Sequence record: PP627278.1
Reading direction: 5' to 3' (one strand)
Source: Escherichia phage KS_A3
Length of the DNA stretch: 58,418 nucleotides
Part shown: positions 1-58,418 of the stretch, in pieces
Layout of the letters: every line of letters begins with the position of its first letter
Position numbering within the stretch: the first letter of the stretch is position 1
Program-made: the position numbers and the translations under genes
Notes under the pieces: model-generated
The model's database searches: none
Told to the model about the DNA's origin: nothing
Seen by the model: the letters and a program-made list of their open reading frames with translations, nothing else

Positions 1-558
1 ATGAACGGGGCAAGTCAAGAGCAATATGATCGTGACTGGACGAATTACATCCAGTATGCAAATAGCTTGTCCGCTGAAGAGATGGCAATACGTGACAAAG
101 TTGTTGCTGAGTACATGTTCGACTACAATTGGACTAACGCTTGCATGAGATGCGGGTTCAATGCTATGTTTGCACAGGAGCTTGGCCAACGCTTTGCCAC
201 GGACTGTTATGTTCGATGGAAGCTCAAGGAGATTGAAAGATCCCGTGTTCAACGTACTTCTGAGCAAGCTAACATTGAAGCAGACCTTGAGCGTCAGCAT
301 ATCATTGAAGCATTAAAACGTGAAGCTCATTATACAGGACCGGGATCTTCTCAAGCTGCTAGAGTCGCCGCATTGGGCAAGCTTGCACAAATTTATGATT
401 TGGATGCTCCCAAGAAGGCTAAGATTGATGTTACTAACAGAGGCGGCGTAATGATAGTCCCTGCTGTAGCAAATATTGACGAATGGGAAAAAACTGCATC
501 CGAGTCTCAACAACGACTAGTTAAAGAGACTGAAGATGGAGCTAAACCGACAACCTGA
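1..558 (+). CDS. putative terminase small subunit
   Basis: 185-aa ORF beginning at window position 1, immediately upstream of and overlapping the terminase large subunit gene by 23 nt; assigned by position only. Confidence 0.4.
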   Translation: MNGASQEQYDRDWTNYIQYANSLSAEEMAIRDKVVAEYMFDYNWTNACMRCGFNAMFAQELGQRFATDCYVRWKLKEIERSRVQRTSEQANIEADLERQHIIEALKREAHYTGPGSSQAARVAALGKLAQIYDLDAPKKAKIDVTNRGGVMIVPAVANIDEWEKTASESQQRLVKETEDGAKPTT

Positions 559-2095
559 TAACATGCCGCGAGTCGTCTGGAAACCACATCCAGGTTCACA
601 GACACTCGCTCTATCCTGCCCCGCTGATATTATCCTATACCACGGAACTCGCGGTCCTGGAAAAACGGACTGCCAGCTTATGCGTTTCCGTAAGAATGTT
701 GGTGTAGGGTACGGTAAATTTTGGAAGGGTATTATATTCGACCGTGAATATAAAAACCTTGATGACCTTGTAACTAAATCCCAGCGTTGGTTTCCTGAAT
801 TTAAAGACGGGGCTAAATTCCTTAGCTCTAAGTCTGATTATAAATGGGTTTGGCCTACAGGTGAAGAGCTACTGTTCCGCGTTGCTTGTAAAGAAAAGGA
901 TTACTGGTCTTATCACGGTCACGAATACCCATTTATCGGATGGAACGAATTAACAAAATATCCGGACGGGCGTTTGTTTGAAGCTATGATGTCCTGTAAC
1001 CGTTCATCTTTCTTACCAGAAGATAACCCAATTATCAATCCAGATGGTACGGTCACATATTTACCGGATATCCCTCTTGAAGTGTTTGCTACCAGTAACC
1101 CGTTTGGTGCGGGACATAACTGGGTTAAGAAACGCTTCATTGACGCTGCACCGATGGGTAAAATACTCAGGAAGACTACGCGAGTGTTTAACCCGAGGAC
1201 GCAGAAAGACGAAGATGTGGTTACGACGCAATGCCATATCTTTGGTTCGTACCGTGAAAACAAAAACCTAAGTCCAAAATATATTGCAGAACTTATGTCT
1301 ATCACAGACCCGAACAAGCGTGCTGCATGGTTGGGCGGGAGCTGGGATATTACATCCGGTGGTATGTTCGATGACCTGTGGCGTAGCACTGTTCACAAAG
1401 TACGACCATTCCCAATTCCAGCAAGTTGGAAGGTTACACGTTCTTTCGACTGGGGTTCTTCAAAACCTTTCTCTGTCGGTTGGTGGGCTATTAGTGATGG
1501 TTCGGATGTTGTGCGTGAAGACGGCACTACATTCTCCACGGTCCGCGGTGACCTGTTTAGGATTAACGAATGGTATGGGACCAACGGTAAAACAAACGAA
1601 GGTCTACATTTGCTGGACTCAGAAATTGCAAGCGGTATACTGGAGCGGGAATTGGCCTGGGGTATACACGATCGTGTAGTTCCTGGTCCTGCGGATAACT
1701 CCATTTGGGATCTGGAGAACAATAACTCCACCGCTGCAACAATGGCGAAGAAAATTCGTCTTAACGGGAAGTTATACAACGGTATACATTGGAAGCGCAG
1801 TGATAAGTCTGCTGGGTCACGTAAACGAGGCTGGCAGAAAATGCGTGAGTTCCTTAAAGCTGCACTGCGGGAAGATGCGAACGGTAAACCTTTGCCCGGT
1901 CCGCGCGAGAATCCAGCAATGTACATTTTTGATAACTGCAACTATTTCTTTGAGCTGGTTCCAAGTCTACCTCGCGATGAAGTAGATCAGGACGACGTTG
2001 ATACGGAATGTGAAGACCATATGGGTGATGAAGTTCGTTATATGGTTCTGGATCAAGCTGTTTATACAGGTGTTGGCAAAACTATCGGTATTTAA
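536..2095 (+). CDS. terL: terminase large subunit
   Basis: 519 aa; N-terminal Walker A-like ATPase motif GTRGPGKTD; size and position ahead of portal gene. Confidence 0.8.
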   Translation: MELNRQPDNMPRVVWKPHPGSQTLALSCPADIILYHGTRGPGKTDCQLMRFRKNVGVGYGKFWKGIIFDREYKNLDDLVTKSQRWFPEFKDGAKFLSSKSDYKWVWPTGEELLFRVACKEKDYWSYHGHEYPFIGWNELTKYPDGRLFEAMMSCNRSSFLPEDNPIINPDGTVTYLPDIPLEVFATSNPFGAGHNWVKKRFIDAAPMGKILRKTTRVFNPRTQKDEDVVTTQCHIFGSYRENKNLSPKYIAELMSITDPNKRAAWLGGSWDITSGGMFDDLWRSTVHKVRPFPIPASWKVTRSFDWGSSKPFSVGWWAISDGSDVVREDGTTFSTVRGDLFRINEWYGTNGKTNEGLHLLDSEIASGILERELAWGIHDRVVPGPADNSIWDLENNNSTAATMAKKIRLNGKLYNGIHWKRSDKSAGSRKRGWQKMREFLKAALREDANGKPLPGPRENPAMYIFDNCNYFFELVPSLPRDEVDQDDVDTECEDHMGDEVRYMVLDQAVYTGVGKTIGI

Positions 2096-2106
2096 CTGGA
2101 GGGTAT

Positions 2107-3603
2107 ATGGGTATTGATGCAACTCACCCGCTATATAACAAGTGGAAGGACGCATGGGTTAAGTGCAACGACTGCTATGAGGGTGAAGATAAAATTAAGG
2201 AAGAAGGTGTTAAATATCTACCACCTTTAGCTTCCATGATTATTGATGGGATGAATAATCCTAATGATTTGGGCTTTCAACGTTGGCTTGCCTATCGTCT
2301 GCGTGCTAACTTCCCTGACGATTATTCAAGTGCGGTTACAAACAATCTAGGTCTGCTGCACCAGAAGCCTCCTACAATCCAGCTCCCCCCTGAAATGGAA
2401 TACATGCGGGATCTGTGTACTGCGGACGGTGAAGACATTATTGCTCTGCTACGTCGCATCAACGAAATGCAGTTAAAAAATGGACGTTTGGGGCTGCTGC
2501 TGGACTTGCCTAAAGGTGAGGATGTAAATAACAGACCTTATATTAGTGTTTATGATGCTTTATCCATTATCAACTGGGATGATGGTAAAGATGAATTGGG
2601 CAATATCAACTTGAACATGGTTGTTCTGGATGAAAGCGGCCCTGTACGTGTCAATCAGTTTGACTGGAAAGAAGAGAAGCGTTATCGTGTACTACAATTA
2701 GGTCCAATGGACACAGATGAAGTTGCAGGTGGAGCTGTCTACTCCCAACATCTGTTTATTAACAATACCAATTATGATGAAGGGCAAATGATTGCTCCTT
2801 ATTATAAAGGTAATACGCTGGATGAAATTCCTTTCCAGTTTGTCAATACAACAGATATTACCCCAGCACCGGAAGCGCCGCCATTGTTGGGTCTTGCTAA
2901 CATTTGTCTAAGCATGTACCGAAGTGACGCGGATTACCGCCAAAGCTTGCATATGCAGGGTCAGGACACCTTAGTCGTTGTTGGTGGTACTGGGGAGAAT
3001 GGGGATAAAGCCCCTCAACGCATCGGTCCTGGCGCTGTCATTAACGTTGCTATTGGTGGTGACGCTAAATATGTAGGTGTTAGCGGTGACGGTTTGTCCG
3101 AGCAACGTCTCGCACTTGCAGCGGATAAGCAAGAAGCACAAATTAAAGCCGGGCAAATGGTAAACAATACCAAGAGTACGCAGGAATCGGGTGAAGCCAT
3201 GAAAACGCGTATTGCTGCGCGTACAGCTAGTCTGATTCGAATTGCGTATACTGGTGCGGCTGGTCTGGAAAACTTGCTGAAGGTTTGCGCTAAGTGGATG
3301 GGCGCTGATCCCGAGAAAGTTGTGGTTAAGCCTAATCTTGAATTCACCAAGAGCATGTTTAACGGTCAAGACTTTGTTCAAATTATCACTGCACGCAACC
3401 TTAAAGCTCCGATTAGCTTGCAGTCTATTCATGGCTGGCTTGTTGATCAGGGCTTAACCACACTAAGCTTTGAAGAAGAAATGGCAATTCTTGAAGAAGA
3501 GCTTAAGAAGTGGCCTCTGCCTGATGATGCTAAAGCTGATTTAAACGCAGAGCAGCAAGTAAGCAAAGATCCTAAGGAAGACAACGCTTCCGATAAAGAA
3601 TAG
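2107..3603 (+). CDS. portal protein
   Basis: 498 aa ORF directly after terL with SD (GGAGGG) before ATG; acidic C-terminus; assigned by synteny. Confidence 0.6.
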   Translation: MGIDATHPLYNKWKDAWVKCNDCYEGEDKIKEEGVKYLPPLASMIIDGMNNPNDLGFQRWLAYRLRANFPDDYSSAVTNNLGLLHQKPPTIQLPPEMEYMRDLCTADGEDIIALLRRINEMQLKNGRLGLLLDLPKGEDVNNRPYISVYDALSIINWDDGKDELGNINLNMVVLDESGPVRVNQFDWKEEKRYRVLQLGPMDTDEVAGGAVYSQHLFINNTNYDEGQMIAPYYKGNTLDEIPFQFVNTTDITPAPEAPPLLGLANICLSMYRSDADYRQSLHMQGQDTLVVVGGTGENGDKAPQRIGPGAVINVAIGGDAKYVGVSGDGLSEQRLALAADKQEAQIKAGQMVNNTKSTQESGEAMKTRIAARTASLIRIAYTGAAGLENLLKVCAKWMGADPEKVVVKPNLEFTKSMFNGQDFVQIITARNLKAPISLQSIHGWLVDQGLTTLSFEEEMAILEEELKKWPLPDDAKADLNAEQQVSKDPKEDNASDKE

Positions 3604-3698
3604 TTGCAACTTCCAAGTTGATTGGTTTATATTAACGAACACGGGGCTGGGACGGCTCAGCCCCAAAAACGTCACACGGGTGACAACGGAGATAAGAA

Positions 3699-4571
3699 AT
3701 GAAAAAGAGTTCTGTAGCTATTAGTGTTGGTATGGCTTTAATTAATCCACGCGCTCGCGGTGAAGGTGATGTGGAACTGGAATACGAATATGCATCTGCG
3801 GAAGAAATCCCGGCAGAGTTTGCAACTCTTTACGCAGAGCAGGGCGGTAAATACGTTCTTGCAAAAGTTAAAGGTGTAGCCCCTGCTGATAGCGTTCGTC
3901 GTCTGGAAAGTGCATTAGCAAAAGAACGTAACGACCATCGTCAGGTGAAGCAACAGATTAGCGCACTTGGGCGTCCGGTTGAAGAAGTCCTTGCGGACCT
4001 TGATCGTATCCCTCAACTGGAAGCTGCCGCTAACGGTAAAGGTACTCCGGAAGACATCGAAAAGATGGTTAAAGCTCGTCTTGCTCCGCTCGAGCGTCAA
4101 TTGCAAACTGTAGCAGCTGAACGCGATTCCGTTAAGCAGGAAATTGAAGGCTACCGCACTCGCGAAACTAAAGCGAAAATTAAAGACGCAGTTATTGCCG
4201 CTGCATCCGGTGCTAAGCTGCGTCCGTCTGCTATCGAAGATGCGGTGACTTATGCACAGTTGCAAATGACCGTCGACGAGAACGGCAATGTGGTTACGAA
4301 AGATGGGGCGGGTGTAACTCCATACCTAACCCCGGCGGATTGGCTTAACGAGATCCTCCCGAAACGTCCTCACTGGGTTGAGGGTTCTGCTGGTGGCGGT
4401 GCATCTGGTCCGGGTGCTGGCGGTCATCACGGTGAAGACCCATACAGTCACGACGGTTGGAACATCTCTAAGCAGATGAATCTCTGGAAAACTAATCAAT
4501 CTTTAGCTAAACGCTTAGCTGAAAAGAATGGCGTAGATCCGCTGAAGCCTGTACGTCCTGCTAAGAAATAA
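3699..4571 (+). CDS. putative scaffolding protein
   Basis: 290 aa, charged and predicted helical, located between portal and major capsid genes. Confidence 0.45.
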   Translation: MKKSSVAISVGMALINPRARGEGDVELEYEYASAEEIPAEFATLYAEQGGKYVLAKVKGVAPADSVRRLESALAKERNDHRQVKQQISALGRPVEEVLADLDRIPQLEAAANGKGTPEDIEKMVKARLAPLERQLQTVAAERDSVKQEIEGYRTRETKAKIKDAVIAAASGAKLRPSAIEDAVTYAQLQMTVDENGNVVTKDGAGVTPYLTPADWLNEILPKRPHWVEGSAGGGASGPGAGGHHGEDPYSHDGWNISKQMNLWKTNQSLAKRLAEKNGVDPLKPVRPAKK

Positions 4572-4572
4572 G

Positions 4573-4601
4573 TTGACATCCCGACGTCCCTGATGTTAAG
4601 T
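4573..4601 (+). promoter_or_regulatory. candidate sigma70-like promoter upstream of capsid gene
   Basis: TTGACA (4573-4578), 17-nt spacer, TTAAGT; overlaps a 10-bp perfect-stem hairpin (4586-4618). Confidence 0.3.
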
Positions 4602-4693
4602 TTCAACACATCAGGGACACGGGTTCCTAAACAGCCTTCCACGGGGAAAGGCTACCAACAGTAAACAAATCAATCCTTTTCCTGGAGACAAGT

Positions 4694-5755
4694 ATGTCTA
4701 AATCTAAAATTATTCTGCCATTTGGTCGTGGTGAAACTGACCTAACTCGTTTGACGGATGTCATTGTCCCTGAGATCTTCACTGGTTATGTGCAGACGCA
4801 GACCGCTGAACTTTCTGCCCTGATCCAATCCGGTGCGGTTGTGATGGACGAGCGTTTATCAGCTAACCTTGCTGGTGCAGGTCTGACTTTTAACGAGCCG
4901 TTCTATAACGACCTGAAAGATGAAGACGAAGATATCGCGGTTGATAAAGGTGATCCGTCCAAACCGTCTAACATCACTACCGGATCTGAAGTTCAGGTTC
5001 GTATGAGTCGTTCAAAATCCTGGGGTTCTGCGGATCTGGTATCAGCTTTGATTGGTAACGACCCAATGACCGCTATCGGTAACCGCGTATCTGCGTGGTG
5101 GGTTCGCCGTCTGCAAGCTGCATACATCGCAACCTGGAAAGGTGTATTTGCTAATGCGAAGAAATCTCATAAGGACGATTTGACTTTCGACATCTCTGGT
5201 CCTTCTTTTGTAAATAACCAGACCAACTTTACCGCGTCTAACTTCATCAACGCAACCGCAACGATGGGTGATGCTGCCCGCGGTCTGACTATGATTATGG
5301 TACACTCTACCGTTCGTAACCGTATGCGTCAGTTGAACATGATCGACTTCATTCCAGATGCTCGCGGTGAAACTCAGTTTGAGTATTATCAGGGTCTGCG
5401 TATTATTGAAGACGACTCCATGCCACACGATCCGTCTACTGGTGTGTTTGAAAGCTGGCTGTTCGGCCCGGGCGCAACTGCAATGGGTGCTGGATCACCG
5501 AAAGTTCCGACCGCTGTGGTGCGTGACGAAGCCGCTAACCAAGGCGCTGGTGAAGAAGTTCTTCACAACCGTGTTGAATGGATTCTGCATCCGGTTGGCC
5601 ATGCTTGGGCTGCTGCTCAAACTGCTAAAGGTGGTCCGTCTAACGCTGCTACCACTAACAACCTGGCCCATGAAGATTCCTGGCGTCGTGCGTTCCCTGA
5701 GCGCAAGCAGCTTAAAGTTGCACGCCTGATCACTCGTGAGTATCAGGGTTCCTAA
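4694..5755 (+). CDS. major capsid protein
   Basis: 353 aa ORF after scaffold gene, strong SD (GGAGA), followed by a terminator; assigned by synteny. Confidence 0.6.
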   Translation: MSKSKIILPFGRGETDLTRLTDVIVPEIFTGYVQTQTAELSALIQSGAVVMDERLSANLAGAGLTFNEPFYNDLKDEDEDIAVDKGDPSKPSNITTGSEVQVRMSRSKSWGSADLVSALIGNDPMTAIGNRVSAWWVRRLQAAYIATWKGVFANAKKSHKDDLTFDISGPSFVNNQTNFTASNFINATATMGDAARGLTMIMVHSTVRNRMRQLNMIDFIPDARGETQFEYYQGLRIIEDDSMPHDPSTGVFESWLFGPGATAMGAGSPKVPTAVVRDEAANQGAGEEVLHNRVEWILHPVGHAWAAAQTAKGGPSNAATTNNLAHEDSWRRAFPERKQLKVARLITREYQGS

Positions 5756-5786
5756 GGCTTCACTCAACGCCGCGCTGTAGTATTTT

Positions 5787-5812
5787 GGGGACATTTATGT
5801 CCCCTCTTTTTT
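5787..5812 (+). terminator. rho-independent terminator after capsid gene
   Basis: GGGGACAT..ATGTCCCC stem followed by TCTTTTTT. Confidence 0.5.
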
Positions 5813-5824
5813 AGGAGAACAACC

Positions 5825-6148
5825 ATGCGTTATCAACGTTATGAACGACATGACTTGATGGAAAAATCGTTGCAGGTGGAGCCAATTTCGATTACTCTCG
5901 ATCCTGCTACGATTGACACCACAACTTCAGAAGTAAAAACGGTTACTGTTAAAATAAACTTTGTCCCAGGCGGAACTACAAACAAAGCGTATAGCGCGTC
6001 AGTTGACGGTTCCTCTGCTACAATTAAAGACAACGGGGACGGTACAATTACTGTGACCACAACCGAAAGCAGTGGTACTTCAAACTTGACAGTAACGTCC
6101 AAGGCAAAGGATAGTGTTACTGGTACATGTGTTATTAATGTGACCTAA
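5825..6148 (+). CDS. Ig-like (Big_2-type) domain protein, possible head decoration protein
   Basis: 107 aa, Thr/Val-rich beta-strand pattern (TVTVKINF...TITVTTTESSGTSNLTVTS) typical of bacterial Ig-like domains. Confidence 0.45.
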   Translation: MRYQRYERHDLMEKSLQVEPISITLDPATIDTTTSEVKTVTVKINFVPGGTTNKAYSASVDGSSATIKDNGDGTITVTTTESSGTSNLTVTSKAKDSVTGTCVINVT

Positions 6149-6164
6149 AAATAAGGATTAAACA

Positions 6165-6818
6165 ATGAAGACATTAATTGAAGCATTGTTAGAACTTGAT
6201 CCGGATAACCCGAATCATTGGACTAGCGACGGTCTACCTAAAGTTGACGCTCTGCGTTTCGCTACCGCTAACCCGTCTTTAACCCGCGACGATATTACAA
6301 CTGCTGCCCCTCTATTCACCCGCGACAACCGCGTGCTGGAAGAGCCTGAGCCTGTGGAACCCGTTAAATCTGCTGATCCAGTTTTACATGAAGCAGTTAA
6401 ACAGGAGAAAGCTCATGAAGAACAAAAGAAAGTCGCGGTTACAACGATGCAAATCGAAGTTAAGATTAGCGAAGCACTGCGTGCTCTTCTGGAGCCGGAA
6501 AAAATCGGTGACGCTTCCAGCTTAACCGATGAAGAACTGAAAGCGAAGCGCGAAAAGCTTAGCAATGTGGTTAAAGAGATTGCCCACACTAAGCACGCGT
6601 TGGAGCTCGCTATCGCAGACGTTCAAGCGGATCTGGATAAGATTATCGTTGAGCAGGAGCGTCGTCGTCCTAAGTCCGGTCTTACTGCAACTCAGATGTA
6701 TCTTGAAGCGCAGAAAAAACGTAAACCGGAAGACATGCTTTCTGACCATCGCTTCCAGAACCCTATTGACGATCCGGTCGCCCGTATGGTTGCACGTAAT
6801 ATGATGCGTCGAGGTTAA
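6165..6818 (+). CDS. hypothetical protein (head module)
   Basis: 217 aa ORF with SD, in structural block. Confidence 0.45.
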   Translation: MKTLIEALLELDPDNPNHWTSDGLPKVDALRFATANPSLTRDDITTAAPLFTRDNRVLEEPEPVEPVKSADPVLHEAVKQEKAHEEQKKVAVTTMQIEVKISEALRALLEPEKIGDASSLTDEELKAKREKLSNVVKEIAHTKHALELAIADVQADLDKIIVEQERRRPKSGLTATQMYLEAQKKRKPEDMLSDHRFQNPIDDPVARMVARNMMRRG

Positions 6819-6956
6819 CCATGGAAATGAGCCATAGACAATATGTGTTGTGGCTCCTCCGACGTAATAGAAAACGGCGTCAAGAAGACGCCGTTTCTGT
6901 TCCTGAAGAAGAGCTCCCGCCGCTTATCCCTACAACCATCGCAATGAGGAAGAAAG

Positions 6957-7463
6957 ATGGAGATTCCACTGATAGTTGAAGATGGTACTGGTGTACCGGA
7001 CGCCAACAGTTATGTCACCATTGAACAAGTCCGCATGTATGCAGCAATGCGAGGTATTGTACTTCCAAGTGAAGACGAAGATCTAAAGACAAAGATCTTT
7101 GACGCTATGGATTTTGTGGAAGGGTACAGCCAACGCTTTAAAGGTTATAAAATTAACCCACAGCAACCGCTAAATTGGCCACGCTACGGGGTGTTTGTGG
7201 ACGGGTTCGAGCTACCCCAAAGCCCCTTACCAAAGGCGCTTATAAACGCTGTTTGCCAGCTTACAGCGGACTCAGCTACTGGCGGTCCTCTTAATGGGAA
7301 AACTACTGCATATGCAGTCAAAAGAACTAAAGTAGAAGGTCTTGAGATTGAATACGCAACTGGTAGCACAGCACAGTCAGGTCCAGCAAAAACATATGAT
7401 AAAGCTATGACGTTTTTATCACCTTTGCTGGGTTATCAAATGGGTAATAGACTGATACGGTGA
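6957..7463 (+). CDS. putative head-tail connector protein
   Basis: 168 aa ORF with SD (GAGGAAG); position between head and tail genes. Confidence 0.35.
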   Translation: MEIPLIVEDGTGVPDANSYVTIEQVRMYAAMRGIVLPSEDEDLKTKIFDAMDFVEGYSQRFKGYKINPQQPLNWPRYGVFVDGFELPQSPLPKALINAVCQLTADSATGGPLNGKTTAYAVKRTKVEGLEIEYATGSTAQSGPAKTYDKAMTFLSPLLGYQMGNRLIR

Positions 7464-7466
7464 TTT

Positions 7467-7847
7467 ATGAGCTTTCCTTACGAGCAGCTAGTTGAAGCTG
7501 CAAAGCAAATGATCAACGATGCAGGTGTTAACTGTACCCTTGTTGTTATGGAGCAAGGGGAAGGTCAAGATGAATGGGACGATCCGAGCGTTGAAAAACG
7601 ATACCCATTCATTGGAGCTTTCCTTTCACCGAAGGAAAAGATGATTGGCGGCAGTCTTGTTTCTGCTGGTGAACTGAAAGTGTTGACTTACCCAATGACA
7701 CCTCCATTGACTCGCGATAAAGCAATGACTGCACGCATTGAGCGTGTGTCGCCGGATGGGGAACTGGAAGTGTGGACAATAAATGAGTTTGTTGATACAC
7801 GACCAGCTAACGTTTCTGTTCTTTACACTTTTAAGGTGACGCGATAA
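7467..7847 (+). CDS. putative head-tail joining protein
   Basis: 126 aa ORF tightly packed in connector region. Confidence 0.35.
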   Translation: MSFPYEQLVEAAKQMINDAGVNCTLVVMEQGEGQDEWDDPSVEKRYPFIGAFLSPKEKMIGGSLVSAGELKVLTYPMTPPLTRDKAMTARIERVSPDGELEVWTINEFVDTRPANVSVLYTFKVTR

Positions 7848-8254
7848 TGGGATTCGGGGCGGATATTCGACGTGCAAGTCAGAAGGTACTTGTTCAGACA
7901 AGCGAACAGGCCAAAAAAGTCGTTGTCAAGTTCACAGAGAACGTGATACAGGATACTCCTGTTAAGACCGGACGTACAAAAGGTGGTTGGCGGTCATCCA
8001 TTGGTGCGCCGTATGCAACGGAAACTATCCGCCTCGATCCTACTGGAGAGATGGCTAAAGCTGAAGCCCGAGTTGTTGCACGCCAACTACCTAATGATAA
8101 AGACTGGACTTTCTATTTTAGCAACCTGACACCATATGCTGGCAAACTGGAGTTCTTAGGTTGGTCGCAGCAAGCTCCGAACGGTATGGTTCGTATTAAC
8201 GTAGCGAAGCTTCCAATGTTGATACGTCAAGCTATAGCAGAAGGAAAACTATAA
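7847..8254 (+). CDS. putative head-tail joining / neck protein
   Basis: 135 aa; start overlaps upstream stop (TAATG coupling). Confidence 0.35.
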   Translation: MGFGADIRRASQKVLVQTSEQAKKVVVKFTENVIQDTPVKTGRTKGGWRSSIGAPYATETIRLDPTGEMAKAEARVVARQLPNDKDWTFYFSNLTPYAGKLEFLGWSQQAPNGMVRINVAKLPMLIRQAIAEGKL

Positions 8255-8703
8255 TGCTTGGATACGATTTCATTAATGATGCATTTAATAAGATGCTACG
8301 CGAAGCAGTTGGACCGGATATTGGTATAGCGTGGAAGAATAAGAAGTTCACACCTAAAGCCAACCAGATGTGGTTAAAGGCAATCAATGCTCCCGCTTCC
8401 ACTTACGCTGCAACGCTAGGTGATAACGGTCTGAATGAAATTCCAGGCTTCTACCAAATCACAGTATATAGCCCTTTAAACACTGGAACGTCTAAGCAGA
8501 ATCAAATCTTGGATTCTATTCGGAAAAAGTTTAAACTGGGCTTGCGTATCCCGTGCCCGGATGACCACACGTTACGGATCGTCAGTTTAGACTTTTCGCA
8601 AGGTGGACAAACTTCGCTAAACGATTTTACCAAAGGCGGGGTTGAAGATAACTGGGACGTTAACTTTATCACAATCTATTGGTCGGCTCGTGAGCCGAGG
8701 TAA
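8254..8703 (+). CDS. putative tail completion protein
   Basis: 149 aa; TAATG coupling to upstream gene; position before major tail protein. Confidence 0.35.
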   Translation: MLGYDFINDAFNKMLREAVGPDIGIAWKNKKFTPKANQMWLKAINAPASTYAATLGDNGLNEIPGFYQITVYSPLNTGTSKQNQILDSIRKKFKLGLRIPCPDDHTLRIVSLDFSQGGQTSLNDFTKGGVEDNWDVNFITIYWSAREPR

Positions 8704-8717
8704 GAGAGGATCTAAAT

Positions 8718-9641
8718 ATGGCTACAGGTTCACGTTATTCATGTTACTACGTCAAAGAAGATGTAAGCAACACTACGCCAGCGAGTGCGAAGTTTACTCC
8801 GTTCCGTGTGACCAGCTCCGGTCTGGACATTAATATTGCAACGCTGGAATCTGAAGAACTGCGCGATGACGCTGAAACTGCGGACTTCCGCCTCGGTGCT
8901 CGCAGTGTTGAAGGTACAGTAACGGGCGAAATGTCCTTCGGCACCTTCGATGATCTTATTGCTGCTGCACTTCGTGGGGAGTGGCAAGACAACGTCCTTA
9001 AAGGCGGTATTATCCGTCAGTCATTTACTTTCGTAGACTATAACGCAGATCTACCGTCAGGTAAATATACAATTTATCGCGGTTGCGAAGTTAATAGCAT
9101 GACTTTCTCATTGTCTGCGGAAAACATGACCACAGTGGAATTCGGTATTGTTGGTCGCTCAATGGAAATTGCGGAATCGCTCCCATCTGGTGCAACTATC
9201 AAAGAGCGTACGACTACTTCACCGATGGATGGTTTCTCCGGTCGCTTGCTGGAAAACGACGAAGAAATCAGCGTTATTACGGAAATCGGTCTTACCGTTG
9301 AAAACGATATTGCACCGCGCTTTGTTGTTGGTTCTAAGTTCTCCATTGAACCGTCCGCTGGCCGCCGTGCGGTAACTGGTACAGCTAACGTGTACTTCCT
9401 GGATAACAAGCTGCGTATGAAGTATCTGGATGAAGTGGAAACTTCAATCAAGTTTGATCTGATTGACCCAAGCAATCCGGAACAAAAATACACTGTGGAA
9501 ATCCCTCGCGTGAAATTCACTGAAGCTCCGCGTCCTATTGACGGTGAAGGGGATATCATGCTTAATATGGGCTACCGCGGATTGCTGGACCCAACAACCG
9601 CAAGTTCCATCAAAATTACCCGCGTTGTAGCGGGAGCCTAA
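8718..9641 (+). CDS. major tail protein
   Basis: 307 aa ORF with SD, immediately upstream of tail chaperone/frameshift/tape measure genes. Confidence 0.55.
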   Translation: MATGSRYSCYYVKEDVSNTTPASAKFTPFRVTSSGLDINIATLESEELRDDAETADFRLGARSVEGTVTGEMSFGTFDDLIAAALRGEWQDNVLKGGIIRQSFTFVDYNADLPSGKYTIYRGCEVNSMTFSLSAENMTTVEFGIVGRSMEIAESLPSGATIKERTTTSPMDGFSGRLLENDEEISVITEIGLTVENDIAPRFVVGSKFSIEPSAGRRAVTGTANVYFLDNKLRMKYLDEVETSIKFDLIDPSNPEQKYTVEIPRVKFTEAPRPIDGEGDIMLNMGYRGLLDPTTASSIKITRVVAGA

Positions 9642-9650
9642 GGATAAGAA

Positions 9651-10058
9651 ATGACCGACACCAAAAAAGCCAAAGTTGCAGTAGCTAAAAGCTTCCGTGA
9701 TTTTAAAACTGTGAGCCGGGCTAACGACCCGGCAAACACTAAGCCAATGAATGTGGTTATTCCTGGTGTAGGCGACACTGGCGAAAAACTCTACATTCGT
9801 AGCCGCTACTGCACAGAGTACCGTGATGCTGAACTGAAAGCACAGCGTCAACTGTTGGCGCTTATGCAGGGTAAAGACGGTGAAGTAACGGATGCTATGA
9901 AGGAAGATATCCTTACCCGTTCACTGTGTAACCTTGTAGCAGGTTGGACTTTTGACGAGCCTCCGACTGTTGACAACGTATTTGAGTTCTTAACGGAGAA
10001 CCCAACTGTTCGAGAAGATCTTAACGTATTTGCCGCCAAAGATAGTAATTTTTTCTAA
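9651..10058 (+). CDS. tail assembly chaperone (G-like)
   Basis: 135 aa ORF immediately upstream of tape measure gene; ends with slippery site. Confidence 0.6.
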   Translation: MTDTKKAKVAVAKSFRDFKTVSRANDPANTKPMNVVIPGVGDTGEKLYIRSRYCTEYRDAELKAQRQLLALMQGKDGEVTDAMKEDILTRSLCNLVAGWTFDEPPTVDNVFEFLTENPTVREDLNVFAAKDSNFF

Positions 10059-10456
10059 AAGCGCGCAGACAGTTAATTGATAAGAAGATCCTCCAATGGG
10101 AACTAAATAGCAAAGTCCCCGGCGGGGGATCTTCTTTATTATCGCAACTGCAAAAGGTTGAGGAACAGTCTGGTAAGACGCCACCTAAGCTTAAAGAATA
10201 TCGGGAAAAGGAAATACCGGTTTGCTTTGAATACCTGTCTACTTTATTTGATGACATTTACACTGGAGGGGATTTTAGTTATACAGAATTGCACAGCTAT
10301 CAGGTAACAATGGGCTTACATCTTCAACCGTACGAATGCGAAATACTGCGACAGCTATGGCTTGAAAAGCGCGTGTCTGAAGCTGAACAAAATGCTAAAC
10401 TCATGGAAAGTCAAATGCAGAATCTGAATAAAGGTAGAAGGAAAAGGAGAAGGTAA
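9651..10456 (+). CDS. tail assembly chaperone frameshift product (GT-like), made by -1 programmed ribosomal frameshift
   Basis: -1 frame is open from 10049 to the TAA at 10454-10456 with no start codon of its own and is not in the ORF track; T_TTT_TTC heptamer at 10049-10055 in X_XXY_YYZ register. Confidence 0.5.
10049..10055 (+). other. slippery heptamer TTTTTTC for -1 frameshift
   Basis: zero-frame codons TTT TTC just before stop of the chaperone ORF; hairpin AAGAAGATCC..GGATCTTCTT at 10082-10135 downstream. Confidence 0.5.
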
Positions 10457-13400
10457 TGGCCGAAACTGCTTCGCTAGTAATCAGGGTTGACGCGAAAGGG
10501 ATTAGCACAGCGGACTCCATGCTGCGTAACCTTGCGCGTACAGGTGACACAGCGGAGCGTTCCGCTCAACGTGTCACATCCAGCTATAAGACATTGTCTA
10601 ACGCATCTAACGAACTTGCAACTGTCACAAGTCGTTTAGATGCTGCAATTGTAGGAATGATTAGCGTCGACACCATTAACCGTGTTATTTCGCTATCGGA
10701 CTCCTGGACTATCCTCACCAACAAGCTTGAACTGGCTCGTACGGGTAATGAAACCGTTGCGGATGCGCAACAACGTGTATTTGATATTGCCCAGCGTTCG
10801 CGTACAAGCTTGGAAGCGACTGCAACTCTGTACTCCCGTCTCCAGCGTGCGATGAAGAATACTGGTATGACGGGTATGGAGCTTGGACGTATCACGGAAA
10901 CAATCAACAAAGCAATGATCGTTTCTGGTGCAACGTCCCATGAAGCAAGTGCTGCCCTTATTCAGTTTTCGCAAGCAATGGCGTCCGGTGTTCTGCGTGG
11001 GGACGAATTCCGATCCGTTGCAGAACAAGCGCCCCGCTTAACTCAAATCATGTCCGATGCGTTAGGCGTTACCATTGGACAATTGCGTGAAATGGCTCAC
11101 AGCGGCAAGTTGAGCGCCGATGTGGTTATCAAATCGTTGTCTGGTGCTGCGGATACAATTGATAAAGAATTTAGCCGCACTATGCCAACGTTTAACCAGC
11201 AATGGACGGTTGCAACAAACAACTTGACTAAGTTCATGGGCGAATCCCAAAAGACTCAAGGTGCGGTTGCTGCATTGGGACAGACGTTTGTTGCGTTATC
11301 CAAAAACTTAGGAACGGTTGTAACAGTTGGTTCAGCTTTAGCCACAGTAATTACCGCCCGTATCATTACGGCAATGCTTGCTAAGACTAAAGCGTCTATA
11401 GCTGCTGCAAAAGCATCGCAGATGGAAGCTGCACAAACGGCGGCAACTACTGCGGTGATGCAAAGCTCTATTGGCGTTACCGCGCAGAAAGCGGCTGCGG
11501 ATCGTGCTGCTTCTCTTGCAGCGTTACAGGTTGCTCGCGGGTCATTAGCGGTTGCTAAAGGTACGGCAGCGGAAGCAGGCGCACGTCTTGCGCTTATTAA
11601 CGCTACCCGTGCGCATTCTGCGGCAATTATGGCGGACGTACAAGCGCGGCAAGCGCTCAATGCTGCGCTTAATGCAACTGTACCAGCCGCAAGCCGAGCA
11701 GCTACAGCAATGAGCGTGCTGCGCGGTGCTATGGGGTTAATTGGCGGTCCTGTTGGTGTAGCAATGCTGGCAGCGGGTGCAATTTACTCCTATAAAGCGT
11801 CGTTGGAAGCTGGTCGTGCGGAAAACAATCAATTTGCGGATAGTGTTGATTCTGTACGCGAGAAACTGATGCAGATGACAGAAGCTCAGTTGGCAGCTAA
11901 CGCAGTTAAAGCTCGCGCAATCCTCCCTGAACTTGAAGAGCAAATGAAGCGGGAGCAAACTGCTCTTAAATCTGCAACGGAAACGCAGAAGTTCTATGAA
12001 GCACAATTAAAACGTCGTGCTGCGTCCGGTCGTGATACGGCCAGTGCTGAAAAGAATTTACAAATTGCAACGGATAACGTCAAGCTTGCTGCGGAACGTG
12101 CTGAAGAAGCTCAACGTCGTTACAACAATGTGCTTGAAATGACAAGTCCCGCTATAGAGAAAATAATCCCTCTAGCGCGTCAGCTTGCTGCGGATATGAA
12201 GGCTGTCCTTAACATTAAATCCGGTCCGTTGATTGACGAAAAAGTATTGGACCGCTTTAAAGGTCAACTAGGGGACGTTAACCGTGAGATTGATGTTAAC
12301 ACGGTTAAGGGTGCTGGCAATGCTCGCCAAGCTGCAATCCTTAGTGGACTGTATCAGACGCTGGGCAAGGATGCGGATACATACGGAAGTCTTATTCGCA
12401 AAGTAGCTATGGGTCAGGACGTTAGCTCAGAGGCAACAAGCGAGTCCGCTAAAGAGCTTGTTAAATATGCTCAAGATTTAGCCCAAGCTCTTGGCAAAAA
12501 CTACGATCTTGAAGAAGCAGAGAGAAACCGGACTAAAGCTATAAAAGACGGTATTAAAGCAGAACAACAGAACGCCAAAGTTATTGACAATTTACGCAAC
12601 AAGCTTAACGAAGTAACCACAGGAGTTAAGGAAAACGCCAAAGCAAAAGCTCAAGCTGTGGCTTTAAACAAGCTCAATACGTCTGCAACTGCCGCGGAAA
12701 AAGCAGAAGTTATGAGTCTTGCTGCTGCGATTTATGAAGCGGAAGAAGCTCAAAAGAAACTGGACGAGCGTAAAAAGAATCGTAAAGTTGCTCAAGGTCT
12801 GTTAGATGAAGGTATGACGGACTATGAAAAAATCGCGTATGAGCAAAATACTAAGATTGCAGAGCTTAATGCAAAACAGCGAGCCGATGATTTAGCTTAC
12901 TATCAGCTTTACGAAGACGCTAAGACGCAAGTCCTGAAGAAAGCGAGTATGGAAAGAGAAAATCTGGATAAAGTTCTTATGAACCGAATGATATCCTTTT
13001 CTCAGGAATCCTTAGGCATTATAATGGATGGCCTGTCACAGGCTGTAAGCCAGCAGAACTTCTTTTATAAAGCTATGTTTGCAGCACAGAAAGCAATGCA
13101 AATCCCATCAATCCTTGCCAACACGGAAACGGCAGCATCTGCGGCGCTTGCATGGGGTACACAGCAAGGAGGTGCTACGATGGGTGCAACAATGGCAGCT
13201 ATAGTGAAAACTATGGGTTATGCGTCCGCTGCCACTGTGGGTGGCTTAGCGATTGCTGGTATGGCTCACGACGGTATTGATAACGTTCCGCGTGAAGGTA
13301 CATGGTTGCTGGATAAGGGTGAACGTGTACTTAATGCTCCGTCTAATGACAAGTTAAACCGCTTCCTGGATAGCCAAGCTTCACAACAAGGTGGCGTGAA

Positions 13401-13572
13401 TATGTCCGGTGGTGTTAGCATTGTTCAGTATATCACGGTGCAAGGAAATGGCGATGCAGCACTCACACAAGCCATGCAAAAAGCGGCCCGTGATGGCGCT
13501 GAGCAGGGATATAATAAAGTTCTTAATGACTTTGCATCCCGAGGAACAATTCGTAGAACTGCAATGGGGTAA
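10456..13572 (+). CDS. tail tape measure protein
   Basis: 1038 aa, Ala/Gln-rich helical protein, longest tail-module ORF directly after the frameshifted chaperone. Confidence 0.85.
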   Translation: MAETASLVIRVDAKGISTADSMLRNLARTGDTAERSAQRVTSSYKTLSNASNELATVTSRLDAAIVGMISVDTINRVISLSDSWTILTNKLELARTGNETVADAQQRVFDIAQRSRTSLEATATLYSRLQRAMKNTGMTGMELGRITETINKAMIVSGATSHEASAALIQFSQAMASGVLRGDEFRSVAEQAPRLTQIMSDALGVTIGQLREMAHSGKLSADVVIKSLSGAADTIDKEFSRTMPTFNQQWTVATNNLTKFMGESQKTQGAVAALGQTFVALSKNLGTVVTVGSALATVITARIITAMLAKTKASIAAAKASQMEAAQTAATTAVMQSSIGVTAQKAAADRAASLAALQVARGSLAVAKGTAAEAGARLALINATRAHSAAIMADVQARQALNAALNATVPAASRAATAMSVLRGAMGLIGGPVGVAMLAAGAIYSYKASLEAGRAENNQFADSVDSVREKLMQMTEAQLAANAVKARAILPELEEQMKREQTALKSATETQKFYEAQLKRRAASGRDTASAEKNLQIATDNVKLAAERAEEAQRRYNNVLEMTSPAIEKIIPLARQLAADMKAVLNIKSGPLIDEKVLDRFKGQLGDVNREIDVNTVKGAGNARQAAILSGLYQTLGKDADTYGSLIRKVAMGQDVSSEATSESAKELVKYAQDLAQALGKNYDLEEAERNRTKAIKDGIKAEQQNAKVIDNLRNKLNEVTTGVKENAKAKAQAVALNKLNTSATAAEKAEVMSLAAAIYEAEEAQKKLDERKKNRKVAQGLLDEGMTDYEKIAYEQNTKIAELNAKQRADDLAYYQLYEDAKTQVLKKASMERENLDKVLMNRMISFSQESLGIIMDGLSQAVSQQNFFYKAMFAAQKAMQIPSILANTETAASAALAWGTQQGGATMGATMAAIVKTMGYASAATVGGLAIAGMAHDGIDNVPREGTWLLDKGERVLNAPSNDKLNRFLDSQASQQGGVNMSGGVSIVQYITVQGNGDAALTQAMQKAARDGAEQGYNKVLNDFASRGTIRRTAMG

Positions 13573-13575
13573 TAT

Positions 13576-14160
13576 ATGCTCACTTGGCCCGAAGAAATTA
13601 GACCGTCTGAGATGGAATGGTATCTAGTTTCAAACTCTGTAGAATTTACAAGCCCCTTCAATGGGGCTTCCCAAACTGTGTCCTATCCTGGATCACGATG
13701 GGAAGCAACGTTGACATTTAGTAATTTAAATGACTGGCAATCCAGAAAGCTCGAATCGACATTAGCTAAGCTTGATGGTAAAGCTGGTCGAATTATGCTT
13801 CAAGATTTTGGTCGTTGGGGACGTGCACCGATTGGATCACCTGTGGTTAACGGTGCAAACAATACAGGGACAACTTTATCAACTAAAGGTTGGACGCCTA
13901 ATAGAAAGGTTTTATGGGAAGGGGATTACATCGCAGTAAACGATGAATTAAAATTAATAACCGAGGATGCTTGGAGCGATTCTTCTGGTAACGTGATATT
14001 AAATATCGCCCCGATGCTAAGGACTATTCCACCGAATGGGGCTAAAATCGAAACTCAAAAGCCACAAGGGGCTTTCCGGTTAGCGGAAAATACTAACGGG
14101 GTTAAGCGTCAGCCCGCTTTTAATAATTCATTCACTCTAAAATTCTCGGAGGCGTTCTAA
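13576..14160 (+). CDS. minor tail protein (lambda M-like position)
   Basis: 194 aa ORF directly after tape measure. Confidence 0.45.
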   Translation: MLTWPEEIRPSEMEWYLVSNSVEFTSPFNGASQTVSYPGSRWEATLTFSNLNDWQSRKLESTLAKLDGKAGRIMLQDFGRWGRAPIGSPVVNGANNTGTTLSTKGWTPNRKVLWEGDYIAVNDELKLITEDAWSDSSGNVILNIAPMLRTIPPNGAKIETQKPQGAFRLAENTNGVKRQPAFNNSFTLKFSEAF

Positions 14161-14744
14161 TGCTATTCAGTCCTTTCAGCGATACGCTTCTTGACGCAAT
14201 GGAGCAAACAAATGTTAGCCTGGTTCTTGCTGCGGAGATTGACTTTCCTTCTGGTGTAACGCGTGTGCATACTGGGACAGGGGTTGTTGTTATTAATGGT
14301 CAGACTTTCCTTGGCGTTGGTACTCTTGGGGACGTTGGGTCAGTGACTGAGGAAAACAGCACTAGCTCCAGCACAATGTCCATGGCGCTTAGCGGTCTGG
14401 ACATGAGTCTTGTTGGGGAGACATTAAACGAAGAAGTTATCGGGCGTAATGTTGTTTGCTATATTGCAGTGATGAACGATCAAGGTAATGTCATTGCTGC
14501 TAATATTTTATTTGAAGGTTTTATTACAGACACCGCATTACAAGCAGGTCAACAGAATGCCTTGAGTTATGTTATTTCCAACGTGTTTGAGCGTTGGTCA
14601 CAAGGTTTACCGGATCGCTATACAGATGAAAGTCAACAGCGTTTATATCCAGGCGACCGTTTCTTTAGATACATTGCACAAATGGCTGAACGTTCAATCT
14701 TTTGGGGGAGTAAGAAAGATGCGCCAGGGTTCTCCTATGAGTAA
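14160..14744 (+). CDS. minor tail protein (lambda L-like position)
   Basis: 194 aa ORF, coupled start. Confidence 0.45.
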   Translation: MLFSPFSDTLLDAMEQTNVSLVLAAEIDFPSGVTRVHTGTGVVVINGQTFLGVGTLGDVGSVTEENSTSSSTMSMALSGLDMSLVGETLNEEVIGRNVVCYIAVMNDQGNVIAANILFEGFITDTALQAGQQNALSYVISNVFERWSQGLPDRYTDESQQRLYPGDRFFRYIAQMAERSIFWGSKKDAPGFSYE

Positions 14745-15153
14745 GTTGCCGGGCTGGCAGACACGTTTATTAACCACAGTAAAGGAGTTGTCATCGACTC
14801 CTTTTTCTTGGGGTGAAAATGATTGCTGCACCTTCGCGGCTAAATGTGTTGATGCGCAATACGGCACAAATATCTACGAACAAGTTGCTGGAAAATATAG
14901 TACCGAGCTTGGAAGTAAAAAGTTCACTATTGAAAGAGTTGGAACCGCTTACCTTCCATTGTTATTGGATACTTACCTCAGCGAACGAGTTGACAAGAAC
15001 TATGCGCAAAGAGGCGATGTGGTTACATTTGAGGGAGCATTGGGCTTAACTGCTGGCATATTATGGACTGGATATGTATGGGCTATGGGTCCGAACGGTG
15101 TGGAAACATTCCCGCTTAATAAGATCAAAATTACGGATATTTGGAGGGTCTAA
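14719..15153 (+). CDS. tail assembly protein (lambda K-like, possible NlpC/P60-type)
   Basis: track ORF from 14569 overlaps upstream gene; ATG at 14719 has SD (GGGGGAG); contains NDCCTF motif resembling the Cys-containing NlpC/P60 motif. Confidence 0.4.
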   Translation: MRQGSPMSKLPGWQTRLLTTVKELSSTPFSWGENDCCTFAAKCVDAQYGTNIYEQVAGKYSTELGSKKFTIERVGTAYLPLLLDTYLSERVDKNYAQRGDVVTFEGALGLTAGILWTGYVWAMGPNGVETFPLNKIKITDIWRV

Positions 15154-18100
15154 TGCCACCAGCAATAATTGGAGCAGCGATAGCTTTAGGTGCGTCGGCT
15201 GCTGCTGCGGCTAGTATTATTTCGGCTACTACCGCTCTCGTTATCGGTATTGCTGCAACCGCGGCAGGTGCTCTTTTGACTAAGACACCAAATATGAACT
15301 TTGATGCTTACAAGGGGCAGCAAGAGCGTAAACAGGTTCTGCGTGCAGCTACAGCGTCACGTTCTGTTGTATATGGCACGACTGTAGCGTCCGGACTATT
15401 AGCATTTGCGGAGGAAGAAGCTGGAGATCAAGATGAAGGTGAATGGATGCATCTTGTTGTCGTTCTTGCCAGTCATAAATTGGAAGGTATTGAAACGATT
15501 TGGTTGGGTGATGACGGAATTGATTGGTTTGGTGAAAACGCTACTTGGGAGTTTCATAACGACCGTCAGACTGTTGACCCATTCATGTTAAAACATTGTC
15601 CTTCCTGGAAGGAGGATATGATTGGCAAGGGTATTGCATGGCTACGTTTAAGCTTAAAGTTTGATGCTGAAAAATTCCCATCCGGTTTGCCAAACGTCAA
15701 GGTGTTGAAAAAGGGACGTAGAATTTATGACCCACGTTCCGGTCAAACTGTCTTTAGCGATAACGCTGCTCTTGTTATTCTTGATTATTTCCGCACGTAT
15801 TTAAAGCGCAAGGACGAGAATATTAACTGGGACCAATTCAAGGAAGCTGCTAACATCTGCGACGAGTTTGTAACTAATGCGGATAACACTACGGAAAGAC
15901 GCTACCGCATTAACGGTGAGTTTGAAGTGGACGAAGCACCTGCTAAGATCCTTGATGCTATGCTTGAAGCTTGCGGCGGGGAACTAACCTATATTGGCGG
16001 TAAGCATGGTCTGTTAGTTGGTGCGTATTACGGTCCAGCCACCATGACTTTGGATGAAAGCTGCATTGCTGGGGATATCAAAATAATCCCTGAGACGTCT
16101 TATAAAGAGCGTACCAATACCATTACAGGTACATTCGTCGACCCGAAGCAAACATACGCTGAAGCAGATTTCCCTCCAGTTGTGGTTAAGGAATGGGTGG
16201 AAAAAGATGGCGGTGAAATAACGCAAGACATGGATTTCCGCTTTGTTACAAGTGAATATCAAGCTCAACGTCTTGCTAATATTATTTTACGTCGTAAGCG
16301 TGTTGGTCGAACAATTGAAGTGCCGTGTAACATGAAGGGGTATAAATTCCGCCCCGGCATGTATGTCAACGTAACCATTTCAAATATCGGAATGAAAAAC
16401 GTTGAGATGCGCGTTACTAAATGGTCATTCGATCCTAAAGGTGGGATTAATCTTGTTCTTCGTCAAGACTTCCTGGAAATGTGGGACGACGCTATTGGTA
16501 AACCAATGGAGCGCCCGGATCTGGTAGACCTTCCGTCTGGTGCTATTGCTCAACCGCAGAACCTTCAGTATCAGGTATTGCAGATTAGCGATGTTGTGCA
16601 GGGTGTTTTAACGTGGAGCAATATTGGACAGGTAGCATATAACCGCGTAGCCGTGCGACAGGGAGGTACAACGGTTTGGACCGCACAAGTCCCTGGCCAA
16701 AACGTTCGCGTTACTGGGTTGCTGCGGGGCGCGTATACAGCGCATGTTCAAGCGGTAGCTTATAGCGGGGCAATATCGCCGGAAGCATATCTGGAATTTA
16801 ATATTCAGGCTCCGCCGCCACCAACATCTATTGAAGTACAACAGGGTTACTTTGCTATAAGCCTGATCCCTAGATCTGCGGACCTTGCAAACGTTAGCAC
16901 GCAGTATGATTTCTGGACTTCCGGTGAAACAAGATTGTCATCTGTGTCTACAGACGTTGTTGAGCGTGAAGCAACTCGTAAAGGTATGGGTACAACCTGG
17001 ACTTCGGAAGGTTTGAAGAATGACCACACTTATTACTGGTATGTCCGCACCATTAACGCTTTCGGATCATCTGCATTTGTAGAAGTAGCTGCATTGTGCT
17101 TTACAACAGCTACAGATTTGATGCCACAAATTGATTCTGAATTCAAGAAGACGGAGACTTACAAAGAGCTTACTACTGAAATCACAGGTGTTAAAGACGG
17201 TGTTACTCAGCTTAGCCAAACTGTAGTGGAAACTGAACAGCGTTTAAGTCAAAGCGTTAGCAATGTTCAACAAAGCGTTATCACTTTGGATGGTGTTGTT
17301 CAGGATCAGGGCGTTACCATTAATGAACAAGGACAGCTTATCGACGCACAGGGTAAGTTGATTGACACTCAAGGTAAGACTATTGAAACGGTTAGCGCGA
17401 CCGTGCAGGAGACAAGTAAAGCAGTTGTAGATCTGGAAGGTAATGTTAACGCTCAATGGGGTGCTAAAGTACAGGTAGATAGTAAAGGGCAAAAATACGT
17501 TGCTGGTATCCAGTTAGGTATGGAAGGGTCCGGTGGCGCTGTTCAGTCTTACTTTATGGTAAGTGCTAACAACTTTGCTATCTATAACCCGACAAACAGC
17601 GCCGCTGAATTAGCATTTGCCGTTAAAAACGGTCAAGTGTTTATGAAGGCTACATTTATTGAAAATGGTACTATCGACAGTGCTAAGATAGCAAACCAAA
17701 TTCAGTCAACAAACTACGCTAACAATAGCGCGGGTTGGATGATTAACAAGAATGGTAGCGCTCAGTTTAACAACGTAACGATAAGAGGTACTGTATACGC
17801 TAGCAACGGATCTTTCACAGGCACAGTGAACGCAACAAGCGGTAAATTCAAGGGTACTGTGGAAGCTACCAGTTTTGTGGGTGATGTTGCGAATATGTGT
17901 GTCATTGCTGAGTCTGCAATACCAAACACACAAACTACAAGTTCAAGAACCTGGACAAAAACTTTCAAAGACTCATCCGGTTCAGCATTATCTAAAGACT
18001 TTGTGTTGCTATTAAGTTATAGTTTAACTGCATATACATCAAATCAGGCAAGTCGTATAATTGTGACTGCTAACATAGGGGGGACATCAATTACAAGGAG

Positions 18101-18275
18101 GATTGAGCGAGCTGCTAATGGTCCTGCCATGGATGTAACCATACCTTTAGCAGTGAAAGGAAAGACAGCGTCGAGCGTAACAATAAGCGTTAAGGAGGAG
18201 TATACGAACGTCTATGGGAGCTACTTGCGCCCGTCTGTAATATTAATGACTCGCGGAACTGGTAGTTGGTCGTAA
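15141..18275 (+). CDS. tail tip / host specificity protein (lambda J-like)
   Basis: 1044 aa; N-terminal Gly/Ala-rich hydrophobic segment reminiscent of the lambda gpI C-terminus; fibronectin-III-like region; position after M/L/K-like genes. Confidence 0.7.
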   Translation: MEGLMPPAIIGAAIALGASAAAAASIISATTALVIGIAATAAGALLTKTPNMNFDAYKGQQERKQVLRAATASRSVVYGTTVASGLLAFAEEEAGDQDEGEWMHLVVVLASHKLEGIETIWLGDDGIDWFGENATWEFHNDRQTVDPFMLKHCPSWKEDMIGKGIAWLRLSLKFDAEKFPSGLPNVKVLKKGRRIYDPRSGQTVFSDNAALVILDYFRTYLKRKDENINWDQFKEAANICDEFVTNADNTTERRYRINGEFEVDEAPAKILDAMLEACGGELTYIGGKHGLLVGAYYGPATMTLDESCIAGDIKIIPETSYKERTNTITGTFVDPKQTYAEADFPPVVVKEWVEKDGGEITQDMDFRFVTSEYQAQRLANIILRRKRVGRTIEVPCNMKGYKFRPGMYVNVTISNIGMKNVEMRVTKWSFDPKGGINLVLRQDFLEMWDDAIGKPMERPDLVDLPSGAIAQPQNLQYQVLQISDVVQGVLTWSNIGQVAYNRVAVRQGGTTVWTAQVPGQNVRVTGLLRGAYTAHVQAVAYSGAISPEAYLEFNIQAPPPPTSIEVQQGYFAISLIPRSADLANVSTQYDFWTSGETRLSSVSTDVVEREATRKGMGTTWTSEGLKNDHTYYWYVRTINAFGSSAFVEVAALCFTTATDLMPQIDSEFKKTETYKELTTEITGVKDGVTQLSQTVVETEQRLSQSVSNVQQSVITLDGVVQDQGVTINEQGQLIDAQGKLIDTQGKTIETVSATVQETSKAVVDLEGNVNAQWGAKVQVDSKGQKYVAGIQLGMEGSGGAVQSYFMVSANNFAIYNPTNSAAELAFAVKNGQVFMKATFIENGTIDSAKIANQIQSTNYANNSAGWMINKNGSAQFNNVTIRGTVYASNGSFTGTVNATSGKFKGTVEATSFVGDVANMCVIAESAIPNTQTTSSRTWTKTFKDSSGSALSKDFVLLLSYSLTAYTSNQASRIIVTANIGGTSITRRIERAANGPAMDVTIPLAVKGKTASSVTISVKEEYTNVYGSYLRPSVILMTRGTGSWS

Positions 18276-18282
18276 TAAATAA

Positions 18283-18310
18283 TTAACCCCTCAAACGAGG
18301 GGTTAATTTT
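18283..18310. terminator. bidirectional hairpin terminator
   Basis: TTAACCCCTC-AAAC-GAGGGGTTAA followed by TTTT on + and by a U-rich run on -; sits between convergent genes. Confidence 0.5.
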
Positions 18311-18543
18311 CAATAATCAATCACACAGTTTGAAGGTGAGCCAATTCGTCGGTATTCGTGATCAATTTCATGGCACCATTGCCCAGTCATTGGAAGCTTT
18401 TCGGTATCATAAATTAAAGAACCGTTACCATCGCGATCCAAAGGTTTTGGAATGACACCGGAATTAGGTTTACCAGTATTTAAACCATTACCACATGCAG
18501 TAAGGGACAAACATAATGCCAGCATAATTAGGGCGTGTTTCAT
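18310..18543 (-). CDS. small lipoprotein, candidate receptor-blocking superinfection exclusion protein (Llp/Cor-like)
   Basis: 77 aa, signal peptide with lipobox (LSLTAC), SD AAGGAG; opposite strand, wedged between J-like and tail fibre genes. Confidence 0.55.
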   Translation of the reverse strand: MKHALIMLALCLSLTACGNGLNTGKPNSGVIPKPLDRDGNGSLIYDTEKLPMTGQWCHEIDHEYRRIGSPSNCVIDY

Positions 18544-18625
18544 CGGGACTCCTTTGTGTTGTTGTTAAGGTTCAATTTTAATATACTTGTTGTGTTGAGT
18601 AAGTCAAATAAATGTGGGAGATATT

Positions 18626-21600
18626 ATGGCAACTCGTTTACGTGGTACTTTAGTTGATGGTTTGAACAAGCCTATTATCAACGCTACAGTTGCGCTTTTA
18701 GCTAAAGGAAACAGTCTTACCGTATTATCCGGCAGCGAAGCTATCTTTAAAACAAGTGCAACCGGAACATATGACATCACCGTCCAAACAGGTTATTACA
18801 AGGTTATTATCGGTCCGCAGGGCGTAGAGCCATATAAAGCTGGTGAAATTGCTATTTACGCGGATAGTAAAGAAGGTACGCTGAATAACTATTTAACTTC
18901 CTGGGCACCGGAAGAATTAACTCCGGAAGTTATTGCTCAGGTAAAAGATTTGGTTGCACAAGCTGAGACAGCTAAGAATGCTTCAGCTTCGTCTGCTACT
19001 AAATCCGAGCAAGAACGCGTTAAAGCAGAAGCTGCTGCTAAAAAGGCAGAAGACACCGCTAATGGTATGAAAGCCTCTATTGGTCTTAGCAATGTTCCAA
19101 GACATGTAGCAGATATTAGTGGAAACCCTTCTGAGTTCTTAGGGTTTATACGCATATTAAGGACAACTACTGTCGGTTATCCTTCAATTGCTTCTGGTGA
19201 AACAGTATTAGCCGGTTTTGTGTCACCGATGGATGGAACTCCAGGATATACTGGTGTATTTGTTGGGGATGTGACTGGGACTTTATATACTTACCGTTGG
19301 ACTTCAGTTACTGGCGCTATATGGTGGAAACATGTAAAATCAGAAACAATAGACAGATATACACAATTATCAGATTCCACTGCTATTTATAATGCGTCAA
19401 AGAGCGGCACCCTTGTCATAAAAGATACTAAAACTTGGGGAGCTTGGGACAATCAAAGCTCCAAATACATACCTCTCGCAATAGCACAGGGTGGCACTGG
19501 AGGGGTTACTGACGCGGACGCTCGTACAAACTTAAAGCTTGGCGCTAACGATACCCCGCAATTCAGAAACCTTAATCTTGTTACCGTATTGGACACGGCG
19601 CAAGCCCCTTCCGGTATTGTAAGCGGTTATTTAAATAATAGCTCTGGAGTTCAAAGATGCCGCTACCGCATATATTCTGAAATACGCGGTGACAATAAAG
19701 CGTGGTTAACCTTACACCTTCAATCAGACACAGCAACAAATAAATATGCTGGTTTAAGCGTTGATGGTAATTTTCAAATCAATGGAAATTTTATCGGTAA
19801 CGCTTTAAGTCTTAGCGATGTCCCTACTTCTAAAGTAAATCTTCAAATTAATAGATTTGTTCAGAACACTGGTGAAACCGATGTGGTTAACCATGCAGGG
19901 ACAGCTCAAATTTTTATCACTGATAATAAAAATTGGGGCGCTTACGATAAAGAATCAAAGCGACATATTCCTTTGCCCATTTCACAAGGAGGTACTGGAG
20001 CGGTTACTATTGCTGATGCTAAAACCAATCTTCAAATTCCATCTGTAGGTGGGGGTGATTGGTTAACTTATAACGCCCCTCCTGGCGTGGAAGCTGGAAA
20101 GTATTATCCTGTTATTATTGATATGGCATATAGTTCTTTATATGCTTCTGGCGCTTTTATAGATATAAAAACAAGATCCGCCTCTGGCGATGATCCAATG
20201 AACTGCTGCACTTTTAACGGTTTTATCCGATGTGGTGGTTGGAGCGATCGTAAAGACGGTGGTTATGGTTACTTCAATAACTATGCAAAAAATGAAATTG
20301 CAATAAAATGTATTCTTTCTTCTTCTAAAGATGCAGAAAGGTACGTTGCTATATACGTTGAAGGTCGTGGTTTCCCACTCCAGTTACGTGTTCCCGCATT
20401 CTGTGAAGTAACAGTACCAACATCCAATTTCACGTATAAGAATACTACATATGCTTGGGGCACTGCTAATCCTGCCACGGATTCGACTGCTGTTCTTACT
20501 ATGTTTGATTTTTCTTTAAACCGCATAGGATTCTATCAAGCAACAACGGAAGGTAACTATTATATAGGGAATGGAGAACGTATTGTTTTATCACACGGGA
20601 TGTCCGTAGGGGATGAATTAAGCTTAACCACACCTAAGGTTACTTTCAGCGGTACAGTAGCAGCGGGTAACGGTTTTATTGCGCATGGAACGTCTCTATC
20701 CAACGCTACTTTTTATAGCCGTTATCGTGTTGGTGACGTACTATACGGCAGCGAATTTCGCGCGAGCGAAAACGCGGCCCAGATTATTGTCAGAGATCCG
20801 GCGGGTACTAACCATCAATTCTTTAACTTTAATCTTAATGGAACGTTTAGTCCTCCAAACGGCTTGTTGACTTCCACTGGTAATGATTGGAACGGTCAAA
20901 TTAATACCGTCAATAAATTCTATGCGATTGCTGGAGGGACTAACGGACCAGAACATGAAGGGAACATGGTTTATGGCGGTATCCATGTAGGATTCAGCGG
21001 AAACTATGGATTTCAGCTAAGTGGTCGAAATGGTAAATTTTTTGCAAGAACGTTTGAAGCAGGTAAACCAACTACATGGGACCGGATTATTGTTGCAGGT
21101 TTATATGGTATAGGTAGACAGTCTATGCTTCTACCAGAAGGAGGACAAGCTGGATTCTATTCGGATAGTCGGGGAGACACTCAATGGGCCCCTGTTAATG
21201 GTGCAGGTTTTCAGTCTTCATATGATCCGTATAGGATTTTCCAGTTTTGGATGAATACTTCTGGAGGTGCATATGTCCGATTCAATGATAGTGGTAACGC
21301 TCAAGCCACTAAAACAGATAAGCCTTGGGCAACACTTCAAGTCGCTGGTACATCGGATATTAATTTCAAACGTGTTCACGGTGAAATGGACACAGACGTT
21401 GCGTTAGATAATATTAGCAAGCTTGAATTTGTTTATTTCAACTACTTGTCCGACGGTCCGGAGCGTGACATTCGCAGAGGTATCATAGCGCAACAGGCTC
21501 AGGAAGTTGATCCTGAATATGTGCATAGCGCTGAAACATCCGGAAAAATGACTTTGGATTCTAACCCATTGTTATTGGATGCATTAGCCGCAATACAATC

Positions 21601-21712
21601 CCTCAAGAAAAAGGACCAAGATAATAAAGACCGCATTAGCAAGCTTGAAACTGAAGTTGAGGAACTCAAAAAGTTAGTTGCAACACTTGTCAATAAAGAA
21701 CCTCTACCGTAA
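18626..21712 (+). CDS. tail fibre protein with C-terminal intramolecular chaperone (S74-like) domain
   Basis: track start 18614 is GTG; ATG at 18626 follows SD GGGAG; C-terminal region (DTDVALDNISKLEFVYFNYLSD...) resembles the auto-cleaving chaperone domain of T5 L-shaped fibre/endosialidases, followed by coiled coil. Confidence 0.6.
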   Translation: MATRLRGTLVDGLNKPIINATVALLAKGNSLTVLSGSEAIFKTSATGTYDITVQTGYYKVIIGPQGVEPYKAGEIAIYADSKEGTLNNYLTSWAPEELTPEVIAQVKDLVAQAETAKNASASSATKSEQERVKAEAAAKKAEDTANGMKASIGLSNVPRHVADISGNPSEFLGFIRILRTTTVGYPSIASGETVLAGFVSPMDGTPGYTGVFVGDVTGTLYTYRWTSVTGAIWWKHVKSETIDRYTQLSDSTAIYNASKSGTLVIKDTKTWGAWDNQSSKYIPLAIAQGGTGGVTDADARTNLKLGANDTPQFRNLNLVTVLDTAQAPSGIVSGYLNNSSGVQRCRYRIYSEIRGDNKAWLTLHLQSDTATNKYAGLSVDGNFQINGNFIGNALSLSDVPTSKVNLQINRFVQNTGETDVVNHAGTAQIFITDNKNWGAYDKESKRHIPLPISQGGTGAVTIADAKTNLQIPSVGGGDWLTYNAPPGVEAGKYYPVIIDMAYSSLYASGAFIDIKTRSASGDDPMNCCTFNGFIRCGGWSDRKDGGYGYFNNYAKNEIAIKCILSSSKDAERYVAIYVEGRGFPLQLRVPAFCEVTVPTSNFTYKNTTYAWGTANPATDSTAVLTMFDFSLNRIGFYQATTEGNYYIGNGERIVLSHGMSVGDELSLTTPKVTFSGTVAAGNGFIAHGTSLSNATFYSRYRVGDVLYGSEFRASENAAQIIVRDPAGTNHQFFNFNLNGTFSPPNGLLTSTGNDWNGQINTVNKFYAIAGGTNGPEHEGNMVYGGIHVGFSGNYGFQLSGRNGKFFARTFEAGKPTTWDRIIVAGLYGIGRQSMLLPEGGQAGFYSDSRGDTQWAPVNGAGFQSSYDPYRIFQFWMNTSGGAYVRFNDSGNAQATKTDKPWATLQVAGTSDINFKRVHGEMDTDVALDNISKLEFVYFNYLSDGPERDIRRGIIAQQAQEVDPEYVHSAETSGKMTLDSNPLLLDALAAIQSLKKKDQDNKDRISKLETEVEELKKLVATLVNKEPLP

Positions 21713-21729
21713 CCACATCTAACTTCCAC

Positions 21730-21757
21730 AGCGCGTCTTCGGGCGCGCTTTTTATTG
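21730..21757 (+). terminator. rho-independent terminator after tail fibre gene
   Basis: AGCGCG..CGCGCT stem followed by TTTTTATT. Confidence 0.55.
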
Positions 21758-21896
21758 ACTGTCAATCCCAATTTACAAAATCTTTACATTTGGATCATTG
21801 TAAAAAGCATGTTAAGGGGTATGCTTTTGCACCGCCTGTTTTCAATACTTTTGGCGTATACCCATACGGTGCTTTCTTTCGTATATTCTAAGAAGA

Positions 21897-21924
21897 GAAA
21901 AGGGGGCAAACGCCCCCTTTCTTT
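21897..21924. terminator. bidirectional terminator at end of - strand early block
   Basis: AGGGGGC-AAAC-GCCCCCT hairpin flanked by A-run and T-run. Confidence 0.5.
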
Positions 21925-22204
21925 AACGCTTATGAAAAGCTGACAGGATTGCAAGTGTTACAGCACCCAATCCAACGACGGTAGCATAAGTGAGTTGGTG
22001 TTGAACTTTAACAAAGCCATAATAGGTGCTAGGGATGTCTACAATCCCAAACGCCATAGCAAAGCTGGTCCCAAGTAGTGCTACAGCAAGGGCGCGTAAT
22101 AACGCCCTGCTCATTGCTGTAAAGCCCTTCTCATTACTATCTCCGGTCATTATAACAACAATGATTAGAAATAGCGAAACGTCAACTAATAGATATTCCA
22201 TCAT
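21923..22204 (-). CDS. hypothetical membrane protein
   Basis: 93 aa, two predicted hydrophobic helices. Confidence 0.45.
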   Translation of the reverse strand: MMEYLLVDVSLFLIIVVIMTGDSNEKGFTAMSRALLRALAVALLGTSFAMAFGIVDIPSTYYGFVKVQHQLTYATVVGLGAVTLAILSAFHKR

Positions 22205-22407
22205 TTGCGCCTCCTGTACATGTATTGATCATACGCAGTCGCAATAATAGTGACTGGCCAGCAAGCGAGTATACATAGAAGACTTACAATCTTCTCCCAA
22301 CGTTTCTTATGGGCTAGCGCATAATCATAGTTATTCCAACAAAAGAAATAAGTCATTGTTGCAATAACTGCACCAATTACAAAATACATAACCACATATT
22401 CATGCAT
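22201..22407 (-). CDS. hypothetical membrane protein
   Basis: 68 aa, two hydrophobic segments; overlapping start/stop with neighbours. Confidence 0.45.
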   Translation of the reverse strand: MHEYVVMYFVIGAVIATMTYFFCWNNYDYALAHKKRWEKIVSLLCILACWPVTIIATAYDQYMYRRRK

Positions 22408-22588
22408 CGGTAAACTCCCAAATCAGATTATAATTATTTCCCGCTGGTACATAGCGCCCTGGACGTGGATCGAAGCTTTTCACTGAAAACTCCAGCGTTC
22501 CAGCGCTATATAGTTGCACCTTTTGTCCGTCCCACGGTCCACCTATCAATTTAAAAGTCTGTCGATAACCTTTTGCAGCTTTAGCCAT
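22400..22588 (-). CDS. hypothetical protein
   Basis: 62 aa ORF with SD AAGGAG. Confidence 0.4.
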   Translation of the reverse strand: MAKAAKGYRQTFKLIGGPWDGQKVQLYSAGTLEFSVKSFDPRPGRYVPAGNNYNLIWEFTDA

Positions 22589-22630
22589 GCTCGCTCCTTA
22601 AATACCCGCGCGAACGCGGGTATTTCTTTG

Positions 22631-22837
22631 TTACGCTTCCGGTGTTTCCGGTGATGGTTCATCAGGAACAACAATAACGTCAGCTAAAACTTTCAACGCT
22701 TCTTGTTGCTCCGCTGTCATATTATTCCAGTAATAGACGTGAATGTAAACTACTGGTTTGTCACCATGTTGCCACGGTTCGCGACTTACTACATCCGCAG
22801 CTAAATCGCTTGCTACGCTCTTTTCTTTACCAGCCAT
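22631..22837 (-). CDS. hypothetical protein
   Basis: 68 aa acidic ORF. Confidence 0.4.
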   Translation of the reverse strand: MAGKEKSVASDLAADVVSREPWQHGDKPVVYIHVYYWNNMTAEQQEALKVLADVIVVPDEPSPETPEA

Positions 22838-22869
22838 GCTAATGTACCCCTTTAAGGTTTTACACGCTG

Positions 22870-23163
22870 CTAGCCCCCAAAAGTACCCCTATGATCAAGG
22901 GTTCTAATGCGCTGCTCCAGCCAACGTGCGTTCTTTTCAAAATGTTCATTGGTACGCGCTGCTTTGCACGCATCAATAATACCTAACTCACATCCAAGCT
23001 GCGTTTGTCCCATCACGTAAGAATGGGTTAACATGCTGGATACAAGCTCTTCACATTGTAACTTAATAGGATGGTCTTGGCATAGTTTCTTTGCTGCATC
23101 TTTTAAATCCACAGCTTGGACACCAGGCGCTATCAGCAAAGTTACGAGTAATAAACGTTTCAT
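22870..23163 (-). CDS. hypothetical secreted protein
   Basis: 97 aa, N-terminal signal peptide (MKRLLLVTLLIAPGVQA), several Cys. Confidence 0.45.
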   Translation of the reverse strand: MKRLLLVTLLIAPGVQAVDLKDAAKKLCQDHPIKLQCEELVSSMLTHSYVMGQTQLGCELGIIDACKAARTNEHFEKNARWLEQRIRTLDHRGTFGG

Positions 23164-23504
23164 TATGCTTTCCCTTTACGACATAAGGCTTGAAGTTCCA
23201 GAAGCGCATCAATGTCTTCCTGTGGAGTTACACCAACGTGAATTGGATATTTAGCGCAACATTCGTTGCTGACTTCAACAGTGTGGTTAATGTAGCCGTA
23301 AACACATCCACCAATAACAGTGAAGATAAGCGCAACAATCATTGTAAGGTACTTACCTTGTTTGCGTTCTTCATTTTGTTTATTAAGCTGACGGTTAAGT
23401 TCCACCGCGTCAATTTTACCTTTATTGTAATCGTCTACTAAGCTCATTTTGTATCTCCTCTTGTTGTATGCATATATTAAAACAGACCCGCGAAGGGTCT
23501 GCAA
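23163..23504 (-). CDS. hypothetical membrane-anchored protein
   Basis: 113 aa with central transmembrane helix. Confidence 0.4.
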   Translation of the reverse strand: MQTLRGSVLIYAYNKRRYKMSLVDDYNKGKIDAVELNRQLNKQNEERKQGKYLTMIVALIFTVIGGCVYGYINHTVEVSNECCAKYPIHVGVTPQEDIDALLELQALCRKGKA

Positions 23505-23511
23505 GTAGAAT

Positions 23512-25497
23512 TTAGGCGTATCCCATGTCTTCGAGATACTTCTCTGCTTTAGCTATATAAGCATCATAATCTATGTCGTCCGGTATTTTATCCGGTAGCG
23601 TCATGATCGGGACGCCTCCCGCGCTACCAGCTACACGGTTGCCCGAGTTAACATAGATTATTTCAGGTGTTTCTTCATTAGTGCTTAAGTACCAGCGTAC
23701 AACCTTACCCAAAAATTCGCCATTCCATACCGCGCCGCCTTTTACCGCACGTAAGATAATGAATTTTCTAATATCGTTGCAATTGCGTATAGTACGAGAA
23801 ACAGGCGTACCGTGGGCCAAACATTCACATACAGCTTCCATAATAATCTCACCAGTACAGTTCTTTTGAAGACCTGTCTTTGCGAACCACCCTTTACGCT
23901 TAATTTCAACATTTCCTTCCTCGTCAGGTTCTTTTACTGCAACATAGTTATTGACGTTAGCACTGTACAGCTTGTCATAGTAGTTGGATTCCATTTCAAA
24001 ACCTGTTACGGATTCCCACCACTTGATCATATTATCAACGAAGTCCTGCATATGGTCCGGATACTTAACCACAATACCATCCGTGTTGGCTGAAATTACT
24101 TTAACACCGTTCAGCTCAAACGCTTCAATAAGCATCAACAGTGAAAGCTGTCCGGTTAATGTAACTTGTATCAATAATTGGGGCGCGTACAGTACAGACC
24201 ACATGGACCCCAACTTACCGAACGATCCGTTGATAACGATCTTCAGCGTGTTGGCTGTGTTCTTATCCCCTGAGTGCTTAGCTGCAATACGACGATCTAC
24301 AATACTCTTATAAACACGAAGGAACGCTGGTCCCAACTGTTCTGGATATAAGCCCTGATTAAGAATGATTGAAGGATAATAAGACGTTACGTCAATGTCC
24401 CGCTTTTTGATACCAGGCTCTTTACCGTGGCCAGCGCACTCTTCGGAGCTATGCAAACCACCAATACCCATACGGTAGACACCGTCCGCAATCTTGATCT
24501 CAAGACCTGTTAATGCAGGAGGTAAGCTAACACCACCGTTATCGCTAACAATAAAGCGACAGTCCCGAACAATATCCAAAACACTATTCATCAAAGGTGT
24601 TTGAAAACGAATAAAGCCCGGTATGTTGTATGCATACTTTGTTCCAGGATAAACTTGCGGACGATGTGGGCGCACGCCCGTTAACGCTTGAATTTCGTGC
24701 TTAATCACGTCTTCTGCAATCTGTGCATCGGAGCGTGAACGCAGGTCCACACCGTATTCTTTCGACATGATTTCACGCAAGTGGATAGGCTCTTGCAATG
24801 CAATAAAACATTCTTCCGTCTGTACAAGGTCGTTAATACAGTACCATCGCACAATTAACATCTGGTCCTGCGTCAACATGGTATTTGGTTTGAACGGTAA
24901 ATCCTGCATACGGCGAGTATGTACACGTCCGCCATATTGTTTCAAACCACCGGACCCAGGCAGAACTTCCATAATATCAATGTGGTTAACGTTCTGCATA
25001 CGCTTAAGACGGTAACTCTTCAATACATCAGAAGGACGCCAGTCTTCAACGATTATTTTATCGGTCGCGTCTTTAAGCTGTGCATTAGAACAGCCATTAA
25101 GCGCAAGCGTAGCAATGGGCATATCGTACCCATTACCGTTAAAGCTCACGATAAGGAAGTTTGTCATTACCCAGTTAAGTAGCAAGCAATTCAAACTACA
25201 ACCGTGATACATTTCGAAGTAGACAACTTTCTTAGTCCTTACTCCGCGGAATGCGATCAAGAAGTAGTTTGGATAACATTCAATATCATATACAAGCGGT
25301 TCGCGATTAATCCATGCTTGAATAAGTTCGTCCTGTGTGTACAGGTTGTATTGGAAGTTCCGCGCTTCCTCAAGGTTAGGCAAATAATCCGGGCGCTCCC
25401 AAGTGCGCTCCGGCGGTAAACGTTTAACCTTTTCTTTCTTTGCTTTTGGCTCAGGCGGTAAGTCCTGCCAAAAGAAACCAATAGCATCTGTCCGCAT
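23512..25497 (-). CDS. DNA polymerase, family B, with 3'-5' exonuclease domain
   Basis: Exo motifs DIECY, NGNGYD, YCIND; polymerase motifs DVTSYYPS (motif A), KIVINGSFGK (motif B), NTDGIV (motif C); start set to ATG at 25497 overlapping upstream stop rather than track start 25551. Confidence 0.75.
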   Translation of the reverse strand: MRTDAIGFFWQDLPPEPKAKKEKVKRLPPERTWERPDYLPNLEEARNFQYNLYTQDELIQAWINREPLVYDIECYPNYFLIAFRGVRTKKVVYFEMYHGCSLNCLLLNWVMTNFLIVSFNGNGYDMPIATLALNGCSNAQLKDATDKIIVEDWRPSDVLKSYRLKRMQNVNHIDIMEVLPGSGGLKQYGGRVHTRRMQDLPFKPNTMLTQDQMLIVRWYCINDLVQTEECFIALQEPIHLREIMSKEYGVDLRSRSDAQIAEDVIKHEIQALTGVRPHRPQVYPGTKYAYNIPGFIRFQTPLMNSVLDIVRDCRFIVSDNGGVSLPPALTGLEIKIADGVYRMGIGGLHSSEECAGHGKEPGIKKRDIDVTSYYPSIILNQGLYPEQLGPAFLRVYKSIVDRRIAAKHSGDKNTANTLKIVINGSFGKLGSMWSVLYAPQLLIQVTLTGQLSLLMLIEAFELNGVKVISANTDGIVVKYPDHMQDFVDNMIKWWESVTGFEMESNYYDKLYSANVNNYVAVKEPDEEGNVEIKRKGWFAKTGLQKNCTGEIIMEAVCECLAHGTPVSRTIRNCNDIRKFIILRAVKGGAVWNGEFLGKVVRWYLSTNEETPEIIYVNSGNRVAGSAGGVPIMTLPDKIPDDIDYDAYIAKAEKYLEDMGYA

Positions 25498-26450
25498 TAG
25501 ACACGTTCTCCAATTAACACACCGCGAAGATTTTCCCCAAAGAATGCGCAAGGTTGCGGATATAAACTAAAGTCCGCAGTCTTAACCACATTTTCGAGTA
25601 ATAACAGGATGTCGATATTGTAAACTCCCGTTATTGATCTGTCCTGCAATACGAAGCTTGCACCTTCTGCATCATCGTAATGAGTACGCGCTAGACCGTT
25701 TTCAATATATACGCGAGGACGATCTTCCGCAAAAGGTTTGATTTTATGCAATCCCTCAAAAAGACCTGGATCAACAGGATGTGCATTGCATTGAACATTT
25801 AAAATACGACGTATATCGGGCCACTCCGCATCAATAAGCTGTGTTCGCAACCAGCGACCTTCCGGATAATGAAATGTGACATTGTTCTTGCTAACCTGAA
25901 TATGTGTCGGGTTAGCTTTAATGCGCAGTATTTCTTTGATAGCAACAGACGGTATTATGCAGTCAATAGGGAATTGATTACCGAACCAATATTCCGCAAT
26001 AGTGACGTTATTTGTAGCAAACAAGCTACCGTTATTGATCAGAATACCGCAAGCCCACGGACGGGAAGCATCGGACCCAACAAATGGAGCAACGGACTTT
26101 ACACCATGCACGAAGCGAGCGCCGTCTATTTCGTACAAATCGCCTTCAGGGAATACGTGCGGCGTTTCTTTATCAATGCAGCGTATAGCAACACGAAACG
26201 GACCGGACTTGATATTTAACTTACCGTTAGCCATCATTGTTAGCTGCACTGTTTCATCGCAGTTCGAAATAGCTTTAATCATAGGCCCAGCTTCGGGCTT
26301 GCAATCAATATCCAGCTCAATAGGGCTACCCAGTGCAATAACACCGTTAAAGCCCTGTACCTGTCCGTCACGAATAAGAAAACTGGTAAGCCCTTCTACC
26401 AGTTCCTTCTTCGCTACGGAGCCTTGAACAAATTTAAGAGCGTCTAACAT
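25497..26450 (-). CDS. hypothetical protein, translationally coupled to DNA polymerase (possible processivity factor)
   Basis: 317 aa; TAATG overlap with polymerase start; function not established from sequence. Confidence 0.4.
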   Translation of the reverse strand: MLDALKFVQGSVAKKELVEGLTSFLIRDGQVQGFNGVIALGSPIELDIDCKPEAGPMIKAISNCDETVQLTMMANGKLNIKSGPFRVAIRCIDKETPHVFPEGDLYEIDGARFVHGVKSVAPFVGSDASRPWACGILINNGSLFATNNVTIAEYWFGNQFPIDCIIPSVAIKEILRIKANPTHIQVSKNNVTFHYPEGRWLRTQLIDAEWPDIRRILNVQCNAHPVDPGLFEGLHKIKPFAEDRPRVYIENGLARTHYDDAEGASFVLQDRSITGVYNIDILLLLENVVKTADFSLYPQPCAFFGENLRGVLIGERV

Positions 26451-26677
26451 TAGCGGTCCTCGATTGCTCTAATTGTGGTTAAATCTAATTCACAGGTTGG
26501 AGGGTATCCATAAAGTCCCATTTGTTTTCCTTGTGCATTAAACCATGTACCTGACGGATCCTGCCACTGCTTAGGTGTCTTGTGGAGAAATACTACTCTG
26601 TTTTCACCGTAATAATTAATTCTTACTCCTGTGTGAGTATATTTACGTTTACCTTTTGGTCTTCTTAAGTTAGCCAT
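26450..26677 (-). CDS. hypothetical protein
   Basis: 75 aa basic ORF, ATGA-type overlap with neighbours. Confidence 0.4.
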   Translation of the reverse strand: MANLRRPKGKRKYTHTGVRINYYGENRVVFLHKTPKQWQDPSGTWFNAQGKQMGLYGYPPTCELDLTTIRAIEDR

Positions 26678-27597
26678 CAGAACAACTCCATTACACGATC
26701 ACGGAATGTGCCGTCATGGGTAGCGTTAATGTTTGCAGCAATTACACCATACGCCCATAAGTTGAAGGCAGCACGTGATTCATAGATTGTTGATAAACGT
26801 TCGTAAGTGAAACCGTTTTGCTCAAGGTATTTAAGGACAGCGTCTTGTTCAATTTCAGTTAATGTTGAAACATGCTTACCAAAATGATGGCGGTCCGGTG
26901 ACTTATCTGATACGCGCATTGGTCCCCACGGAGGGGTAACCACACTTCCAAACGCTGCCGCTTGAATCCAGGAGGATGAGTCACAGCTATACCACGGATA
27001 ACGCTCCATAATGGTTGTGGACGTAATACCAAACGCATGAAGTTTAATTTTAGCACGTCCGCTACCGTCGCAAATATATTTGTCCCACATGCGGTCCAGC
27101 CAAGTTTTAAGCGTGTCCGTTGAACGTCCTACCATGCCCCCAATGGTGATATATTCGTAGTTCTTCATGTAGTATTCAAGATAGCGGAAGTCCTCCCCAA
27201 AGTGAAAGCAAGGTAACGGTTTAGCACCGCGTGCTTCCATTTCAAGCTGGTTACGGTAGGTTTGCAACGGGTCACCAATACCGTCGAGCACCGACGCCAT
27301 TACAGCACCATCTTCTACGCGAAGGATGTCTTTGTTACGCTTGATGTATTCGCAGTATTCAACAATATCAATGTGAGCACCCAAAGAGTGCGCGGAGAAT
27401 GCACCTGAGTCGAGAAACACTTTAGCCCCATCCGCACGCATTTGATCAACATACTTCTGACGTCCAACGTAGTGGTATGATTCCAAAATATTTGGAAGGC
27501 TATTAACAATGTCTTTTTCCCGATCGTTTAACTTTTCATATCGTTGTTGACCAGCTTTATAGCCGTTGGTATATACCGCAGCGACAAACAGATGCAT
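26677..27597 (-). CDS. dpdA: DNA-guanine transglycosylase (tRNA-guanine transglycosylase-like, DpdA family)
   Basis: 306 aa; FLDSGAFS motif resembling the catalytic DSGG(F/Y)Q region of TGT enzymes; sits in operon with queC/D/E and folE. Confidence 0.65.
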   Translation of the reverse strand: MHLFVAAVYTNGYKAGQQRYEKLNDREKDIVNSLPNILESYHYVGRQKYVDQMRADGAKVFLDSGAFSAHSLGAHIDIVEYCEYIKRNKDILRVEDGAVMASVLDGIGDPLQTYRNQLEMEARGAKPLPCFHFGEDFRYLEYYMKNYEYITIGGMVGRSTDTLKTWLDRMWDKYICDGSGRAKIKLHAFGITSTTIMERYPWYSCDSSSWIQAAAFGSVVTPPWGPMRVSDKSPDRHHFGKHVSTLTEIEQDAVLKYLEQNGFTYERLSTIYESRAAFNLWAYGVIAANINATHDGTFRDRVMELF

Positions 27598-28154
27598 TAT
27601 TCCACCTCAAATTTATTACGCTTAGATCTGTTTTCTTCAATAGATAAGTATTGTAGGTTACTAAGGACGTGAAGTCCACTGACTCTTTTACCGCAAAGAG
27701 GTATAATATGATCAACCTCCATCCCATCCGGGCAGTTAGCGTAGAACAATTCAATTTGTTCTTTTTCAGACCACGCAGGGATTCTTAAAGACCTTTTCTT
27801 ATGCACTTCAAGGGAATGTAACCTTGATCTAGCTTTACCGTAATCTGTCTTAGCCCAGCGTTTCAGCCTTTCTTTATTTTGTTCTTTACCTTTCTCAGTA
27901 GAATTATAAGCAGCTTTTGAACGTTGAAGGGCTTCTTTTCCTTTCTGTGACTTATGGTATCTCTTAATAGCATTCCTTGCAGCTTCTGTTTTATTGTAAA
28001 TACGCATTCTTTTCTTTCGTGCTTCTCTGTCACAAGTAATACAATAGCCATCTACAGTCTTTCTTTCAGAAACATGACCTTTCGCACAAGGCTTACCAGT
28101 AAAATAATATTTCAAACCTCTTTCTTTTGCTTCAGCTCTTGTGATAATTTCCAT
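27597..28154 (-). CDS. HNH homing endonuclease
   Basis: 185 aa; Cys-rich zinc-binding N-terminus, DHIIPL...N HNH motif; inserted between dpdA and folE. Confidence 0.7.
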   Translation of the reverse strand: MEIITRAEAKERGLKYYFTGKPCAKGHVSERKTVDGYCITCDREARKKRMRIYNKTEAARNAIKRYHKSQKGKEALQRSKAAYNSTEKGKEQNKERLKRWAKTDYGKARSRLHSLEVHKKRSLRIPAWSEKEQIELFYANCPDGMEVDHIIPLCGKRVSGLHVLSNLQYLSIEENRSKRNKFEVE

Positions 28155-28224
28155 TGTCTTATACCAACTAAAAAGCCCATACCAGTATTATGACCGATAT
28201 GGGCTTGATCTGTAAAGCTATCTA

Positions 28225-28866
28225 TTATTTACAAGCTTCAAGGAACTCCCGGCGCCATTCTTTACCAATATCGCTACCATGCTCCAGTTCTGTAGCGCCC
28301 CGGAACGCTTTGGTAATAGTAGAGCTGCCACATACCTGCTTAACTCCGCGCGACTCCATGCACATATGCTTGGCGTCAACATAAACACATACAGCTTTCG
28401 GGTTTAAATGCTCCTGAATAGCGTCTGCAATCTGGTTAGTAAGACGTTCCTGAACTTGCAGTCGACGACTAAAAGCATCCACAACGCGAGACAGCTTACT
28501 AAGCCCAACAATCTTCCCATTGGGGACATAACCCACGACAGCATGACCGATGATAGGAGCCATGTGATGCTCACAATGACTATACACAGGGATATCACGG
28601 ACAATGACCATTTCATTGGTGTTTTCCGCCCCATCCTCAAAGGTTTTAAACAGACCAGCGATATCTACATCGTAACCGCTAAACCACGTTGCATAAGCTT
28701 TCGCTACACGCTCCGGAGTTTCCTCCAGCCCTGGGCGCAGAACCGCGCTAACTTCAATTTGGGATAGTAAAGTACGCACAGCGTTAGCAATACGGAATTG
28801 AACACCTTCACTATTAATACTATATTTAGACATGGTTTGCAGTTTCCTTGTTGTTAATGTGGTCAT
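28225..28866 (-). CDS. folE: GTP cyclohydrolase I
   Basis: 213 aa; SHCEHHM and GLSKL/QVQERLT motifs of FolE. Confidence 0.85.
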   Translation of the reverse strand: MTTLTTRKLQTMSKYSINSEGVQFRIANAVRTLLSQIEVSAVLRPGLEETPERVAKAYATWFSGYDVDIAGLFKTFEDGAENTNEMVIVRDIPVYSHCEHHMAPIIGHAVVGYVPNGKIVGLSKLSRVVDAFSRRLQVQERLTNQIADAIQEHLNPKAVCVYVDAKHMCMESRGVKQVCGSSTITKAFRGATELEHGSDIGKEWRREFLEACK

Positions 28867-28868
28867 AC

Positions 28869-29378
28869 TTACAGACTATAGTTTACGTGGCACTTCGAAG
28901 TTTCTTCGATGGTGCATTCTACAAGTTGAACACCATGTTCGTCAAGTAGCAGTGGCCCAATTACGTTGACCATATATGCAGCTAAGTTTTCCGCAGTAGG
29001 ATTGAATGGTAAAGATACCAGTGAATGAAAAAACGCATCACCATCAAGCTCACTTATACTCGGTCTGGAAGACATCTTCCAATCCTGGCTTACTAAATTT
29101 TTCAACCCGTCAATTAGCAAGTCTTTTTCCCAGTGCAGGAACTTATGATCCCAATTATCTTCCAACCACTGGCAGAGCGTAGTTTTAACCACACTAAAGT
29201 CGATAACTCGCCCAACTTCGTCCAGCAAAATACTATTCATTTCTTGCGACCCTTTTTTCGGCGCAACCTTAAAGTGAAACTTATAGTTATGACCGTGAAG
29301 GTGACGACACTTACTTTCATGACCCACAACACGGTGACCAGCGCAAATTTCATGTGAACGAATTACTGTATAGCTCAT
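28869..29378 (-). CDS. queD: 6-carboxy-5,6,7,8-tetrahydropterin synthase
   Basis: 169 aa; CAGHR and CRHLHGH zinc-binding motifs of QueD/PTPS. Confidence 0.8.
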   Translation of the reverse strand: MSYTVIRSHEICAGHRVVGHESKCRHLHGHNYKFHFKVAPKKGSQEMNSILLDEVGRVIDFSVVKTTLCQWLEDNWDHKFLHWEKDLLIDGLKNLVSQDWKMSSRPSISELDGDAFFHSLVSLPFNPTAENLAAYMVNVIGPLLLDEHGVQLVECTIEETSKCHVNYSL

Positions 29379-29379
29379 T

Positions 29380-29649
29380 TTAATCCTCTTCTACTCTATT
29401 CATAAATTCCAAATGACGACGCATAGTTTCTTCTTTTGTGGAAGAATTAAAATGTGACCAACCGTTATCTAAGAAGTATGCCCAGTAATATTCGCCATAT
29501 TTCTTCCGCATAGCTGGGATGGGGCATTTCCTTCTTTCAAGCTTAGGATTCTGCGATTTTATATAAGCTTGTTTTTCTTTAAGACTTAATGCTTCAAACC
29601 AATCAGCTAGCTCGTGAAACTTTAAATGACTTGGAGGTACAGGAATCAT
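29380..29649 (-). CDS. hypothetical protein within 7-deazaguanine cluster
   Basis: 89 aa ORF, coupled to neighbours. Confidence 0.4.
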   Translation of the reverse strand: MIPVPPSHLKFHELADWFEALSLKEKQAYIKSQNPKLERRKCPIPAMRKKYGEYYWAYFLDNGWSHFNSSTKEETMRRHLEFMNRVEED

Positions 29650-30263
29650 TTTAACACCTCTTTAGATTGTTCAATTTCTAACGCACGCTGTGCGGATGCA
29701 ATAATGTCTTTCAAATCTTCTACCACATGCTTATGACCGCGTTCGCCAGGCTGCAACGCCTTTTTAATCAAATGTTGTAAAGCTGGGTTAGTTGTCTTCC
29801 AAGCTTCCAAGACATCATACACGTCCACGATGCATTTTACAACATTGCCGTTTTCATCTTTACCATAAATAACTTTCTGGTATTTGTTTAGATTGTCGTC
29901 TTTATTCATAGCAGATCGTATATCCCAATCCTTTCCGTATACGCCCAGTCCATCAATAGCGAAACTTTCAGAAGTCACTTTAAATCCATTTTCACCGGCT
30001 TGTCTAACGTAATCTTCTGCGACAATATAACGCCAAGATATAACCGAATCCCTTTCTAACGGTATTACGTTATCACAGGATTTTTTATACCAGTCCCATC
30101 CTTGCCTATGATTTTTCTTAAGAGAACCGTCAGCTAATTGAACTTCAAACTGTTCGTTTTGAAGAAAAATGGGCATTCCTTTCCCATCGTGCTTGTGCCA
30201 AATTTTATTAAGATTATCTTTCATTTTACGCTCTCGCTGTACGTGAATGAACTTCGTAAACAA
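29646..30263 (-). CDS. hypothetical protein within 7-deazaguanine cluster
   Basis: 205 aa soluble protein; no motif recognised. Confidence 0.45.
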   Translation of the reverse strand: MFTKFIHVQRERKMKDNLNKIWHKHDGKGMPIFLQNEQFEVQLADGSLKKNHRQGWDWYKKSCDNVIPLERDSVISWRYIVAEDYVRQAGENGFKVTSESFAIDGLGVYGKDWDIRSAMNKDDNLNKYQKVIYGKDENGNVVKCIVDVYDVLEAWKTTNPALQHLIKKALQPGERGHKHVVEDLKDIIASAQRALEIEQSKEVLK

Positions 30264-30705
30264 CCCAAAGGATGGCAGATGCTGTGAACTTACTTAAGCT
30301 CATTGCTACCATTGATCCCGGATTAATAATACCTATAATACTTAAGAACACAATGGAGTCAATCGGTACAGCTACTAAAGAGCTGATAAATACGCGTTGA
30401 TGGAAAGGCTTCTTGGTGACCGTGTATACTACATAGTCCGCAAACTCACTAAGCGCAAAAGACGCAACGGATGCAACTACAACCGCAGGATCACCGAACA
30501 CCCAGCTAAGGATGCAACCAACAATCATTGCAGGGATGACGCCTTTGCCAGCGTTACGCTGTGCGTAATCACGCAGAACAAAGATAATGCCTACAAAGAA
30601 AGCCATCATGGGGACTACGCCAAGTGGCGTATTAAGCATCGGAAGATAGGAAAAGCCCAGGTTTACGAATGTAATTGCAGCCAGATAAGCAACGATAAAT
30701 TTCAT
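30226..30705 (-). CDS. small polytopic membrane protein, candidate 7-deazaguanine precursor transporter (YhhQ/QueT-like)
   Basis: 159 aa with about five hydrophobic helices, SD GGAG; located between queC and queD; family assignment from context and loose resemblance only. Confidence 0.35.
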   Translation of the reverse strand: MKFIVAYLAAITFVNLGFSYLPMLNTPLGVVPMMAFFVGIIFVLRDYAQRNAGKGVIPAMIVGCILSWVFGDPAVVVASVASFALSEFADYVVYTVTKKPFHQRVFISSLVAVPIDSIVFLSIIGIINPGSMVAMSLSKFTASAILWVVYEVHSRTARA

Positions 30706-30825
30706 ACTTTTGTTCTCCAGTTTTAACAGCGCTATTCGCTGGTTGTTGGGTTTAAAAGCTTTAGTAGTATAGTTGGGTTACCGCACCCTAAACAATGCGC
30801 TAGCGGTGCGGTTTTCGCGGTAAGA

Positions 30826-31548
30826 TCAAACGTGTTTGCTGTAAGCGTTATCCATAAATTCGCTGTACCCTTTAGCACGCAATTTGCACGCAGGACATTC
30901 ACCGCAACCATATCCCCAGTCATGCAGAGTGCGACGGACGCCATTATAGCAACTATGGGACTGTTCAATTACTGTGGTTAAGAAACCAACCTTATCCGCC
31001 AGCTCAAACGTTTCTGCTTTATTTAAACGCATAAGCGGAGTAACAAAATGGATATCTGTTTCATATCCAACGTTTAACGTAGCTTCAAGCAAATCTACAA
31101 ACTGCTGACGGCAATCCGGATAACCGCTATAGTCCGTCTCACAAACGCCTGTAACCACATATCGGGCTCCAACCTTCTGCGCATAGGCGTGCGCGGTAGT
31201 CAGGAAAAGAGCATTACGGTTGGGCACAAAGCTTGCCGGAAGGTTGTTGTGCTGTTCGTGATGTTCGTTAACATCACCTTCGTTCCCGATTAAAGCGCTA
31301 TTGCCAATTTGTTTCAAAGCAGGTAATTCAAAGACAACAAACGGGACATCGTGCTCTTTACAAATTTGATTAGCACAAGCCAGCTCAATGTTATGACGTT
31401 GACCGTATGCAAAACCAATAGCGTAGACCTTATCATAGTTATTCAGTGCAAGACCCAAACAGGTCACGCTGTCCTGGCCGCCAGACAGGACAACAACGGC
31501 GGAGTTATGATTTTTTACAGGGAATACCAGTTTATCTAATTTATTCAT
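30826..31548 (-). CDS. queC: 7-cyano-7-deazaguanine synthase
   Basis: 240 aa; PP-loop VVLSGGQDS; C-terminal Cys cluster CYNG...CGECPAC. Confidence 0.85.
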   Translation of the reverse strand: MNKLDKLVFPVKNHNSAVVVLSGGQDSVTCLGLALNNYDKVYAIGFAYGQRHNIELACANQICKEHDVPFVVFELPALKQIGNSALIGNEGDVNEHHEQHNNLPASFVPNRNALFLTTAHAYAQKVGARYVVTGVCETDYSGYPDCRQQFVDLLEATLNVGYETDIHFVTPLMRLNKAETFELADKVGFLTTVIEQSHSCYNGVRRTLHDWGYGCGECPACKLRAKGYSEFMDNAYSKHV

Positions 31549-31753
31549 TTACTTCACCTTCAATATCACAAGGGTTGATTGTTACGTTAGACATTACAAT
31601 TGGATGATTGCGCGCTCCAATTGTACTAACGTGATTAATATCTAATTCTACATGCACACCTTGCATAGTAGCATGGGCAATTGAAGAATTAAGTTTTTCT
31701 ACCAGCTCAGTGATCATTTCCTGATGCTGTTTCGCTTCTTCCAAAGTGATCAT
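31541..31753 (-). CDS. hypothetical protein
   Basis: 70 aa ORF. Confidence 0.35.
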   Translation of the reverse strand: MITLEEAKQHQEMITELVEKLNSSIAHATMQGVHVELDINHVSTIGARNHPIVMSNVTINPCDIEGEVNE

Positions 31754-32008
31754 TTAAACCTCCGTTAATGTTTGAGTCCAGTCTAAGCCTTCAAGATCTA
31801 CATCAGCTATTTCATCGTACTCGTAAGCTTCCGGATCTGCTGGCAACCATCTATCAAAGCGATGGCTAAGTTCTGGAGGAATTGCTTCATATCCCCAAAC
31901 CTTCCCATCCTTGTCGGCTGCCAGATAATCAACTCGACTTGGAACGGTTAAAGCGACACCACAAAAATTAACATCTTTAGTATGCACAACCTGGCTTAAC
32001 ACACGCAT
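31754..32008 (-). CDS. hypothetical protein, member of three-copy paralogous family
   Basis: 84 aa; shares AxDxDGKV...Y and W..TL.E motifs with ORFs 52708-52950 and 53292-53588. Confidence 0.45.
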   Translation of the reverse strand: MRVLSQVVHTKDVNFCGVALTVPSRVDYLAADKDGKVWGYEAIPPELSHRFDRWLPADPEAYEYDEIADVDLEGLDWTQTLTEV

Positions 32009-32715
32009 TATTCCACCCCGATATATTTGTGAACCTGAAGCTGCAACGTGTAACCGTGTTTCATACAGCTTTGGACAACGGCTTGGATATTACTGTGGTT
32101 AAGGTCTTCATCCTGCTCGTCCATTGGCTGTAAATATATCTTACCCTTGAAACCCTTCGGAGGTCTAGCGATAAATGGCGTAGCTTGATGATCTAATGCC
32201 TGAAGCGGCAAACCATCTTCCACGTTTACACAGCACGCTTTAAGTACATATTTAAATGCATTAGCGCGGCGCAGCACAGAAGGATGAATCTTTGAGGTCT
32301 TGGGACTACATACAATTACAGGTAACTGGGAAAAGTTCTTAGGTAAAGGCATAGACCCATTAGTTTCAATTTGCACCAAATACCCGCGCGATAACAGTTG
32401 TTCAATAAACGGGTTAATTTGCTGACGGAACGGTTCACCCCCAGTGATAACCACAAGTGAGGTGCTATTACCTGATTCCAGCTTACGGCTTTCGATTAAA
32501 CGCATAATATCGACAATGTGATAAAGACTACGACCAACAGTATAATCTGTATCACAGCCAGGACATTGCAGATTACACCCAGCAAGACGCACAAATACAG
32601 CAGGTTGGCCGCAGAATGGACCTTCACCTTGAATGGTAGAGAATACCGAATGCACGTCTAAATACATATCGTTTTCTTTAGAACGGGACTCGGGAGCTTG
32701 TTGATTAATATTCAT
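32008..32715 (-). CDS. queE: 7-carboxy-7-deazaguanine synthase (radical SAM)
   Basis: 235 aa; radical-SAM Cys triad CNLQCPGC; ITGGEP motif. Confidence 0.85.
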   Translation of the reverse strand: MNINQQAPESRSKENDMYLDVHSVFSTIQGEGPFCGQPAVFVRLAGCNLQCPGCDTDYTVGRSLYHIVDIMRLIESRKLESGNSTSLVVITGGEPFRQQINPFIEQLLSRGYLVQIETNGSMPLPKNFSQLPVIVCSPKTSKIHPSVLRRANAFKYVLKACCVNVEDGLPLQALDHQATPFIARPPKGFKGKIYLQPMDEQDEDLNHSNIQAVVQSCMKHGYTLQLQVHKYIGVE

Positions 32716-32730
32716 CTTAAATCCTCTAGT

Positions 32731-32760
32731 GAAAAAGAAAGCGCCTCATTGGGCGCTTTC
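32731..32760 (-). terminator. hairpin terminator/attenuator upstream of queE
   Basis: AAAGCGCC-TCATTG-GGCGCTTT followed by a U-run on the - strand; only about 16 nt before the queE start codon. Confidence 0.35.
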
Positions 32761-32784
32761 ATTATAACGTGATATGTTTTGATA

Positions 32785-33591
32785 TTACAAGCCGTTCAGG
32801 GCTTCCGGTACTGGTACAGGTACGCGACCAGTCACACCATTAAATTTCTTCCAGCGTGCATACTGGGTTTTAACGGTATCTTCGTTCAGACCATGTCGAC
32901 CAGCCAGGTTCAGAACATAAGAGATCGGAGCAGGCTGACCCAGCGTAGCGCTAATCTGGTCCATCAGAGCCCAGGCACGACCGCAGGAAGTTTCAGGTTG
33001 TGGACGACGAACACCATTCTGTTCAGGCATACGGTTCGCTTCTTTCGCTTTTTCACGTTCAGCTTTTTCGCGGGCTTTTTCAGCAGCCTTTTCAGCCTGT
33101 TTAGCAGCGCGGATCTTGTCTTTGAAGCCTTTGATAAACGAATCCAGTTCGTCAACCATGCTCTGAGCAGCACTTACTGCACCGGACAGATCTTCATCTT
33201 TGGATTTTTTAACAACTGCTTTCAGCTCTTTCAGTTTATTCTTAAAAAGCTTCAGCTGTTCAGAACCCTGAAATTCAGCTACCGTAATCTCTTCAATAGT
33301 GCCTTTATCGGCAACATCGGATAAAACAGACCTCACGGTTTCAACTCCGCGGGAAAGAGCGGTAAATTTATTTTCCGCTACAGCACGAATTTCAGCTTGT
33401 TTCTTTTCAGCGGCAGCTTTTTTCTCTGCTTCTTTTTTCTCTTTTGCTACGCGTGCAGCTTCAGCGGCAGCGGCTTTTTTAGCTTCTTTCTTTGCAGGCT
33501 TAGCAGATTTTTCAGCGGCAGCAGCGGCTGCGGCAGCAGCGGCTGCGGCAGCAGCGGCTTTCTTATCTTCAATATTACTCATTTTCTTCAC
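32785..33591 (-). CDS. lysine/alanine-rich histone H1-like protein with poly-Ala tract
   Basis: 268 aa; N-terminal run of 15 Ala then KAAK/EKKA repeats, globular C-terminal domain. Confidence 0.55.
   Translation of the reverse strand: MKKMSNIEDKKAAAAAAAAAAAAAAAEKSAKPAKKEAKKAAAAEAARVAKEKKEAEKKAAAEKKQAEIRAVAENKFTALSRGVETVRSVLSDVADKGTIEEITVAEFQGSEQLKLFKNKLKELKAVVKKSKDEDLSGAVSAAQSMVDELDSFIKGFKDKIRAAKQAEKAAEKAREKAEREKAKEANRMPEQNGVRRPQPETSCGRAWALMDQISATLGQPAPISYVLNLAGRHGLNEDTVKTQYARWKKFNGVTGRVPVPVPEALNGL
33515..33559. repeat. perfect 3x tandem 15-mer (GCGGCAGCAGCGGCT) encoding poly-Ala
   Basis: three identical 15-nt units read directly in the sequence. Confidence 0.9.
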
Positions 33592-33709
33592 TCCGAATTA
33601 TTATGGGTTCGTTTGTTACCAACGGGGTTAAATGTACCAAAGGATTTTGTGACACGCAACCCCTTACATAAACATTTTTAAAAATATTTTTGATCAGGGT
33701 TAGAACTTA

Positions 33710-34204
33710 TTAGCTCTTCGCACCTCTGCCCGGTGTCCATGCTGCTTGCAATGCGGGTTGCTCACAAATGACCCTGGCACCGGAAATAATACCACCCTCC
33801 CGTTCAGCATCGTATTTGACACGGGCAGGTTTCCAAAGTCCTTCATCCATTGACGGTACATATTGCCCAAGTTGAGGCGAGCAAAAGCCCTGGATATCAT
33901 ATTCCACACAGAATTCGGCTTGTGCGCTAATTTGGGCGTGATCCAGGAGTGTTTCTGGAAGTTGCGTAAAGTAATCAGACAAAATGCGCTCAACGATTTC
34001 CCGTTCATAAGGTGCAGCTCCTAAATTTTCTGTCAAGTTAATATAAAGCATTTGTAGATCAACATCTTCAAGATCGTGTAAATCGTCTACTGGTGTTACC
34101 AGTGTTGACTCCGGACAACAAATAATTCCAAGTTGGTGTAGTGTCAGCCAATTGGGATGCTTTGCCAAGAGTTCAAATTTATCTGTATCAATTAGGACGT
34201 ACAT
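33710..34204 (-). CDS. hypothetical protein
   Basis: 164 aa acidic ORF. Confidence 0.4.
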   Translation of the reverse strand: MYVLIDTDKFELLAKHPNWLTLHQLGIICCPESTLVTPVDDLHDLEDVDLQMLYINLTENLGAAPYEREIVERILSDYFTQLPETLLDHAQISAQAEFCVEYDIQGFCSPQLGQYVPSMDEGLWKPARVKYDAEREGGIISGARVICEQPALQAAWTPGRGAKS

Positions 34205-34263
34205 TGCAATCCCCTATAAATAAGTAATGCCCCAATAGTAGGAGCATTAGATGTCGAAGTCAA

Positions 34264-36249
34264 TTAGAACGGAACGTAATCCGGATCTTCTACTTGTACA
34301 GGGTTAACCACATTGTTCACCGTTATACCTTGCGTATTCTGTGAAACAATATCATCCCAGCTCACATCATCATTATAGCTTGGCCCTTCTGTTGTTCCAT
34401 CCTGCCCGTATACTTTAACCTGAATAGCTTCGTCGTCGTCCTGTGGTGCTTCAAACTTACCGAAACACGTACCATCATAATCATAGTTCAATATCTCAGG
34501 CCATTTCTTATTGGTATGAACTTTGATGTATTTCGGCGTTTTGAGCATTGCAGCAACATCAAGAGCTTCTTCAATGGTTTGTGGTAAAGGAAGATGCGTC
34601 CTTTTCTTCCACCATGCAACCGCTATACGACCTGCCCAGTCACCGTGAAGTAGAGCTACCCATTCGCTGAATATTTTACTACCGCAATAATAAGTCACCT
34701 TCATTGTTGGAGGTTTGGAGCTATCATTGCGTTTAGTGTGCTTCGCATAAGTCACATGCGTAACTTTGAAGTCTTCAACTACCGGAATGTCCTGTTTGAT
34801 CAGTGCTTCGGTACTTGCTGCCTTTTTAAGTTTCGTCTGGAACTTAAACTCATGACCGCAAAATCCTTCTTTAACATAATCCGTTCCACGTAGTCTGAAT
34901 CCCTTCAAATATAATTGTTGAGCTTGTTCCTGTGTAACGCTGTCCATAGGAATTGGTGCAAAGCCACCGCAATAGCGAGCAGATGCATGATTATACGACC
35001 CGCACACATCGCATTCTTTAACCGGAGCAGTACCAGCACCTTTTTTGCCCGGACGCTTGGGTTTAACAGGGTCGTTAATAGGGCCCAAACGGCGCGTATT
35101 ACCGCTGAAATCCAGTACAAGGCAGTTCTGCTTAGGACTTGCTGCAATAGCTTGCAAGCGGCCTTCCTGCGTGGAAAGATCAAAGCCTTCCGCGTATACC
35201 GGACGCGTACCGCGACCTAGCATCTGAACCCATAGCACCGCCGACGCAGTGGGGCGAAGCATGATAATCAGATCAAGCATTGGATGGTCAAAACCTGTGG
35301 TTAAGACGTTGTTGTTCGTCAGCGCTCGAAACTCTCCACGCTTGAACTTTTCAATAATTTCGTCACGCTCTTTTGCATCAAGCTTTGAGTGAATACATCC
35401 GCAACTAATACCCATATCGTTCAGCATATCGCACGCATCTTTAGCGTGTTCAATACCCGAACAAAATATAAGCCAACTTTGACGGTCTTCACCACATTCA
35501 ATGGCTTCCTCAAGTGCGCGAAGTGTTGCATCGTCGCGGTTCACCGCACTTTGCAGCTCACTCTGAATAAACTCACCACCGCGTTTGCCCACCCCATTGA
35601 GGTCCAGTTCCATCTTTGTACGCTTTGGCACAACCGGAAGCAAATAGCCTTGCTCCAGGAACCAGTTAAAGGCTTCAGGGGTAGTTGCATCAAACGTTAC
35701 TTTATCAAATAAAGCATCATCGTCTTTGTTTTCCTTAACAATTGAGCCGTAACCCAGTCGGTAAGGTGTAGCGGTAAGACCGATAATTTTTAAATACGGG
35801 TTAACTTCACGCAATGCTGCAAAGAACTTCTTATACATTGTTGCATCACGCGGACTAATAAGGTGCGCTTCATCCACAAAGATTAGATCAACCTTGCCAA
35901 ACTTTTTAGGATGCTTAGCAACAGATGCAATCCCCGCAAATGTGATAAGATTATAAACTTCTTTACGCTTCAAACCTGCGCTGTAAATACCTGCTGGCGC
36001 TTCAGGCCAGACTTTCATTAATTTATCATAGTTTTGCGCGATCAACTCTTTGACGTGAGTTAACATCATTACGCGCTGGTTTGGATACCATTTATAAAGC
36101 AGATCGAGGAACCCCGCGATAACGAGCGATTTTCCTGTCCCTGTTGGTAACAGGATCAAAGGGTTCCCCGCGTTACCCTTTTCAGCATCAAAATAGCGGA
36201 ATACGCTATAAACTGCTTCCTGTTGATAATCGCGGAGCTGCATAATCAA
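34264..36249 (-). CDS. SF2 DEAD/DEAH-box DNA helicase
   Basis: 661 aa; Walker A LLPTGTGKS, DEAH box FVDEAH; C-terminal Cys-containing segment. Confidence 0.75.
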   Translation of the reverse strand: MIMQLRDYQQEAVYSVFRYFDAEKGNAGNPLILLPTGTGKSLVIAGFLDLLYKWYPNQRVMMLTHVKELIAQNYDKLMKVWPEAPAGIYSAGLKRKEVYNLITFAGIASVAKHPKKFGKVDLIFVDEAHLISPRDATMYKKFFAALREVNPYLKIIGLTATPYRLGYGSIVKENKDDDALFDKVTFDATTPEAFNWFLEQGYLLPVVPKRTKMELDLNGVGKRGGEFIQSELQSAVNRDDATLRALEEAIECGEDRQSWLIFCSGIEHAKDACDMLNDMGISCGCIHSKLDAKERDEIIEKFKRGEFRALTNNNVLTTGFDHPMLDLIIMLRPTASAVLWVQMLGRGTRPVYAEGFDLSTQEGRLQAIAASPKQNCLVLDFSGNTRRLGPINDPVKPKRPGKKGAGTAPVKECDVCGSYNHASARYCGGFAPIPMDSVTQEQAQQLYLKGFRLRGTDYVKEGFCGHEFKFQTKLKKAASTEALIKQDIPVVEDFKVTHVTYAKHTKRNDSSKPPTMKVTYYCGSKIFSEWVALLHGDWAGRIAVAWWKKRTHLPLPQTIEEALDVAAMLKTPKYIKVHTNKKWPEILNYDYDGTCFGKFEAPQDDDEAIQVKVYGQDGTTEGPSYNDDVSWDDIVSQNTQGITVNNVVNPVQVEDPDYVPF

Positions 36250-37154
36250 TCTTTCCCGTAATAGTTAGCTACTTGATAGTTTTGACAACCCACTTTTTGA
36301 CCCTGAGTATCTACTGCAACGGAATGGAAATTGCAATACCATGTTCCATCATCTTTTGGCTCAAGAAATTGACATGTGCGACAGTTTACTTCCGGCATAG
36401 TTTTACGCCAGCACAATGAGGAGTGGTCACACCATTTACATTCGAAGAATGTAGAGTCTTTAAAAGCACGGTCAGGAATATCCGTAGCAATAGCAATCTG
36501 CACACCACGATCAATATACATGTCCGCAGTGACCGGATCAAATGGAATAATTTCTGCGTAAACTTCATCATCGTTCTTGTTTACAGCAAGATATAACGCT
36601 GCGCCAAGTCCAAGCTTTCGCATATACACGTTCATCTGCACATAGTGCTCAGGTTTAGCTTCTTTGACACCTTTAGCTTTCAGCTTCTTGAAAGACTTAT
36701 CATTATGGGTCTTCATTTCAGTAAGCACAGGCATTCCAGGCTGCACGTCCGGACAACCTATAACCACACCATCACAGGAACCGCCAAAGTGTCCACCCGC
36801 TTCACTGATACGGAACTGGTGTCCGTTTTCATCCTGCTGGTAGACTTGCATACCTGCCGCAAGAAGCATAGCAATGAAACGCGCTTCTTCCAGATGTCCG
36901 CGGTTAAATAAGCGGAGCTGGCGTCCATCGAACTCTTTACGCGTAGCCCAGCGATATCCGTAGAACAGCTTGCGAGCACATTGCTGTCCAATAAGGGAAG
37001 CGCCTAAGTGACTGCGATTTCCGCTTTCAGGACGATATGCGTCTTCAATTGTGGGAATGACTACGCCGAGATATTTACGGTAAGTCCCACCCTGATCTTT
37101 TTGCACACCGTCATTGATTGCTTGAAGTGTTTTTTCTGCAATATAAATAGCCAT
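36246..37154 (-). CDS. PD-(D/E)XK family nuclease (RecB/Cas4-like exonuclease)
   Basis: 302 aa; EMK and YVQMNVYM motifs plus C-terminal Cys cluster. Confidence 0.45.
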   Translation of the reverse strand: MAIYIAEKTLQAINDGVQKDQGGTYRKYLGVVIPTIEDAYRPESGNRSHLGASLIGQQCARKLFYGYRWATRKEFDGRQLRLFNRGHLEEARFIAMLLAAGMQVYQQDENGHQFRISEAGGHFGGSCDGVVIGCPDVQPGMPVLTEMKTHNDKSFKKLKAKGVKEAKPEHYVQMNVYMRKLGLGAALYLAVNKNDDEVYAEIIPFDPVTADMYIDRGVQIAIATDIPDRAFKDSTFFECKWCDHSSLCWRKTMPEVNCRTCQFLEPKDDGTWYCNFHSVAVDTQGQKVGCQNYQVANYYGKD

Positions 37155-37176
37155 TGGAGTACCTTAGAAAAATAAG

Positions 37177-37203
37177 CCGTCTTTCGACGGCTTAGGGACA
37201 CTA
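37177..37203 (-). terminator. hairpin terminator
   Basis: AGCCGTC-TTTC-GACGGCT followed by a U-run on the - strand. Confidence 0.4.
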
Positions 37204-37219
37204 CAGAGGGAGGGTTAAC

Positions 37220-38104
37220 TTACTGCTGCCACGGCGGGACTGCTGCTTGTGCCGGATGGGGTTCAGCTTGCTGCTGTGGCTGCGCTTGCTGTTGCGGTGC
37301 CGCTGCCTGGCCCGGCTGCGCTACCTGCTGCGCCCACGGTTGCTGAGCTGCTTCCGGTGCTACTGGCTGTTGTACCGGAGCTTGCTGAACTGGCTGCTGT
37401 GGCGCTGCGTTTTGAGCAGGGTTATCCCACGGCTGCGGTGCTGCGTTCTGCCACGGTTGAGCTGCTGCGACCTGCTGCGGTGCTGGTTGCTGCTGCACAG
37501 GCTGCTGAACTGTCTGCTGTTGCTGTACCGGAGCTTGCTGCTGTACAGGCGCTTGCTGTTGCTGAGCAAACGGGTTAGCTGCTGGCTGCTGTGGCGCTGC
37601 GCCCGGGAAAGTCGGTTGCTGTGCTGGCGCACCTGCACCAAACGGGTTAGCTACTGCTGGAGCACCCATTGATGGAGCCTCTGCTGCTTTTTCTGCATAT
37701 TTAACCGGATCGTTGATGTTAGCGTAACCGTTAGGCTCGTTGCTGTCTTCATAACCTTCCTGAGAACGAACTTTCAGACGCAGGTTCAGCGGAATGTTAT
37801 GCAGCTGAGCAGGGGTATCCCAGCGAATTACACCAACCGCATGGGACAGAGCACCCAGTTGCTCGTAAGCGATGCGTACAGTATCTTCGTTGTCGTTAAT
37901 GACGTTATAACGAGCAAAGATTTTACGACCTTTAGCAAAACCGTCAATGATGCTAAACGTTACCTGGATCGCCATACCGCCATTTTTGGTCGGTTTAAAT
38001 TCAGATGCTTCAATTACTGCTTTATACCAACCTTTCGGCAATGCGCCGTAAGAAGGTGCTTGATAGCTGCTCGCGTCAAAGTGGAAATTAGTTGGCATAG
38101 TCAT
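37220..38104 (-). CDS. putative ssDNA-binding protein with Q/P/A-rich disordered C-terminal tail
   Basis: 294 aa; about 135-aa globular N-terminus then about 160 aa of PQQ/AQQ low complexity; directly downstream of the Sak4-like ATPase. Confidence 0.4.
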   Translation of the reverse strand: MTMPTNFHFDASSYQAPSYGALPKGWYKAVIEASEFKPTKNGGMAIQVTFSIIDGFAKGRKIFARYNVINDNEDTVRIAYEQLGALSHAVGVIRWDTPAQLHNIPLNLRLKVRSQEGYEDSNEPNGYANINDPVKYAEKAAEAPSMGAPAVANPFGAGAPAQQPTFPGAAPQQPAANPFAQQQQAPVQQQAPVQQQQTVQQPVQQQPAPQQVAAAQPWQNAAPQPWDNPAQNAAPQQPVQQAPVQQPVAPEAAQQPWAQQVAQPGQAAAPQQQAQPQQQAEPHPAQAAVPPWQQ

Positions 38105-38832
38105 TAGTTGATACCTTTCATTTTGTTGATAACAGAACCTAAGTGTGGGACTTCAACCGCATCTAAACGTCCCGAACGATCCTTAGCGATTGTATTAAAG
38201 TCCGGTTGAGTTTGCAAGTAACGATATGAGTTACCTTGCTGATCTTTATTTACATTCAGACGAAATACTTCGTCGAAGAAATAAGGGAGCATTTGTCCCA
38301 ATTTGGACCCAGGCATAGATGGAGCATACGCGGTAACACCGGAGACTTCATCTTTGTCTTTGCCCATTTTAGCAGACATATAAACATGTTTGCCAGGGAT
38401 ATCGCGAAATTTACGGATCAGATCTTGCATCTTTTCAAGCAAAGTACCATAAGCTTGACGAGGATCTTTTGTTCCTTTTTTCGCATTGTTTAAACATTGT
38501 TCAGCAATTTCGCTCAAGCTGTCAAGCGCAATAGAATCGAAATACTGCTGGTTAGCTGGAGTTACACACCACTGATAAGCAGCTTCAACGTCCTCCAGAC
38601 ATTTAACTTCGATAACAGGAATGTCATAAACGATCGGCAATCCCATGTTACCATAAACGCGATTAAGGTTTTCCGCTGCAATAGATAACAGACCGGACTC
38701 TGCGCTGATCAAAATTGGTTTAGGTAGTGTGGCTACAAGGCTGGTTTTACCCATACCCGCTTCACCGTAAACCAGAATTTTAACGCCTGTGTCTTGCACT
38801 ACTTGTGAAGACATTTTAATTTCAATGGCCAT
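38104..38832 (-). CDS. RecA-like ATPase (Sak4-type recombination protein)
   Basis: 242 aa; Walker A GEAGMGKTS. Confidence 0.6.
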   Translation of the reverse strand: MAIEIKMSSQVVQDTGVKILVYGEAGMGKTSLVATLPKPILISAESGLLSIAAENLNRVYGNMGLPIVYDIPVIEVKCLEDVEAAYQWCVTPANQQYFDSIALDSLSEIAEQCLNNAKKGTKDPRQAYGTLLEKMQDLIRKFRDIPGKHVYMSAKMGKDKDEVSGVTAYAPSMPGSKLGQMLPYFFDEVFRLNVNKDQQGNSYRYLQTQPDFNTIAKDRSGRLDAVEVPHLGSVINKMKGIN

Positions 38833-38897
38833 TTAACGCCTCTCTTTTAAGTTCGTGCTCATTGTAACGTAATATACTTTGAACCCTCAATTACTTT

Positions 38898-39818
38898 TTA
38901 ATCTAAAGCCTGATCAGTTTCATCGCGGAAATGCATAAAGTTAGCAAAACGCGGTTTATCTTTAACGCCATGAGGGAAGTGCTTATATGAAATAGTCCGA
39001 CCTTTAATCTTGTCAGGATTATTCCAATAATAGATCTTATCCTCTTGCGTTAGTTTACCAGGACTAACGTTGATTGTATTGCCCGTCTTAACGTCTTTAC
39101 AAACAAGCGTCCCGACCATACCGTTAGGAACTTTATTTTCCTGATGTGAAGATCGTGTAGTCCTGCCCAGCTCGTTAACAGTAGCTTCATTAAGGTTAGT
39201 TTCACCCTCAATAATATCGAGGACAATAGCGTCTTCCTGAATAAAGCGTTTAATACGAAGATATCCACCTTCTCGAACTGTACCGCGCCCATGCTTGTAA
39301 GGCTTGTTTGGATCACGGATAATAATACCTTCATAACCCATATCAAGCCAGATGTTTTCCCAGTAGAGTAACTCTTCTAAAGACTTAACCACATACATCG
39401 GCACAACTTGCAGGTCGAGCAGTTCACCTTTCGCGTGCTGTGTGGTTATAAAATCTTTCATCATGTTGTAGCGTGCTTCATAGCCCAGCTCTGCAACACT
39501 TTCCGCGCACAGATCAAAGATGTGCCATTTCAGGAACGGTTCGCCTTCAATTGTGTTTACCGCACTGGTTGTTTTACGGCACAGATCCGGGTCCGTTTCA
39601 ACTCCTGCTGCAAGCTCGCCGTCATAGCCCATGTATTGAGGACCGCTGAAAATTGCGCTTGTATGGCGGTTTTTAAACAGCTTTAAGCTGCGCCCTACTA
39701 TTTGCCCATCCGGATTTAAACCGCGTACACCGTCGATTTTAGGCAGTATGCAGCACGGAAACTTAATCTTTTCTTCAACCGCGTCAGTCGCTAAATGTGG
39801 TTTAAATACCATTTGCAC
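38898..39818 (-). CDS. ATP-dependent DNA ligase
   Basis: 306 aa; adenylation motif I KIDGVRG; EGIIIR motif. Confidence 0.75.
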   Translation of the reverse strand: MQMVFKPHLATDAVEEKIKFPCCILPKIDGVRGLNPDGQIVGRSLKLFKNRHTSAIFSGPQYMGYDGELAAGVETDPDLCRKTTSAVNTIEGEPFLKWHIFDLCAESVAELGYEARYNMMKDFITTQHAKGELLDLQVVPMYVVKSLEELLYWENIWLDMGYEGIIIRDPNKPYKHGRGTVREGGYLRIKRFIQEDAIVLDIIEGETNLNEATVNELGRTTRSSHQENKVPNGMVGTLVCKDVKTGNTINVSPGKLTQEDKIYYWNNPDKIKGRTISYKHFPHGVKDKPRFANFMHFRDETDQALD

Positions 39819-40464
39819 CTCTATTCATAAAAGAATGTACGAATTTTAATTTACGAATACGCTCATCGCGTTCTGCAACAGCTTTATCGTCTTCTGAACG
39901 AGCAGCCAAACAAACTTTCTCTTTCATACGGATATTACGACGTAAATGTCCGCTACCCTTTTTAGGTCTGTTTTCCTTTTTCTTTGCTTCGGAAATAAGC
40001 TCTTTGCACTCCTGCAAACGGATCTTGCTTCTTTCCAATCGCATAGCAGAACGCGCACGTTCATTACAAAATCTTTGAGCTTTGCTACGCTGGTCCTGAT
40101 TACTTGTATGACCTTTAACGTGGCGAAACTCAATAGTAAGGTTATATTTACGAAGTTGATCGTTCAACCATTTGAAAGCTGTACCTTCCTGTTCGCTTTT
40201 CCAGCTTGCCTCTTTATACACTTTAATAGCAGTTGAACAATCTGTTTGGACGATTAGATGATCACCCGATTGAATTAAATTAGCTTTCAATCCTTCCCAA
40301 ATGACATTACAAATTGCCATCGTTTCGGCTGCATTGTTATCCGGAGCACCGCGTAATGGACCACCGTTAGCATTATTTCCACGGTTACAAACTACCCATC
40401 CGCCATAGCCTGCGGCTTTTGTATTTGGGCAAAAACTTGCATCAGAAATAATTGTTACTCTCAT
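39802..40464 (-). CDS. ribonuclease H
   Basis: 220 aa; IISDASF, NAAE, QTDC, HVKGH...NERAR pattern resembling RNase HI; basic C-terminal tail. Confidence 0.6.
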   Translation of the reverse strand: MRVTIISDASFCPNTKAAGYGGWVVCNRGNNANGGPLRGAPDNNAAETMAICNVIWEGLKANLIQSGDHLIVQTDCSTAIKVYKEASWKSEQEGTAFKWLNDQLRKYNLTIEFRHVKGHTSNQDQRSKAQRFCNERARSAMRLERSKIRLQECKELISEAKKKENRPKKGSGHLRRNIRMKEKVCLAARSEDDKAVAERDERIRKLKFVHSFMNRGANGI

Positions 40465-40475
40465 TGTTTTTCCTT

Positions 40476-40502
40476 AATAAAAAGGGGTCGAAAGACCCCC
40501 TT
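40476..40502 (-). terminator. hairpin terminator
   Basis: GGGGTC-GAAA-GACCCC followed by a U-run on the - strand. Confidence 0.45.
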
Positions 40503-40507
40503 GTAAG

Positions 40508-40738
40508 TTATGCAGGAATAGATTCTTCCGGTTCTTCAGGGATCACGATTTCAATCTCTTCTTCATTTTGGAAGGTAAGACGGAAACCATCTCCTGGGCG
40601 CCCGAAAGCAAAAGTAAGGGCTATCGTATTGTCCTGCTCGTAATGACAGATACTTTCTACTTTCATTTCGTTACCGTAAAAGTCACGGTAAATCATTCCA
40701 GGAAGCGCATCGGTCGCTTTGATCTTTCTTACAGCCAT
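40508..40738 (-). CDS. hypothetical protein
   Basis: 76 aa ORF. Confidence 0.4.
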   Translation of the reverse strand: MAVRKIKATDALPGMIYRDFYGNEMKVESICHYEQDNTIALTFAFGRPGDGFRLTFQNEEEIEIVIPEEPEESIPA

Positions 40739-40749
40739 TATTCCCCCGT

Positions 40750-41541
40750 TTACAGTTTGTCTTTGAACTCTTCGATATATTGCTCGATCGGATACTGCTT
40801 ACGCTTGAAACGATCAAACAAGATTTTAGCAGCTTCTACCTCCTCTTTATTCTCCTTATTTGCGCCCGGTTCCATAAAGTCATGCCAGGTGAAACCGTTC
40901 AGAGTATACATGTTTGCAATGTGTTTAGTGTAACGGCTTTCCCAGTCAATACGCGGACCTTCCATCTTGCGTAAACCTCGCCCAAGCACCTGTACATATA
41001 AATCTTTCTGACGTTGTACAGCTTCGCCATTATAAGGTTCGGTTTTAAACTCAACAACACTACCGTTAAGATCTACACCATCCGCAAAGTTGTGTAGCAT
41101 AGTTTCAATAACGTCATTCAATGTCGGAACAGTCACTTTGCCCTGGGCAATACCTGCCAAATAACCGACATTTTCTTCACCGTACAACTCGATCAGTTCT
41201 TTCTTGGTCGCTTCTGCTTCTTTGTTTGCGGACAAAGCCAACATCTGTTGTTCGAACATGTGTTCCTGTTCCAGGAAGTGAGCATAGCGTTCTTCGTCCA
41301 CTTTACACACAATCCATTTATATTCAACATCCTTGCTGAAGTCCGGATACTGATCCACTTCTACTACTTCCGTAGTAAAGAACTTGCCGTTATATTGAAT
41401 AACAACAGTATCGCCCGGCTGCAATTCGTCACTTTCCAGAGCACGGTAGGTATAAAGACGACCACCTGCTTCAAACTTAACTTTGACAGTTACAACACCT
41501 TTTAACAGGGCATGATAAGCTTTCTGAAATTCTTTACGCAT
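40750..41541 (-). CDS. hypothetical protein
   Basis: 263 aa ORF. Confidence 0.45.
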   Translation of the reverse strand: MRKEFQKAYHALLKGVVTVKVKFEAGGRLYTYRALESDELQPGDTVVIQYNGKFFTTEVVEVDQYPDFSKDVEYKWIVCKVDEERYAHFLEQEHMFEQQMLALSANKEAEATKKELIELYGEENVGYLAGIAQGKVTVPTLNDVIETMLHNFADGVDLNGSVVEFKTEPYNGEAVQRQKDLYVQVLGRGLRKMEGPRIDWESRYTKHIANMYTLNGFTWHDFMEPGANKENKEEVEAAKILFDRFKRKQYPIEQYIEEFKDKL

Positions 41542-41582
41542 TTTAGTTTCCTCTTGGGCGGATCAACCGCCCGTTAATGTGG

Positions 41583-41993
41583 TTAGGCTTTATTTGGAAC
41601 GATTTCCAGCGACGCAGATCCAACTTTAGATTCAACGCACTGGTTGAAGACTGCGGCTTGCTCCGCTGTAAGTTTACGCCAAGCCGCAACTTTCAATACA
41701 GGTTTATTTTCTACAAGCTGATCAACGTTAACACCAACTTTAATCAGATCGCCCAGGATTCCGTTAAGACTTGGAAGATCAATCTTACGATCAATCTTGT
41801 GAGTCATTTTCATAACCCCGCCAGTAATTTCAACTTTATTAGTCCCTTCAGACGGCGCTGGGAAATATGACTTGATAATCTTATCACGGAGTGCTCGCTC
41901 ACGAGCTTGCAGCTTCTGCAATTCCGCTTTAGTTTTATACCACTCAATTACATCTGCTTCTGTTGCTTGTACTGCTTTATCTGCGTCGAACAT
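41583..41993 (-). CDS. hypothetical protein
   Basis: start moved to ATG at 41993 with SD GAGGA (track start 42053). Confidence 0.4.
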   Translation of the reverse strand: MFDADKAVQATEADVIEWYKTKAELQKLQARERALRDKIIKSYFPAPSEGTNKVEITGGVMKMTHKIDRKIDLPSLNGILGDLIKVGVNVDQLVENKPVLKVAAWRKLTAEQAAVFNQCVESKVGSASLEIVPNKA

Positions 41994-42234
41994 TTTTCTA
42001 TCCTCTGTTGTGTTTCGATGTATGTATAATAGCACATCCATGTGACAGGGCAAGACTCAATCTGTATCAATTAATCTTTTTAAACGGATTAGTAATCTAG
42101 CAACCTTCCTCCATTCAGCATCCTCCATTAATGGTGAAGGCTTATACGCTTCAGGTATCGGACAAGGTATATAGGGTTCCATGTCAGATATTACTTGCTT
42201 TGATAACTTTTTCTTCCGTTTACCCATAAATAAC

Positions 42235-42819
42235 CTATTTCAAATAGCGGGAAGTCATAATTGGATGCAAAGACACTTCTTCCTCAGATGTAACCACATT
42301 GGCAGACGTGCCTGTGGACCCAAAGCCATTAGCACCGCGCTCAGTAGTCTTAAGCTCGTCCACTTCTACAAGTTGCACGCTGGGCAACTTAATAAGCATA
42401 GCTTGCGCAACACGGCTACCGTGCTCAACAATGAAGCCTTCTTCATTATCAATGGTAAGCTTAATCTTAACTTCCCCAGTGTAATCGCTGTCAATAACGC
42501 CCACGCAGTTAGCTAGTCGCACGTCATTTTTAAATGCGTGCCCGCTGCGGGAATAGATCATAAGCGCGTAGCCTTCAGGGATATCAAATGCTAATCCTGT
42601 GCGAATAACTTCACTTTCTCTGAAGTACACCTGATTATACCCATCCGCACGTAAATCCGCGTGCAGGTCAAAACAAGCTGCCCCAGCAGTAGCGAACGCT
42701 GGTAGAATTGCCGTATCAGTTAACCGCTTGACACCGACAACAGGAGGTTCAAAGAACGTAGCTATTGCTTGTGCATCAATTTTAAAACAGCCTTCTGTGT
42801 TATTTAATACGTCAGTCAT
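42235..42819 (-). CDS. dut: dUTP diphosphatase
   Basis: 194 aa; dUTPase motifs AGAACFDL, RSG, GVIDSDYTGE, TERGANGFGSTG. Confidence 0.8.
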   Translation of the reverse strand: MTDVLNNTEGCFKIDAQAIATFFEPPVVGVKRLTDTAILPAFATAGAACFDLHADLRADGYNQVYFRESEVIRTGLAFDIPEGYALMIYSRSGHAFKNDVRLANCVGVIDSDYTGEVKIKLTIDNEEGFIVEHGSRVAQAMLIKLPSVQLVEVDELKTTERGANGFGSTGTSANVVTSEEEVSLHPIMTSRYLK

Positions 42820-42851
42820 AATTTCACCTTATTGAATTGAACCGCGATCAA

Positions 42852-43373
42852 TTAACCATTGTTGGAAAATTCACCGTGCAAAATTGCACGCATTTCCTTC
42901 AGCCATTGTGTCGCTTTATTTTTACCTTCATCATTAAATGGAAAATACCTATAATAGTTTTTACCATTCAGTCGAATTTGCGCTAACCAACTATTGCTGG
43001 TTTTAGATTTGTTATGTGTAAGACCTTTAACCCCGCTTGAATTGTTACTGTATTTAAATCTATTATGTGCGTTCTGACTAGAATTGCAAGCCCTCAAATT
43101 GTATTGAGCATTATTCAGTTTATTGCAGTCATCATGATCAATTTCTTCAGGTTCTTCATCATAGAGCATTTTCCAGATTATGCGGTGAACAAAATATGAA
43201 ATGCCATCAATCTTTGTTCTAAGATGACCAGTTGTATGAACCCATCCAACGCAAGATCCCTTTGGAGCTCTGTTGCTTCTATGAATCTTCCATGTTAATG
43301 CACCCGTCGACGGATCATAGTCAAATAGCTCCAGAAGCTGCTCTTGTGTAAGGTGTATAGGCTTCGCTTTCAT
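42852..43373 (-). CDS. HNH homing endonuclease
   Basis: 173 aa; IDHDDCNKLNN HNH motif. Confidence 0.65.
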   Translation of the reverse strand: MKAKPIHLTQEQLLELFDYDPSTGALTWKIHRSNRAPKGSCVGWVHTTGHLRTKIDGISYFVHRIIWKMLYDEEPEEIDHDDCNKLNNAQYNLRACNSSQNAHNRFKYSNNSSGVKGLTHNKSKTSNSWLAQIRLNGKNYYRYFPFNDEGKNKATQWLKEMRAILHGEFSNNG

Positions 43374-43840
43374 GACATGAGTGACCCCCTCTCAATCAAG
43401 TAGCATTTCGCGTGCGCTTTAAAAATAATGCGGTAGTCATCAAGACTAATTTCCGCGCGGATGGAATCTTTAACTTCATACCACTGCCATTCACCATTAC
43501 TGAAGACAACCGGATTAAGTGGTAGAACAACCTTCCATCCTTTACGTTCTATTTTATACATCAGAACTGGATATCTGCCAAGCTCTTTAGCAGATTGAAC
43601 AGTCTGCTTCCACCATGTGTTTACTTGTGGTGTAGCATGGTTTTTTACTTCAACTGCATGGTGACATGTATTGCTAATGTCGCAACCACCGACCGCACTT
43701 TGATTCTGGTTACGCTGCGCAATAGGTTTTTCCGGTAACTGCATCCCCAGCTCTGCGTAGATTTCGGCATAAATTGCATTAAAGAAATCACATACTTCCC
43801 GCTCACCGCGTTGACCTTTAGCGCGAATATTTACTGCCAT
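43370..43840 (-). CDS. putative Holliday-junction resolvase-like nuclease (Hjc/RecU-type)
   Basis: KGQRGEREV...D...EVK pattern; start set to ATG 43840 with SD GGAG (track start 43870). Confidence 0.35.
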   Translation of the reverse strand: MAVNIRAKGQRGEREVCDFFNAIYAEIYAELGMQLPEKPIAQRNQNQSAVGGCDISNTCHHAVEVKNHATPQVNTWWKQTVQSAKELGRYPVLMYKIERKGWKVVLPLNPVVFSNGEWQWYEVKDSIRAEISLDDYRIIFKAHAKCYLIERGSLMS

Positions 43841-43880
43841 GTTTGTCTCCATAACTTTAATGTAAAACACTTCATAAAGA

Positions 43881-43909
43881 ATTTTATATTGAAGTTATGT
43901 TGATCGCAA
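43881..43909 (-). promoter_or_regulatory. candidate sigma70-like promoter
   Basis: on - strand TTGCGA, 17-nt spacer, TAAAAT, immediately downstream of a terminator hairpin. Confidence 0.3.
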
Positions 43910-43913
43910 GGAA

Positions 43914-43946
43914 CAAAAAAGCCCAGGCATAAGGATTCCTGGGCTC
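43914..43946 (-). terminator. rho-independent terminator
   Basis: AGCCCAGG..CCTGGGCT stem followed by a U-run on the - strand. Confidence 0.5.
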
Positions 43947-44257
43947 TCTTGATTGTCGGATAGCTTACTTTGACTGCCGTCTTCGTCTATCCTGGCCTAC
44001 TTGTACAGCCTCGCCAAAGGCCGGTGACGGTTTGGTACATCTGGCGCCGTCTCGTTAAACATCGTTTACATCGTTCAGTAAGTTGCGGGTTTATCCTGTC
44101 CGCTCCAGGAAGCTCAGCGAAAGTAGTTGCTGTAAGGAGGTACAGCTACCGCTTTCAAGGGCTTGAGTTAAGCATCGTTCACTAAGTTAATGTTGTTAAA
44201 TTGTTAAACCTCGTTAACTGTGGTTATCTTAAAGGATGCAGTCTTGAATGGCAAGCT

Positions 44258-44572
44258 TCAATTTTGCGCGGTTCCCTTTGCCGCTTTTGGTGCTAAAGTA
44301 CCATCATTTAACATCAACTCAAAACCTGTTACTTGATCGGTTGGAACAATAGGGTAATTCATAATAGCCATGTGGATACGATGCCCTCCGTCACATTCAT
44401 CGATGTATTCATTGCCCCAATAGTATAAATGCCCATCTCTTCGAATATCCATTGCTGTTGGGAAATCAACAAGAATTCTTTTAATTTCTTTTCGTCCTTC
44501 TTTATGCAGATTAGTTTCAATACGAATAAGCTCCGCATAAATTGCTTCACAGATAGTGTTTACAATTCCCAT
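44258..44572 (-). CDS. hypothetical protein
   Basis: start at ATG 44572 with SD GAGGA; track ORF extends to 44644. Confidence 0.4.
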   Translation of the reverse strand: MGIVNTICEAIYAELIRIETNLHKEGRKEIKRILVDFPTAMDIRRDGHLYYWGNEYIDECDGGHRIHMAIMNYPIVPTDQVTGFELMLNDGTLAPKAAKGTAQN

Positions 44573-44576
44573 TTTT

Positions 44577-44792
44577 TCATTCCTCACAGTCTTTGATATT
44601 TTTAGGGATGAGAATATAACGATTGTGTTTTGGAAAATTATCACTGCAACAATTACAAAGACCTCCCATTACATTTTGATTACCTACAGCATGTAAAGAA
44701 CCGTCTAATCCGATAATGATTACATCATTATCAATGTAACCAAATTGATCAACCGGAGCCTGGCCTTCAATAACTTCTAATTCAATTTTCAT
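44577..44792 (-). CDS. hypothetical protein
   Basis: 71 aa (MKIELEV...), SD GAGGTG; track ORF over-extended to 44912. Confidence 0.4.
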   Translation of the reverse strand: MKIELEVIEGQAPVDQFGYIDNDVIIIGLDGSLHAVGNQNVMGGLCNCCSDNFPKHNRYILIPKNIKDCEE

Positions 44793-44800
44793 CTTACACC

Positions 44801-44875
44801 TCACAAAATATATGTAAACCAGAAATAACCAGCTACGAAAATAGCACCCGCAAATAATTTTAAAAGCTCGAACAT
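44801..44875 (-). CDS. 24-aa hydrophobic peptide (MFELLKLFAGAIFVAGYFWFTYIL)
   Basis: below the track's 60-aa cutoff; perfect SD GGAGG 5 nt before ATG; entirely hydrophobic. Confidence 0.35.
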   Translation of the reverse strand: MFELLKLFAGAIFVAGYFWFTYIL

Positions 44876-45033
44876 TGTTCCCTCCGTTAACTTTATGATG
44901 TAAGTATAGCAAGACTTACAATGTATGCAACAACTTTAGACTTGAAATACATCTATGAAATAGCACGATTTGCCTTTACCTCTGATCCGTCTAGCTGTAC
45001 TATTAACCCATAAACAGAGAGGAGGATTACAAA

Positions 45034-45258
45034 ATGGTCATGCTGAATAAAGTATATAGCACAATGGGCGCGGATTATAAAGTTGTACGTCATCCGCGTA
45101 CTGGTAAATTTGAAGCATACATCCGTCCAATGGGTGAAGGTTGGATGTATTACGGTACTTATGATGACGCTGAGCAAGCTTATAAAGAAGCGGAAAGTGT
45201 AGCGGAAGCATCCGAAATTATGGCAAGGTACGACGTCGATGATTACTACCTTAACTAA
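45034..45258 (+). CDS. hypothetical protein (lone + strand gene in early block)
   Basis: 74 aa, strong SD GAGAGGAGG, followed by bidirectional terminator. Confidence 0.5.
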   Translation: MVMLNKVYSTMGADYKVVRHPRTGKFEAYIRPMGEGWMYYGTYDDAEQAYKEAESVAEASEIMARYDVDDYYLN

Positions 45259-45290
45259 AAATAAAGGGCCTTTCGGCCCTTTATTTATTC
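45258..45290. terminator. bidirectional terminator
   Basis: AAAGGGCC-TTTC-GGCCCTTT hairpin flanked by A- and T-runs; between convergent genes. Confidence 0.55.
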
Positions 45291-47627
45291 CTCTTCTCCT
45301 AAGTTTGCCATAATACCTTCAACATCTTGCGTAATGCGCCAAGCTGCGCCAGTGAATCCCAGTTTGATAGTCTCCTCCCGTGTTACCGGAACAAGAGCAC
45401 CCATAGCAACCATTTCCTTGATCGTAGACTCGATCGCTGCGGACAATCCGTGGTGATAGTTTTTAAACGCGGACTTACTTGCAAGACGAGTAGTAATATC
45501 ACCCCGCGTGATAATGCCTTCCTTACGCAGATCTACACGTTTAACTTTCACCCAATCTTTAGTTAGATAATTCACACAAACCTGGCACATAGTACGGATA
45601 CGAGCTTCGTCATTAGTACCGATACCCCCACTATGCCATTCCTTCATAATGATATCCTGTCCATGACGCACAAAGTCCAAGGCCCATTGAACATGATAGG
45701 TCTGCACAACCGGATTGATCCAGTTTTCTCCCACAGCTAGCAGGGCGGATAGACGTAATACCTTCAGGTGCGCACGGTTCCAGGGCTGACGGATTGCTTC
45801 GTCTTTGGTTGCGTTAATATTACGGTCACATTCGTCGTTAAACTGATCACATAATGCTTCCGCATCCGGGCTAAACTGCACTTCAATACTTTGATGCTTT
45901 GCCATTGCGACTAAGGTGTGGTTAACAAGATGGCACACCATATCCCGCAAATGCTGATCCATTGTAGTCTGCTGGTTCTTGTTTAAAGGTGGTCGATCCC
46001 CTTCATAGCGGACAACATGGAAACGGGATAAGAAACCATCCTCCATCATTTCACGCGTCAACGCTTCAAAAAACGTGTCCGGTGTCGTTTCGCCCATGAT
46101 GCTATAGGCTACACCTTGTTGAGCTTCCGTATTATTAGCCTTATCAGAATAAGACATACCACCGACAATAGACATCTGACCGGACTTTTGATAAACATCG
46201 GTAAGGTCGTTCTTGAAGCTTTGCATCGGTGAACCTGCTGGCGCCGTTGCCATCGCTTTAATAATCTTACCAAACTCACCATTCAAGTTGATAAAAGATT
46301 GTTTGTCCGCAAAAGATTTACGCAGTGCGGAGCCGGAAGCACATCGGTCAAAAGATACAAAGCTATGAATCTGCGGAAACGGTTCCTGAAGCTGGCTAAC
46401 TATATTAGATAAGCCACTGTTCAACGTTTCTTTACCAACACCAGAACGGGCAATAAGGACGAAATATCCATTAAGACCGGATTGAGGAATCTGCCAAACC
46501 TTCCCGCATACGCCAGCCATAAATCCTAGTGCTGTCACAATAGAAATTTCTTTCACTGGCCGGACGGATGCTTTGTAGATGTACTTCGCAAGCTCCCCAG
46601 CAAGTCCCGGCGGCCAGTCAATAGCGGTTGCATCAATAGATGTACTTTCTGCAACTACTGTCTGCCCCTGTGTTGTTTCAACAGTTACGGGCATTTCCGC
46701 TACCTGCTGCATTGCACTGTGTGCCGCTTGCATACGGGCAGCATAATCCCGCGCCAGCGCCGCTACGTTTTCCTGGGCAATGCGCTCACGCTCCATACGA
46801 CCGCGGCACATGCGCAAACAACGGTCAATATGAACATTGTTCTTATTAGCCTTCTCACGTTTGCCCAGTGCACTGTAACGGAACAGACGGCGACATTGCT
46901 CATTACTTTCTGTGTAGAATGCATACATAGAAATAAGAGCAAGATCTGCTTCAGACTGGGAAGGGAATCCCATTTCAACCCATTCGCCATTGAATAGGCG
47001 TGCATACTTGTCCCCGTTGTCCGCTTCAAGTGCACGCTGGTGAATAGTTGCATCGTCTTCTACCGGATCTTTTTCTACCAGTTCAATTTCATATGTCTTG
47101 CGCTGAAGATCAATTTCATTCACAAGCATAGTAAGGTAATGATCACGTTCTGCAACTGGTTTGTTGTAGACGGGATTGCCCGTGCAGATAATAAAACGCT
47201 CCTGACTATAAACCTCGACACCATCACGTCGACGACCTTTACCGATGTTACCTCTTAACCACAGGTGAACACCCAAGCCTGAGCGGCTCACTTCGGTGTA
47301 AGTATCGAACGCAGTCATGATCTGTTCGAAGCGGCGCAACTGCTCCGGCGTCGTGTGCTTCTTGGGATCTGGTTCATTGGTTGCATTCTTCACATCCAGG
47401 TCGATGCAGGTGAACGGGTCTTGTGCAGTAAGCACAAAGCCAATATAAGGTTTATTGAAATGAGCGGCGCAACCTTTGGCAGCTTCAAACGTCATAAGCA
47501 TATCCGGATCGGTAACGTCCGCCGTCATCAAACGTCCAATATCGCTATCCCATACCAACGGCTTTTTATCCGCATCGGCGACCGCCCATTGTGGGAAAGC
47601 TTTAATTTCAGCGGGAAACAGTTCCAT
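45285..47627 (-). CDS. DNA primase (archaeo-eukaryotic primase / prim-pol type) with C-terminal NTPase-like domain
   Basis: 780 aa; AEP motifs CIDLDVK and SRSGLGVHLW; downstream P-loop-like ARSGVGKET. Confidence 0.6.
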   Translation of the reverse strand: MELFPAEIKAFPQWAVADADKKPLVWDSDIGRLMTADVTDPDMLMTFEAAKGCAAHFNKPYIGFVLTAQDPFTCIDLDVKNATNEPDPKKHTTPEQLRRFEQIMTAFDTYTEVSRSGLGVHLWLRGNIGKGRRRDGVEVYSQERFIICTGNPVYNKPVAERDHYLTMLVNEIDLQRKTYEIELVEKDPVEDDATIHQRALEADNGDKYARLFNGEWVEMGFPSQSEADLALISMYAFYTESNEQCRRLFRYSALGKREKANKNNVHIDRCLRMCRGRMERERIAQENVAALARDYAARMQAAHSAMQQVAEMPVTVETTQGQTVVAESTSIDATAIDWPPGLAGELAKYIYKASVRPVKEISIVTALGFMAGVCGKVWQIPQSGLNGYFVLIARSGVGKETLNSGLSNIVSQLQEPFPQIHSFVSFDRCASGSALRKSFADKQSFINLNGEFGKIIKAMATAPAGSPMQSFKNDLTDVYQKSGQMSIVGGMSYSDKANNTEAQQGVAYSIMGETTPDTFFEALTREMMEDGFLSRFHVVRYEGDRPPLNKNQQTTMDQHLRDMVCHLVNHTLVAMAKHQSIEVQFSPDAEALCDQFNDECDRNINATKDEAIRQPWNRAHLKVLRLSALLAVGENWINPVVQTYHVQWALDFVRHGQDIIMKEWHSGGIGTNDEARIRTMCQVCVNYLTKDWVKVKRVDLRKEGIITRGDITTRLASKSAFKNYHHGLSAAIESTIKEMVAMGALVPVTREETIKLGFTGAAWRITQDVEGIMANLGEEE

Positions 47628-47638
47628 GATTTATCCTT

Positions 47639-47854
47639 TTACTGAGAACTAACCATTGCACAACCGATGGCAGCAAATAAGTGCTTCTTAGTCTCGTTGA
47701 TCACTTTCTCTGCATCCAGATAGCTCTCATAATGTCCAAGGTAAATAATAGTCCCTGCAACCATAATATAAGCTGTGCGGTAATGCATATAATGCCCAAT
47801 GAACCATCCCTGCTCCCGAAGCTTATTTTGTCCAACTTCACTAAGTACCATCAT
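47639..47854 (-). CDS. hypothetical protein
   Basis: 71 aa ORF. Confidence 0.4.
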   Translation of the reverse strand: MMVLSEVGQNKLREQGWFIGHYMHYRTAYIMVAGTIIYLGHYESYLDAEKVINETKKHLFAAIGCAMVSSQ

Positions 47855-48054
47855 GACCTCCGACGCTTATCGCCTTGCATCTTTTCCAGGGCGGGCACTG
47901 CTAAGGAACGTTTGTAGATGTACTGGTTAGCAATTCTGATAGCGCCCGGAATGCTGTCACGTATGCGCGACATCTTAAACTTAGATATACCATAACGGTC
48001 TTCAATTTCCGCCGCCGTTATGTAGTTCAAATCAAATTCTGATTCGTGATCCAT
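47851..48054 (-). CDS. hypothetical protein
   Basis: start at ATG 48054 with strong SD GGAGGG (track start 48108). Confidence 0.4.
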   Translation of the reverse strand: MDHESEFDLNYITAAEIEDRYGISKFKMSRIRDSIPGAIRIANQYIYKRSLAVPALEKMQGDKRRRS

Positions 48055-48119
48055 AATACCCTCCGTTACAACCGTCCACACAATACACAGTAAAGTCTTA
48101 CTTTGCAACTATTTTTGCA

Positions 48120-48848
48120 TTATTGCGGAGTTGTGATAATATGGTTACCAACTTCTAACATAACGTCCTGCGGCTCCCTTCCCTGTCTTAAGCTAATGAG
48201 CCAATTATCAATATTAGGAAGAATATTTTTAGCCTGCTCAGAATCCCTGTAGAGTGCAAGGTCTACCCATTGAGCCCCAAGCTTCACACGGATAGCGGTA
48301 GCGGTTTCGTAATGGTGCAGGGAACACGTAGGCCAGCGACCACGATTATCCCAGTCCTGGATATCGCCGCTCCGGCGCATTCTGTACCAACGATGGGTTA
48401 GTTTATCCATTTCCTTATCCGTCAGAGCATCCCCTTTAAGTAACGCTTGGCGCTGTATCCAGGCCTTAAGCTCGGCGTTTTGCTTGCGCCCGGTTTTACC
48501 CTTATCTACTTTTACCTTAAGTGCTTCCTCATAGGGATCGTTACCCTTGCCCATGTGGTAATTGAATTTGCCCGTATAGCTGCGAAGCTCTTTGGCGTCC
48601 AGTTCATGTCCCAGCTTATCGCTCACCCATGCAAGAAAAGCCGCACGCTCTGCATCCAGCTTACCCGCTTTTTGTCTTACCGCTTTTTTAACTGGTTGCT
48701 CCACATCTTCGTTGAAGTAATCCTCCACCATAGCAAGCGCCTGAGCCTTAGTGGGCACGCCCCGTAACCGCGAGCACGCTTGCACGACCCAGGCAGCAAA
48801 GCACAAATCCTTAACCACAGTTTTAGATGTAATAGTTTCTTCGCTCAT
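48120..48848 (-). CDS. hypothetical protein (first gene downstream of AT-rich iteron region)
   Basis: 242 aa, SD AGGAGG. Confidence 0.5.
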   Translation of the reverse strand: MSEETITSKTVVKDLCFAAWVVQACSRLRGVPTKAQALAMVEDYFNEDVEQPVKKAVRQKAGKLDAERAAFLAWVSDKLGHELDAKELRSYTGKFNYHMGKGNDPYEEALKVKVDKGKTGRKQNAELKAWIQRQALLKGDALTDKEMDKLTHRWYRMRRSGDIQDWDNRGRWPTCSLHHYETATAIRVKLGAQWVDLALYRDSEQAKNILPNIDNWLISLRQGREPQDVMLEVGNHIITTPQ

Positions 48849-48859
48849 AAATCCTCCTA

Positions 48860-49150
48860 GTGAACTGGTAATGCCACTATAAAACAGCTATTAGCTATTT
48901 GCAAGAATTGTTTTAATATAGTGCTTAGTGGCGTACATAGTGGGCAAAGCGTGTATAGTACGCCGTTACTGGCTTTGTAAAAGTTTGCCACTATAAACCA
49001 CTATCCCACTATTCACTAATTTTTTATTTTTACACAGAGCAAAGTTTATAAGTTTACGGTTTTCCCCTTATTACCCCGTTTTCAAACAAAGAATTAGTAG
49101 TAGTAGTGAAAACGTGTAAATGCCACTATCACTACTATACTATTAATTAT
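48860..49150. repeat. iteron-like array of CCACTAT motifs in both orientations
   Basis: about ten copies of CCACTAT or its complement ATAGTGG clustered at 48872-49145. Confidence 0.6.
48876..48904 (-). promoter_or_regulatory. candidate sigma70-like promoter
   Basis: on - strand TTGCAA, 17-nt spacer, TATAGT; about 25 nt upstream of the 48848 start codon. Confidence 0.35.
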
Positions 49151-49517
49151 CTGAAAAAAGTTGGGAGTATACCCCTATAAACTTATAAACTTTCAGTCAA
49201 CTAACTAAAATAAACCTAATTAAACTAATATTAATAATAACTATAAATATATATAAAATAAGGATTTATTATTATTGTATATAGTACCTATTGGTATTAT
49301 GTGATGAGTTTATAGTCATTAAATAAACTCTATAAATTTTAATAAACCTGAACGGATGCAGATCAAAAACGAGAAGTCAAGTGCTTTTGAGGGAAATTTA
49401 TTGAACTATTGTAATCGGAAGGTATATCAAGCTATAATGCGCTTAATCGCGGGATATTGGAGGAGGACTTTATTGCGCGGTTAACCGGACCAGTAGGAGG
49501 GCTGGCCCGGAAGTAGT

Positions 49518-49844
49518 TTAGAGCTGTACAGGTGTGAAGTGGGCTAGCGTATCGTCGGACATAACACCCGACAGTTTTTCGCTTACCCATTCGGACCAAA
49601 TACTATCCGGTTCCTGGCGGTGTACAAACCAGATCTCGGATGTGCCTTCTTTGCGCATCGGTTGCACTTCTGCAAGGAACTTGTCCTGCATAAGGCGGGT
49701 GAAGCAGACGCTGGTCATTGGAACCGGCTTTTCGTCCTTATTGTAATAAGGGATTAATATTTTATTCCCGAAGTTGCCAACTTCATAAACTGTTCCTTTG
49801 CGAAGCCCTCTGATGTCTGTGTAAGAGCGGATGAACGTTTTCAT
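49518..49844 (-). CDS. hypothetical protein
   Basis: 108 aa ORF with SD AGGAG. Confidence 0.45.
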   Translation of the reverse strand: MKTFIRSYTDIRGLRKGTVYEVGNFGNKILIPYYNKDEKPVPMTSVCFTRLMQDKFLAEVQPMRKEGTSEIWFVHRQEPDSIWSEWVSEKLSGVMSDDTLAHFTPVQL

Positions 49845-49894
49845 GTTTACTCCTAGGGCTCCCGCAGAAGCCCGTTGGTTGATGTGGTTATAGA

Positions 49895-50377
49895 TTATGC
49901 GTCCAGTCCGTGGTTGGCGTGAAATTTGTAATGCTCTTCCGCTTGTTTACGGGCCTGTTTTGCGTCCTCTATAGTATCATATAAACCTAGATACTTTTTC
50001 AATCCGTTTATTTGAATGTAAGCCTGAAATTTACATGCCTTTTTATTAAAGTAAACTCCTGTTACTCCGGTAGAGTTATTTATTGCCCTGCTAAGATTTT
50101 TACTATTATCGCTTGGCAACACTAAGCGCAAATTCTCTATGCGGTCGTCCCATGTACAATGATTAATATGGTCTATTTGATGCCCTTCCGGTATCGGGCC
50201 TTTATGCAACTCCCATACTAACCTTGAACGACGATATAGTTTTCCCTTGTATCCTATCAGGATGTATCCGCGCTTATTTGGTACACCAGCTTTACTACCG
50301 ATAGAAATCTGTTTAGCTGGTTTTATTTTCCAAAATAATTCTCCGTTTTGATAGCTGAAGATATTATTTAAGTCCAT
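49895..50377 (-). CDS. HNH homing endonuclease with AP2-like DNA-binding domain
   Basis: 160 aa; IDHINHCTWDDRIENL HNH motif; GVTGVYFNKK...YLGLYDTIEDA AP2-like segment. Confidence 0.65.
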   Translation of the reverse strand: MDLNNIFSYQNGELFWKIKPAKQISIGSKAGVPNKRGYILIGYKGKLYRRSRLVWELHKGPIPEGHQIDHINHCTWDDRIENLRLVLPSDNSKNLSRAINNSTGVTGVYFNKKACKFQAYIQINGLKKYLGLYDTIEDAKQARKQAEEHYKFHANHGLDA

Positions 50378-50975
50378 GATAAGTTCTCCAAGCGTAGAAC
50401 TGAATGGCGACCGTTGTCCCGTTGTAAGAAGGCATTGCAGCTTTCATTTCTTTCAGCTCCGGCGTGCGGCCCAGTTCGGCTAAAAGTTTATCGCCCATTG
50501 CCCACACTTCGGCGGTTTTTCCTTTCAGAGGCTTGCGAGCGCCATTTTTGAAATCGCAGCGAGCAGCTTTTGCATCCTGTTTTGGCGCGGCAGCTTTTGG
50601 CTCTTCAATTTTGATCTCAGAAACCTGCGTGGCAGCTTTTGCGTGTTTCATATCTTTCTCTTCCTCCTGCTCCAGAGCTTCGAGGCAGCTTTTGACGATT
50701 TCCGGATTTACCATCGGGCGCAGTACCGAGACGCTGGCAGCTGGCGCGGCGGTTGGTGCTGGGACTTTCTGCTCCGGCTGTTGCGCTTTTTTATGGTCGC
50801 GCAGTACCTGAAGCACTTCCTTCTCGACGATGTAAAAACCAATCTCATCCTGATGGATTAACTGCTCGTGTGCGTCGCGTGCAACCTGGCCCCAGCGGGT
50901 CTTAAGGGCGCGGCGTGCATTCGTTTTCATGGTGTAACGCATTTTGTCCTGTTCGCGGTGAGTTACTTTAGACAT
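50364..50975 (-). CDS. hypothetical protein
   Basis: 203 aa, SD AAGGAG. Confidence 0.45.
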   Translation of the reverse strand: MSKVTHREQDKMRYTMKTNARRALKTRWGQVARDAHEQLIHQDEIGFYIVEKEVLQVLRDHKKAQQPEQKVPAPTAAPAASVSVLRPMVNPEIVKSCLEALEQEEEKDMKHAKAATQVSEIKIEEPKAAAPKQDAKAARCDFKNGARKPLKGKTAEVWAMGDKLLAELGRTPELKEMKAAMPSYNGTTVAIQFYAWRTYHGLK

Positions 50976-51054
50976 GGTATAGCTCCTTTAGTTATCTTGC
51001 TTAAGTAGGTTTATTATAACAGACTGTGTTTCAGTCTGTTAGATATAAATCAAC

Positions 51055-51279
51055 TTATTTAACCATCAAGGCCCATCTTTTATAGCCGTTCAGCTCCAGT
51101 CTATGACCGTGATCGTTGCAATAACGTTGGATATTATTAAAGTCGTTATCATTCATATCGCTAACATCAATATTAAAATAGTTGCGCTTTGCAGCTGTAA
51201 CGTATTGGGACAATTGTATTGAGTACAGATGTTCAATGTTGTCGATAATAGCTTGCTGAACTTTAGTGATAGTAGCCAT
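51055..51279 (-). CDS. hypothetical protein
   Basis: 74 aa; preceded on - strand by an A8-G9 homopolymer pair acting as SD. Confidence 0.4.
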   Translation of the reverse strand: MATITKVQQAIIDNIEHLYSIQLSQYVTAAKRNYFNIDVSDMNDNDFNNIQRYCNDHGHRLELNGYKRWALMVK

Positions 51280-51286
51280 GATGCAA

Positions 51287-51303
51287 CCCCCCCCCTTTTT
51301 TTT
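51287..51303. repeat. C9-T8 homopolymer tract
   Basis: CCCCCCCCCTTTTTTTT read directly; 7 nt upstream of the - strand ATG. Confidence 0.9.
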
Positions 51304-51532
51304 ATGTGGTTAAGCAGTATTTCTTTGTTGAAGTAATAATAGTCTTGCATCGTGATATTAAATAGGCCAAAAGTGCTCTTTTAGAATTGTTTTGCATCTA
51401 GTGAAAAATACGCTTGCCCTGCATGTTTAGCACTAAGGGCCTAACTAACATCACATCATCTGGAGTATTCGCGCAGGTGTACACATACATATAAAGCTGC
51501 CAAATATTTTTATAAAAAGATGCAAAAAGGTG

Positions 51533-51561
51533 TAGACACATGATCGGTCTAGCACTACTAT
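51533..51561 (+). promoter_or_regulatory. candidate promoter for + strand late/accessory block
   Basis: TAGACA, 17-nt spacer, TACTAT, about 45 nt upstream of the 51608 start. Confidence 0.3.
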
Positions 51562-51607
51562 ATACATACCGCAAGGTGCTACAAATTAACTTAAAGGGGT
51601 CTACATC

Positions 51608-51892
51608 ATGTCCATCGTCACTATGTCGTTCTTCGACCATTGCAATAACGAAAAACAAATTATCGTGAACCTGCAAAAAGGATCTGTTGTCGCACGCAAT
51701 GCTAACCGCCAATGCATCGCGCTAACCGATTTTGCTTTCCGCCTTAACGTGGACAACACTACCGCCAAAAATATCGTTCACGATACAGCGTTGGAAGCTG
51801 CTCACGCTGCGAAGGATAAAGGTATCCGCGACGCACGCAAAATCATGCACAAGGCGCTCGGCATCACGTTCTTCGTTGGGATTAAGGGGTAA
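51608..51892 (+). CDS. hypothetical protein
   Basis: 94 aa ORF with SD. Confidence 0.45.
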   Translation: MSIVTMSFFDHCNNEKQIIVNLQKGSVVARNANRQCIALTDFAFRLNVDNTTAKNIVHDTALEAAHAAKDKGIRDARKIMHKALGITFFVGIKG

Positions 51893-51897
51893 CTACT

Positions 51898-52038
51898 ATG
51901 TCACGCAAATACACGCTTACACGCGCACAGCACGCGTTATTATTGCAGGTTATGCGCGCAGAATATGCAGTTCATGGCTGGCATAGTGCCATGATGCGCG
52001 GTAAAAGCATATATGCGGACATGCGCTCGCAAGGATAA
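51898..52038 (+). CDS. hypothetical small protein (46 aa)
   Basis: below track cutoff; SD AAGGGG; basic (MSRKYTLTRAQHALLLQVMRAEYAVHGWHSAMMRGKSIYADMRSQG). Confidence 0.3.
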   Translation: MSRKYTLTRAQHALLLQVMRAEYAVHGWHSAMMRGKSIYADMRSQG

Positions 52039-52465
52039 CGCACACAGCAGCACCACAGCGAGCTAATGTACATAGGTAATGGTAATGCATTAGCTCGGGC
52101 GAAACAGGCGCACAGCGTCGCACACAGCTCGCACAGCGCACACAGACCCACGCAGGCCCAGCCGCGCGACCCGACCCACCCTTTTCCAGGTACTTGGATC
52201 GCTGGGGCGTGCCCTGTCTATCCTGATAGTAAGTCCTTGCCTAAATCTCACCTGTCACATCCCTGTCCGCCTACATCCATGACCCCACCTACCTTCTTTT
52301 TGAATATATTGCGCTCATCCTTTCTAAATATATGGATTTTGGTAGTAAATTCTGAGTCGTCAACGTATAATTCGTCTTGTAGCTGCTCCATAGCTATCAT
52401 CTTTAAGCGGATGCAACCAATTTCTATCAGTTCACACCTGTTTTTAGAGCATCGAGGAGGTATTT

Positions 52466-52717
52466 ATGTGCGACTCCAGTGCAAGCGCTGCACCCAGCAC
52501 CTCCAGCAATGTGGTTACAGAGGTAAATGCAATGCGATTAGGCCCATATCGCGGGTATTATGGTCGGGCAGCATGGAATGACGCTACTCAACGTTTTGAA
52601 GGCTGGATTATCTGTCCGGAACGTGTTAAATTTCACTCCGTAAAAGAGAAAAATATCGTTCTTAATTTTCAAAAATGTGTCACTAAATATGTAGAGGAGC
52701 AAGAAGAATGCGTGTAA
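52466..52717 (+). CDS. hypothetical protein
   Basis: 83 aa, strong SD GAGGAGG. Confidence 0.5.
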   Translation: MCDSSASAAPSTSSNVVTEVNAMRLGPYRGYYGRAAWNDATQRFEGWIICPERVKFHSVKEKNIVLNFQKCVTKYVEEQEECV

Positions 52718-52950
52718 AAGACGAGCAAAAGACAGTTGACTACTTCGGAATGCAAATTGTTGTTCCGGAATGGGTTAAATGGCTTGCTGTCGATGGTGAC
52801 GGTAAATTATTCGGTTATGAATGTGAGCCCGACATTTTAGTTAATGAAGATTGGGATGAATGGTACAGTGAAGAAGGTAAATGCCGCTGCATTACAGAAG
52901 TCATCCTTGAAGAAGAACATTGGTCACAAACCTTAGTGGAGCTTTTTTAA
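52708..52950 (+). CDS. hypothetical protein, paralogous family member
   Basis: 80 aa; VPEWVKWLAVDGDGKLFGYE...WSQTLVEL. Confidence 0.5.
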   Translation: MRVKDEQKTVDYFGMQIVVPEWVKWLAVDGDGKLFGYECEPDILVNEDWDEWYSEEGKCRCITEVILEEEHWSQTLVELF

Positions 52951-53240
52951 TGCACGTAGAAGATATTGTTGAAGGTAAAGAGTATCGTTTACTGACCGAT
53001 ATTGGTGGTGTCGGATATACTCCGGATGATGCAGCTTGTTTTAATGTCCTTCCGCAAGGTGCTATCGTGACAGTTAACAAGGTCGTTACCGATTTATACA
53101 GTGTTCATGACGGCAGATGGCCACATGCAGTTATTGTTACCTTCGGTAAAGATGGTTATGTGGACCTTGATGGCGAAGACGATACTTACGAAGTTGCTTA
53201 TACAGGTCTGGTAAGCCCCAATTTCCTGGAAGAAGTATAA
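52950..53240 (+). CDS. hypothetical protein
   Basis: ATG at 52950 overlaps upstream stop (TAATG); track start 52920 is over-extended. Confidence 0.45.
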   Translation: MHVEDIVEGKEYRLLTDIGGVGYTPDDAACFNVLPQGAIVTVNKVVTDLYSVHDGRWPHAVIVTFGKDGYVDLDGEDDTYEVAYTGLVSPNFLEEV

Positions 53241-53291
53241 TTATCAATCTATAATGGGCTCTACGGAGCCCTTAATTATCTGGAGATTGTT

Positions 53292-53588
53292 ATGCTGTAT
53301 TTAGGAATGGACGAAACTGGACACGCGATTCCTTCTGTTAACAAGGAGACGCAAGTATTTACCGACTATTACGGGTCTGCTATCCCTGTAGAGCCCTGGG
53401 CTAACTTTATCGCTGTAGATGCAGATGGTAAAGTTCATTGTTATGACGGCAAACCTTCTTGCTATCAATCTGGTAAGCAATGGATGCTTGGCGTATACGG
53501 TTTGCAGGTCCGCTACTGCGGCGAAGTTGACATTGAAGGTGTGGACTGGCGCGATACGTTGAAGGAGATTAAAGATGTCCGCGGCTGA
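53292..53588 (+). CDS. hypothetical protein, paralogous family member
   Basis: 98 aa; VEPWANFIAVDADGKVHCYD...WRDTLKEI. Confidence 0.5.
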   Translation: MLYLGMDETGHAIPSVNKETQVFTDYYGSAIPVEPWANFIAVDADGKVHCYDGKPSCYQSGKQWMLGVYGLQVRYCGEVDIEGVDWRDTLKEIKDVRG

Positions 53589-53661
53589 AGTTACGACATT
53601 TATAATAGCTTTTGCTGTTGCTTTATTCCTTATAGCTAAGTTAGATTTAATGATGGGATAG
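53575..53661 (+). CDS. 28-aa hydrophobic peptide (MSAAEVTTFIIAFAVALFLIAKLDLMMG)
   Basis: below track cutoff; SD AAGGAG 8 nt upstream; single predicted TM helix. Confidence 0.3.
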   Translation: MSAAEVTTFIIAFAVALFLIAKLDLMMG

Positions 53662-53664
53662 TTT

Positions 53665-53889
53665 ATGCGCTTACTCATGGTGTTAGGCGTTATACTTGCC
53701 GCTTTCGTTGTATTTGCAATTGTAGACTCTAAAGAAATGGAGCGGCAAAACTGCCAACGTACTGGTAACAGCCGGGATGATATCATTTGGCAATATATTT
53801 ACGATGCAAAAGGTAATGTTATGTCAATGTATCCTCAGGTTATTACTGAGTATGAATATAAATGTAATGACCGTAACAGGTGGAGATAA
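53665..53889 (+). CDS. hypothetical membrane protein
   Basis: 74 aa, N-terminal TM helix. Confidence 0.45.
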   Translation: MRLLMVLGVILAAFVVFAIVDSKEMERQNCQRTGNSRDDIIWQYIYDAKGNVMSMYPQVITEYEYKCNDRNRWR

Positions 53890-54083
53890 TAATGGATAGA
53901 CTATCCGATGAGCGCGTTGCTAAGCTTGCAGAATATGACTGTGCAAGCAATGAGGAGGTTATGTCTTTAGCACAAGAGGTGAAGGAACTTCGAGCTGTAG
54001 CAAAGGACTTCCTGCGTCGTAATAAATATGGTCCTTTGTTCTATCGTGATCTGTATAACCGTTTTAAGGAGATTGTGAAATGA
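53880..54083 (+). CDS. hypothetical protein
   Basis: 67 aa ORF. Confidence 0.4.
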   Translation: MEIIMDRLSDERVAKLAEYDCASNEEVMSLAQEVKELRAVAKDFLRRNKYGPLFYRDLYNRFKEIVK

Positions 54084-54349
54084 TTACCGCTCAAGAAGCT
54101 CGTGAATTAAGCGATAAGCTGGATATTAGCGAAGATATTGAATTTATCAGTAACAGCATTCGCGTAGCTGCTACAAAGGGATACAATAAAGTATCACTGG
54201 TAACAAAATACGGATCTGTTGGCAATCCCGACACTCAAGACCCAACCACTATGAAGATTGCTAAATGGTTAGCTGATTCTGGTTTTACGGTGTTATATTA
54301 TCCTTCAATGGACCAACGTGATAACGAGCGTACTGAGGTAGCATGGTGA
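54080..54349 (+). CDS. hypothetical protein
   Basis: 89 aa ORF. Confidence 0.4.
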   Translation: MITAQEARELSDKLDISEDIEFISNSIRVAATKGYNKVSLVTKYGSVGNPDTQDPTTMKIAKWLADSGFTVLYYPSMDQRDNERTEVAW

Positions 54350-54416
54350 TTGAAGAAAATATCAAATATTGGAAAGGCTTTATTGACGAAATGTTGAAAC
54401 CATTGGAGAAGAAATA

Positions 54417-54809
54417 ATGCTATTAGTCGTCACCGGAGGTCGAGATTTTAAGCATGTGGAGTATATTTACGCTCAATTGGATAAGCTGCATATGCAAAGA
54501 AGGATAACCACACTTCGCCACGGTGACGCTGACGGTGTTGACCGCATTTGCGCACATTGGGCAGAGCGCAACGGTATTAAGACAGAAGCGTTCCCTGCCC
54601 CGTGGGACAATCTTTCCTTACCAAATACCAAGATACGGTATAACGCCAAGGGTGCTTATAATGCACAAGCTGGCGCATACCGTAACCAATTAATGTTGGA
54701 TACTGATCCTAAACCAGATCACGCTATTGTGTTTCCTGGCGGAGCTGGTACTATGGATATGTACAGACGGATTAAAGCATCCGGTATTCCTTACACTTTA
54801 GCGGAGTAA
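54417..54809 (+). CDS. SLOG/DUF2493-like Rossmann-fold protein
   Basis: 130 aa; VTGGRDF...HGDADGVDRICAHWA...FPGGAGT pattern typical of SLOG (Smf/DprA-LOG) family. Confidence 0.4.
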   Translation: MLLVVTGGRDFKHVEYIYAQLDKLHMQRRITTLRHGDADGVDRICAHWAERNGIKTEAFPAPWDNLSLPNTKIRYNAKGAYNAQAGAYRNQLMLDTDPKPDHAIVFPGGAGTMDMYRRIKASGIPYTLAE

Positions 54810-54812
54810 ATA

Positions 54813-55283
54813 ATGGCTGACGTTAAAACTATTGTTGATGCAATGGACGAATCCAAAGACTGCCAACTGAAGAAGTCATTTGAAGTAAAACAGGTTACAG
54901 AGACTCAGTTGGTTTGCAATTTTGCGCGTTATTGTGGACTGGGGCGCGGGAAAGACTGGAACGGGCTTATTGTTATGCCCACATCGCAGATTCTCGTTTA
55001 CGTCCGCAATATTGTAGAAGATCTTTTGCGTCTTCAAATAGATATTGGTGACGTAGAAATTAACATGACCGCGAGCTCTACCATTGTGGTTAAATGGCAG
55101 TCGGGCGAGACACTGCGTTTGGAAGCGTGTCATTGTGCTAAGAGCTTGCACCACCTGCGCGGCTGTCATTACCAGTTCGTTGGGTTTGTACATCCGCAAG
55201 GGTTAAGCGAGCGTACGGCGCTTGTAGCTCGTTTGCTGCTGCGTCCTTATAATAACGAGCCGGAAGTCATATACGAGGCATAA
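54813..55283 (+). CDS. hypothetical protein
   Basis: 156 aa ORF. Confidence 0.45.
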   Translation: MADVKTIVDAMDESKDCQLKKSFEVKQVTETQLVCNFARYCGLGRGKDWNGLIVMPTSQILVYVRNIVEDLLRLQIDIGDVEINMTASSTIVVKWQSGETLRLEACHCAKSLHHLRGCHYQFVGFVHPQGLSERTALVARLLLRPYNNEPEVIYEA

Positions 55284-55284
55284 G

Positions 55285-55491
55285 ATGGAAACTCCATTAG
55301 CTAAACAAATGATAGAGCGTGCGGATCGGGACGGTTTACCGGAAGACCATGCTATGCGTCGAACTGCCCAAGTATTTGACGAAATTAGCGTTAAATATGC
55401 GATGGGTAAGAGCACGCCTAAAGGTTTATTGGGCGCCTGGGCTCGCGCTCGGCGCTGCTGGTGCAACTACACCGGAGAACCACTTGTATGA
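55285..55491 (+). CDS. hypothetical protein
   Basis: 68 aa ORF. Confidence 0.4.
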   Translation: METPLAKQMIERADRDGLPEDHAMRRTAQVFDEISVKYAMGKSTPKGLLGAWARARRCWCNYTGEPLV

Positions 55492-55910
55492 TTAAACACG
55501 TTAAACAGCCAACGTTGAATACATGCGTTTCTGCGTGTTTGGCAATGATCCTTAATAAACCTGTCGAAAAGGTCATTAAGGAATTTCACAGTCGTTATTA
55601 TAACAACTGGGAAATCACTATCAGCGAATATTTGACTAAAAACGGCGTCCCGCATCATTGTTCAGAAGGTGGTGGGCGTGAAACTTTGCATATGGGAGGT
55701 TTGTTCCTATGCACGGTGCCAAGTCTTAATATTCCTGGCGCATTGCACCAGATTGTGATTGATATGACGGATCACAAGTTTATTGTGCATGATCCAATTA
55801 AAGGATGGGAAGGTAAAAAGTTCTATGTTGGTCCGGATCAAGATCCTGAAGAGCCTGGAGCTTTTATCATTCATACTTGGGTCAAAGACGTTGAAATCCT
55901 GCCTTATTAA
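55488..55910 (+). CDS. putative C39-like papain-fold cysteine peptidase
   Basis: N-terminal QPTLNTCVSACLAMIL resembles the Q...C..A.L.M catalytic-Cys motif of C39 peptidases; ATG 55488 overlaps upstream stop. Confidence 0.3.
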   Translation: MIKHVKQPTLNTCVSACLAMILNKPVEKVIKEFHSRYYNNWEITISEYLTKNGVPHHCSEGGGRETLHMGGLFLCTVPSLNIPGALHQIVIDMTDHKFIVHDPIKGWEGKKFYVGPDQDPEEPGAFIIHTWVKDVEILPY

Positions 55911-55972
55911 TTTTCTTGCTATCACATAACCCTTCATTGTATTGTGTACCCATCGAATAAGAGGGGTACACA

Positions 55973-56158
55973 ATGACCAAACTATACGCCGGATTGTTTT
56001 TATTTGCGACGTTGATGTTCGCTGGGCTTTATACCTATACAGTAGTCGAACAACCTTCCACGGTTATCCGAATCTTTGCAAGTACAGGGCTTTGCATCTG
56101 TCTTATTCTATTTGTTTTATGCATTGTTATTATTCAAGACCAAAGGAAAGTTAAATGA
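55973..56158 (+). CDS. small two-TM membrane protein
   Basis: 61 aa, two hydrophobic helices. Confidence 0.4.
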   Translation: MTKLYAGLFLFATLMFAGLYTYTVVEQPSTVIRIFASTGLCICLILFVLCIVIIQDQRKVK

Positions 56159-56619
56159 CCACAATTGCGTTTGATGGAAAAGTATTAGCTGCGGACCGTG
56201 GCGTTATGCGCGGGGAAGCTGTGACTGCTTATAAGAAAGTTCATAGCGTGAATGGACATCGTGGACGGTTTTTACTGGGCTTGTGCGGTTTGACAGCATT
56301 TACCGATCAGGTGTTGCGTTATTTTAATAGCGCGGAACCTGTTAAGTTCCCTGATATTAAACTTTACAGCAAAGATGATGATTACGGGCAAACTTGCGGT
56401 CTTGCTGTCACTCCGGAAGGTACTTGCCATTTTATTTATAATGATGGTACTTTGAGCGAGCCCATGCTGGATGGATGGGGATCTGAGGGTAGCGGTTGTG
56501 TGTTTGCTGCTGGGGCGTTAGCTGCTGGTGCAAGTGCGAGCGAAGCTATTGAGTTGGCAATTAAACACACCACATGCGCATTCCTGGGAGTCGATACAAT
56601 ATCATTTGAGGGTTTTTAA
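56155..56619 (+). CDS. HslV/proteasome-like Ntn-hydrolase peptidase
   Basis: 154 aa; N-terminal MTTIAFDGKVLAADRG (Thr nucleophile after Met) and C-terminal GSEGSGCVFAAGALAAG...AIELAI parallel the HslV TTIV...AGDGQ and GSGG.YA..AA.AL pattern. Confidence 0.45.
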   Translation: MTTIAFDGKVLAADRGVMRGEAVTAYKKVHSVNGHRGRFLLGLCGLTAFTDQVLRYFNSAEPVKFPDIKLYSKDDDYGQTCGLAVTPEGTCHFIYNDGTLSEPMLDGWGSEGSGCVFAAGALAAGASASEAIELAIKHTTCAFLGVDTISFEGF

Positions 56620-56880
56620 ATGACTACATTCAGTCACCTGATCCCACCTGCTTATCATAGTAAGGTAGTTGACCACGGGACGCATGTTGTAATTGGTGGC
56701 GAAATCTTTATCACAGATAACGAGGAAATCGCCATTGCAATTATTGACAGCACTCAGCATGACTTTATGGTTATCCTGCAACACGAACCAGATAACTTCA
56801 CTTTTTACTCCAGCTACGGGGTCGATAAAGGTGGAAAAAGCCTTGTTAGCTGGTACATTAGTGAGTGGTTTGACGGGTAA
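56620..56880 (+). CDS. hypothetical protein
   Basis: 86 aa ORF. Confidence 0.4.
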   Translation: MTTFSHLIPPAYHSKVVDHGTHVVIGGEIFITDNEEIAIAIIDSTQHDFMVILQHEPDNFTFYSSYGVDKGGKSLVSWYISEWFDG

Positions 56881-56962
56881 TCTCCTTAGATCAATTCTCC
56901 TTGCGCCGTATCAAGTTTCTCTGTTACCCTTGAGTGGTTCATGTCAAGCGGAGGAACTCGAT

Positions 56963-57400
56963 ATGGCACTTCAACCTCGTGGTATTCGTAATAACAATCC
57001 AGGCAATATTCGCTGGGGTGATAATTGGCAGGGCTTAGTTCCTGTTGATAAGCGAACCGATAAATCTTTTGCGCAATTCACGCAACCGATTTACGGCATT
57101 CGCGCACTAGCGAAAATCCTGACAAACTACACCAAACGTGAAGGCTTACCCAATGTGGGTAAGAAAAACATCGACACTGTACGTGAAATCATCGCTCGCT
57201 GGGCACCGCCTAACGAAAACGATACGGAAGCGTATATTCGCTCTGTTGCCAAAGCAATTGGTGTTCAACCTAACGATCCAATTAATGTCTTCGACAAGGC
57301 AATTATGTCAGGATTGGTGAAAGCAATCATTCGTCATGAAAATGGCATGATGCCCTATACCGATGACGTAATTAACCGCGCTATTGCAATGGTACTTTAA
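56963..57400 (+). CDS. putative endolysin (peptidoglycan hydrolase; family not resolved)
   Basis: ATG at 56963 with SD GGAGGA (track ORF over-extended from 56693); immediately upstream of holin and spanin genes. Confidence 0.45.
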   Translation: MALQPRGIRNNNPGNIRWGDNWQGLVPVDKRTDKSFAQFTQPIYGIRALAKILTNYTKREGLPNVGKKNIDTVREIIARWAPPNENDTEAYIRSVAKAIGVQPNDPINVFDKAIMSGLVKAIIRHENGMMPYTDDVINRAIAMVL

Positions 57401-57436
57401 CTGACGGGGCGTTAGCCCCTTTTATTTGGAGGGAAC

Positions 57437-57781
57437 ATGTTCAATTCACCCAACGAACATTGGGCAGTTCTAGCGGGGTTTGCGTTTATCTCCCTCATTG
57501 GGGGAGCTCTCGGTTATGTCATGCGTACAATAGACGCTGGTAAGAAAGTACGGGCAAGCATTGCATTTCTTGAAGGCTTATCCGCCGCTTTCTTTGGCGT
57601 TATAATGTATGCGATCTACAGGGAGTTTAACATCAGCCTTTGGTTCGCTTTTGGCCTTGCTGGCCTATTTGCTTGGGTAGGTTCACGTGCTACGCTAAAA
57701 GCCCTAACGTCGCTTATAGCTTCACGGACAGGGATCAAACTCGATTCAGGGGACTGCAAACATGAAAACGATTCTAAATAA
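57437..57781 (+). CDS. holin
   Basis: 114 aa, three predicted TM helices, charged C-terminus, SD GGAGGG. Confidence 0.55.
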   Translation: MFNSPNEHWAVLAGFAFISLIGGALGYVMRTIDAGKKVRASIAFLEGLSAAFFGVIMYAIYREFNISLWFAFGLAGLFAWVGSRATLKALTSLIASRTGIKLDSGDCKHENDSK

Positions 57782-58235
57782 CTTCTTCGGTTTTATAAAA
57801 ACTAAACCGCGTCTGTTTATCGAGTATTTGATGATCGGCGCGGTTGTGTTTTTATGCGGGGTGGCTGCATACTTGTGGTCACAGAACGAGCTCAGCAAAA
57901 CTAATTTAAATCATGCTGAGCAAAGACTAACCGTTGTAGAACGGGACAATGCAAAGCTGGGCGAAGCTGTTGTATTTCTTGCATCCCAACGGGAGAAGGA
58001 TACTGAATCCTATCGAAAATTGGCTTCAGCGATTGAAAGTGAGCAACATAACCACAGGTTGCTTCAGGACAAATTAAAAGCACTGGAGAAAAGCAATGCC
58101 GACGTCAAAGCTTATCTTAATGAGCGTGTTCCTGATGATTTGCGCAGGCTGCTCGACGGAGATACAACCTCCACCGCCGCAGATAGTGAAAATAAAACTT
58201 CCAGCCCATCTGTTGGTAGAATGTCGGGAAGTTGA
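57762..58235 (+). CDS. i-spanin (Rz-like)
   Basis: 157 aa; N-terminal TM helix then coiled-coil periplasmic domain. Confidence 0.55.
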   Translation: MKTILNNFFGFIKTKPRLFIEYLMIGAVVFLCGVAAYLWSQNELSKTNLNHAEQRLTVVERDNAKLGEAVVFLASQREKDTESYRKLASAIESEQHNHRLLQDKLKALEKSNADVKAYLNERVPDDLRRLLDGDTTSTAADSENKTSSPSVGRMSGS

Positions 58236-58398
58236 TAAATATCCTTTGGTTTATACGAGGGATATTATCCAACGTTTGCAGGATACAGAAACAGCTCTGA
58301 CTGAATGTAAACTGAGGGTTAAGGAAATCATACGCTATGAAGCTGAAAATGTTTCGCTTGATTTTGTAGGATCAAGCAATTATATTCAGCCTAAATAG
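58096..58398 (+). CDS. o-spanin (Rz1-like lipoprotein), overlapped with i-spanin gene
   Basis: 100 aa in alternate frame starting inside the i-spanin gene; signal peptide with Cys (LMICAGCST), Pro-rich mature N-terminus, SD GGAG. Confidence 0.5.
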   Translation: MPTSKLILMSVFLMICAGCSTEIQPPPPQIVKIKLPAHLLVECREVDKYPLVYTRDIIQRLQDTETALTECKLRVKEIIRYEAENVSLDFVGSSNYIQPK

Positions 58399-58418
58399 CA
58401 ATACGAAAGGGGGCTTCC

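What the first reader, a model, noticed from the sequence alone, without database searches (positions are those of the whole stretch)
9651..10456. Programmed -1 frameshift in the tail assembly chaperone gene
The chaperone ORF ends at 10058, but the -1 frame stays open for about 135 more codons to a stop overlapping the tape measure start codon and has no start codon of its own. The junction has a canonical T_TTT_TTC heptamer at 10049-10055 and a 10-bp-stem hairpin about 27 nt downstream. This matches the conserved G/GT mechanism of long-tailed phages; the extension is absent from the ORF track.
Basis: partly seen in the sequence, partly recalled or inferred. Interest (0 to 1): 0.45.

Follow-up and report, generated by a model that had tools for sequence, protein, structure and literature searches.

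The report
Tail chaperone G/GT -1 frameshift, confirmed
This phage makes a long and a short version of its tail-assembly chaperone by letting a small share of ribosomes slip back one base at TTTTTTC, a textbook phage trick already annotated in its close relative Seurat; the only fresh detail is a conserved RNA fold downstream that sits unusually far from the slip site.

Summary
The window is Escherichia phage KS_S4 (Seuratvirus). Gene G (9651-10058) ends at TAA. The -1 frame is closed by TAG TAA at 10043-10048, then open from 10049 to TAA 10454-10456, which overlaps the tape-measure ATG. The two frames are therefore both open only across T_TTT_TTC (10049-10055).

The extension is real coding sequence. 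It matches Pfam Phage_TAC_18, and the conceptual 268-aa fusion matches PHROG 569 in one stretch. In the 80 codons before any start codon, 24 of 30 variable sites fall on -1-frame third positions. The in-frame heptamer is kept in every relative examined down to 33% protein identity, while the 0-frame stop position moves.

GenBank already annotates this slippage in Seurat (95% identical) and SA80RD, so the frameshift is already known. KS_S4's own record misses it.

The hairpin is real (10078-10141) and robust. Its synonymous sites are frozen, and a hairpin with different sequence sits at the same place in other lineages. It starts 22-26 nt after the heptamer, too far for a canonical stimulator. 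Distant relatives carry the positionally homologous stem-loop 6 nt downstream. A possible closing helix 7 nt downstream is only moderately supported.

The parts
8718..9641 (+). Tail tube (major tail) gene, the upstream neighbour that defines the G/GT position
   Evidence: Pfam PF18906 Phage_tube_2, E 3.8e-41
9651..10058 (+). Gene G: 135-aa (15.2 kDa) tail assembly / tape measure chaperone, the product of standard decoding, ending at TAA 10056-10058
   Evidence: ORF list. PHROG 569 at 2.8e-26 and PHROG 313 'Tail assembly chaperone' at 3.2e-11. 72 of 91 variable sites among 18 relatives are at codon position 3.
10043..10048 (+). TAG TAA stops in the -1 frame directly before the heptamer; they confine any productive shift to the heptamer
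   Evidence: Translations
10049..10055 (+). Slippery heptamer T_TTT_TTC (0-frame codons TTT TTC; after the slip TTT TTT, next codon CTA)
   Evidence: It is conserved in frame in yong3, Vid5, 9g, HdK1, PSTCR4, Kpn2-P2, 22 IMG/VR loci and 7 intermediate relatives, and is TTTTTTA in the EC151 clade. U_UUU_UUC is shift-prone in E. coli (PMC4066793).
10055..10456 (+). T extension in the -1 frame: 133 codons after the two Phe codons, with stop TAA 10454-10456. The GT fusion is join(9651..10055,10055..10456), 268 aa, 30.8 kDa, pI 8.5.
   Evidence: Pfam PF23812 Phage_TAC_18 at 1.5e-9, above the curated cut-off, matching residues 37-106, upstream of any start codon. The fusion matches PHROG 569 in one stretch, residues 1-268 to profile 11-256, E 1.3e-76. 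24 of 30 variable sites in 10056-10288 are at -1-frame position 3.
10078..10141 (+). Long imperfect stem-loop. The spacer to the heptamer is 22-26 nt.
   Evidence: Pair probability is 0.9-1.0 whatever the folding window. z = -3.6 against synonymous recoding. The stem codons ATC CTC CAA GAA and CCC GGC GGG TCT TCT are nucleotide-invariant in 21 sequences. Variable-site density falls to 0-2 per 30 nt in 10041-10160.
10063..10074 (+). Putative 5' strand of a closing helix that would start 7 nt after the heptamer (hypothesis)
   Evidence: It pairs with 10164-10174 in the 125-nt fold (P 0.7-0.96) but not in the 160-300-nt folds. 88.6% of cells are paired and 3 of 10 pairs are compensatory in alignment A3. 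It is absent in the 9g and EC151 clades.
10143..10162 (+). Small second hairpin inside the putative three-way junction (hypothesis)
   Evidence: helix 3: 91.7% paired, one-sided changes only
10164..10174 (+). Putative 3' strand of the closing helix (AAC.GUCUGGU); it overlaps the nucleotide-invariant CTGGTAAGACG
10444..10449 (+). Shine-Dalgarno AAGGAG for the tape-measure gene, embedded in the basic C-terminus of T
   Evidence: Read from the sequence; low variability in 10371-10460
10456..13572 (+). Tape measure protein gene, the downstream neighbour
   Evidence: Pfam PF20155 TMP_3 at 2.5e-60; PHROG 339 at 4e-181

Best explanation
This is a programmed -1 ribosomal frameshift in the tail assembly chaperone gene of a Seuratvirus.

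Most ribosomes decode G normally. They read ...AAU UUU UUC and terminate at UAA (10056), giving the 15-kDa G protein. A minority slip back one base while tRNA-Phe occupies UUU (P site) and UUC (A site). These tRNAs re-pair with UUU UUU, the next codon read is CUA, and translation runs for 133 more codons to UAA at 10454-10456. The result is a 268-aa, 30.8-kDa GT fusion (...DSNFF-LKARRQLID...).

By analogy with lambda gpG/gpGT, G and the G part of GT coat the tape measure protein. The T part recruits the tube protein. The G:GT ratio is set by the shift efficiency.

Shown here: the anatomy; coding constraint in the -1 frame from the heptamer onward; conservation of the in-frame heptamer; homology of both halves to chaperone families.

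Inferred: that the shift is ribosomal, its low efficiency, and the assembly role.

The downstream stem-loop (10078-10141) is under RNA-level selection. It is positionally homologous to a canonically spaced stimulatory stem-loop in distant relatives, so it most likely tunes the shift (about 50% confidence). It may act through a closing helix that starts 7 nt after the heptamer.
For: (1) The frames are jointly open only over T_TTT_TTC. The chance of any XXXYYYZ at that one position is about 1/286.

(2) Gene order is tube, G, T, TMP.

(3) The T extension matches PF23812 Phage_TAC_18 above its cut-off, across residues that precede any start codon. The fusion is collinear with PHROG 569 (one stretch, 1-268, E 1.3e-76), and PHROG 313 'Tail assembly chaperone' aligns across the junction (residues 41-143).

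(4) Among 18 Seuratvirus sequences, 24 of 30 variable sites in 10056-10288 are at -1-frame position 3 (binomial P 2e-7).

(5) T-domain alignment of 7 lineages is gapless from the FF of the heptamer. The in-frame heptamer is invariant while the 0-frame stop lies 0, 1, 6 or 13 codons downstream.

(6) All 56 IMG/VR loci with a T homolog show G followed by T in the -1 frame.

(7) GenBank records for Seurat and SA80RD annotate the joined CDS with ribosomal slippage at this heptamer.

(8) U_UUU_UUC gives more than 0.1% shifting without a stimulator, belongs to the efficient H_HH.U_UU.Y class in E. coli, and is used by IS elements (PMC4066793).

(9) Hairpin evidence.
Against: There is no experimental evidence for the fusion protein in this phage or, as far as I found, in any Seuratvirus. 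The genome papers do not mention the frameshift. Ribosomal slippage cannot be told from transcriptional slippage by sequence alone. No SD-like element is visible upstream of the heptamer. The robust hairpin is too far away (22-26 nt) for the standard unwinding-site model. The closing helix that would give canonical spacing depends on the folding window and is missing in the 9g and EC151 clades. G alone scores below the Pfam cut-off for Phage_TAC_4 (14.3 vs 21.1 bits), and its AlphaFold model was unusable (pLDDT 53).
Confidence: 0.9

Rival explanations
1. Transcriptional slippage: RNA polymerase adds one extra U at the T6 run, so a fraction of mRNAs encode GT in a single frame. The protein outcome would be the same.
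For: The slip site is a homopolymer: T6 here and T7 in the 9g, Kpn2-P2 and EC151 clades. UUUUUUU is avoided in E. coli genes, possibly because of slippage (PMC4066793).
Against: From my own knowledge, productive slippage by E. coli RNAP usually needs runs of about 8-9 or more. Distant homologs of the same cassette use A_AAT_TTT, C_AAT_TTT or G_GTT_TTT, with T runs of only 4-5, together with a canonically spaced stem-loop. That is a ribosomal signature. The heptamer is always in the X_XXY_YYZ register of the G frame.
Confidence: 0.05
2. There is no fusion. T (or part of it) is made separately, as in the deposited records: from TTG 10289 or ATG 10310, or by reinitiation at a non-canonical codon after G terminates.
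For: KS_S4, the BASEL phages and others annotate a 48-aa ORF at 10310-10456. Several 9g-like records start T at a TTG 54 nt after the heptamer.
Against: Conserved coding sequence in the -1 frame, including the invariant GKTP motif and the Pfam match at residues 37-106, lies upstream of 10289 and runs back to the heptamer. The TTG used in 9g is CTA here. No start codon or SD is conserved. In PSTCR4 and EC151 the G stop lies 13 and 6 codons past the heptamer, yet T homology still begins at the heptamer. The PHROG 569 profile is collinear with the fusion.
Confidence: 0.03
3. The frameshift is real, but the conserved hairpin does not stimulate it. It could instead protect the rarely translated T region from RNase or Rho, act as a partial terminator that lowers tape-measure transcription, or slow ribosomes for co-translational folding.
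For: The spacer of 22-28 nt lies outside the known stimulator ranges (5-9 nt, rarely 12-15; PMC5009743). The inner GC hairpin plus T-rich tail matches a terminator-like pattern. T is translated by few ribosomes, so its RNA is exposed.
Against: The positionally homologous stem-loop in distant relatives sits 6 nt after the heptamer, with 5 of 16 pairs compensatory. That is the classic stimulator geometry. The U tract after the stem is absent in the 9g, Kpn2-P2 and EC151 lineages. Synonymous-site freezing starts right at the heptamer and also covers the spacer GCG CGC.
Confidence: 0.3

Closest known systems
Phage lambda gpG/gpGT and the conserved G/GT frameshift of long-tailed dsDNA phages (Levin 1993; Xu, Hendrix & Duda 2004, 2013, 2014, as summarised in PMC5009743)
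   Same: Two overlapping ORFs lie between the major tail gene and the tape-measure gene. A -1 shift occurs at an X_XXY_YYZ heptamer near the end of G. The short product is expected to be abundant and the fusion rare. Both halves match chaperone families.
   Different: The heptamer is U_UUU_UUC, decoded by tRNA-Phe, rather than lambda's G_GGA_AAG, decoded by tRNA-Lys. Here the 0-frame stop directly abuts the heptamer and two -1-frame stops directly precede it. A large conserved RNA structure lies downstream. No sequence similarity to lambda G or T was tested or seen.
Escherichia phage Seurat CPT_Seurat13/14 (KM236243) and SA80RD_14/15 'tape measure chaperone', annotated with ribosomal slippage
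   Same: These are orthologous genes, about 95-96% identical in DNA, with the same heptamer, stop and extension length (268 aa).
   Different: Nothing of substance differs. The KS_S4 record lacks the joined CDS and instead carries two small ORFs, 10158-10307 and 10310-10456.
IS911 / IS3 -1 frameshift signals (heptamer plus three-way junction or pseudoknot; PMC5009743, PMC4066793)
   Same: They are bacterial -1 PRF signals. U_UUU_UUC is among the heptamers used by IS elements. The putative architecture here (closing helix plus two hairpins starting 7 nt downstream) would resemble the IS911 three-way junction.
   Different: The three-way junction here is only a prediction with partial covariation support. 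No upstream SD stimulator is visible. The best-supported element is a hairpin 22-26 nt away.
Distant T-domain relatives in IMG/VR (loci L039-L071)
   Same: They have the same G / -1 T / TMP layout and a homologous T domain. Their stem-loop begins at the conserved 'LID' codons and ends at the homologous position.
   Different: Their heptamer is A_AAT_TTT (or C_AAT_TTT, G_GTT_TTT). The 0-frame stop is 9 nt downstream. The stem-loop starts 6 nt after the heptamer, against 22 nt in KS_S4, which has three extra codons between the heptamer and LID.

Membership tests
G/GT tail assembly chaperone frameshift cassette (lambda type) | Two ORFs located between the major tail/tube gene and the tape-measure gene | tested here: met
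   Tube PF18906 at 8718-9641, G at 9651-10058, T to 10456, TMP PF20155 at 10456-13572
G/GT tail assembly chaperone frameshift cassette (lambda type) | Second ORF in the -1 frame, overlapping the end of G and lacking its own initiation signal | tested here: met
   The -1 frame is open from 10049. The first ATG/GTG/TTG is 80 codons in. No conserved start occurs in relatives.
G/GT tail assembly chaperone frameshift cassette (lambda type) | Slippery X_XXY_YYZ heptamer in the G frame inside the overlap, conserved among relatives | tested here: met
   T_TTT_TTC at 10049-10055 fills the whole overlap. It is conserved down to 33% T identity.
G/GT tail assembly chaperone frameshift cassette (lambda type) | Extension is protein-coding in the shifted frame (purifying selection) | tested here: met
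   24 of 30 variable sites are at position 3 in 10056-10288. The other frames contain 4-14 stops.
G/GT tail assembly chaperone frameshift cassette (lambda type) | Sequence or fold membership of G and T in chaperone families | tested here: met
   T: PF23812 at 38.3 bits against a cut-off of 27. G: PHROG 313 'Tail assembly chaperone' at 3e-11, and PHROG 569 for both halves. However, G against PF08748 scores 14.3 bits, below the 21.1 cut-off. The fold test failed (pLDDT 53) and no PDB relative was found.
G/GT tail assembly chaperone frameshift cassette (lambda type) | Fusion protein actually made at a low fixed ratio and required for tail assembly; absent from virions | not testable with these tools
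   This needs a Western blot or mass spectrometry plus genetics. No such data appear in the papers read.
Canonical bacterial -1 PRF signal with a 3' structural stimulator (dnaX, IS3, IS911) | Stable RNA structure whose 5' edge lies 5-9 nt (rarely 12-15) after the heptamer | tested here: inconclusive
   The robust hairpin starts 22-26 nt away, so it does not meet the feature. A closing helix 7 nt away has partial covariation but depends on the folding window and is clade-limited.
Canonical bacterial -1 PRF signal with a 3' structural stimulator (dnaX, IS3, IS911) | Structure maintained by selection (covariation or synonymous constraint) | tested here: met
   Synonymous sites are frozen in the stem arms (12/19 vs 4/29, P 6e-4). 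MFE is below synonymous recodings in 11 of 11 lineages. Compensatory pairs occur in A3, A5 and A7.
Transcriptional slippage site | Long homopolymeric A/T run (about 8-9 or more for E. coli RNAP; from memory) | tested here: not met
   The run is T6 here. It is T4-T5 in distant homologs that keep the same cassette.
Intrinsic transcription terminator | GC-rich stem directly followed by a U tract, conserved in relatives | tested here: not met
   A pattern match occurs at 10115-10130 plus CTTCTTTATT. However, those U residues are paired in the dominant long hairpin, and the 9g, Kpn2-P2 and EC151 hairpins have no U tract.

The most novel reading that the evidence does not exclude
The Seuratvirus/Nonagvirus group may keep an ancestral frameshift-stimulating stem-loop that has drifted from the canonical 6-nt spacing to 22-28 nt downstream of a new U_UUU_UUC slip site. 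It would still control G:GT stoichiometry in one of two ways. One is a newly evolved closing helix that turns it into an IS911-like three-way junction starting 7 nt from the heptamer. The other is a long-range mode of action not covered by the standard unwinding-site model. G/GT frameshifts are generally treated as needing little more than the heptamer, so a conserved, selectable RNA rheostat in a well-sampled E. coli phage group would be a tractable model.
Probability: 0.4. Interest if true: 0.45.

Novelty: already known. Interest (0 to 1): 0.25.

Why it matters
The practical value is in annotation. KS_S4 and many Seuratvirus and Nonagvirus records split or omit GT and call G a 'tail length tape measure protein', so the 268-aa joined CDS should be added. 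The biology of the frameshift itself is textbook. The downstream RNA element is the only part that could teach something new. Its synonymous sites are frozen, it recurs with different sequence in sister lineages, and its homolog in distant relatives has canonical spacing. This gives a natural series for testing how spacer length and added helices tune bacterial -1 frameshifting.

Tried and rejected
- A protein database search with the fused GT returned nothing. G alone returned 8 relatives. I treated the first result as a tool quirk.
- AlphaFold2 of G with a 9-sequence alignment gave pLDDT 53, so I did not run a fold search. The chaperone fold of G remains untested.
- A PDB sequence search and NCBIfam gave only chance-level hits.
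- Rfam gave only sub-threshold hairpin-shaped hits on the opposite strand.
- RNAalifold on all T_TTT_TTC lineages together found no consensus. The hairpin register differs by 1-5 nt between sub-clades. I therefore used synonymous-recoding controls and per-clade pair counts instead.
- A +1 frame continuation is rejected: that frame is open for only 28 codons.
- An SD-like stimulator upstream of the heptamer was looked for by eye and not seen.
- Intrinsic terminator and transcriptional slippage readings were considered and given low weight (see rivals).
- The genome papers on Seurat, Vid5 and EC151 do not discuss the frameshift.

Full report
IDENTITY OF THE WINDOW. The region 9400-10700 is 100% identical to Escherichia phage KS_S4 (PP627282.1; Queuovirinae, Seuratvirus). 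It is 95-99% identical to about 30 other Seuratvirus genomes, including Seurat, CAjan, slur01, Greed and the BASEL phages.

CHECK OF THE OBSERVATION. G runs from 9651 to 10058 (135 aa) and ends ...AAT TTT TTC TAA. In the -1 frame, TAG TAA lie at 10043-10048. The frame is then open from 10049 to TAA at 10454-10456, whose last A is the A of the tape-measure ATG. The two frames are therefore simultaneously open only over 10049-10055, which is exactly T_TTT_TTC in the X_XXY_YYZ register of G. The +1 frame closes after 28 codons. The first ATG/GTG/TTG in the -1 frame is TTG 10289, 80 codons in. Any XXXYYYZ heptamer occurs once per 286 positions in this window. TTTTTTC occurs 13 times on both strands, against 20 expected. 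It is the core of a longer stem-loop at 10078-10141: MFE -34 kcal/mol for 105 nt, z -4.4, 0 of 200 shuffles as stable.

IS THE EXTENSION TRANSLATED, AND FROM WHERE? Five lines of evidence bear on this.
- The upstream gene is a tail tube protein (PF18906, 3.8e-41) and the downstream gene a tape measure protein (PF20155, 2.5e-60). The extension matches PF23812 Phage_TAC_18 (38.3 bits against a cut-off of 27) over its residues 37-106, well upstream of any start codon.
- G and the extension hit the two halves of one PHROG profile (569). The conceptual fusion hits that profile in a single stretch, residues 1-268 to profile positions 11-256, E 1.3e-76. PHROG 313 'Tail assembly chaperone' aligns across the junction.
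- Among 18 distinct Seuratvirus sequences, 24 of the 30 variable sites in 10056-10288 fall on the third position of -1-frame codons (P 2e-7). In G the figure is 72 of 91.
- tblastn with the extension finds homologs in 87 phage records, down to about 25-30% identity. In yong3, Vid5, EC151, 9g, HdK1, PSTCR4 and Kpn2-P2, the T-frame protein aligns without gaps from the two Phe codons of the heptamer. The in-frame heptamer T_TTT_TTC (T_TTT_TTA in EC151) is kept while the 0-frame stop lies 0, 1, 6 or 13 codons after it. The shift point is therefore the heptamer, not the stop.
- All 56 IMG/VR loci with a T homolog have a G ORF of 125-185 codons followed by T in the -1 frame. Seven relatives of intermediate divergence (G 71-81% identical) keep the heptamer plus TAA.

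PRIOR KNOWLEDGE. Its heptamer is at 10233-10239. SA80RD does the same. KS_S4's own record has G mislabelled 'tail length tape measure protein', plus two small ORFs at 10158-10307 and 10310-10456. The G/GT frameshift of long-tailed phages is a classic (PMC5009743). U_UUU_UUC is among the heptamers giving more than 0.1% shifting without a stimulator. It belongs to the efficient H_HH.U_UU.Y class in E. coli and is used by IS elements (PMC4066793). The finding is therefore correct but already known. The genome papers themselves do not discuss it.

MECHANISM. The only E. coli tRNA-Phe (anticodon GAA; my own knowledge) reads both UUU and UUC. With UUU in the P site and UUC in the A site, both tRNAs can re-pair one base back on UUU UUU. 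The next codon is then CUA and the product reads ...DSNFF-LKARRQLID.... G is 15.2 kDa with pI 5.2. GT is 30.8 kDa with pI 8.5. A single P-site slip on UUC, with the slowly decoded UAA in the A site, would give the same protein. That cannot be the general mechanism, because the stop is not adjacent in Vid5, EC151 or PSTCR4. Transcriptional slippage on T6 cannot be excluded from sequence. It is made unlikely by distant homologs of the same cassette, which use A_AAT_TTT, C_AAT_TTT or G_GTT_TTT with only 4-5 T.

THE DOWNSTREAM RNA. The hairpin at 10078-10141 has pair probabilities of 0.9-1.0 whatever window is folded. It is more stable than sequences recoded with synonymous codons (z -3.6, 0 of 300). 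The same holds, to varying degree, in all 11 lineages tested (z -1.1 to -4.2), although their hairpin sequences differ. In a scan of the tail genes, only one other 99-nt window (9711-9809, inside G) is as extreme.

Among the 18 Seuratvirus sequences, variable sites fall from 4-10 per 30 nt to 0-2 per 30 nt across 10041-10160. That is 4 observed against about 25 expected, P 3e-7. With the intermediate relatives and yong3 added (21 sequences), 12 of 19 amino-acid-invariant degenerate codons in codons 3-31 are nucleotide-invariant, against 4 of 29 further downstream (P 6e-4). The frozen codons are the stem arms (ATC CTC CAA GAA; CCC GGC GGG TCT TCT), the spacer codons GCG CGC, and GGT AAG ACG at 10172-10180. 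The one stem change seen, GGA to GGG in L090, keeps pairing as G-U.

In the Nonagvirus-like clade the equivalent hairpin keeps 94% of pairs. It has 3 compensatory pairs, against 0-1 in the slid controls. RNAalifold over all lineages finds nothing because the register differs by 1-5 nt between clades.

SPACING. The hairpin starts 22 nt (outer A-U pairs) to 26 nt (core) after the heptamer, and 28-35 nt after it in other clades. Known stimulators start 5-9 nt away, rarely 12-15 (PMC5009743). Two observations bear on this.

First, the more distant T-homolog clade has an extended stem-loop of about 80 nt. Its outer stem starts 6 nt after the heptamer, with 5 of 16 consensus pairs compensatory. Native folds are at or below synonymous recodings in all 27 sequences. 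Mapping onto the protein alignment is my own reading. That stem-loop begins at the conserved R-L-I-D codons and ends at K-V-S-R. The KS_S4 hairpin begins at the I-D of Q-L-I-D and ends at S-S-L-L, the homologous places. KS_S4 has three more codons between the heptamer and LID. The hairpin therefore looks like a displaced homolog of a canonical stimulator.

Second, in a 125-nt fold of KS_S4, a closing helix (10063-10074 with 10164-10174) encloses the hairpin and a small second hairpin (10143-10162). Together they form a three-way junction that starts 7 nt after the heptamer. On a 15-sequence alignment (Seuratvirus-like, yong3, Vid5, PSTCR4):
- 87.5% of cells pair, against 33-51% in the slid controls.
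- 10 pairs have double changes, against 4-7 in the slid controls, and 0 of 500 shuffles reach the score.
- The closing helix has 3 compensatory pairs of 10.

However, its probability collapses in 160-300-nt folds. The 9g and EC151 clades lack it. The structure was derived from one of the aligned sequences, which favours it in the controls. I rate it a hypothesis.

VERDICT. The -1 programmed frameshift is as well supported as sequence analysis allows (confidence 0.9). It is already annotated in close relatives, so it is ordinary. The hairpin is real and selected, but its role as a stimulator is unproven (about 0.5). The displaced-stimulator and three-way-junction reading is the only part with some novelty.

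Noticed in passing
window 10158-10307 and 10310-10456; also 9651-10058: The deposited KS_S4 record (and KS_A8, KS_W4, Dru_SM1) annotates a 49-aa TTG ORF in the G frame and a 48-aa fragment of T as 'hypothetical proteins'. It labels G 'tail length tape measure protein', a name inherited from PHROG 569, which is really the chaperone G/GT family. The first ORF is probably spurious.
   Followed up: partly
window 9711-9809 (inside gene G): This is a second strongly structured stretch: MFE -35 kcal/mol, z -3.96 against synonymous recoding, and -38 kcal/mol with z -2.75 against shuffles for 9700-9820. It is a multi-branch fold including GCCGGGCUAACGACCCGGC. Its function is unknown and its conservation was not examined.
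   Followed up: partly
IMG/VR loci L039-L071 (e.g. L041:644-745, L049:644-745): Distant homologs of the T domain use A_AAT_TTT, C_AAT_TTT or G_GTT_TTT heptamers, with the 0-frame stop 9 nt downstream. They carry an ~80-nt stem-loop that starts 6 nt after the heptamer and shows clear compensatory changes. This is a textbook -1 PRF cassette and appears unannotated in these metagenomic contigs. In the C_AAT_TTT and G_GTT_TTT versions the P-site codon cannot re-pair perfectly.
   Followed up: yes
window 10172-10180 (CTGGTAAGACG, codons for GKT of the invariant GKTP motif): This stretch is nucleotide-invariant, including its synonymous sites, in the 15 aligned sequences of the Seuratvirus-like group, yong3, Vid5 and PSTCR4. 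Those T proteins are only 33-57% identical. The conserved stretch extends beyond the putative closing helix, so the helix does not fully explain it.
   Followed up: partly
window 10371-10456: Variable-site density drops again (1-3 per 30 nt) at the end of T. There the purine-rich codons for the basic tail KGRRKRRR double as the Shine-Dalgarno (AAGGAG, 10444-10449) of the tape-measure gene, and the stop and start overlap as TAATG.
   Followed up: no
phage records MH230177 (Aeromonas phage SD04) and KY982929 (Cronobacter phage CSP1): These records are about 95% identical in this region to E. coli Seuratviruses, although they are named for other host genera. Either the host range is broad or the host labels are questionable.
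   Followed up: no
window 33418-33424 and 33433-33439 (+ strand): Two further TTTTTTC heptamers lie 15 nt apart. Their frame and context were not examined.
   Followed up: no
window 9619-9634 (- strand): A terminator-like GC hairpin plus T run sits on the minus strand at the 3' end of the tube gene (CCCGCTACAACGCGGG TAATTTTGAT). On the plus strand the same hairpin lies just before the G start. HdK1 annotates a putative terminator between its tube gene and G.
   Followed up: no

What the first reader, a model, noticed from the sequence alone, without database searches (positions are those of the whole stretch)
18310..18543. Oppositely oriented lipoprotein gene wedged between the J-like tip gene and the tail fibre gene
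A 77-aa protein with a lipobox (LSLTAC) is encoded on the - strand inside an otherwise + strand tail module, flanked by a bidirectional terminator. This placement next to receptor-binding genes is the arrangement known for receptor-masking superinfection-exclusion lipoproteins (T5 Llp, Cor-type). It may also hint at which outer-membrane receptor the phage uses.
Basis: partly seen in the sequence, partly recalled or inferred. Interest (0 to 1): 0.55.

Follow-up and report, generated by a model that had tools for sequence, protein, structure and literature searches.

The report
Phage lipoprotein that blocks LamB-dependent infection
This small gene in a virulent E. coli phage very probably makes an outer-membrane lipoprotein that stops the cell's LamB porin serving as a phage receptor; a 55%-identical relative was shown in 2025 to exclude LamB-dependent phages, so this is a sound but unsurprising annotation.

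Summary
Window 18310..18543 (-) is a real 77-aa gene under purifying selection (dN/dS 0.05-0.21). It has a Shine-Dalgarno site, a conserved sigma70-like promoter and the only canonical lipoprotein signal in the window. It shares a strong hairpin terminator with the convergent J gene.

The window is a Seuratvirus coliphage, 99.9% identical to KS_S4 across the 1.3-kb stretch compared. Its J protein carries a fused C-terminal receptor-binding domain 97-99% identical to those of BASEL phages Bas21, Bas23 and Bas24, which need LamB.

The lipoprotein belongs to a very narrow family (PHROG 12984). It lies convergent with J in five phage lineages and in E. coli prophages. It stays conserved while the J receptor-binding domain is swapped between unrelated types. 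All eight carriers with a known receptor use LamB.

A 55%-identical homologue, mEp010 gp116 (Lpp010), excluded LamB-dependent phages including lambda when expressed from a plasmid (PMC11893012).

The mature protein shows no detectable similarity to Llp, Cor or Rtp45: it is an analogue, not a member. How it disables LamB is unknown. New member of a known kind; moderate interest.

The parts
15141..18275 (+). J-like central tail fibre / tail tip gene (1044 aa)
   Evidence: Pfam Phage_Tail_Tip 2e-44, Ig_J_second 7e-34; PHROG 31 'central tail fiber J' 3e-184.
17805..18275 (+). Fused C-terminal receptor-binding domain of J (residues about 889-1044), 'type A', inferred to bind LamB
   Evidence: The J protein of the LptD-using Seuratvirus VogelGryff aligns only to residues 5-888 and then ends. 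The last 179 aa are 97-99% identical to LamB-dependent Bas21, Bas23 and Bas24. Distal GpJ domains are associated with LamB targeting in 10.64898/2026.04.02.716166.
18281..18308 (.). Hairpin shared by the convergent J and lipoprotein genes; probable two-way intrinsic terminator
   Evidence: -17.6 / -18.2 kcal/mol, z -6.1 / -5.2. Terminators are annotated at the same place in Seurat, mEp010 and mEp013, and a stem-loop in 9g.
18310..18543 (-). Lipoprotein gene, 77-aa precursor: predicted LamB-directed superinfection-exclusion protein
   Evidence: (PHROG 12984, 5e-57, full length).
18496..18543 (-). Signal peptide (residues 1-16) ending in the lipobox LTA|C; the lipidated Cys17 codon is 18493-18495
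   Evidence: Read from the sequence. Cys17 is invariant in 30 of 30 homologues. Residue +2 is G, A, S or T and never D.
18313..18495 (-). Mature 61-aa lipoprotein with invariant PNSGV, TE, TGQWC and NC motifs and two further Cys residues (C57, C73)
   Evidence: Alignments A1 and A2.
18549..18553 (-). Shine-Dalgarno site AGGAG, 5 nt upstream of the ATG
   Evidence: conserved in the other Queuovirinae compared.
18580..18607 (-). Sigma70-like promoter TTGACT-16-TATATT driving the lipoprotein gene
   Evidence: 10 of 12 matches. The -10 element is invariant and the -35 element is kept in 4 of 5 Queuovirinae, including STP-SP5, whose spacer has diverged.
18626..21712 (+). Lateral tail fibre gene (context); the likely start is ATG 18626, not the GTG 18614 listed by the ORF tool
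   Evidence: Pfam phage_tail_N aligns from residue 5 of the GTG-start version; Peptidase_S74 at the C-terminus. A GGGAG Shine-Dalgarno site precedes the ATG. The KS_S4 annotation agrees.

Best explanation
The gene encodes a small lipoprotein. It is probably transcribed by host RNA polymerase from its own sigma70-type promoter, independently of the surrounding + strand tail genes. I infer that it is exported, lipidated at Cys17 and sorted by Lol to the inner leaflet of the outer membrane. There it makes the maltoporin LamB, the terminal receptor recognised by the receptor-binding domain fused to this phage's J protein, unusable for infection. For a virulent phage this is 'lytic conversion' as in T5: it keeps competitors and the phage's own progeny from being wasted on infected cells and lysis debris.

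Shown for a homologue: expression of the 55%-identical mEp010 protein alone excludes three of the four LamB-dependent mEp phages, and lambda. Shown here: the gene is real, carries a lipoprotein signal and is conserved; it lies next to J in every phage lineage examined; it tracks LamB use rather than the type of J receptor-binding domain.

Inferred: the direct target is LamB; binding is from the periplasmic side, by analogy with Llp-FhuA and Rtp45-LptD; C57 and C73 form a disulfide; the blocked step is adsorption.

I put the function (exclusion of LamB-dependent phages) at about 0.8. I put the specific route (periplasmic binding to LamB that prevents J binding) at about 0.5.
For: Gene reality: RBS, promoter, terminator, unique canonical lipobox, dN/dS 0.05-0.21.

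Family: PHROG 12984 at 5e-57. There are 29 clusters at 90% identity among 5.8 billion and only 3 true representatives among 1.84 billion clusters at 50% identity. All members are 72-104 aa, with Cys17 invariant and C57/C73 nearly invariant.

Placement: the gene is convergent with and immediately 3' of J in Seuratvirus, Nonagvirus, Dhillonvirus, Drexlerviridae (AS5), mEpimmI temperate phages, and Salmonella and E. coli prophages.

Experiment on a homologue: mEp010_116 is the gp116 gene cloned as pLpp010. It excluded mEp010, mEp044, mEp554 and lambda. It is 55% identical to the window protein, E = 8e-32.

Receptor association: all 8 carriers with a known receptor need LamB, namely Bas21-24 and mEp010, mEp013, mEp044 and mEp554. 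The LptD-using Queuovirinae Bas19, Bas20 and Bas25 are not among the 43 phage records that match the lipoprotein. The OmpA-using mEp021 and mEp515 carry a different lipoprotein type.

Decoupling from the J domain: CSP1 is 93.5% identical in the lipoprotein but only 30% in the last 135 aa of J; 9g is 91% against 27%; MagusPhagus against mEp010 is 93% against 26%. Lpp010 also excludes lambda, whose J C-terminus has no detectable similarity to either type. The protein therefore acts on the receptor or on a shared step, not on a particular J domain.

Sorting: residue +2 is never Asp. By the established rule for E. coli lipoprotein sorting, Asp at +2 retains a lipoprotein in the inner membrane.

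Analogy: Llp, Cor and Rtp45 are also precursors of about 75-77 aa with a lipobox and two further Cys. Cor and Rtp45 sit on the opposite strand to the J gene, and llp lies adjacent to and downstream of pb5. Llp and Rtp45 bind the periplasmic face of their receptor.
Against: The window protein itself has not been tested, and 55% identity does not guarantee the same specificity. Lpp010 failed to exclude LamB-dependent mEp013, so exclusion is not simply removal of LamB. The published assay was a spot test; adsorption was not measured and no physical LamB interaction has been shown. LamB has neither a plug nor a lateral gate, so the allosteric routes seen for FhuA and LptD do not transfer in an obvious way. 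Both AlphaFold models are weak (pLDDT 68.7 and 54.1), so nothing structural supports a binding mode. E. coli Nissle 1917 carries a 96%-identical copy, yet lambda still binds its LamB, which would fit a block after adsorption if that copy is expressed. One family member (P0027) is not next to a J gene on its 4-5 kb contigs.
Confidence: 0.72

Rival explanations
1. It is a LamB-linked exclusion protein that acts after adsorption. Phage still binds LamB, but the trigger for tail opening, or DNA passage across the envelope, is blocked.
For: The published test was plating only; adsorption was not measured. Nissle 1917 has a 96%-identical copy in its prophage 4, is fully lambda-resistant, and lambda is still bound and inactivated by its LamB. 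Escape by mEp013, despite its use of LamB, shows that LamB remains present and usable.
Against: Expression of the Nissle copy is unknown, and Nissle has other barriers, including the pr repressor. The solved analogues Llp and Rtp45 both abolish binding by the receptor-binding protein. A virulent phage gains most from preventing adsorption to debris.
Confidence: 0.18
2. It is an accessory ('moron') lipoprotein with a host-directed role unrelated to phage exclusion, such as envelope or serum-resistance effects like lambda Bor. On this view the position next to J is only a permissive insertion site, as for lom in lambda.
For: Lambda carries the unrelated lom gene at the same position. No domain or fold assignment was obtained.
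Against: The homologue gives receptor-specific exclusion. The gene is kept in strictly virulent phages, and its presence follows LamB use.
Confidence: 0.05
3. It is the outer-membrane spanin (Rz1-type) or another lysis lipoprotein.
For: A weak PHROG hit to an Rz-like spanin (E = 0.043), confined to the signal peptide.
Against: The window has its own overlapping spanin pair after the endolysin and holin genes, at 57762..58235 and 58096..58398. The lipoprotein is not proline-rich and has no partner i-spanin gene.
Confidence: 0.01
4. It is a chance ORF and not a gene.
For: Many spurious ORFs of similar length occur in the window.
Against: dN/dS is 0.05-0.21 with saturated synonymous sites. There are 29 protein clusters with invariant motifs. 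It has its own RBS and promoter. Its lipobox is unique in the window.
Confidence: 0.01

Closest known systems
Lpp010 (gp116), the 'type-C' lipoprotein of temperate mEpimmI coliphage mEp010 (Negrete-Mendez et al. 2025, PMC11893012)
   Same: Homologous over the full mature length (55% identity, E = 8e-32). It has the same motifs, the same two extra Cys residues and the same position convergent with J behind a terminator. The host phage depends on LamB. It is the only family member with a tested function: exclusion of LamB-dependent phages, including lambda.
   Different: It comes from a temperate phage and has a longer tether after the lipid Cys (AVDKEAALHNL against GNGLNTGK). Its cognate J receptor-binding domain is type B, not the window's type A. 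The window protein is untested.
T5 Llp (lytic conversion lipoprotein; PDB 8A60, 7QJF)
   Same: A 77-aa precursor giving a mature lipoprotein of about 61 aa with one disulfide. It is encoded next to the receptor-binding gene of a virulent siphophage, is expressed early and inactivates the phage's own receptor from the periplasmic side.
   Different: The mature parts show no detectable sequence similarity (no PDB hit at E up to 10). The target is FhuA, a TonB-dependent transporter whose plug transmits the change; LamB has no plug.
Cor (T1, phi80, N15, HK022)
   Same: A small lipoprotein on the opposite strand downstream of J and the receptor-binding genes. It acts as a superinfection-exclusion protein.
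   Different: Only the signal peptide aligns (hhalign covers 21 columns). Its target is FhuA.
Rtp45 of phage Rtp (LptD exclusion lipoprotein; PDB 9RPS)
   Same: A 76-aa lipoprotein with one disulfide, on the opposite strand just after J. It belongs to the modular 'RBP locus' shared by small siphophages and binds its receptor from the periplasm.
   Different: There is no significant similarity (hhalign probability 33%). Its target is LptDE. It is paired with a separate receptor-binding protein (Rtp44), whereas here the receptor-binding domain is fused to J.

Membership tests
LamB-associated exclusion lipoproteins (PHROG 12984; mEpimmI type-C Lpp) | Full-length sequence homology to the tested member | tested here: met
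   BLASTP gives 55% identity over 76 aa, E = 8e-32, to mEp010_116. PHROG 12984 matches at 5e-57 over positions 1-77 of 77.
LamB-associated exclusion lipoproteins (PHROG 12984; mEpimmI type-C Lpp) | Lipoprotein signal with an invariant lipid Cys and no Asp at +2 | tested here: met
   The lipobox is LTA|C. Cys17 is invariant in 30 of 30 sequences, and residue +2 is G, A, S or T.
LamB-associated exclusion lipoproteins (PHROG 12984; mEpimmI type-C Lpp) | Gene convergent with and immediately 3' of the J gene | tested here: met
   The window shows this arrangement, as do all phage and prophage loci examined in which the adjoining DNA is held. In STP-SP5 the linear record ends just past the gene, so J is not visible there. 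One exception is P0027.
LamB-associated exclusion lipoproteins (PHROG 12984; mEpimmI type-C Lpp) | The carrier phage uses LamB as terminal receptor | tested here: inconclusive
   The receptor of this phage was not measured. Its J receptor-binding domain is 97-99% identical to those of LamB-dependent Bas21, Bas23 and Bas24, which is strong proxy evidence.
LamB-associated exclusion lipoproteins (PHROG 12984; mEpimmI type-C Lpp) | Expression alone excludes LamB-dependent phages | not testable with these tools
   This has been shown only for Lpp010.
T5 Llp family | Sequence or fold similarity of the mature protein to Llp | tested here: not met
   BLASTP finds no hit. The hhalign match covers only signal-peptide columns 1-20. 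Neither the PDB profile search nor Foldseek finds Llp, although the model used was of low confidence.
T5 Llp family | Targets FhuA | tested here: not met
   All carriers with a known receptor use LamB.
Cor family | Sequence similarity of the mature protein to Cor | tested here: not met
   Only residues 1-19/21, the signal peptide, align with T1 Cor. There is no Pfam hit at E up to 1 apart from a lipobox-region match.
Rtp45-type LptD exclusion lipoproteins | Sequence similarity to Rtp45, and pairing with an Rtp44-like receptor-binding protein | tested here: not met
   hhalign probability is 33%. No separate receptor-binding gene lies between J and the tail fibre gene.
Rz1-type o-spanin | Encoded within or next to an i-spanin gene in the lysis cassette; proline-rich mature part | tested here: not met
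   A separate spanin pair lies at 57762..58398. The lipoprotein is 39 kb away from it and is not proline-rich.

The most novel reading that the evidence does not exclude
The family may disable LamB by a route unlike those of Llp or Rtp45. For example, an extended conserved segment (PNSGVIP...) could enter the maltoporin channel from the periplasm, or the block could fall after adsorption. That would make it the first exclusion lipoprotein understood for a plain porin lacking a plug or gate. The 96%-identical copy in prophage 4 of the probiotic E. coli Nissle 1917 might then be the 'unidentified factor' behind that strain's complete resistance to lambda.
Probability: 0.25. Interest if true: 0.6.

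Novelty: new member of a known kind. Interest (0 to 1): 0.35.

Why it matters
It turns a 'hypothetical lipoprotein' annotation, carried by dozens of Seuratvirus, Nonagvirus and Dhillonvirus genomes and by 34 of 5426 complete E. coli genomes, into a specific and testable function. It also offers a sequence marker for predicting LamB use that does not depend on which J receptor-binding domain type a phage carries. That matters for designing phage cocktails, because a phage or prophage expressing the protein should cross-exclude other LamB-dependent phages, lambda included. The mechanism is open: LamB has neither the plug nor the lateral gate that the two solved exclusion lipoproteins exploit. 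A LamB-lipoprotein structure would therefore add a third mode. None of this would surprise a specialist, since the locus logic (Maffei 2021) and the phenotype of a homologue (Negrete-Mendez 2025) are already published.

Tried and rejected
Pfam: no hit apart from a sub-threshold lipobox-region match (LptM_cons, E = 0.14).

PDB sequence search with a profile of the family: nothing meaningful at E up to 10.

AlphaFold2 with the family alignment: pLDDT 68.7 for the full length and 54.1 for the mature part. Fold comparison with Llp and Rtp45 therefore cannot be made. I ran no further search on a low-confidence model.

Profile search of 1.84 billion cluster representatives with the mature-part alignment: no remote relatives. 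The two extra hits were long repeat proteins, which I treated as compositional artefacts.

The spanin idea was rejected because the window has its own Rz/Rz1 pair.

I checked whether the prophage sRNA svsR, which represses lamB (PMC12803456), maps to this locus. It lies at the 3' end of cI and is unrelated.

The context of the one family member not next to J (P0027) was scanned against PHROGs. It gave only an HNH endonuclease and unknown small genes.

My script failed to extract the EP23 lipoprotein gene for dN/dS. Its translation was read directly instead.

Full report
**What is there**

The ORF at 18310..18543 on the - strand exists as described: ATG start, 77 aa, MKHALIMLALCLSLTACGNGLNTGKPNSGVIPKPLDRDGNGSLIYDTEKLPMTGQWCHEIDHEYRRIGSPSNCVIDY. 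An AGGAG Shine-Dalgarno site (18549-18553) lies 5 nt before the ATG.

The N-terminus is a textbook lipoprotein signal: Lys2, an uncharged hydrophobic core and the lipobox L-T-A-C with Cys17. I scanned all 1564 start-codon/ORF combinations of at least 40 aa in six frames for a canonical lipoprotein signal, and this is the only hit.

The gene is convergent with the J-like tail tip gene (15141..18275). Between the two stop codons lies a 12-bp-stem hairpin (18281-18308). It folds at -17.6 kcal/mol on + and -18.2 on -, with z-scores of -6.1 and -5.2. The flanking T-tracts are interrupted, so two-way termination is plausible but not shown.

Upstream of the gene, in the 82-bp gap before the lateral tail fibre gene, is a sigma70-like promoter, TTGACT-16-TATATT (18607..18580). 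The tail fibre gene most likely starts at ATG 18626. The -10 element of the promoter is invariant, and the -35 is kept in 4 of 5 Queuovirinae, including STP-SP5, whose spacer has diverged.

The gene is the only - strand gene in the 0-21.7 kb structural module.

**It is a real gene**

Against seven homologues from other phages, dN/dS is 0.05-0.21 while synonymous sites approach saturation.

The family is small. There are 29 clusters at 90% identity among 5.8 billion. A profile of the mature part finds only three true representatives among 1.84 billion clusters at 50% identity, plus two repeat-protein artefacts.

All members are 72-104 aa. In the full alignment Cys17, PNSGV, T47, E48 and G54 are invariant, and the QWC and NC motifs holding C57 and C73 are conserved in at least 90% of sequences. 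All of these are invariant among the 23 intact mature sequences. The residue after the lipid Cys is G, A, S or T, never Asp. By the established Lol sorting rule, this predicts outer-membrane localisation.

**What the phage is**

The window is a Seuratvirus (Queuovirinae), 99.9% identical to Escherichia phage KS_S4 over the 1.3-kb stretch compared and about the length of that whole genome. Relatives include Seurat, CAjan, slur01 and BASEL phages Bas21 (GottfriedDienst), Bas23 (WildeMaa) and Bas24 (SeppeHuegi).

The BASEL S5 table lists LamB as the terminal receptor of Bas21-24 and LptD for the Seuratvirus Bas25 (VogelGryff) (PMC8594841).

The last 179 aa of the window's J protein are 97-99% identical to those of Bas21, Bas23 and Bas24. 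VogelGryff J (879 aa) aligns only to residues 5-888 of the window's J. At the same locus it carries a separate 321-aa protein on the opposite strand, which I take to be its receptor-binding protein from its position and from its size, close to that of Rtp44.

So residues about 889-1044 of the window's J form a fused receptor-binding domain, and the receptor is, by close proxy, LamB. A 2026 preprint likewise associates distal GpJ domains with LamB targeting.

**What the lipoprotein is linked to**

tblastn finds the protein in 43 phage records:
- Seuratvirus
- Nonagvirus 9g
- Dhillonvirus (EP23, HH3, PNS1, Maverick, CS16)
- a Drexlerviridae member (Enterobacter phage AS5)
- the temperate mEpimmI phages mEp010, mEp013, mEp044 and mEp554, and MagusPhagus

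At every phage and prophage locus where the adjoining DNA is held, the gene lies immediately 3' of J and convergent with it. In STP-SP5 the linear record ends just past the gene. One exception sits on short contigs (P0027).

The J C-terminal domains next to it fall into at least three types that are barely alignable with each other:
- type A: the window, EP23, MagusPhagus
- type B: 9g, KurtStettler, CSP1, mEp010, mEp013
- an AS5 type

The lipoprotein follows the phage lineage, not the J type:

| Comparison | Lipoprotein identity | Identity in last 135 aa of J |
|---|---|---|
| CSP1 vs window | 93.5% | 30% |
| 9g vs window | 91% | 27% |
| MagusPhagus vs mEp010 | 93% | 26% |

Both type A (Bas21, Bas23, Bas24) and type B (Bas22; mEp010, mEp013, mEp044, mEp554) phages need LamB. 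All eight carriers with a measured receptor use LamB. The LptD-using Queuovirinae (Bas19, Bas20, Bas25) are not among the 43 matching records, and the OmpA-using mEp021 and mEp515 carry a different lipoprotein type. These cases are not phylogenetically independent, so I give no probability for the association.

**Direct experimental precedent**

Negrete-Mendez et al. 2025 (PMC11893012) cloned mEp010 gp116 as pLpp010. They found that it excluded mEp010, mEp044, mEp554 and, unexpectedly, lambda. It did not exclude mEp013.

The tblastn hit in mEp010 is exactly mEp010_116. It lies convergent with J behind an annotated terminator and is 55% identical to the window protein (E = 8e-32).

Lambda's J C-terminus has no detectable similarity to type A or type B. 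Exclusion of lambda therefore argues that the lipoprotein acts on LamB, or on a step common to LamB-dependent entry, and not on a particular J domain.

**Most likely mechanism**

The steps below are inferred except where marked.
- Host RNA polymerase transcribes the gene early from its own promoter.
- The precursor is lipidated at Cys17 and sorted to the inner leaflet of the outer membrane.
- A variable 8-11-residue tether presents a disulfide-stabilised domain of about 50 residues (C57-C73) to the periplasmic face of LamB.
- LamB is then no longer usable by the J receptor-binding domain.

The periplasmic-side model rests on analogy with the two solved cases. [quoted passage not shown] Rtp45 binds LptDE at the periplasmic interface and shifts extracellular loops 4 and 5 (PMC12685063).

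LamB has neither a plug nor a lateral gate, so the actual route is open.

Escape by mEp013 shows that LamB remains present and partly usable. E. coli Nissle 1917, which carries a 96%-identical copy, still binds lambda through LamB while being fully resistant. A block after adsorption is therefore a serious rival.

**Not a member of the known exclusion-lipoprotein families**

Pfam gives nothing. A family profile finds no PDB chain, including Llp (8A60, 7QJF) and Rtp45 (9RPS), at E up to 10. BLASTP and hhalign against Llp, T1 Cor and Rtp45 align only the signal peptide, or give a 33% probability for Rtp45.

The AlphaFold models are weak (pLDDT 68.7 and 54.1), and Foldseek finds nothing. The published Llp work likewise found the AlphaFold prediction of free Llp to be inaccurate.

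The shared features are size, lipobox, one probable disulfide and placement beside the receptor-binding genes. Cor and Rtp45 also share the opposite-strand orientation relative to J. These read as convergence on one design.

The spanin alternative is excluded by a separate Rz/Rz1 pair at 57762..58398.

**Verdict**

This is a new, untested member of a family whose function was demonstrated in 2025, placed in a locus whose logic was set out in 2021.

Interest is moderate. The open points are the mechanism on a plain porin, cross-exclusion between the two J receptor-binding domain types, and the prophage copies in E. coli, including Nissle 1917.

Noticed in passing
window 18120-18230 (J residues 994-1030); L008:2814-3035: The closest relatives, KS_S4 and SHIN8, carry a perfect 111-bp (37-aa) tandem duplication inside the J receptor-binding domain (GPAMDV...GSYLR, two copies). 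The window has a single copy. This could be an adaptive change in the receptor-binding domain or an assembly artefact in those records.
   Followed up: partly
L022:5035-5268 (-) = NZ_CP007799.1 2039441-2039674 (E. coli Nissle 1917): Nissle 1917 carries an intact 77-aa copy, 96% identical, convergent with the J gene of its 'prophage 4'. That J gene has a type-B receptor-binding domain 93% identical to that of 9g. Bury et al. 2018 found Nissle fully lambda-resistant although lambda binds its LamB, and attributed only part of the resistance to the prophage-3 repressor. The lipoprotein is an untested candidate for the missing factor.
   Followed up: partly
L023:1056-5268 (E. coli MS 115-1 prophage) compared with window 17805-18625: A lambdoid prophage carries the same cassette as this virulent phage: a type-A J domain (94% aa identity), the terminator, the lipoprotein (97% aa identity) and the promoter. 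Nucleotide identity is 92.6% over the 350 bp that hold the terminator, the gene and the promoter. 34 of 5426 complete E. coli genomes have the locus. This indicates exchange of the module between temperate and virulent phages.
   Followed up: partly
L017 and L018, 6001-6225 (protein P0020): A 74-aa allele whose C-terminus is frameshifted after Gly54, so that it loses both conserved Cys residues. The index lists it in 51 blocks of the collection, next to J in a prophage beside an integrase gene. It is probably an inactivated copy.
   Followed up: no
L015:3293-3511 and L016:2212-2430 (protein P0027): This is the only family member found away from a J gene. It sits among small same-strand genes of unknown function, with an HNH endonuclease nearby, on 4-5 kb E. 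coli contigs.
   Followed up: partly
L021:3328-4417 (Escherichia phage VogelGryff, Bas25): This LptD-using Seuratvirus has a 321-aa opposite-strand gene, probably its receptor-binding protein, at the same locus. Only 124 nt separate that gene from the tail fibre gene, so no Rtp45-like exclusion lipoprotein fits there. Either it lacks one or encodes it elsewhere.
   Followed up: no
window 57762-58235 and 58096-58398 (+): An overlapping spanin pair follows the endolysin and holin genes. The o-spanin candidate (MPTSKLILMSVFLMICAGCSTEIQPPPPQ...) has a non-canonical lipobox (I-C-A-G-C). Both genes are annotated only as hypothetical proteins in KS_S4.
   Followed up: partly
window 18614-18628: The ORF tool starts the lateral tail fibre gene at GTG 18614. 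The Pfam alignment, a GGGAG Shine-Dalgarno site and the KS_S4 annotation all point to ATG 18626. That leaves the lipoprotein promoter wholly intergenic.
   Followed up: yes
L009 (mEp013) compared with L001 (mEp010): The published escape of mEp013 from Lpp010 coincides with only 68% identity in the last 135 aa of J and 71% in the preceding 265 aa. The two lipoproteins differ at a single signal-peptide residue. The escape determinant should therefore lie in J.
   Followed up: partly

What the first reader, a model, noticed from the sequence alone, without database searches (positions are those of the whole stretch)
23512..26450. Compact family B DNA polymerase translationally coupled to an unknown 317-aa upstream protein
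The polymerase has clear exonuclease (DIECY, NGNGYD, YCIND) and polymerase (DVTSYYPS, KIVINGSFGK, NTDGIV) motifs but is only about 660 aa, short for family B. Its ATG overlaps the stop of a 317-aa ORF of unknown function that may be an accessory or processivity subunit. A polymerase that must copy 7-deazaguanine-containing template is of enzymological interest.
Basis: partly seen in the sequence, partly recalled or inferred. Interest (0 to 1): 0.4.

Follow-up and report, generated by a model that had tools for sequence, protein, structure and literature searches.

The report
Phage sliding clamp with docked polymerase
The "unknown" 317-aa protein is a phage copy of the bacterial ring-shaped DNA sliding clamp. 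Public records already annotate it that way. Comparative evidence suggests that both the compact polymerase downstream and the DNA-modifying enzyme DpdA upstream dock onto it through short terminal peptides.

Summary
On the minus strand a 317-aa ORF (25497-26450) ends in TAATG, which starts a 661-aa family B polymerase (23512-25497) carrying all six quoted motifs.

The window is a Seuratvirus, 100% identical here to Escherichia phage KS_S4. GenBank already calls the pair "DNA polymerase" and "DNA polymerase processivity factor". The 317-aa protein models confidently (pLDDT 92) as a three-domain DnaN/beta clamp. So the basic finding is ordinary and already annotated.

Three points go beyond the annotation:
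- **Polymerase N-terminus.** Residues 1-45 form a disordered, highly conserved module (MRxDAxGFFWxD, Lys-rich linker, PPxxxWxxPxYLP). The same module heads unrelated family A polymerases encoded after the same clamp. It is missing from the nearest PolB and PolA relatives in loci with no clamp gene.
- **DpdA.** It ends in a beta-clamp-binding-like tail (..RVMELF; family consensus QxxLF). Across several deep DpdA clades the gene sits directly upstream of a clamp gene. ParB-linked DpdAs have neither tail nor clamp.
- **Clamp loader.** None is detectable in the phage.

Binding itself is inferred and untested. I found no paper describing these links. The polymerase is probably not specialised for 7-deazaguanine templates.

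The parts
23512..25497 (-). Compact family B DNA polymerase, 661 aa, with a 3'-5' exonuclease domain
   Evidence: ORF. PHROG 1252 at E 4e-228. PDB phmmer hits to PolB1 and Pol II. AF2 model pLDDT 90.9 with Foldseek hits to archaeal PolB, Pol II and pol alpha. GenBank product 'DNA polymerase'.
25363..25497 (-). N-terminal module of the polymerase (aa 1-45): MRTDAIGFFWQDLPP, a Lys-rich linker, then PPERTWERPDYLPNL. Proposed clamp-docking adaptor.
   Evidence: R2, D4, G7, F9, W10, D12, P14, P28, W33, Y38, L39 and P40 are invariant in 37 homologues at 53-92% identity. Residues 1-13 have pLDDT <50. The module is homologous to the N-terminus of family A polymerases of phages Bhz54 and Ssp-JY38: 41% identity over 58 aa, E 5e-9, with the rest of the proteins unrelated. 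It co-occurs with a clamp gene.
25273..25287 (-). Exo I motif DIECY
   Evidence: D71 and E73 are invariant.
25123..25140 (-). Exo II motif NGNGYD
   Evidence: N120 and D125 are invariant.
24829..24843 (-). Exo III motif YCIND
   Evidence: Y219, N222 and D223 are invariant.
24370..24399 (-). Polymerase motif A, DIDVTSYYPS
   Evidence: D367, D369, S372, Y374 and P375 are invariant.
24214..24243 (-). Polymerase motif B, KIVINGSFGK
   Evidence: It aligns to motif B of PolB1 and Pol II.
24070..24093 (-). Polymerase motif C, SANTDGIV. The family-wide form is NTD rather than the canonical DTD.
   Evidence: S469-G474 are invariant. It aligns to 'GDTDS' of PolB1 and Pol II.
25497..26450 (-). DnaN-type (beta) sliding clamp homologue, 317 aa, three domains
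   Evidence: PHROG 947 at E 5e-82. Pfam DNA_pol3_beta_2 at E 1.7e-4, below the cut-off. AF2 pLDDT 92.3. Foldseek PDB hits are all bacterial beta clamps: E 2e-20, TM 0.8, 14-17% identity. hhalign to E. coli DnaN gives E 1.4e-5. The ATNN and WPDIRRIL segments align to E. coli ATDG(H) and FPDYRRVL.
25495..25499 (-). TAATG stop/start overlap between clamp and polymerase
   Evidence: In related loci, 36 of 55 clamp-to-polymerase junctions overlap by 1-14 nt.
26450..26677 (-). 75-aa ORF of unknown function between DpdA and the clamp. It is not conserved outside close relatives.
   Evidence: PHROG 38388, function unknown. It is absent in Bhz54 and Ssp-JY38, where DpdA abuts the clamp.
26677..27597 (-). 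DpdA (7-deazaguanine DNA transglycosylase), 306 aa
   Evidence: PHROG 887 at E 4e-94. GenBank products are 'queuine tRNA-ribosyltransferase' and '7-deazaguanosine inserting enzyme'. The CAjan orthologue is required for dPreQ0 in DNA (PMC6884629).
26680..26697 (-). C-terminal tail of DpdA, RVMELF. Proposed clamp-binding motif (family consensus QxxLF at the C-terminus).
   Evidence: The tail is conserved at the end of an otherwise variable C-terminal region in 33 and 17 clamp-linked loci. It is enriched in 150 diverse representatives: 45% against a 2.2% background. It is absent from ParB-linked DpdAs.
27597..28154 (-). HNH/endonuclease VII-like ORF, 185 aa. First gene of the tightly overlapped five-gene block and probably a homing endonuclease.
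   Evidence: PHROG 1035 'endonuclease VII' at E 2e-16. TAATG junction with DpdA.
28173..28206 (-). Terminator-like hairpin (14-bp stem plus T run) upstream of the five-gene block
   Evidence: This is a consensus scan only, and the overall hit count is not above the shuffled expectation.
23482..23502 (-). Terminator-like hairpin (8-bp stem, 5 GC pairs, T run) 10 nt after the polymerase stop codon
   Evidence: Consensus scan only.

Best explanation
The region encodes the core of the phage replicase: a DnaN-type sliding clamp (317 aa) followed by a compact proofreading family B polymerase (661 aa). Both are expressed from a tightly overlapped five-gene unit that also holds DpdA.

**Shown here**
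- The identity and fold of both proteins.
- Intact catalytic motifs in the polymerase.
- The stop/start overlap.
- Conserved synteny with DpdA.
- The distribution of the terminal motifs across related loci.

**Inferred**
1. The clamp forms a DNA-encircling ring, a head-to-tail dimer as in bacterial beta. It keeps the canonical hydrophobic protein-binding cleft.
2. The polymerase docks into that cleft through its disordered N-terminal peptide (..DAIGFFW.., a variant of the beta-binding pentapeptide QL[SD]LF). The peptide is held on a Lys-rich flexible linker and followed by a second conserved element, PPxxxWxxPxYLP.
3. DpdA docks on the same clamp through its C-terminal ..QxxLF-type tail (here RVMELF). 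Guanine-to-preQ0 base exchange would then take place on freshly replicated duplex behind the fork.
4. The phage has no recognisable clamp loader. The clamp would therefore be loaded by the host DnaX complex, or would assemble on DNA without a loader.
For: **Identity**
- The clamp fold is confident and full length. Pocket-lining segments align to E. coli beta T172, P242, R246 and V247.
- Polymerase fold and motifs.
- Independent database annotation agrees.

**N-terminal tether**
- Residues 1-13 are disordered in the model, yet near-invariant across homologues down to about 53% identity.
- In 80 IMG/VR PolB loci, an N-terminal aromatic motif or extension tracks an upstream clamp gene. Counts are 41 motif+/clamp+, 25 motif-/clamp-, 5 and 2 discordant; Fisher p 1.7e-12, not phylogenetically corrected.
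- Family A polymerases (Pfam DNA_pol_A, E 1e-63) encoded directly after the same clamp carry the homologous module. That held in 24 of 24 evaluable loci. Two more distant PolA relatives lack both the module and the clamp.
- In a third set, UDG-like/PolA proteins encoded after the clamp begin with M-x-GFF in at least 39 of 51 loci.

**DpdA tether**
- C-terminal QxxLF-type tails occur in every clamp-linked DpdA of the two closest sets.
- A clamp gene lies 0-2 kb downstream in 76 of 79 loci of a distant DpdA clade.
- Bacillus phage Flasso DpdA is 30% identical, ends ..QGKLF, and sits two small ORFs upstream of a canonical DnaN.
- The 24 ParB-linked DpdA loci have no clamp and no tail.
- Motif against clamp gives 34/15/3/28, p 1.5e-7.

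**No loader**
- Pfam and PHROG scans of the larger unassigned ORFs, plus the full KS_S4 annotation, show none.
Against: - All docking claims rest on co-occurrence and on resemblance to known motifs.
- The co-occurrence counts are not phylogenetically independent. Most come from a few clades.
- AIGFFW lacks the Gln of the canonical motif.
- The motif patterns were partly defined after looking at the data.
- The second conserved element (PPxxxWxxPxYLP) has pLDDT of about 78-90. It may pack on something other than the clamp.
- The N-terminal module could bind another replisome partner that is co-inherited with the clamp.
- Rosebush DpdA has no tail and no clamp, yet modifies about 28% of G. A clamp tether is therefore not required for efficient modification in general.
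- Fifteen clamp-linked DpdAs in the mixed set lack the strict motif.
- The oligomeric state and loading route of the clamp are unknown.
Confidence: 0.72

Rival explanations
1. The clamp-fold protein is a loader-independent processivity subunit rather than a topologically closed, loaded ring. It would bind duplex DNA directly as a monomer or open dimer and stay stably bound to the polymerase, as HSV UL42, CMV UL44 and PhiKZ Rhc do.
For: No clamp loader is encoded. The tight translational coupling suggests stoichiometric co-production. PhiKZ uses a clamp-derived subunit in this way (bioRxiv 10.64898/2026.09.30.755723). The Lys-rich linker in the polymerase could contribute DNA contacts.
Against: The protein keeps all three beta-clamp domains with full-length structural coverage of ring-forming bacterial clamps. 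It also keeps cleft-lining residues and a beta-like C-terminal segment. The polymerase contact appears to be a short disordered peptide, which is typical of exchangeable clamp clients. A second client (DpdA) appears to use the same hub, which fits a tool-belt ring better than a dedicated subunit.
Confidence: 0.2
2. The polymerase N-terminal module is a docking element for a different replisome partner, such as the SF2 helicase, the primase-helicase or the DUF669 SSB-like protein. It tracks the clamp gene only because the whole replication module is inherited together.
For: The co-occurrence data are clade-structured. The PolB-to-PolA swap happened inside otherwise similar replication modules with helicase, Cas4 exonuclease and que genes. 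The second conserved element, PPxxxWxxPxYLP, has no precedent as a clamp motif.
Against: Homologues of the helicase also occur near clamp-less, extension-less polymerases (4 loci). In three polymerase architectures the motif-bearing gene is the one immediately after the clamp, often overlapping its stop codon. The GFF/LF core resembles known beta-binding peptides. A similar terminal motif sits on the other clamp neighbour, DpdA.
Confidence: 0.12
3. The DpdA C-terminal tail is a structural or catalytic element of the enzyme, or it targets the host beta clamp. On this reading DpdA-clamp synteny only reflects co-expression of middle genes.
For: The tail consensus (QxxLF, QDSLFEL) is essentially the host-type clamp-binding motif. 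Rosebush-type DpdAs work without it. No structure or binding data exist.
Against: The region just upstream of the tail varies in sequence and length, while the terminal residues are kept. That pattern is typical of a linear motif. Synteny with a phage-encoded clamp holds across DpdA clades at 30-45% identity and across four polymerase types. The alternative ParB-linked clade lacks both features. Binding the host clamp as well is not excluded and would still amount to a clamp tether.
Confidence: 0.25
4. The polymerase is a specialised enzyme adapted to copy 7-deazaguanine-modified templates.
For: It is encoded in the same transcription unit as DpdA. The template carries dPreQ0 at about 32% of G in the close relative CAjan.
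Against: The same PolB family is widespread in phages without DpdA. DpdA-encoding relatives use PolA, UDG-PolA or DnaE-like polymerases instead. The CAjan dpdA mutant is viable. Ordinary polymerases copy this DNA. The 7-position lies in the major groove, away from the Watson-Crick edge (established chemistry).
Confidence: 0.08

Closest known systems
E. coli DNA polymerase II (family B) with the DnaN beta clamp
   Same: A family B proofreading polymerase is tethered to a three-domain DnaN-type clamp through a short hydrophobic peptide resembling QL[SD]LF. Pol II is among the structural hits, and E. coli beta is among the top clamp hits.
   Different: The Pol II motif (QLGLF) is C-terminal (established knowledge). 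Here the candidate motif is at the extreme N-terminus, on a Lys-rich linker, with a second conserved element. The phage polymerase is about 120 aa shorter. It is only 12-15% identical in the structural alignment to its top hits, Pol II included, and the clamp is 14-17% identical to bacterial clamps. The clamp is phage-encoded, with no phage loader.
T4/RB69 gp43 polymerase, gp45 clamp and gp44/62 loader
   Same: A phage-encoded family B replicase paired with a phage-encoded sliding clamp. The clamp also serves as a hub for other proteins.
   Different: gp45 is a PCNA-type trimer of two-domain subunits. gp43 binds it through its C-terminal tail, and T4 encodes its own loader (established knowledge; review PMC3012046 listed). 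Here the clamp is DnaN-type, the tether is N-terminal, and no loader is encoded.
Herpesvirus UL30-UL42 and UL54-UL44, and PhiKZ DNAP-Rhc
   Same: A family B polymerase paired with a clamp-fold processivity factor in a virus that encodes no clamp loader.
   Different: Those factors are monomers or open dimers that bind DNA directly (established knowledge; PhiKZ Rhc: bioRxiv 10.64898/2026.09.30.755723). The protein here keeps the complete three-domain beta architecture and cleft residues. Whether it closes into a ring is untested.
Clamp-tethered DNA-modifying or DNA-processing enzymes (DNMT1-PCNA, MutS/MutL-beta, Tn3 TnpA-beta, phage Mu MuC-beta)
   Same: A non-polymerase enzyme carries a terminal clamp-binding peptide that couples its activity to replication. 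The DpdA tail (QxxLF at the C-terminus) fits this pattern.
   Different: No base-exchange (transglycosylase) DNA-modification enzyme has been reported to use a clamp, as far as my searches show. Here the clamp is phage-encoded and genomically fused into the same operon.
Other phage-encoded DnaN homologues annotated 'replicative clamp' or 'DNA polymerase III beta subunit' (Pseudomonas phage 73, Acinetobacter phage Loki, Rhizobium phage RHEph04, Enterobacteria phage 9g)
   Same: They belong to the same PHROG and the same clamp family, which is found in 361 phage records. The synteny is the same, with the clamp immediately upstream of the polymerase.
   Different: These are annotations only, and I found no biochemical or structural study. 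Details differ between clades. The phage 73 clamp ends in an SSB-like ..DDIPF tip and its polymerase ends ..ALSFF. The Loki polymerase starts MTLFN.

Membership tests
Family B DNA polymerase | Exo I (DxE), Exo II (Nx2-3[FY]D) and Exo III (Yx3D) motifs | tested here: met
   DIECY, NGNGYD and YCIND are present, with the key residues invariant in 37 homologues.
Family B DNA polymerase | Polymerase motifs A (DxxSLYPS), B (KxxxNSxYG) and C (DTDS) | tested here: met
   The motifs are DIDVTSYYPS, KIVINGSFGK and SANTDG. Motif C is a family-wide NTD variant. Motifs B and C align to Sulfolobus PolB1 and E. coli Pol II.
Family B DNA polymerase | Overall PolB fold (exonuclease, palm, fingers, thumb) | tested here: met
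   A pLDDT 90.9 model gives Foldseek E 1e-15 to 1e-13 to archaeal PolB, Pol II and pol alpha over about 720 aligned columns.
Family B DNA polymerase | Match to curated Pfam PolB models above the gathering score | tested here: not met
   Only DNA_pol_B_exo2 matched, at E 0.029 and 14.5 bits against a cut-off of 24. The family is too divergent for the Pfam models. PHROG 1252 matches at E 4e-228.
Protein-primed (phi29-like) compact PolB | Closest structural similarity to phi29-type polymerases, with TPR1/TPR2 insertions | tested here: inconclusive
   None of the top 50 Foldseek PDB hits is a phi29-type polymerase. The insertions were not examined residue by residue. No terminal protein gene is annotated.
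DnaN / beta sliding clamp | Three tandem clamp-fold domains in one roughly 320-380 aa chain | tested here: met
   AF2 pLDDT 92.3. Foldseek gives TM 0.8 and about 357-370 aligned columns to bacterial DnaN structures, E 2e-20.
DnaN / beta sliding clamp | Sequence match to Pfam DNA_pol3_beta domains above the gathering score | tested here: not met
   DNA_pol3_beta_2 matched at E 1.7e-4 and 22.3 bits against a cut-off of 27. hhalign to E. coli DnaN gives E 1.4e-5. PHROG 947 matches at E 5e-82. More distant family members next to DpdA do pass Pfam.
DnaN / beta sliding clamp | Hydrophobic protein-binding cleft between domains II and III | tested here: inconclusive
   Alignment puts phage T146, P211, R215 and I216 opposite E. 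coli T172, P242, R246 and V247. 'WPDIRRIL' lies opposite 'FPDYRRVL', and ..LIGERV opposite ..VMPMRL. No 3-D inspection was possible.
DnaN / beta sliding clamp | Head-to-tail homodimer forming a closed ring, loaded by an AAA+ clamp loader | not testable with these tools
   Multimer modelling was not available. No loader is encoded by the phage.
Bacterial clamp-binding motif (QL[SD]LF type) clients | Short hydrophobic peptide of the form x-[LIM]-x-[LF]-F in a disordered terminal region | tested here: met
   The polymerase has ..AIGFFW.. in residues 5-10, with pLDDT <50. DpdA ends ..VMELF, and the family consensus is QxxLF. The Gln is absent from the polymerase motif.
Bacterial clamp-binding motif (QL[SD]LF type) clients | Demonstrated binding to the clamp cleft | not testable with these tools
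   This needs peptide-binding assays or complex modelling.
DpdA (DNA 7-deazaguanine transglycosylase) | Homology to phage DpdA that is genetically shown to insert preQ0 into DNA | tested here: met
   The protein is 95.8% identical to CAjan DpdA. CAjan dpdA is required for dPreQ0 (PMC6884629). FolE, QueD, QueC and QueE genes are adjacent.

The most novel reading that the evidence does not exclude
In a large group of phages, the phage-encoded DnaN-type clamp acts as a hub that couples replication to DNA hypermodification. DpdA rides the clamp through a C-terminal QxxLF tail and swaps guanine for 7-deazaguanine on nascent duplex. Whichever polymerase the phage uses (PolB, PolA or UDG-PolA) plugs into the same clamp through a portable N-terminal 'xGFF' adaptor module that has moved between non-homologous polymerases. 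A second, ParB-linked DpdA lineage would target DNA by a different route.
Probability: 0.45. Interest if true: 0.75.

Novelty: new variant of a known kind. Interest (0 to 1): 0.55.

Why it matters
Taken alone, the polymerase-clamp pair is routine and already annotated. The surrounding pattern gives three concrete, testable ideas.

1. **Replication-coupled DNA modification.** A clamp tether on DpdA would explain how a base-exchange enzyme reaches newly made phage DNA. It would be a bacterial-virus counterpart of PCNA-coupled maintenance methylation. It would also make the timing of 7-deazaguanine insertion, and its incomplete level, open to experiment.

2. **A portable docking module.** If one N-terminal module really sits on unrelated polymerase catalytic cores, it shows how replisome parts are swapped while the clamp interface is kept. 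It would also provide a short peptide for engineering clamp-dependent polymerases.

3. **A clamp without a loader.** A DnaN-type clamp with no phage loader raises the question of whether the host DnaX complex is hijacked.

The clamp cleft and these peptides could also serve as tools or targets in work on phages with modified DNA.

Tried and rejected
- **Pfam on both proteins.** It gave only sub-threshold hits. PHROGs and structure prediction were needed.
- **Clamp loader search.** Pfam and PHROG scans of the ten larger unassigned or replication ORFs, plus the full KS_S4 annotation, found none.
- **Hidden clamps in the 'clamp-less' loci.** An iterated HMM that included E. coli DnaN and a canonical phage DnaN found no more in the 33 PolB loci without a clamp.
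- **Is translational coupling special to clamp and polymerase?** Rejected. Four consecutive junctions in the block have 1-nt overlaps. Seuratvirus SHIN8 has two small ORFs inserted between clamp and polymerase. Fourteen of 55 related junctions have gaps above 50 nt.
- **Specialisation for deazaguanine templates.** Rejected on distribution and on the literature.
- **phi29-like, protein-primed reading of 'compact PolB'.** Not supported by the fold hits.
- **Single-sequence locus searches.** Two distant DpdA representatives found nothing. Alignment-based searches worked.
- **Does the N-terminal module track another replication gene?** The ±6 kb flanks limit this test. Helicase homologues occur in both clamp+ and clamp- loci.
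- **Primase N-terminus (MELF..) as a further clamp client.** It is not conserved in RHEph04, and no other homologues were in hand, so I dropped it.
- **Literature searches.** Searches for any DpdA-clamp link or any Queuovirinae processivity-factor study found nothing relevant.

Full report
**1. What is in the sequence**

On the minus strand, the ORF listing gives a 317-aa ORF at 25497..26450 and a polymerase ORF ending at 23512. The junction reads GTC-TAATG-CGG. The polymerase ATG at 25497 therefore shares its A with the TAA stop of the upstream ORF, and a GGAG lies about 10 nt upstream. The tool's TTG start at 25551 (679 aa) is not supported. Homologues align from M-R-x-D, and GenBank uses the ATG, which gives 661 aa.

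**2. Provenance and existing annotation**

The region is 100% identical to Escherichia phage KS_S4 (Queuovirinae, Seuratvirus) and 93-97% identical to CAjan, Seurat, slur01 and other relatives. Those records already annotate the two genes as 'DNA polymerase' (or 'DNA polymerase B') and 'DNA polymerase processivity factor' (or 'beta subunit').

PHROGs agree: phrog_1252 at E 4e-228 and phrog_947 at E 5e-82. Pfam does not reach its cut-offs for either protein. That explains why a reader working from the sequence alone saw an 'unknown' protein.

**3. The 317-aa protein is a DnaN-type clamp**

- An AF2 model built on 37 homologues has pLDDT 92.3.
- Its best Foldseek PDB matches are all bacterial beta clamps: E about 2e-20, TM 0.8, about 357-370 aligned columns, 14-17% identity.
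- hhalign to E. coli DnaN gives E 1.4e-5.
- In a mixed alignment, the invariant phage 'ATNN' lies opposite E. coli 'ATDG(H)', 'WPDIRRIL' lies opposite 'FPDYRRVL', and the C-terminal ..LIGERV lies opposite ..VMPMRL.

From established structural work on E. coli beta, T172, P242, R246, V247 and the C-terminal residues line the protein-binding cleft. The cleft therefore appears to be retained. This is an alignment-level inference, not a structural inspection.

The family occurs in 361 phage records, including Queuovirinae, Septimatrevirus, Lokivirus, Rhizobium myoviruses and Rosemountvirus.

**4. The polymerase**

A pLDDT 90.9 model matches archaeal PolB, E. coli Pol II and pol alpha over its whole length. 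The family is very large, with more than 7,900 hits and 1,019 phage records. It is typically 590-680 aa, so about 660 aa is normal for the family. Motif C is invariantly S-A-N-T-D-G, that is NTD rather than DTD.

**5. The N-terminal module**

Residues 1-13 are disordered in the model (pLDDT <50). They are nevertheless among the most conserved in the family: R2, D4, G7, F9, W10, D12 and P14 are invariant. A Lys-rich linker follows, then a second conserved element with P28, W33, Y38, L39 and P40 invariant. 'A-I-G-F-F' fits the x-h-small-h-F pattern of the bacterial clamp-binding pentapeptide. The consensus QL[SD]LF, and Pol II QLGLF, come from established knowledge.

Three comparative tests were run.

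(a) *PolB loci.* In 80 IMG/VR loci holding this PolB family, 47 have a clamp gene immediately upstream and 33 do not. An iterated HMM that included E. coli DnaN found no further clamps.
- Polymerases next to a clamp carry a 47-72 aa N-terminal extension. It contains G[FLM]FW in the close clade, or M-F-F-[DE] at the extreme N-terminus in a clade with divergent clamps.
- Polymerases in loci without a clamp gene start a few residues before Exo I.
- The counts are 41/5/2/25, Fisher p 1.7e-12. This is not corrected for phylogeny.

(b) *Family A polymerases.* Stenotrophomonas phage Bhz54 and Synechococcus phage Ssp-JY38 have the same DpdA-clamp arrangement, but the polymerase after the clamp is family A (Pfam DNA_pol_A, E 1e-63 and 6e-71).
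- Its first roughly 55 residues (MRFDAIGMFWEDVPVK...PPIPDTGWRPPTYLPDL) are homologous to the window PolB N-terminus: 41% identity over 58 aa, E 5e-9. The rest of the two proteins is unrelated.
- In 27 IMG/VR loci of this PolA lineage, all 24 evaluable members with the module follow a clamp gene. Two more distant PolAs lack both the module and the clamp.

(c) *UDG-like/PolA proteins.* In a third set of loci, gathered through a distant DpdA clade, the gene after the clamp is a UDG-like/PolA protein in 51 cases. It begins M-x-G-F-F in at least 39 of them. Most of the rest have close variants such as MAFF, MLFF or VKGFF. Thirteen loci have a PHP/DnaE-like polymerase without such a motif.

A short aromatic N-terminal peptide is thus shared by three polymerase architectures, and in each case the gene is encoded right after the clamp. 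I infer that this peptide is the clamp-docking element. Binding itself was not tested.

**6. DpdA**

The gene two positions upstream (26677..27597) is DpdA, 95.8% identical to the CAjan protein. CAjan DpdA is required for dPreQ0, which replaces about 32% of G (PMC6884629). The window protein ends ..RDRVMELF.

- *Close sets.* In the 33 PolB-set and 17 PolA-set loci that contain DpdA, the C-terminus always carries a [Q/M]-x-[LF]-F-type tail. Examples are QELF, QDLF, MGLF, QPLLF and QTLF. The region just before the tail varies.
- *Diverse representatives.* Among 150 diverse DpdA representatives at 50% clustering, 68 have [LF]F within the last six residues, against a background of 22 of 990 long ORFs. 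Forty-one have Q-x(1,2)-[LF]F, against a background of 4 of 990.
- *Synteny in a distant clade.* In a DpdA clade with tails of the form WPWPFK...GFGL or ..GLF, 76 of 79 complete genes are followed within 0-2 kb by a clamp-family gene on the same strand. Two of the three exceptions lie at contig ends and the third is on a 5-kb contig.
- *Bacillus phage Flasso.* Its DpdA is 30% identical, ends ..SQGKLF, and lies two small ORFs upstream of a Pfam-confirmed DnaN.
- *ParB-linked clade.* DpdAs of the Rosebush and Mufasa8 type, plus 24 IMG/VR loci, have tails of the form ..LWxKRGxxW. They have neither an [LF]F tail nor a clamp within 10 kb.
- *Mixed set.* Strict motif against clamp gives 34/15/3/28, p 1.5e-7.

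I infer that clamp-linked DpdAs dock on the clamp. I found no paper mentioning this. One caveat: Rosebush reaches about 28% modification without tail or clamp. The tether would therefore be one of at least two targeting strategies.

**7. Operon context and loading**

HNH-like, DpdA, the 75-aa ORF, clamp and polymerase form a block with four 1-nt overlaps. The block is bracketed by the only two strong terminator-like hairpins in the neighbourhood, at 28206..28173 and 23502..23482. That scan is a consensus match only, and its total hit count is not above chance.

Across related loci, 36 of 55 clamp-to-polymerase junctions overlap, but 14 have gaps above 50 nt. SHIN8 has two ORFs inserted between the genes. 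Coupling is common but not obligatory.

No clamp loader is recognisable among the phage genes. Some family members (phage 73, and IMG/VR loci L062 and L024) end their clamp with an SSB-like ..DDIPF tip. From established knowledge, the SSB tip binds the chi subunit of the host loader, which hints at host-loader recruitment. The window clamp lacks this tip. The loading route remains open.

**8. Comparison and verdict**

Functionally, the closest analogue is E. coli Pol II with beta: a family B polymerase on a DnaN clamp, tethered by a peptide. T4 gp43-gp45 is the closest phage analogue. Herpesvirus UL42/UL44 and PhiKZ Rhc are the loader-free alternatives.

The apparently new elements are the N-terminal, portable nature of the polymerase tether, the absence of a loader, and the clamp-DpdA link. 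All three rest on comparative inference. I rate the basic finding as ordinary and the extended picture as a moderately interesting new variant that can be tested with simple peptide-binding, primer-extension and tail-deletion experiments.

Noticed in passing
window 52708-52950 (+): An 80-aa early-region ORF (PHROG 1972, function unknown) ends ..WSQTLVELF. This is the same ELF-type tail as on DpdA. It could be another clamp binder, or an inhibitor of the host clamp.
   Followed up: no
window 45289-47628 (-) approx. (KS_S4 CDS0066, L002:15400-17739) and 34268-36244 (-) approx. (KS_S4 CDS0047, L002:4379-6355): The 780-aa primase-polymerase/helicase starts MELFPAEIKAF. The SF2 helicase ends ..VEDPDYVPF, which resembles the SSB C-terminal tip. 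The primase N-terminus is not conserved in Rhizobium phage RHEph04.
   Followed up: partly
L119 (Pseudomonas phage 73) 2254-3396 and 3408-5459; IMG/VR loci L062 and L024: Some clamps of this family carry a C-terminal ..DDIPF tip like E. coli SSB. The phage 73 polymerase ends ..AALSFF, and polymerases of that clade often end K[LF]F. The position of the clamp-binding motif seems to differ between clades.
   Followed up: partly
L118 (Escherichia phage SHIN8) 2468-3060: Two small ORFs (about 109 and 94 aa) are inserted between clamp and polymerase in a Seuratvirus that is otherwise 96% identical. They may be a mobile insertion. Their presence shows the stop/start overlap is dispensable.
   Followed up: yes
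window 24070-24093 (-): Polymerase motif C is invariantly S-A-N-T-D-G across the family. The first Asp of the canonical DTD is an Asn.
   Followed up: partly
L077 and L080 (IMG/VR), polymerase ORFs starting near 5757 and 5751: Two PolB relatives have a 132-aa N-terminal extension containing ..FHFDLFGGE.. before the Lys-rich linker, and no phage clamp within 6 kb. They may use the host clamp. One clamp-less PolB (L058) ends ..KQMELFV.
   Followed up: no
L121-L200 (IMG/VR), genes downstream of the clamp: In distant DpdA-clamp loci the polymerase after the clamp is a UDG-like (CxxCGL, GEAPG) domain fused to or split from PolA in 51 loci, and a PHP/DnaE-like polymerase in 13. The DpdA-clamp pair is therefore kept while the polymerase type changes.
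   Followed up: partly
L083 (Rosebush), L090 (Mufasa8), L084 (Cellulophaga phi3ST:2), L201-L220: A separate DpdA lineage is always adjacent to a ParB-like gene instead of a clamp. In phi3ST:2, which also encodes a canonical DnaN 2.5 kb downstream, the ParB-like protein ends ..SVNLF.
   Followed up: partly
window 27597-28154 (-): An HNH/endonuclease VII-like ORF sits between FolE and DpdA and overlaps DpdA by 1 nt. It is probably a homing endonuclease. Two more HNH genes are annotated elsewhere in the KS_S4 genome.
   Followed up: partly
window 28173-28206 (-) and 23482-23502 (-): Two strong terminator-like hairpins bracket the five-gene block. A promoter-like match (TTTACA-18-CATAAT, 28216..28187) overlaps the upstream hairpin.
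   Followed up: partly
window 26450-26677 (-): The 75-aa basic ORF between DpdA and the clamp (PHROG 38388) is confined to close relatives. Other lineages have none, or different small ORFs, at this position.
   Followed up: partly
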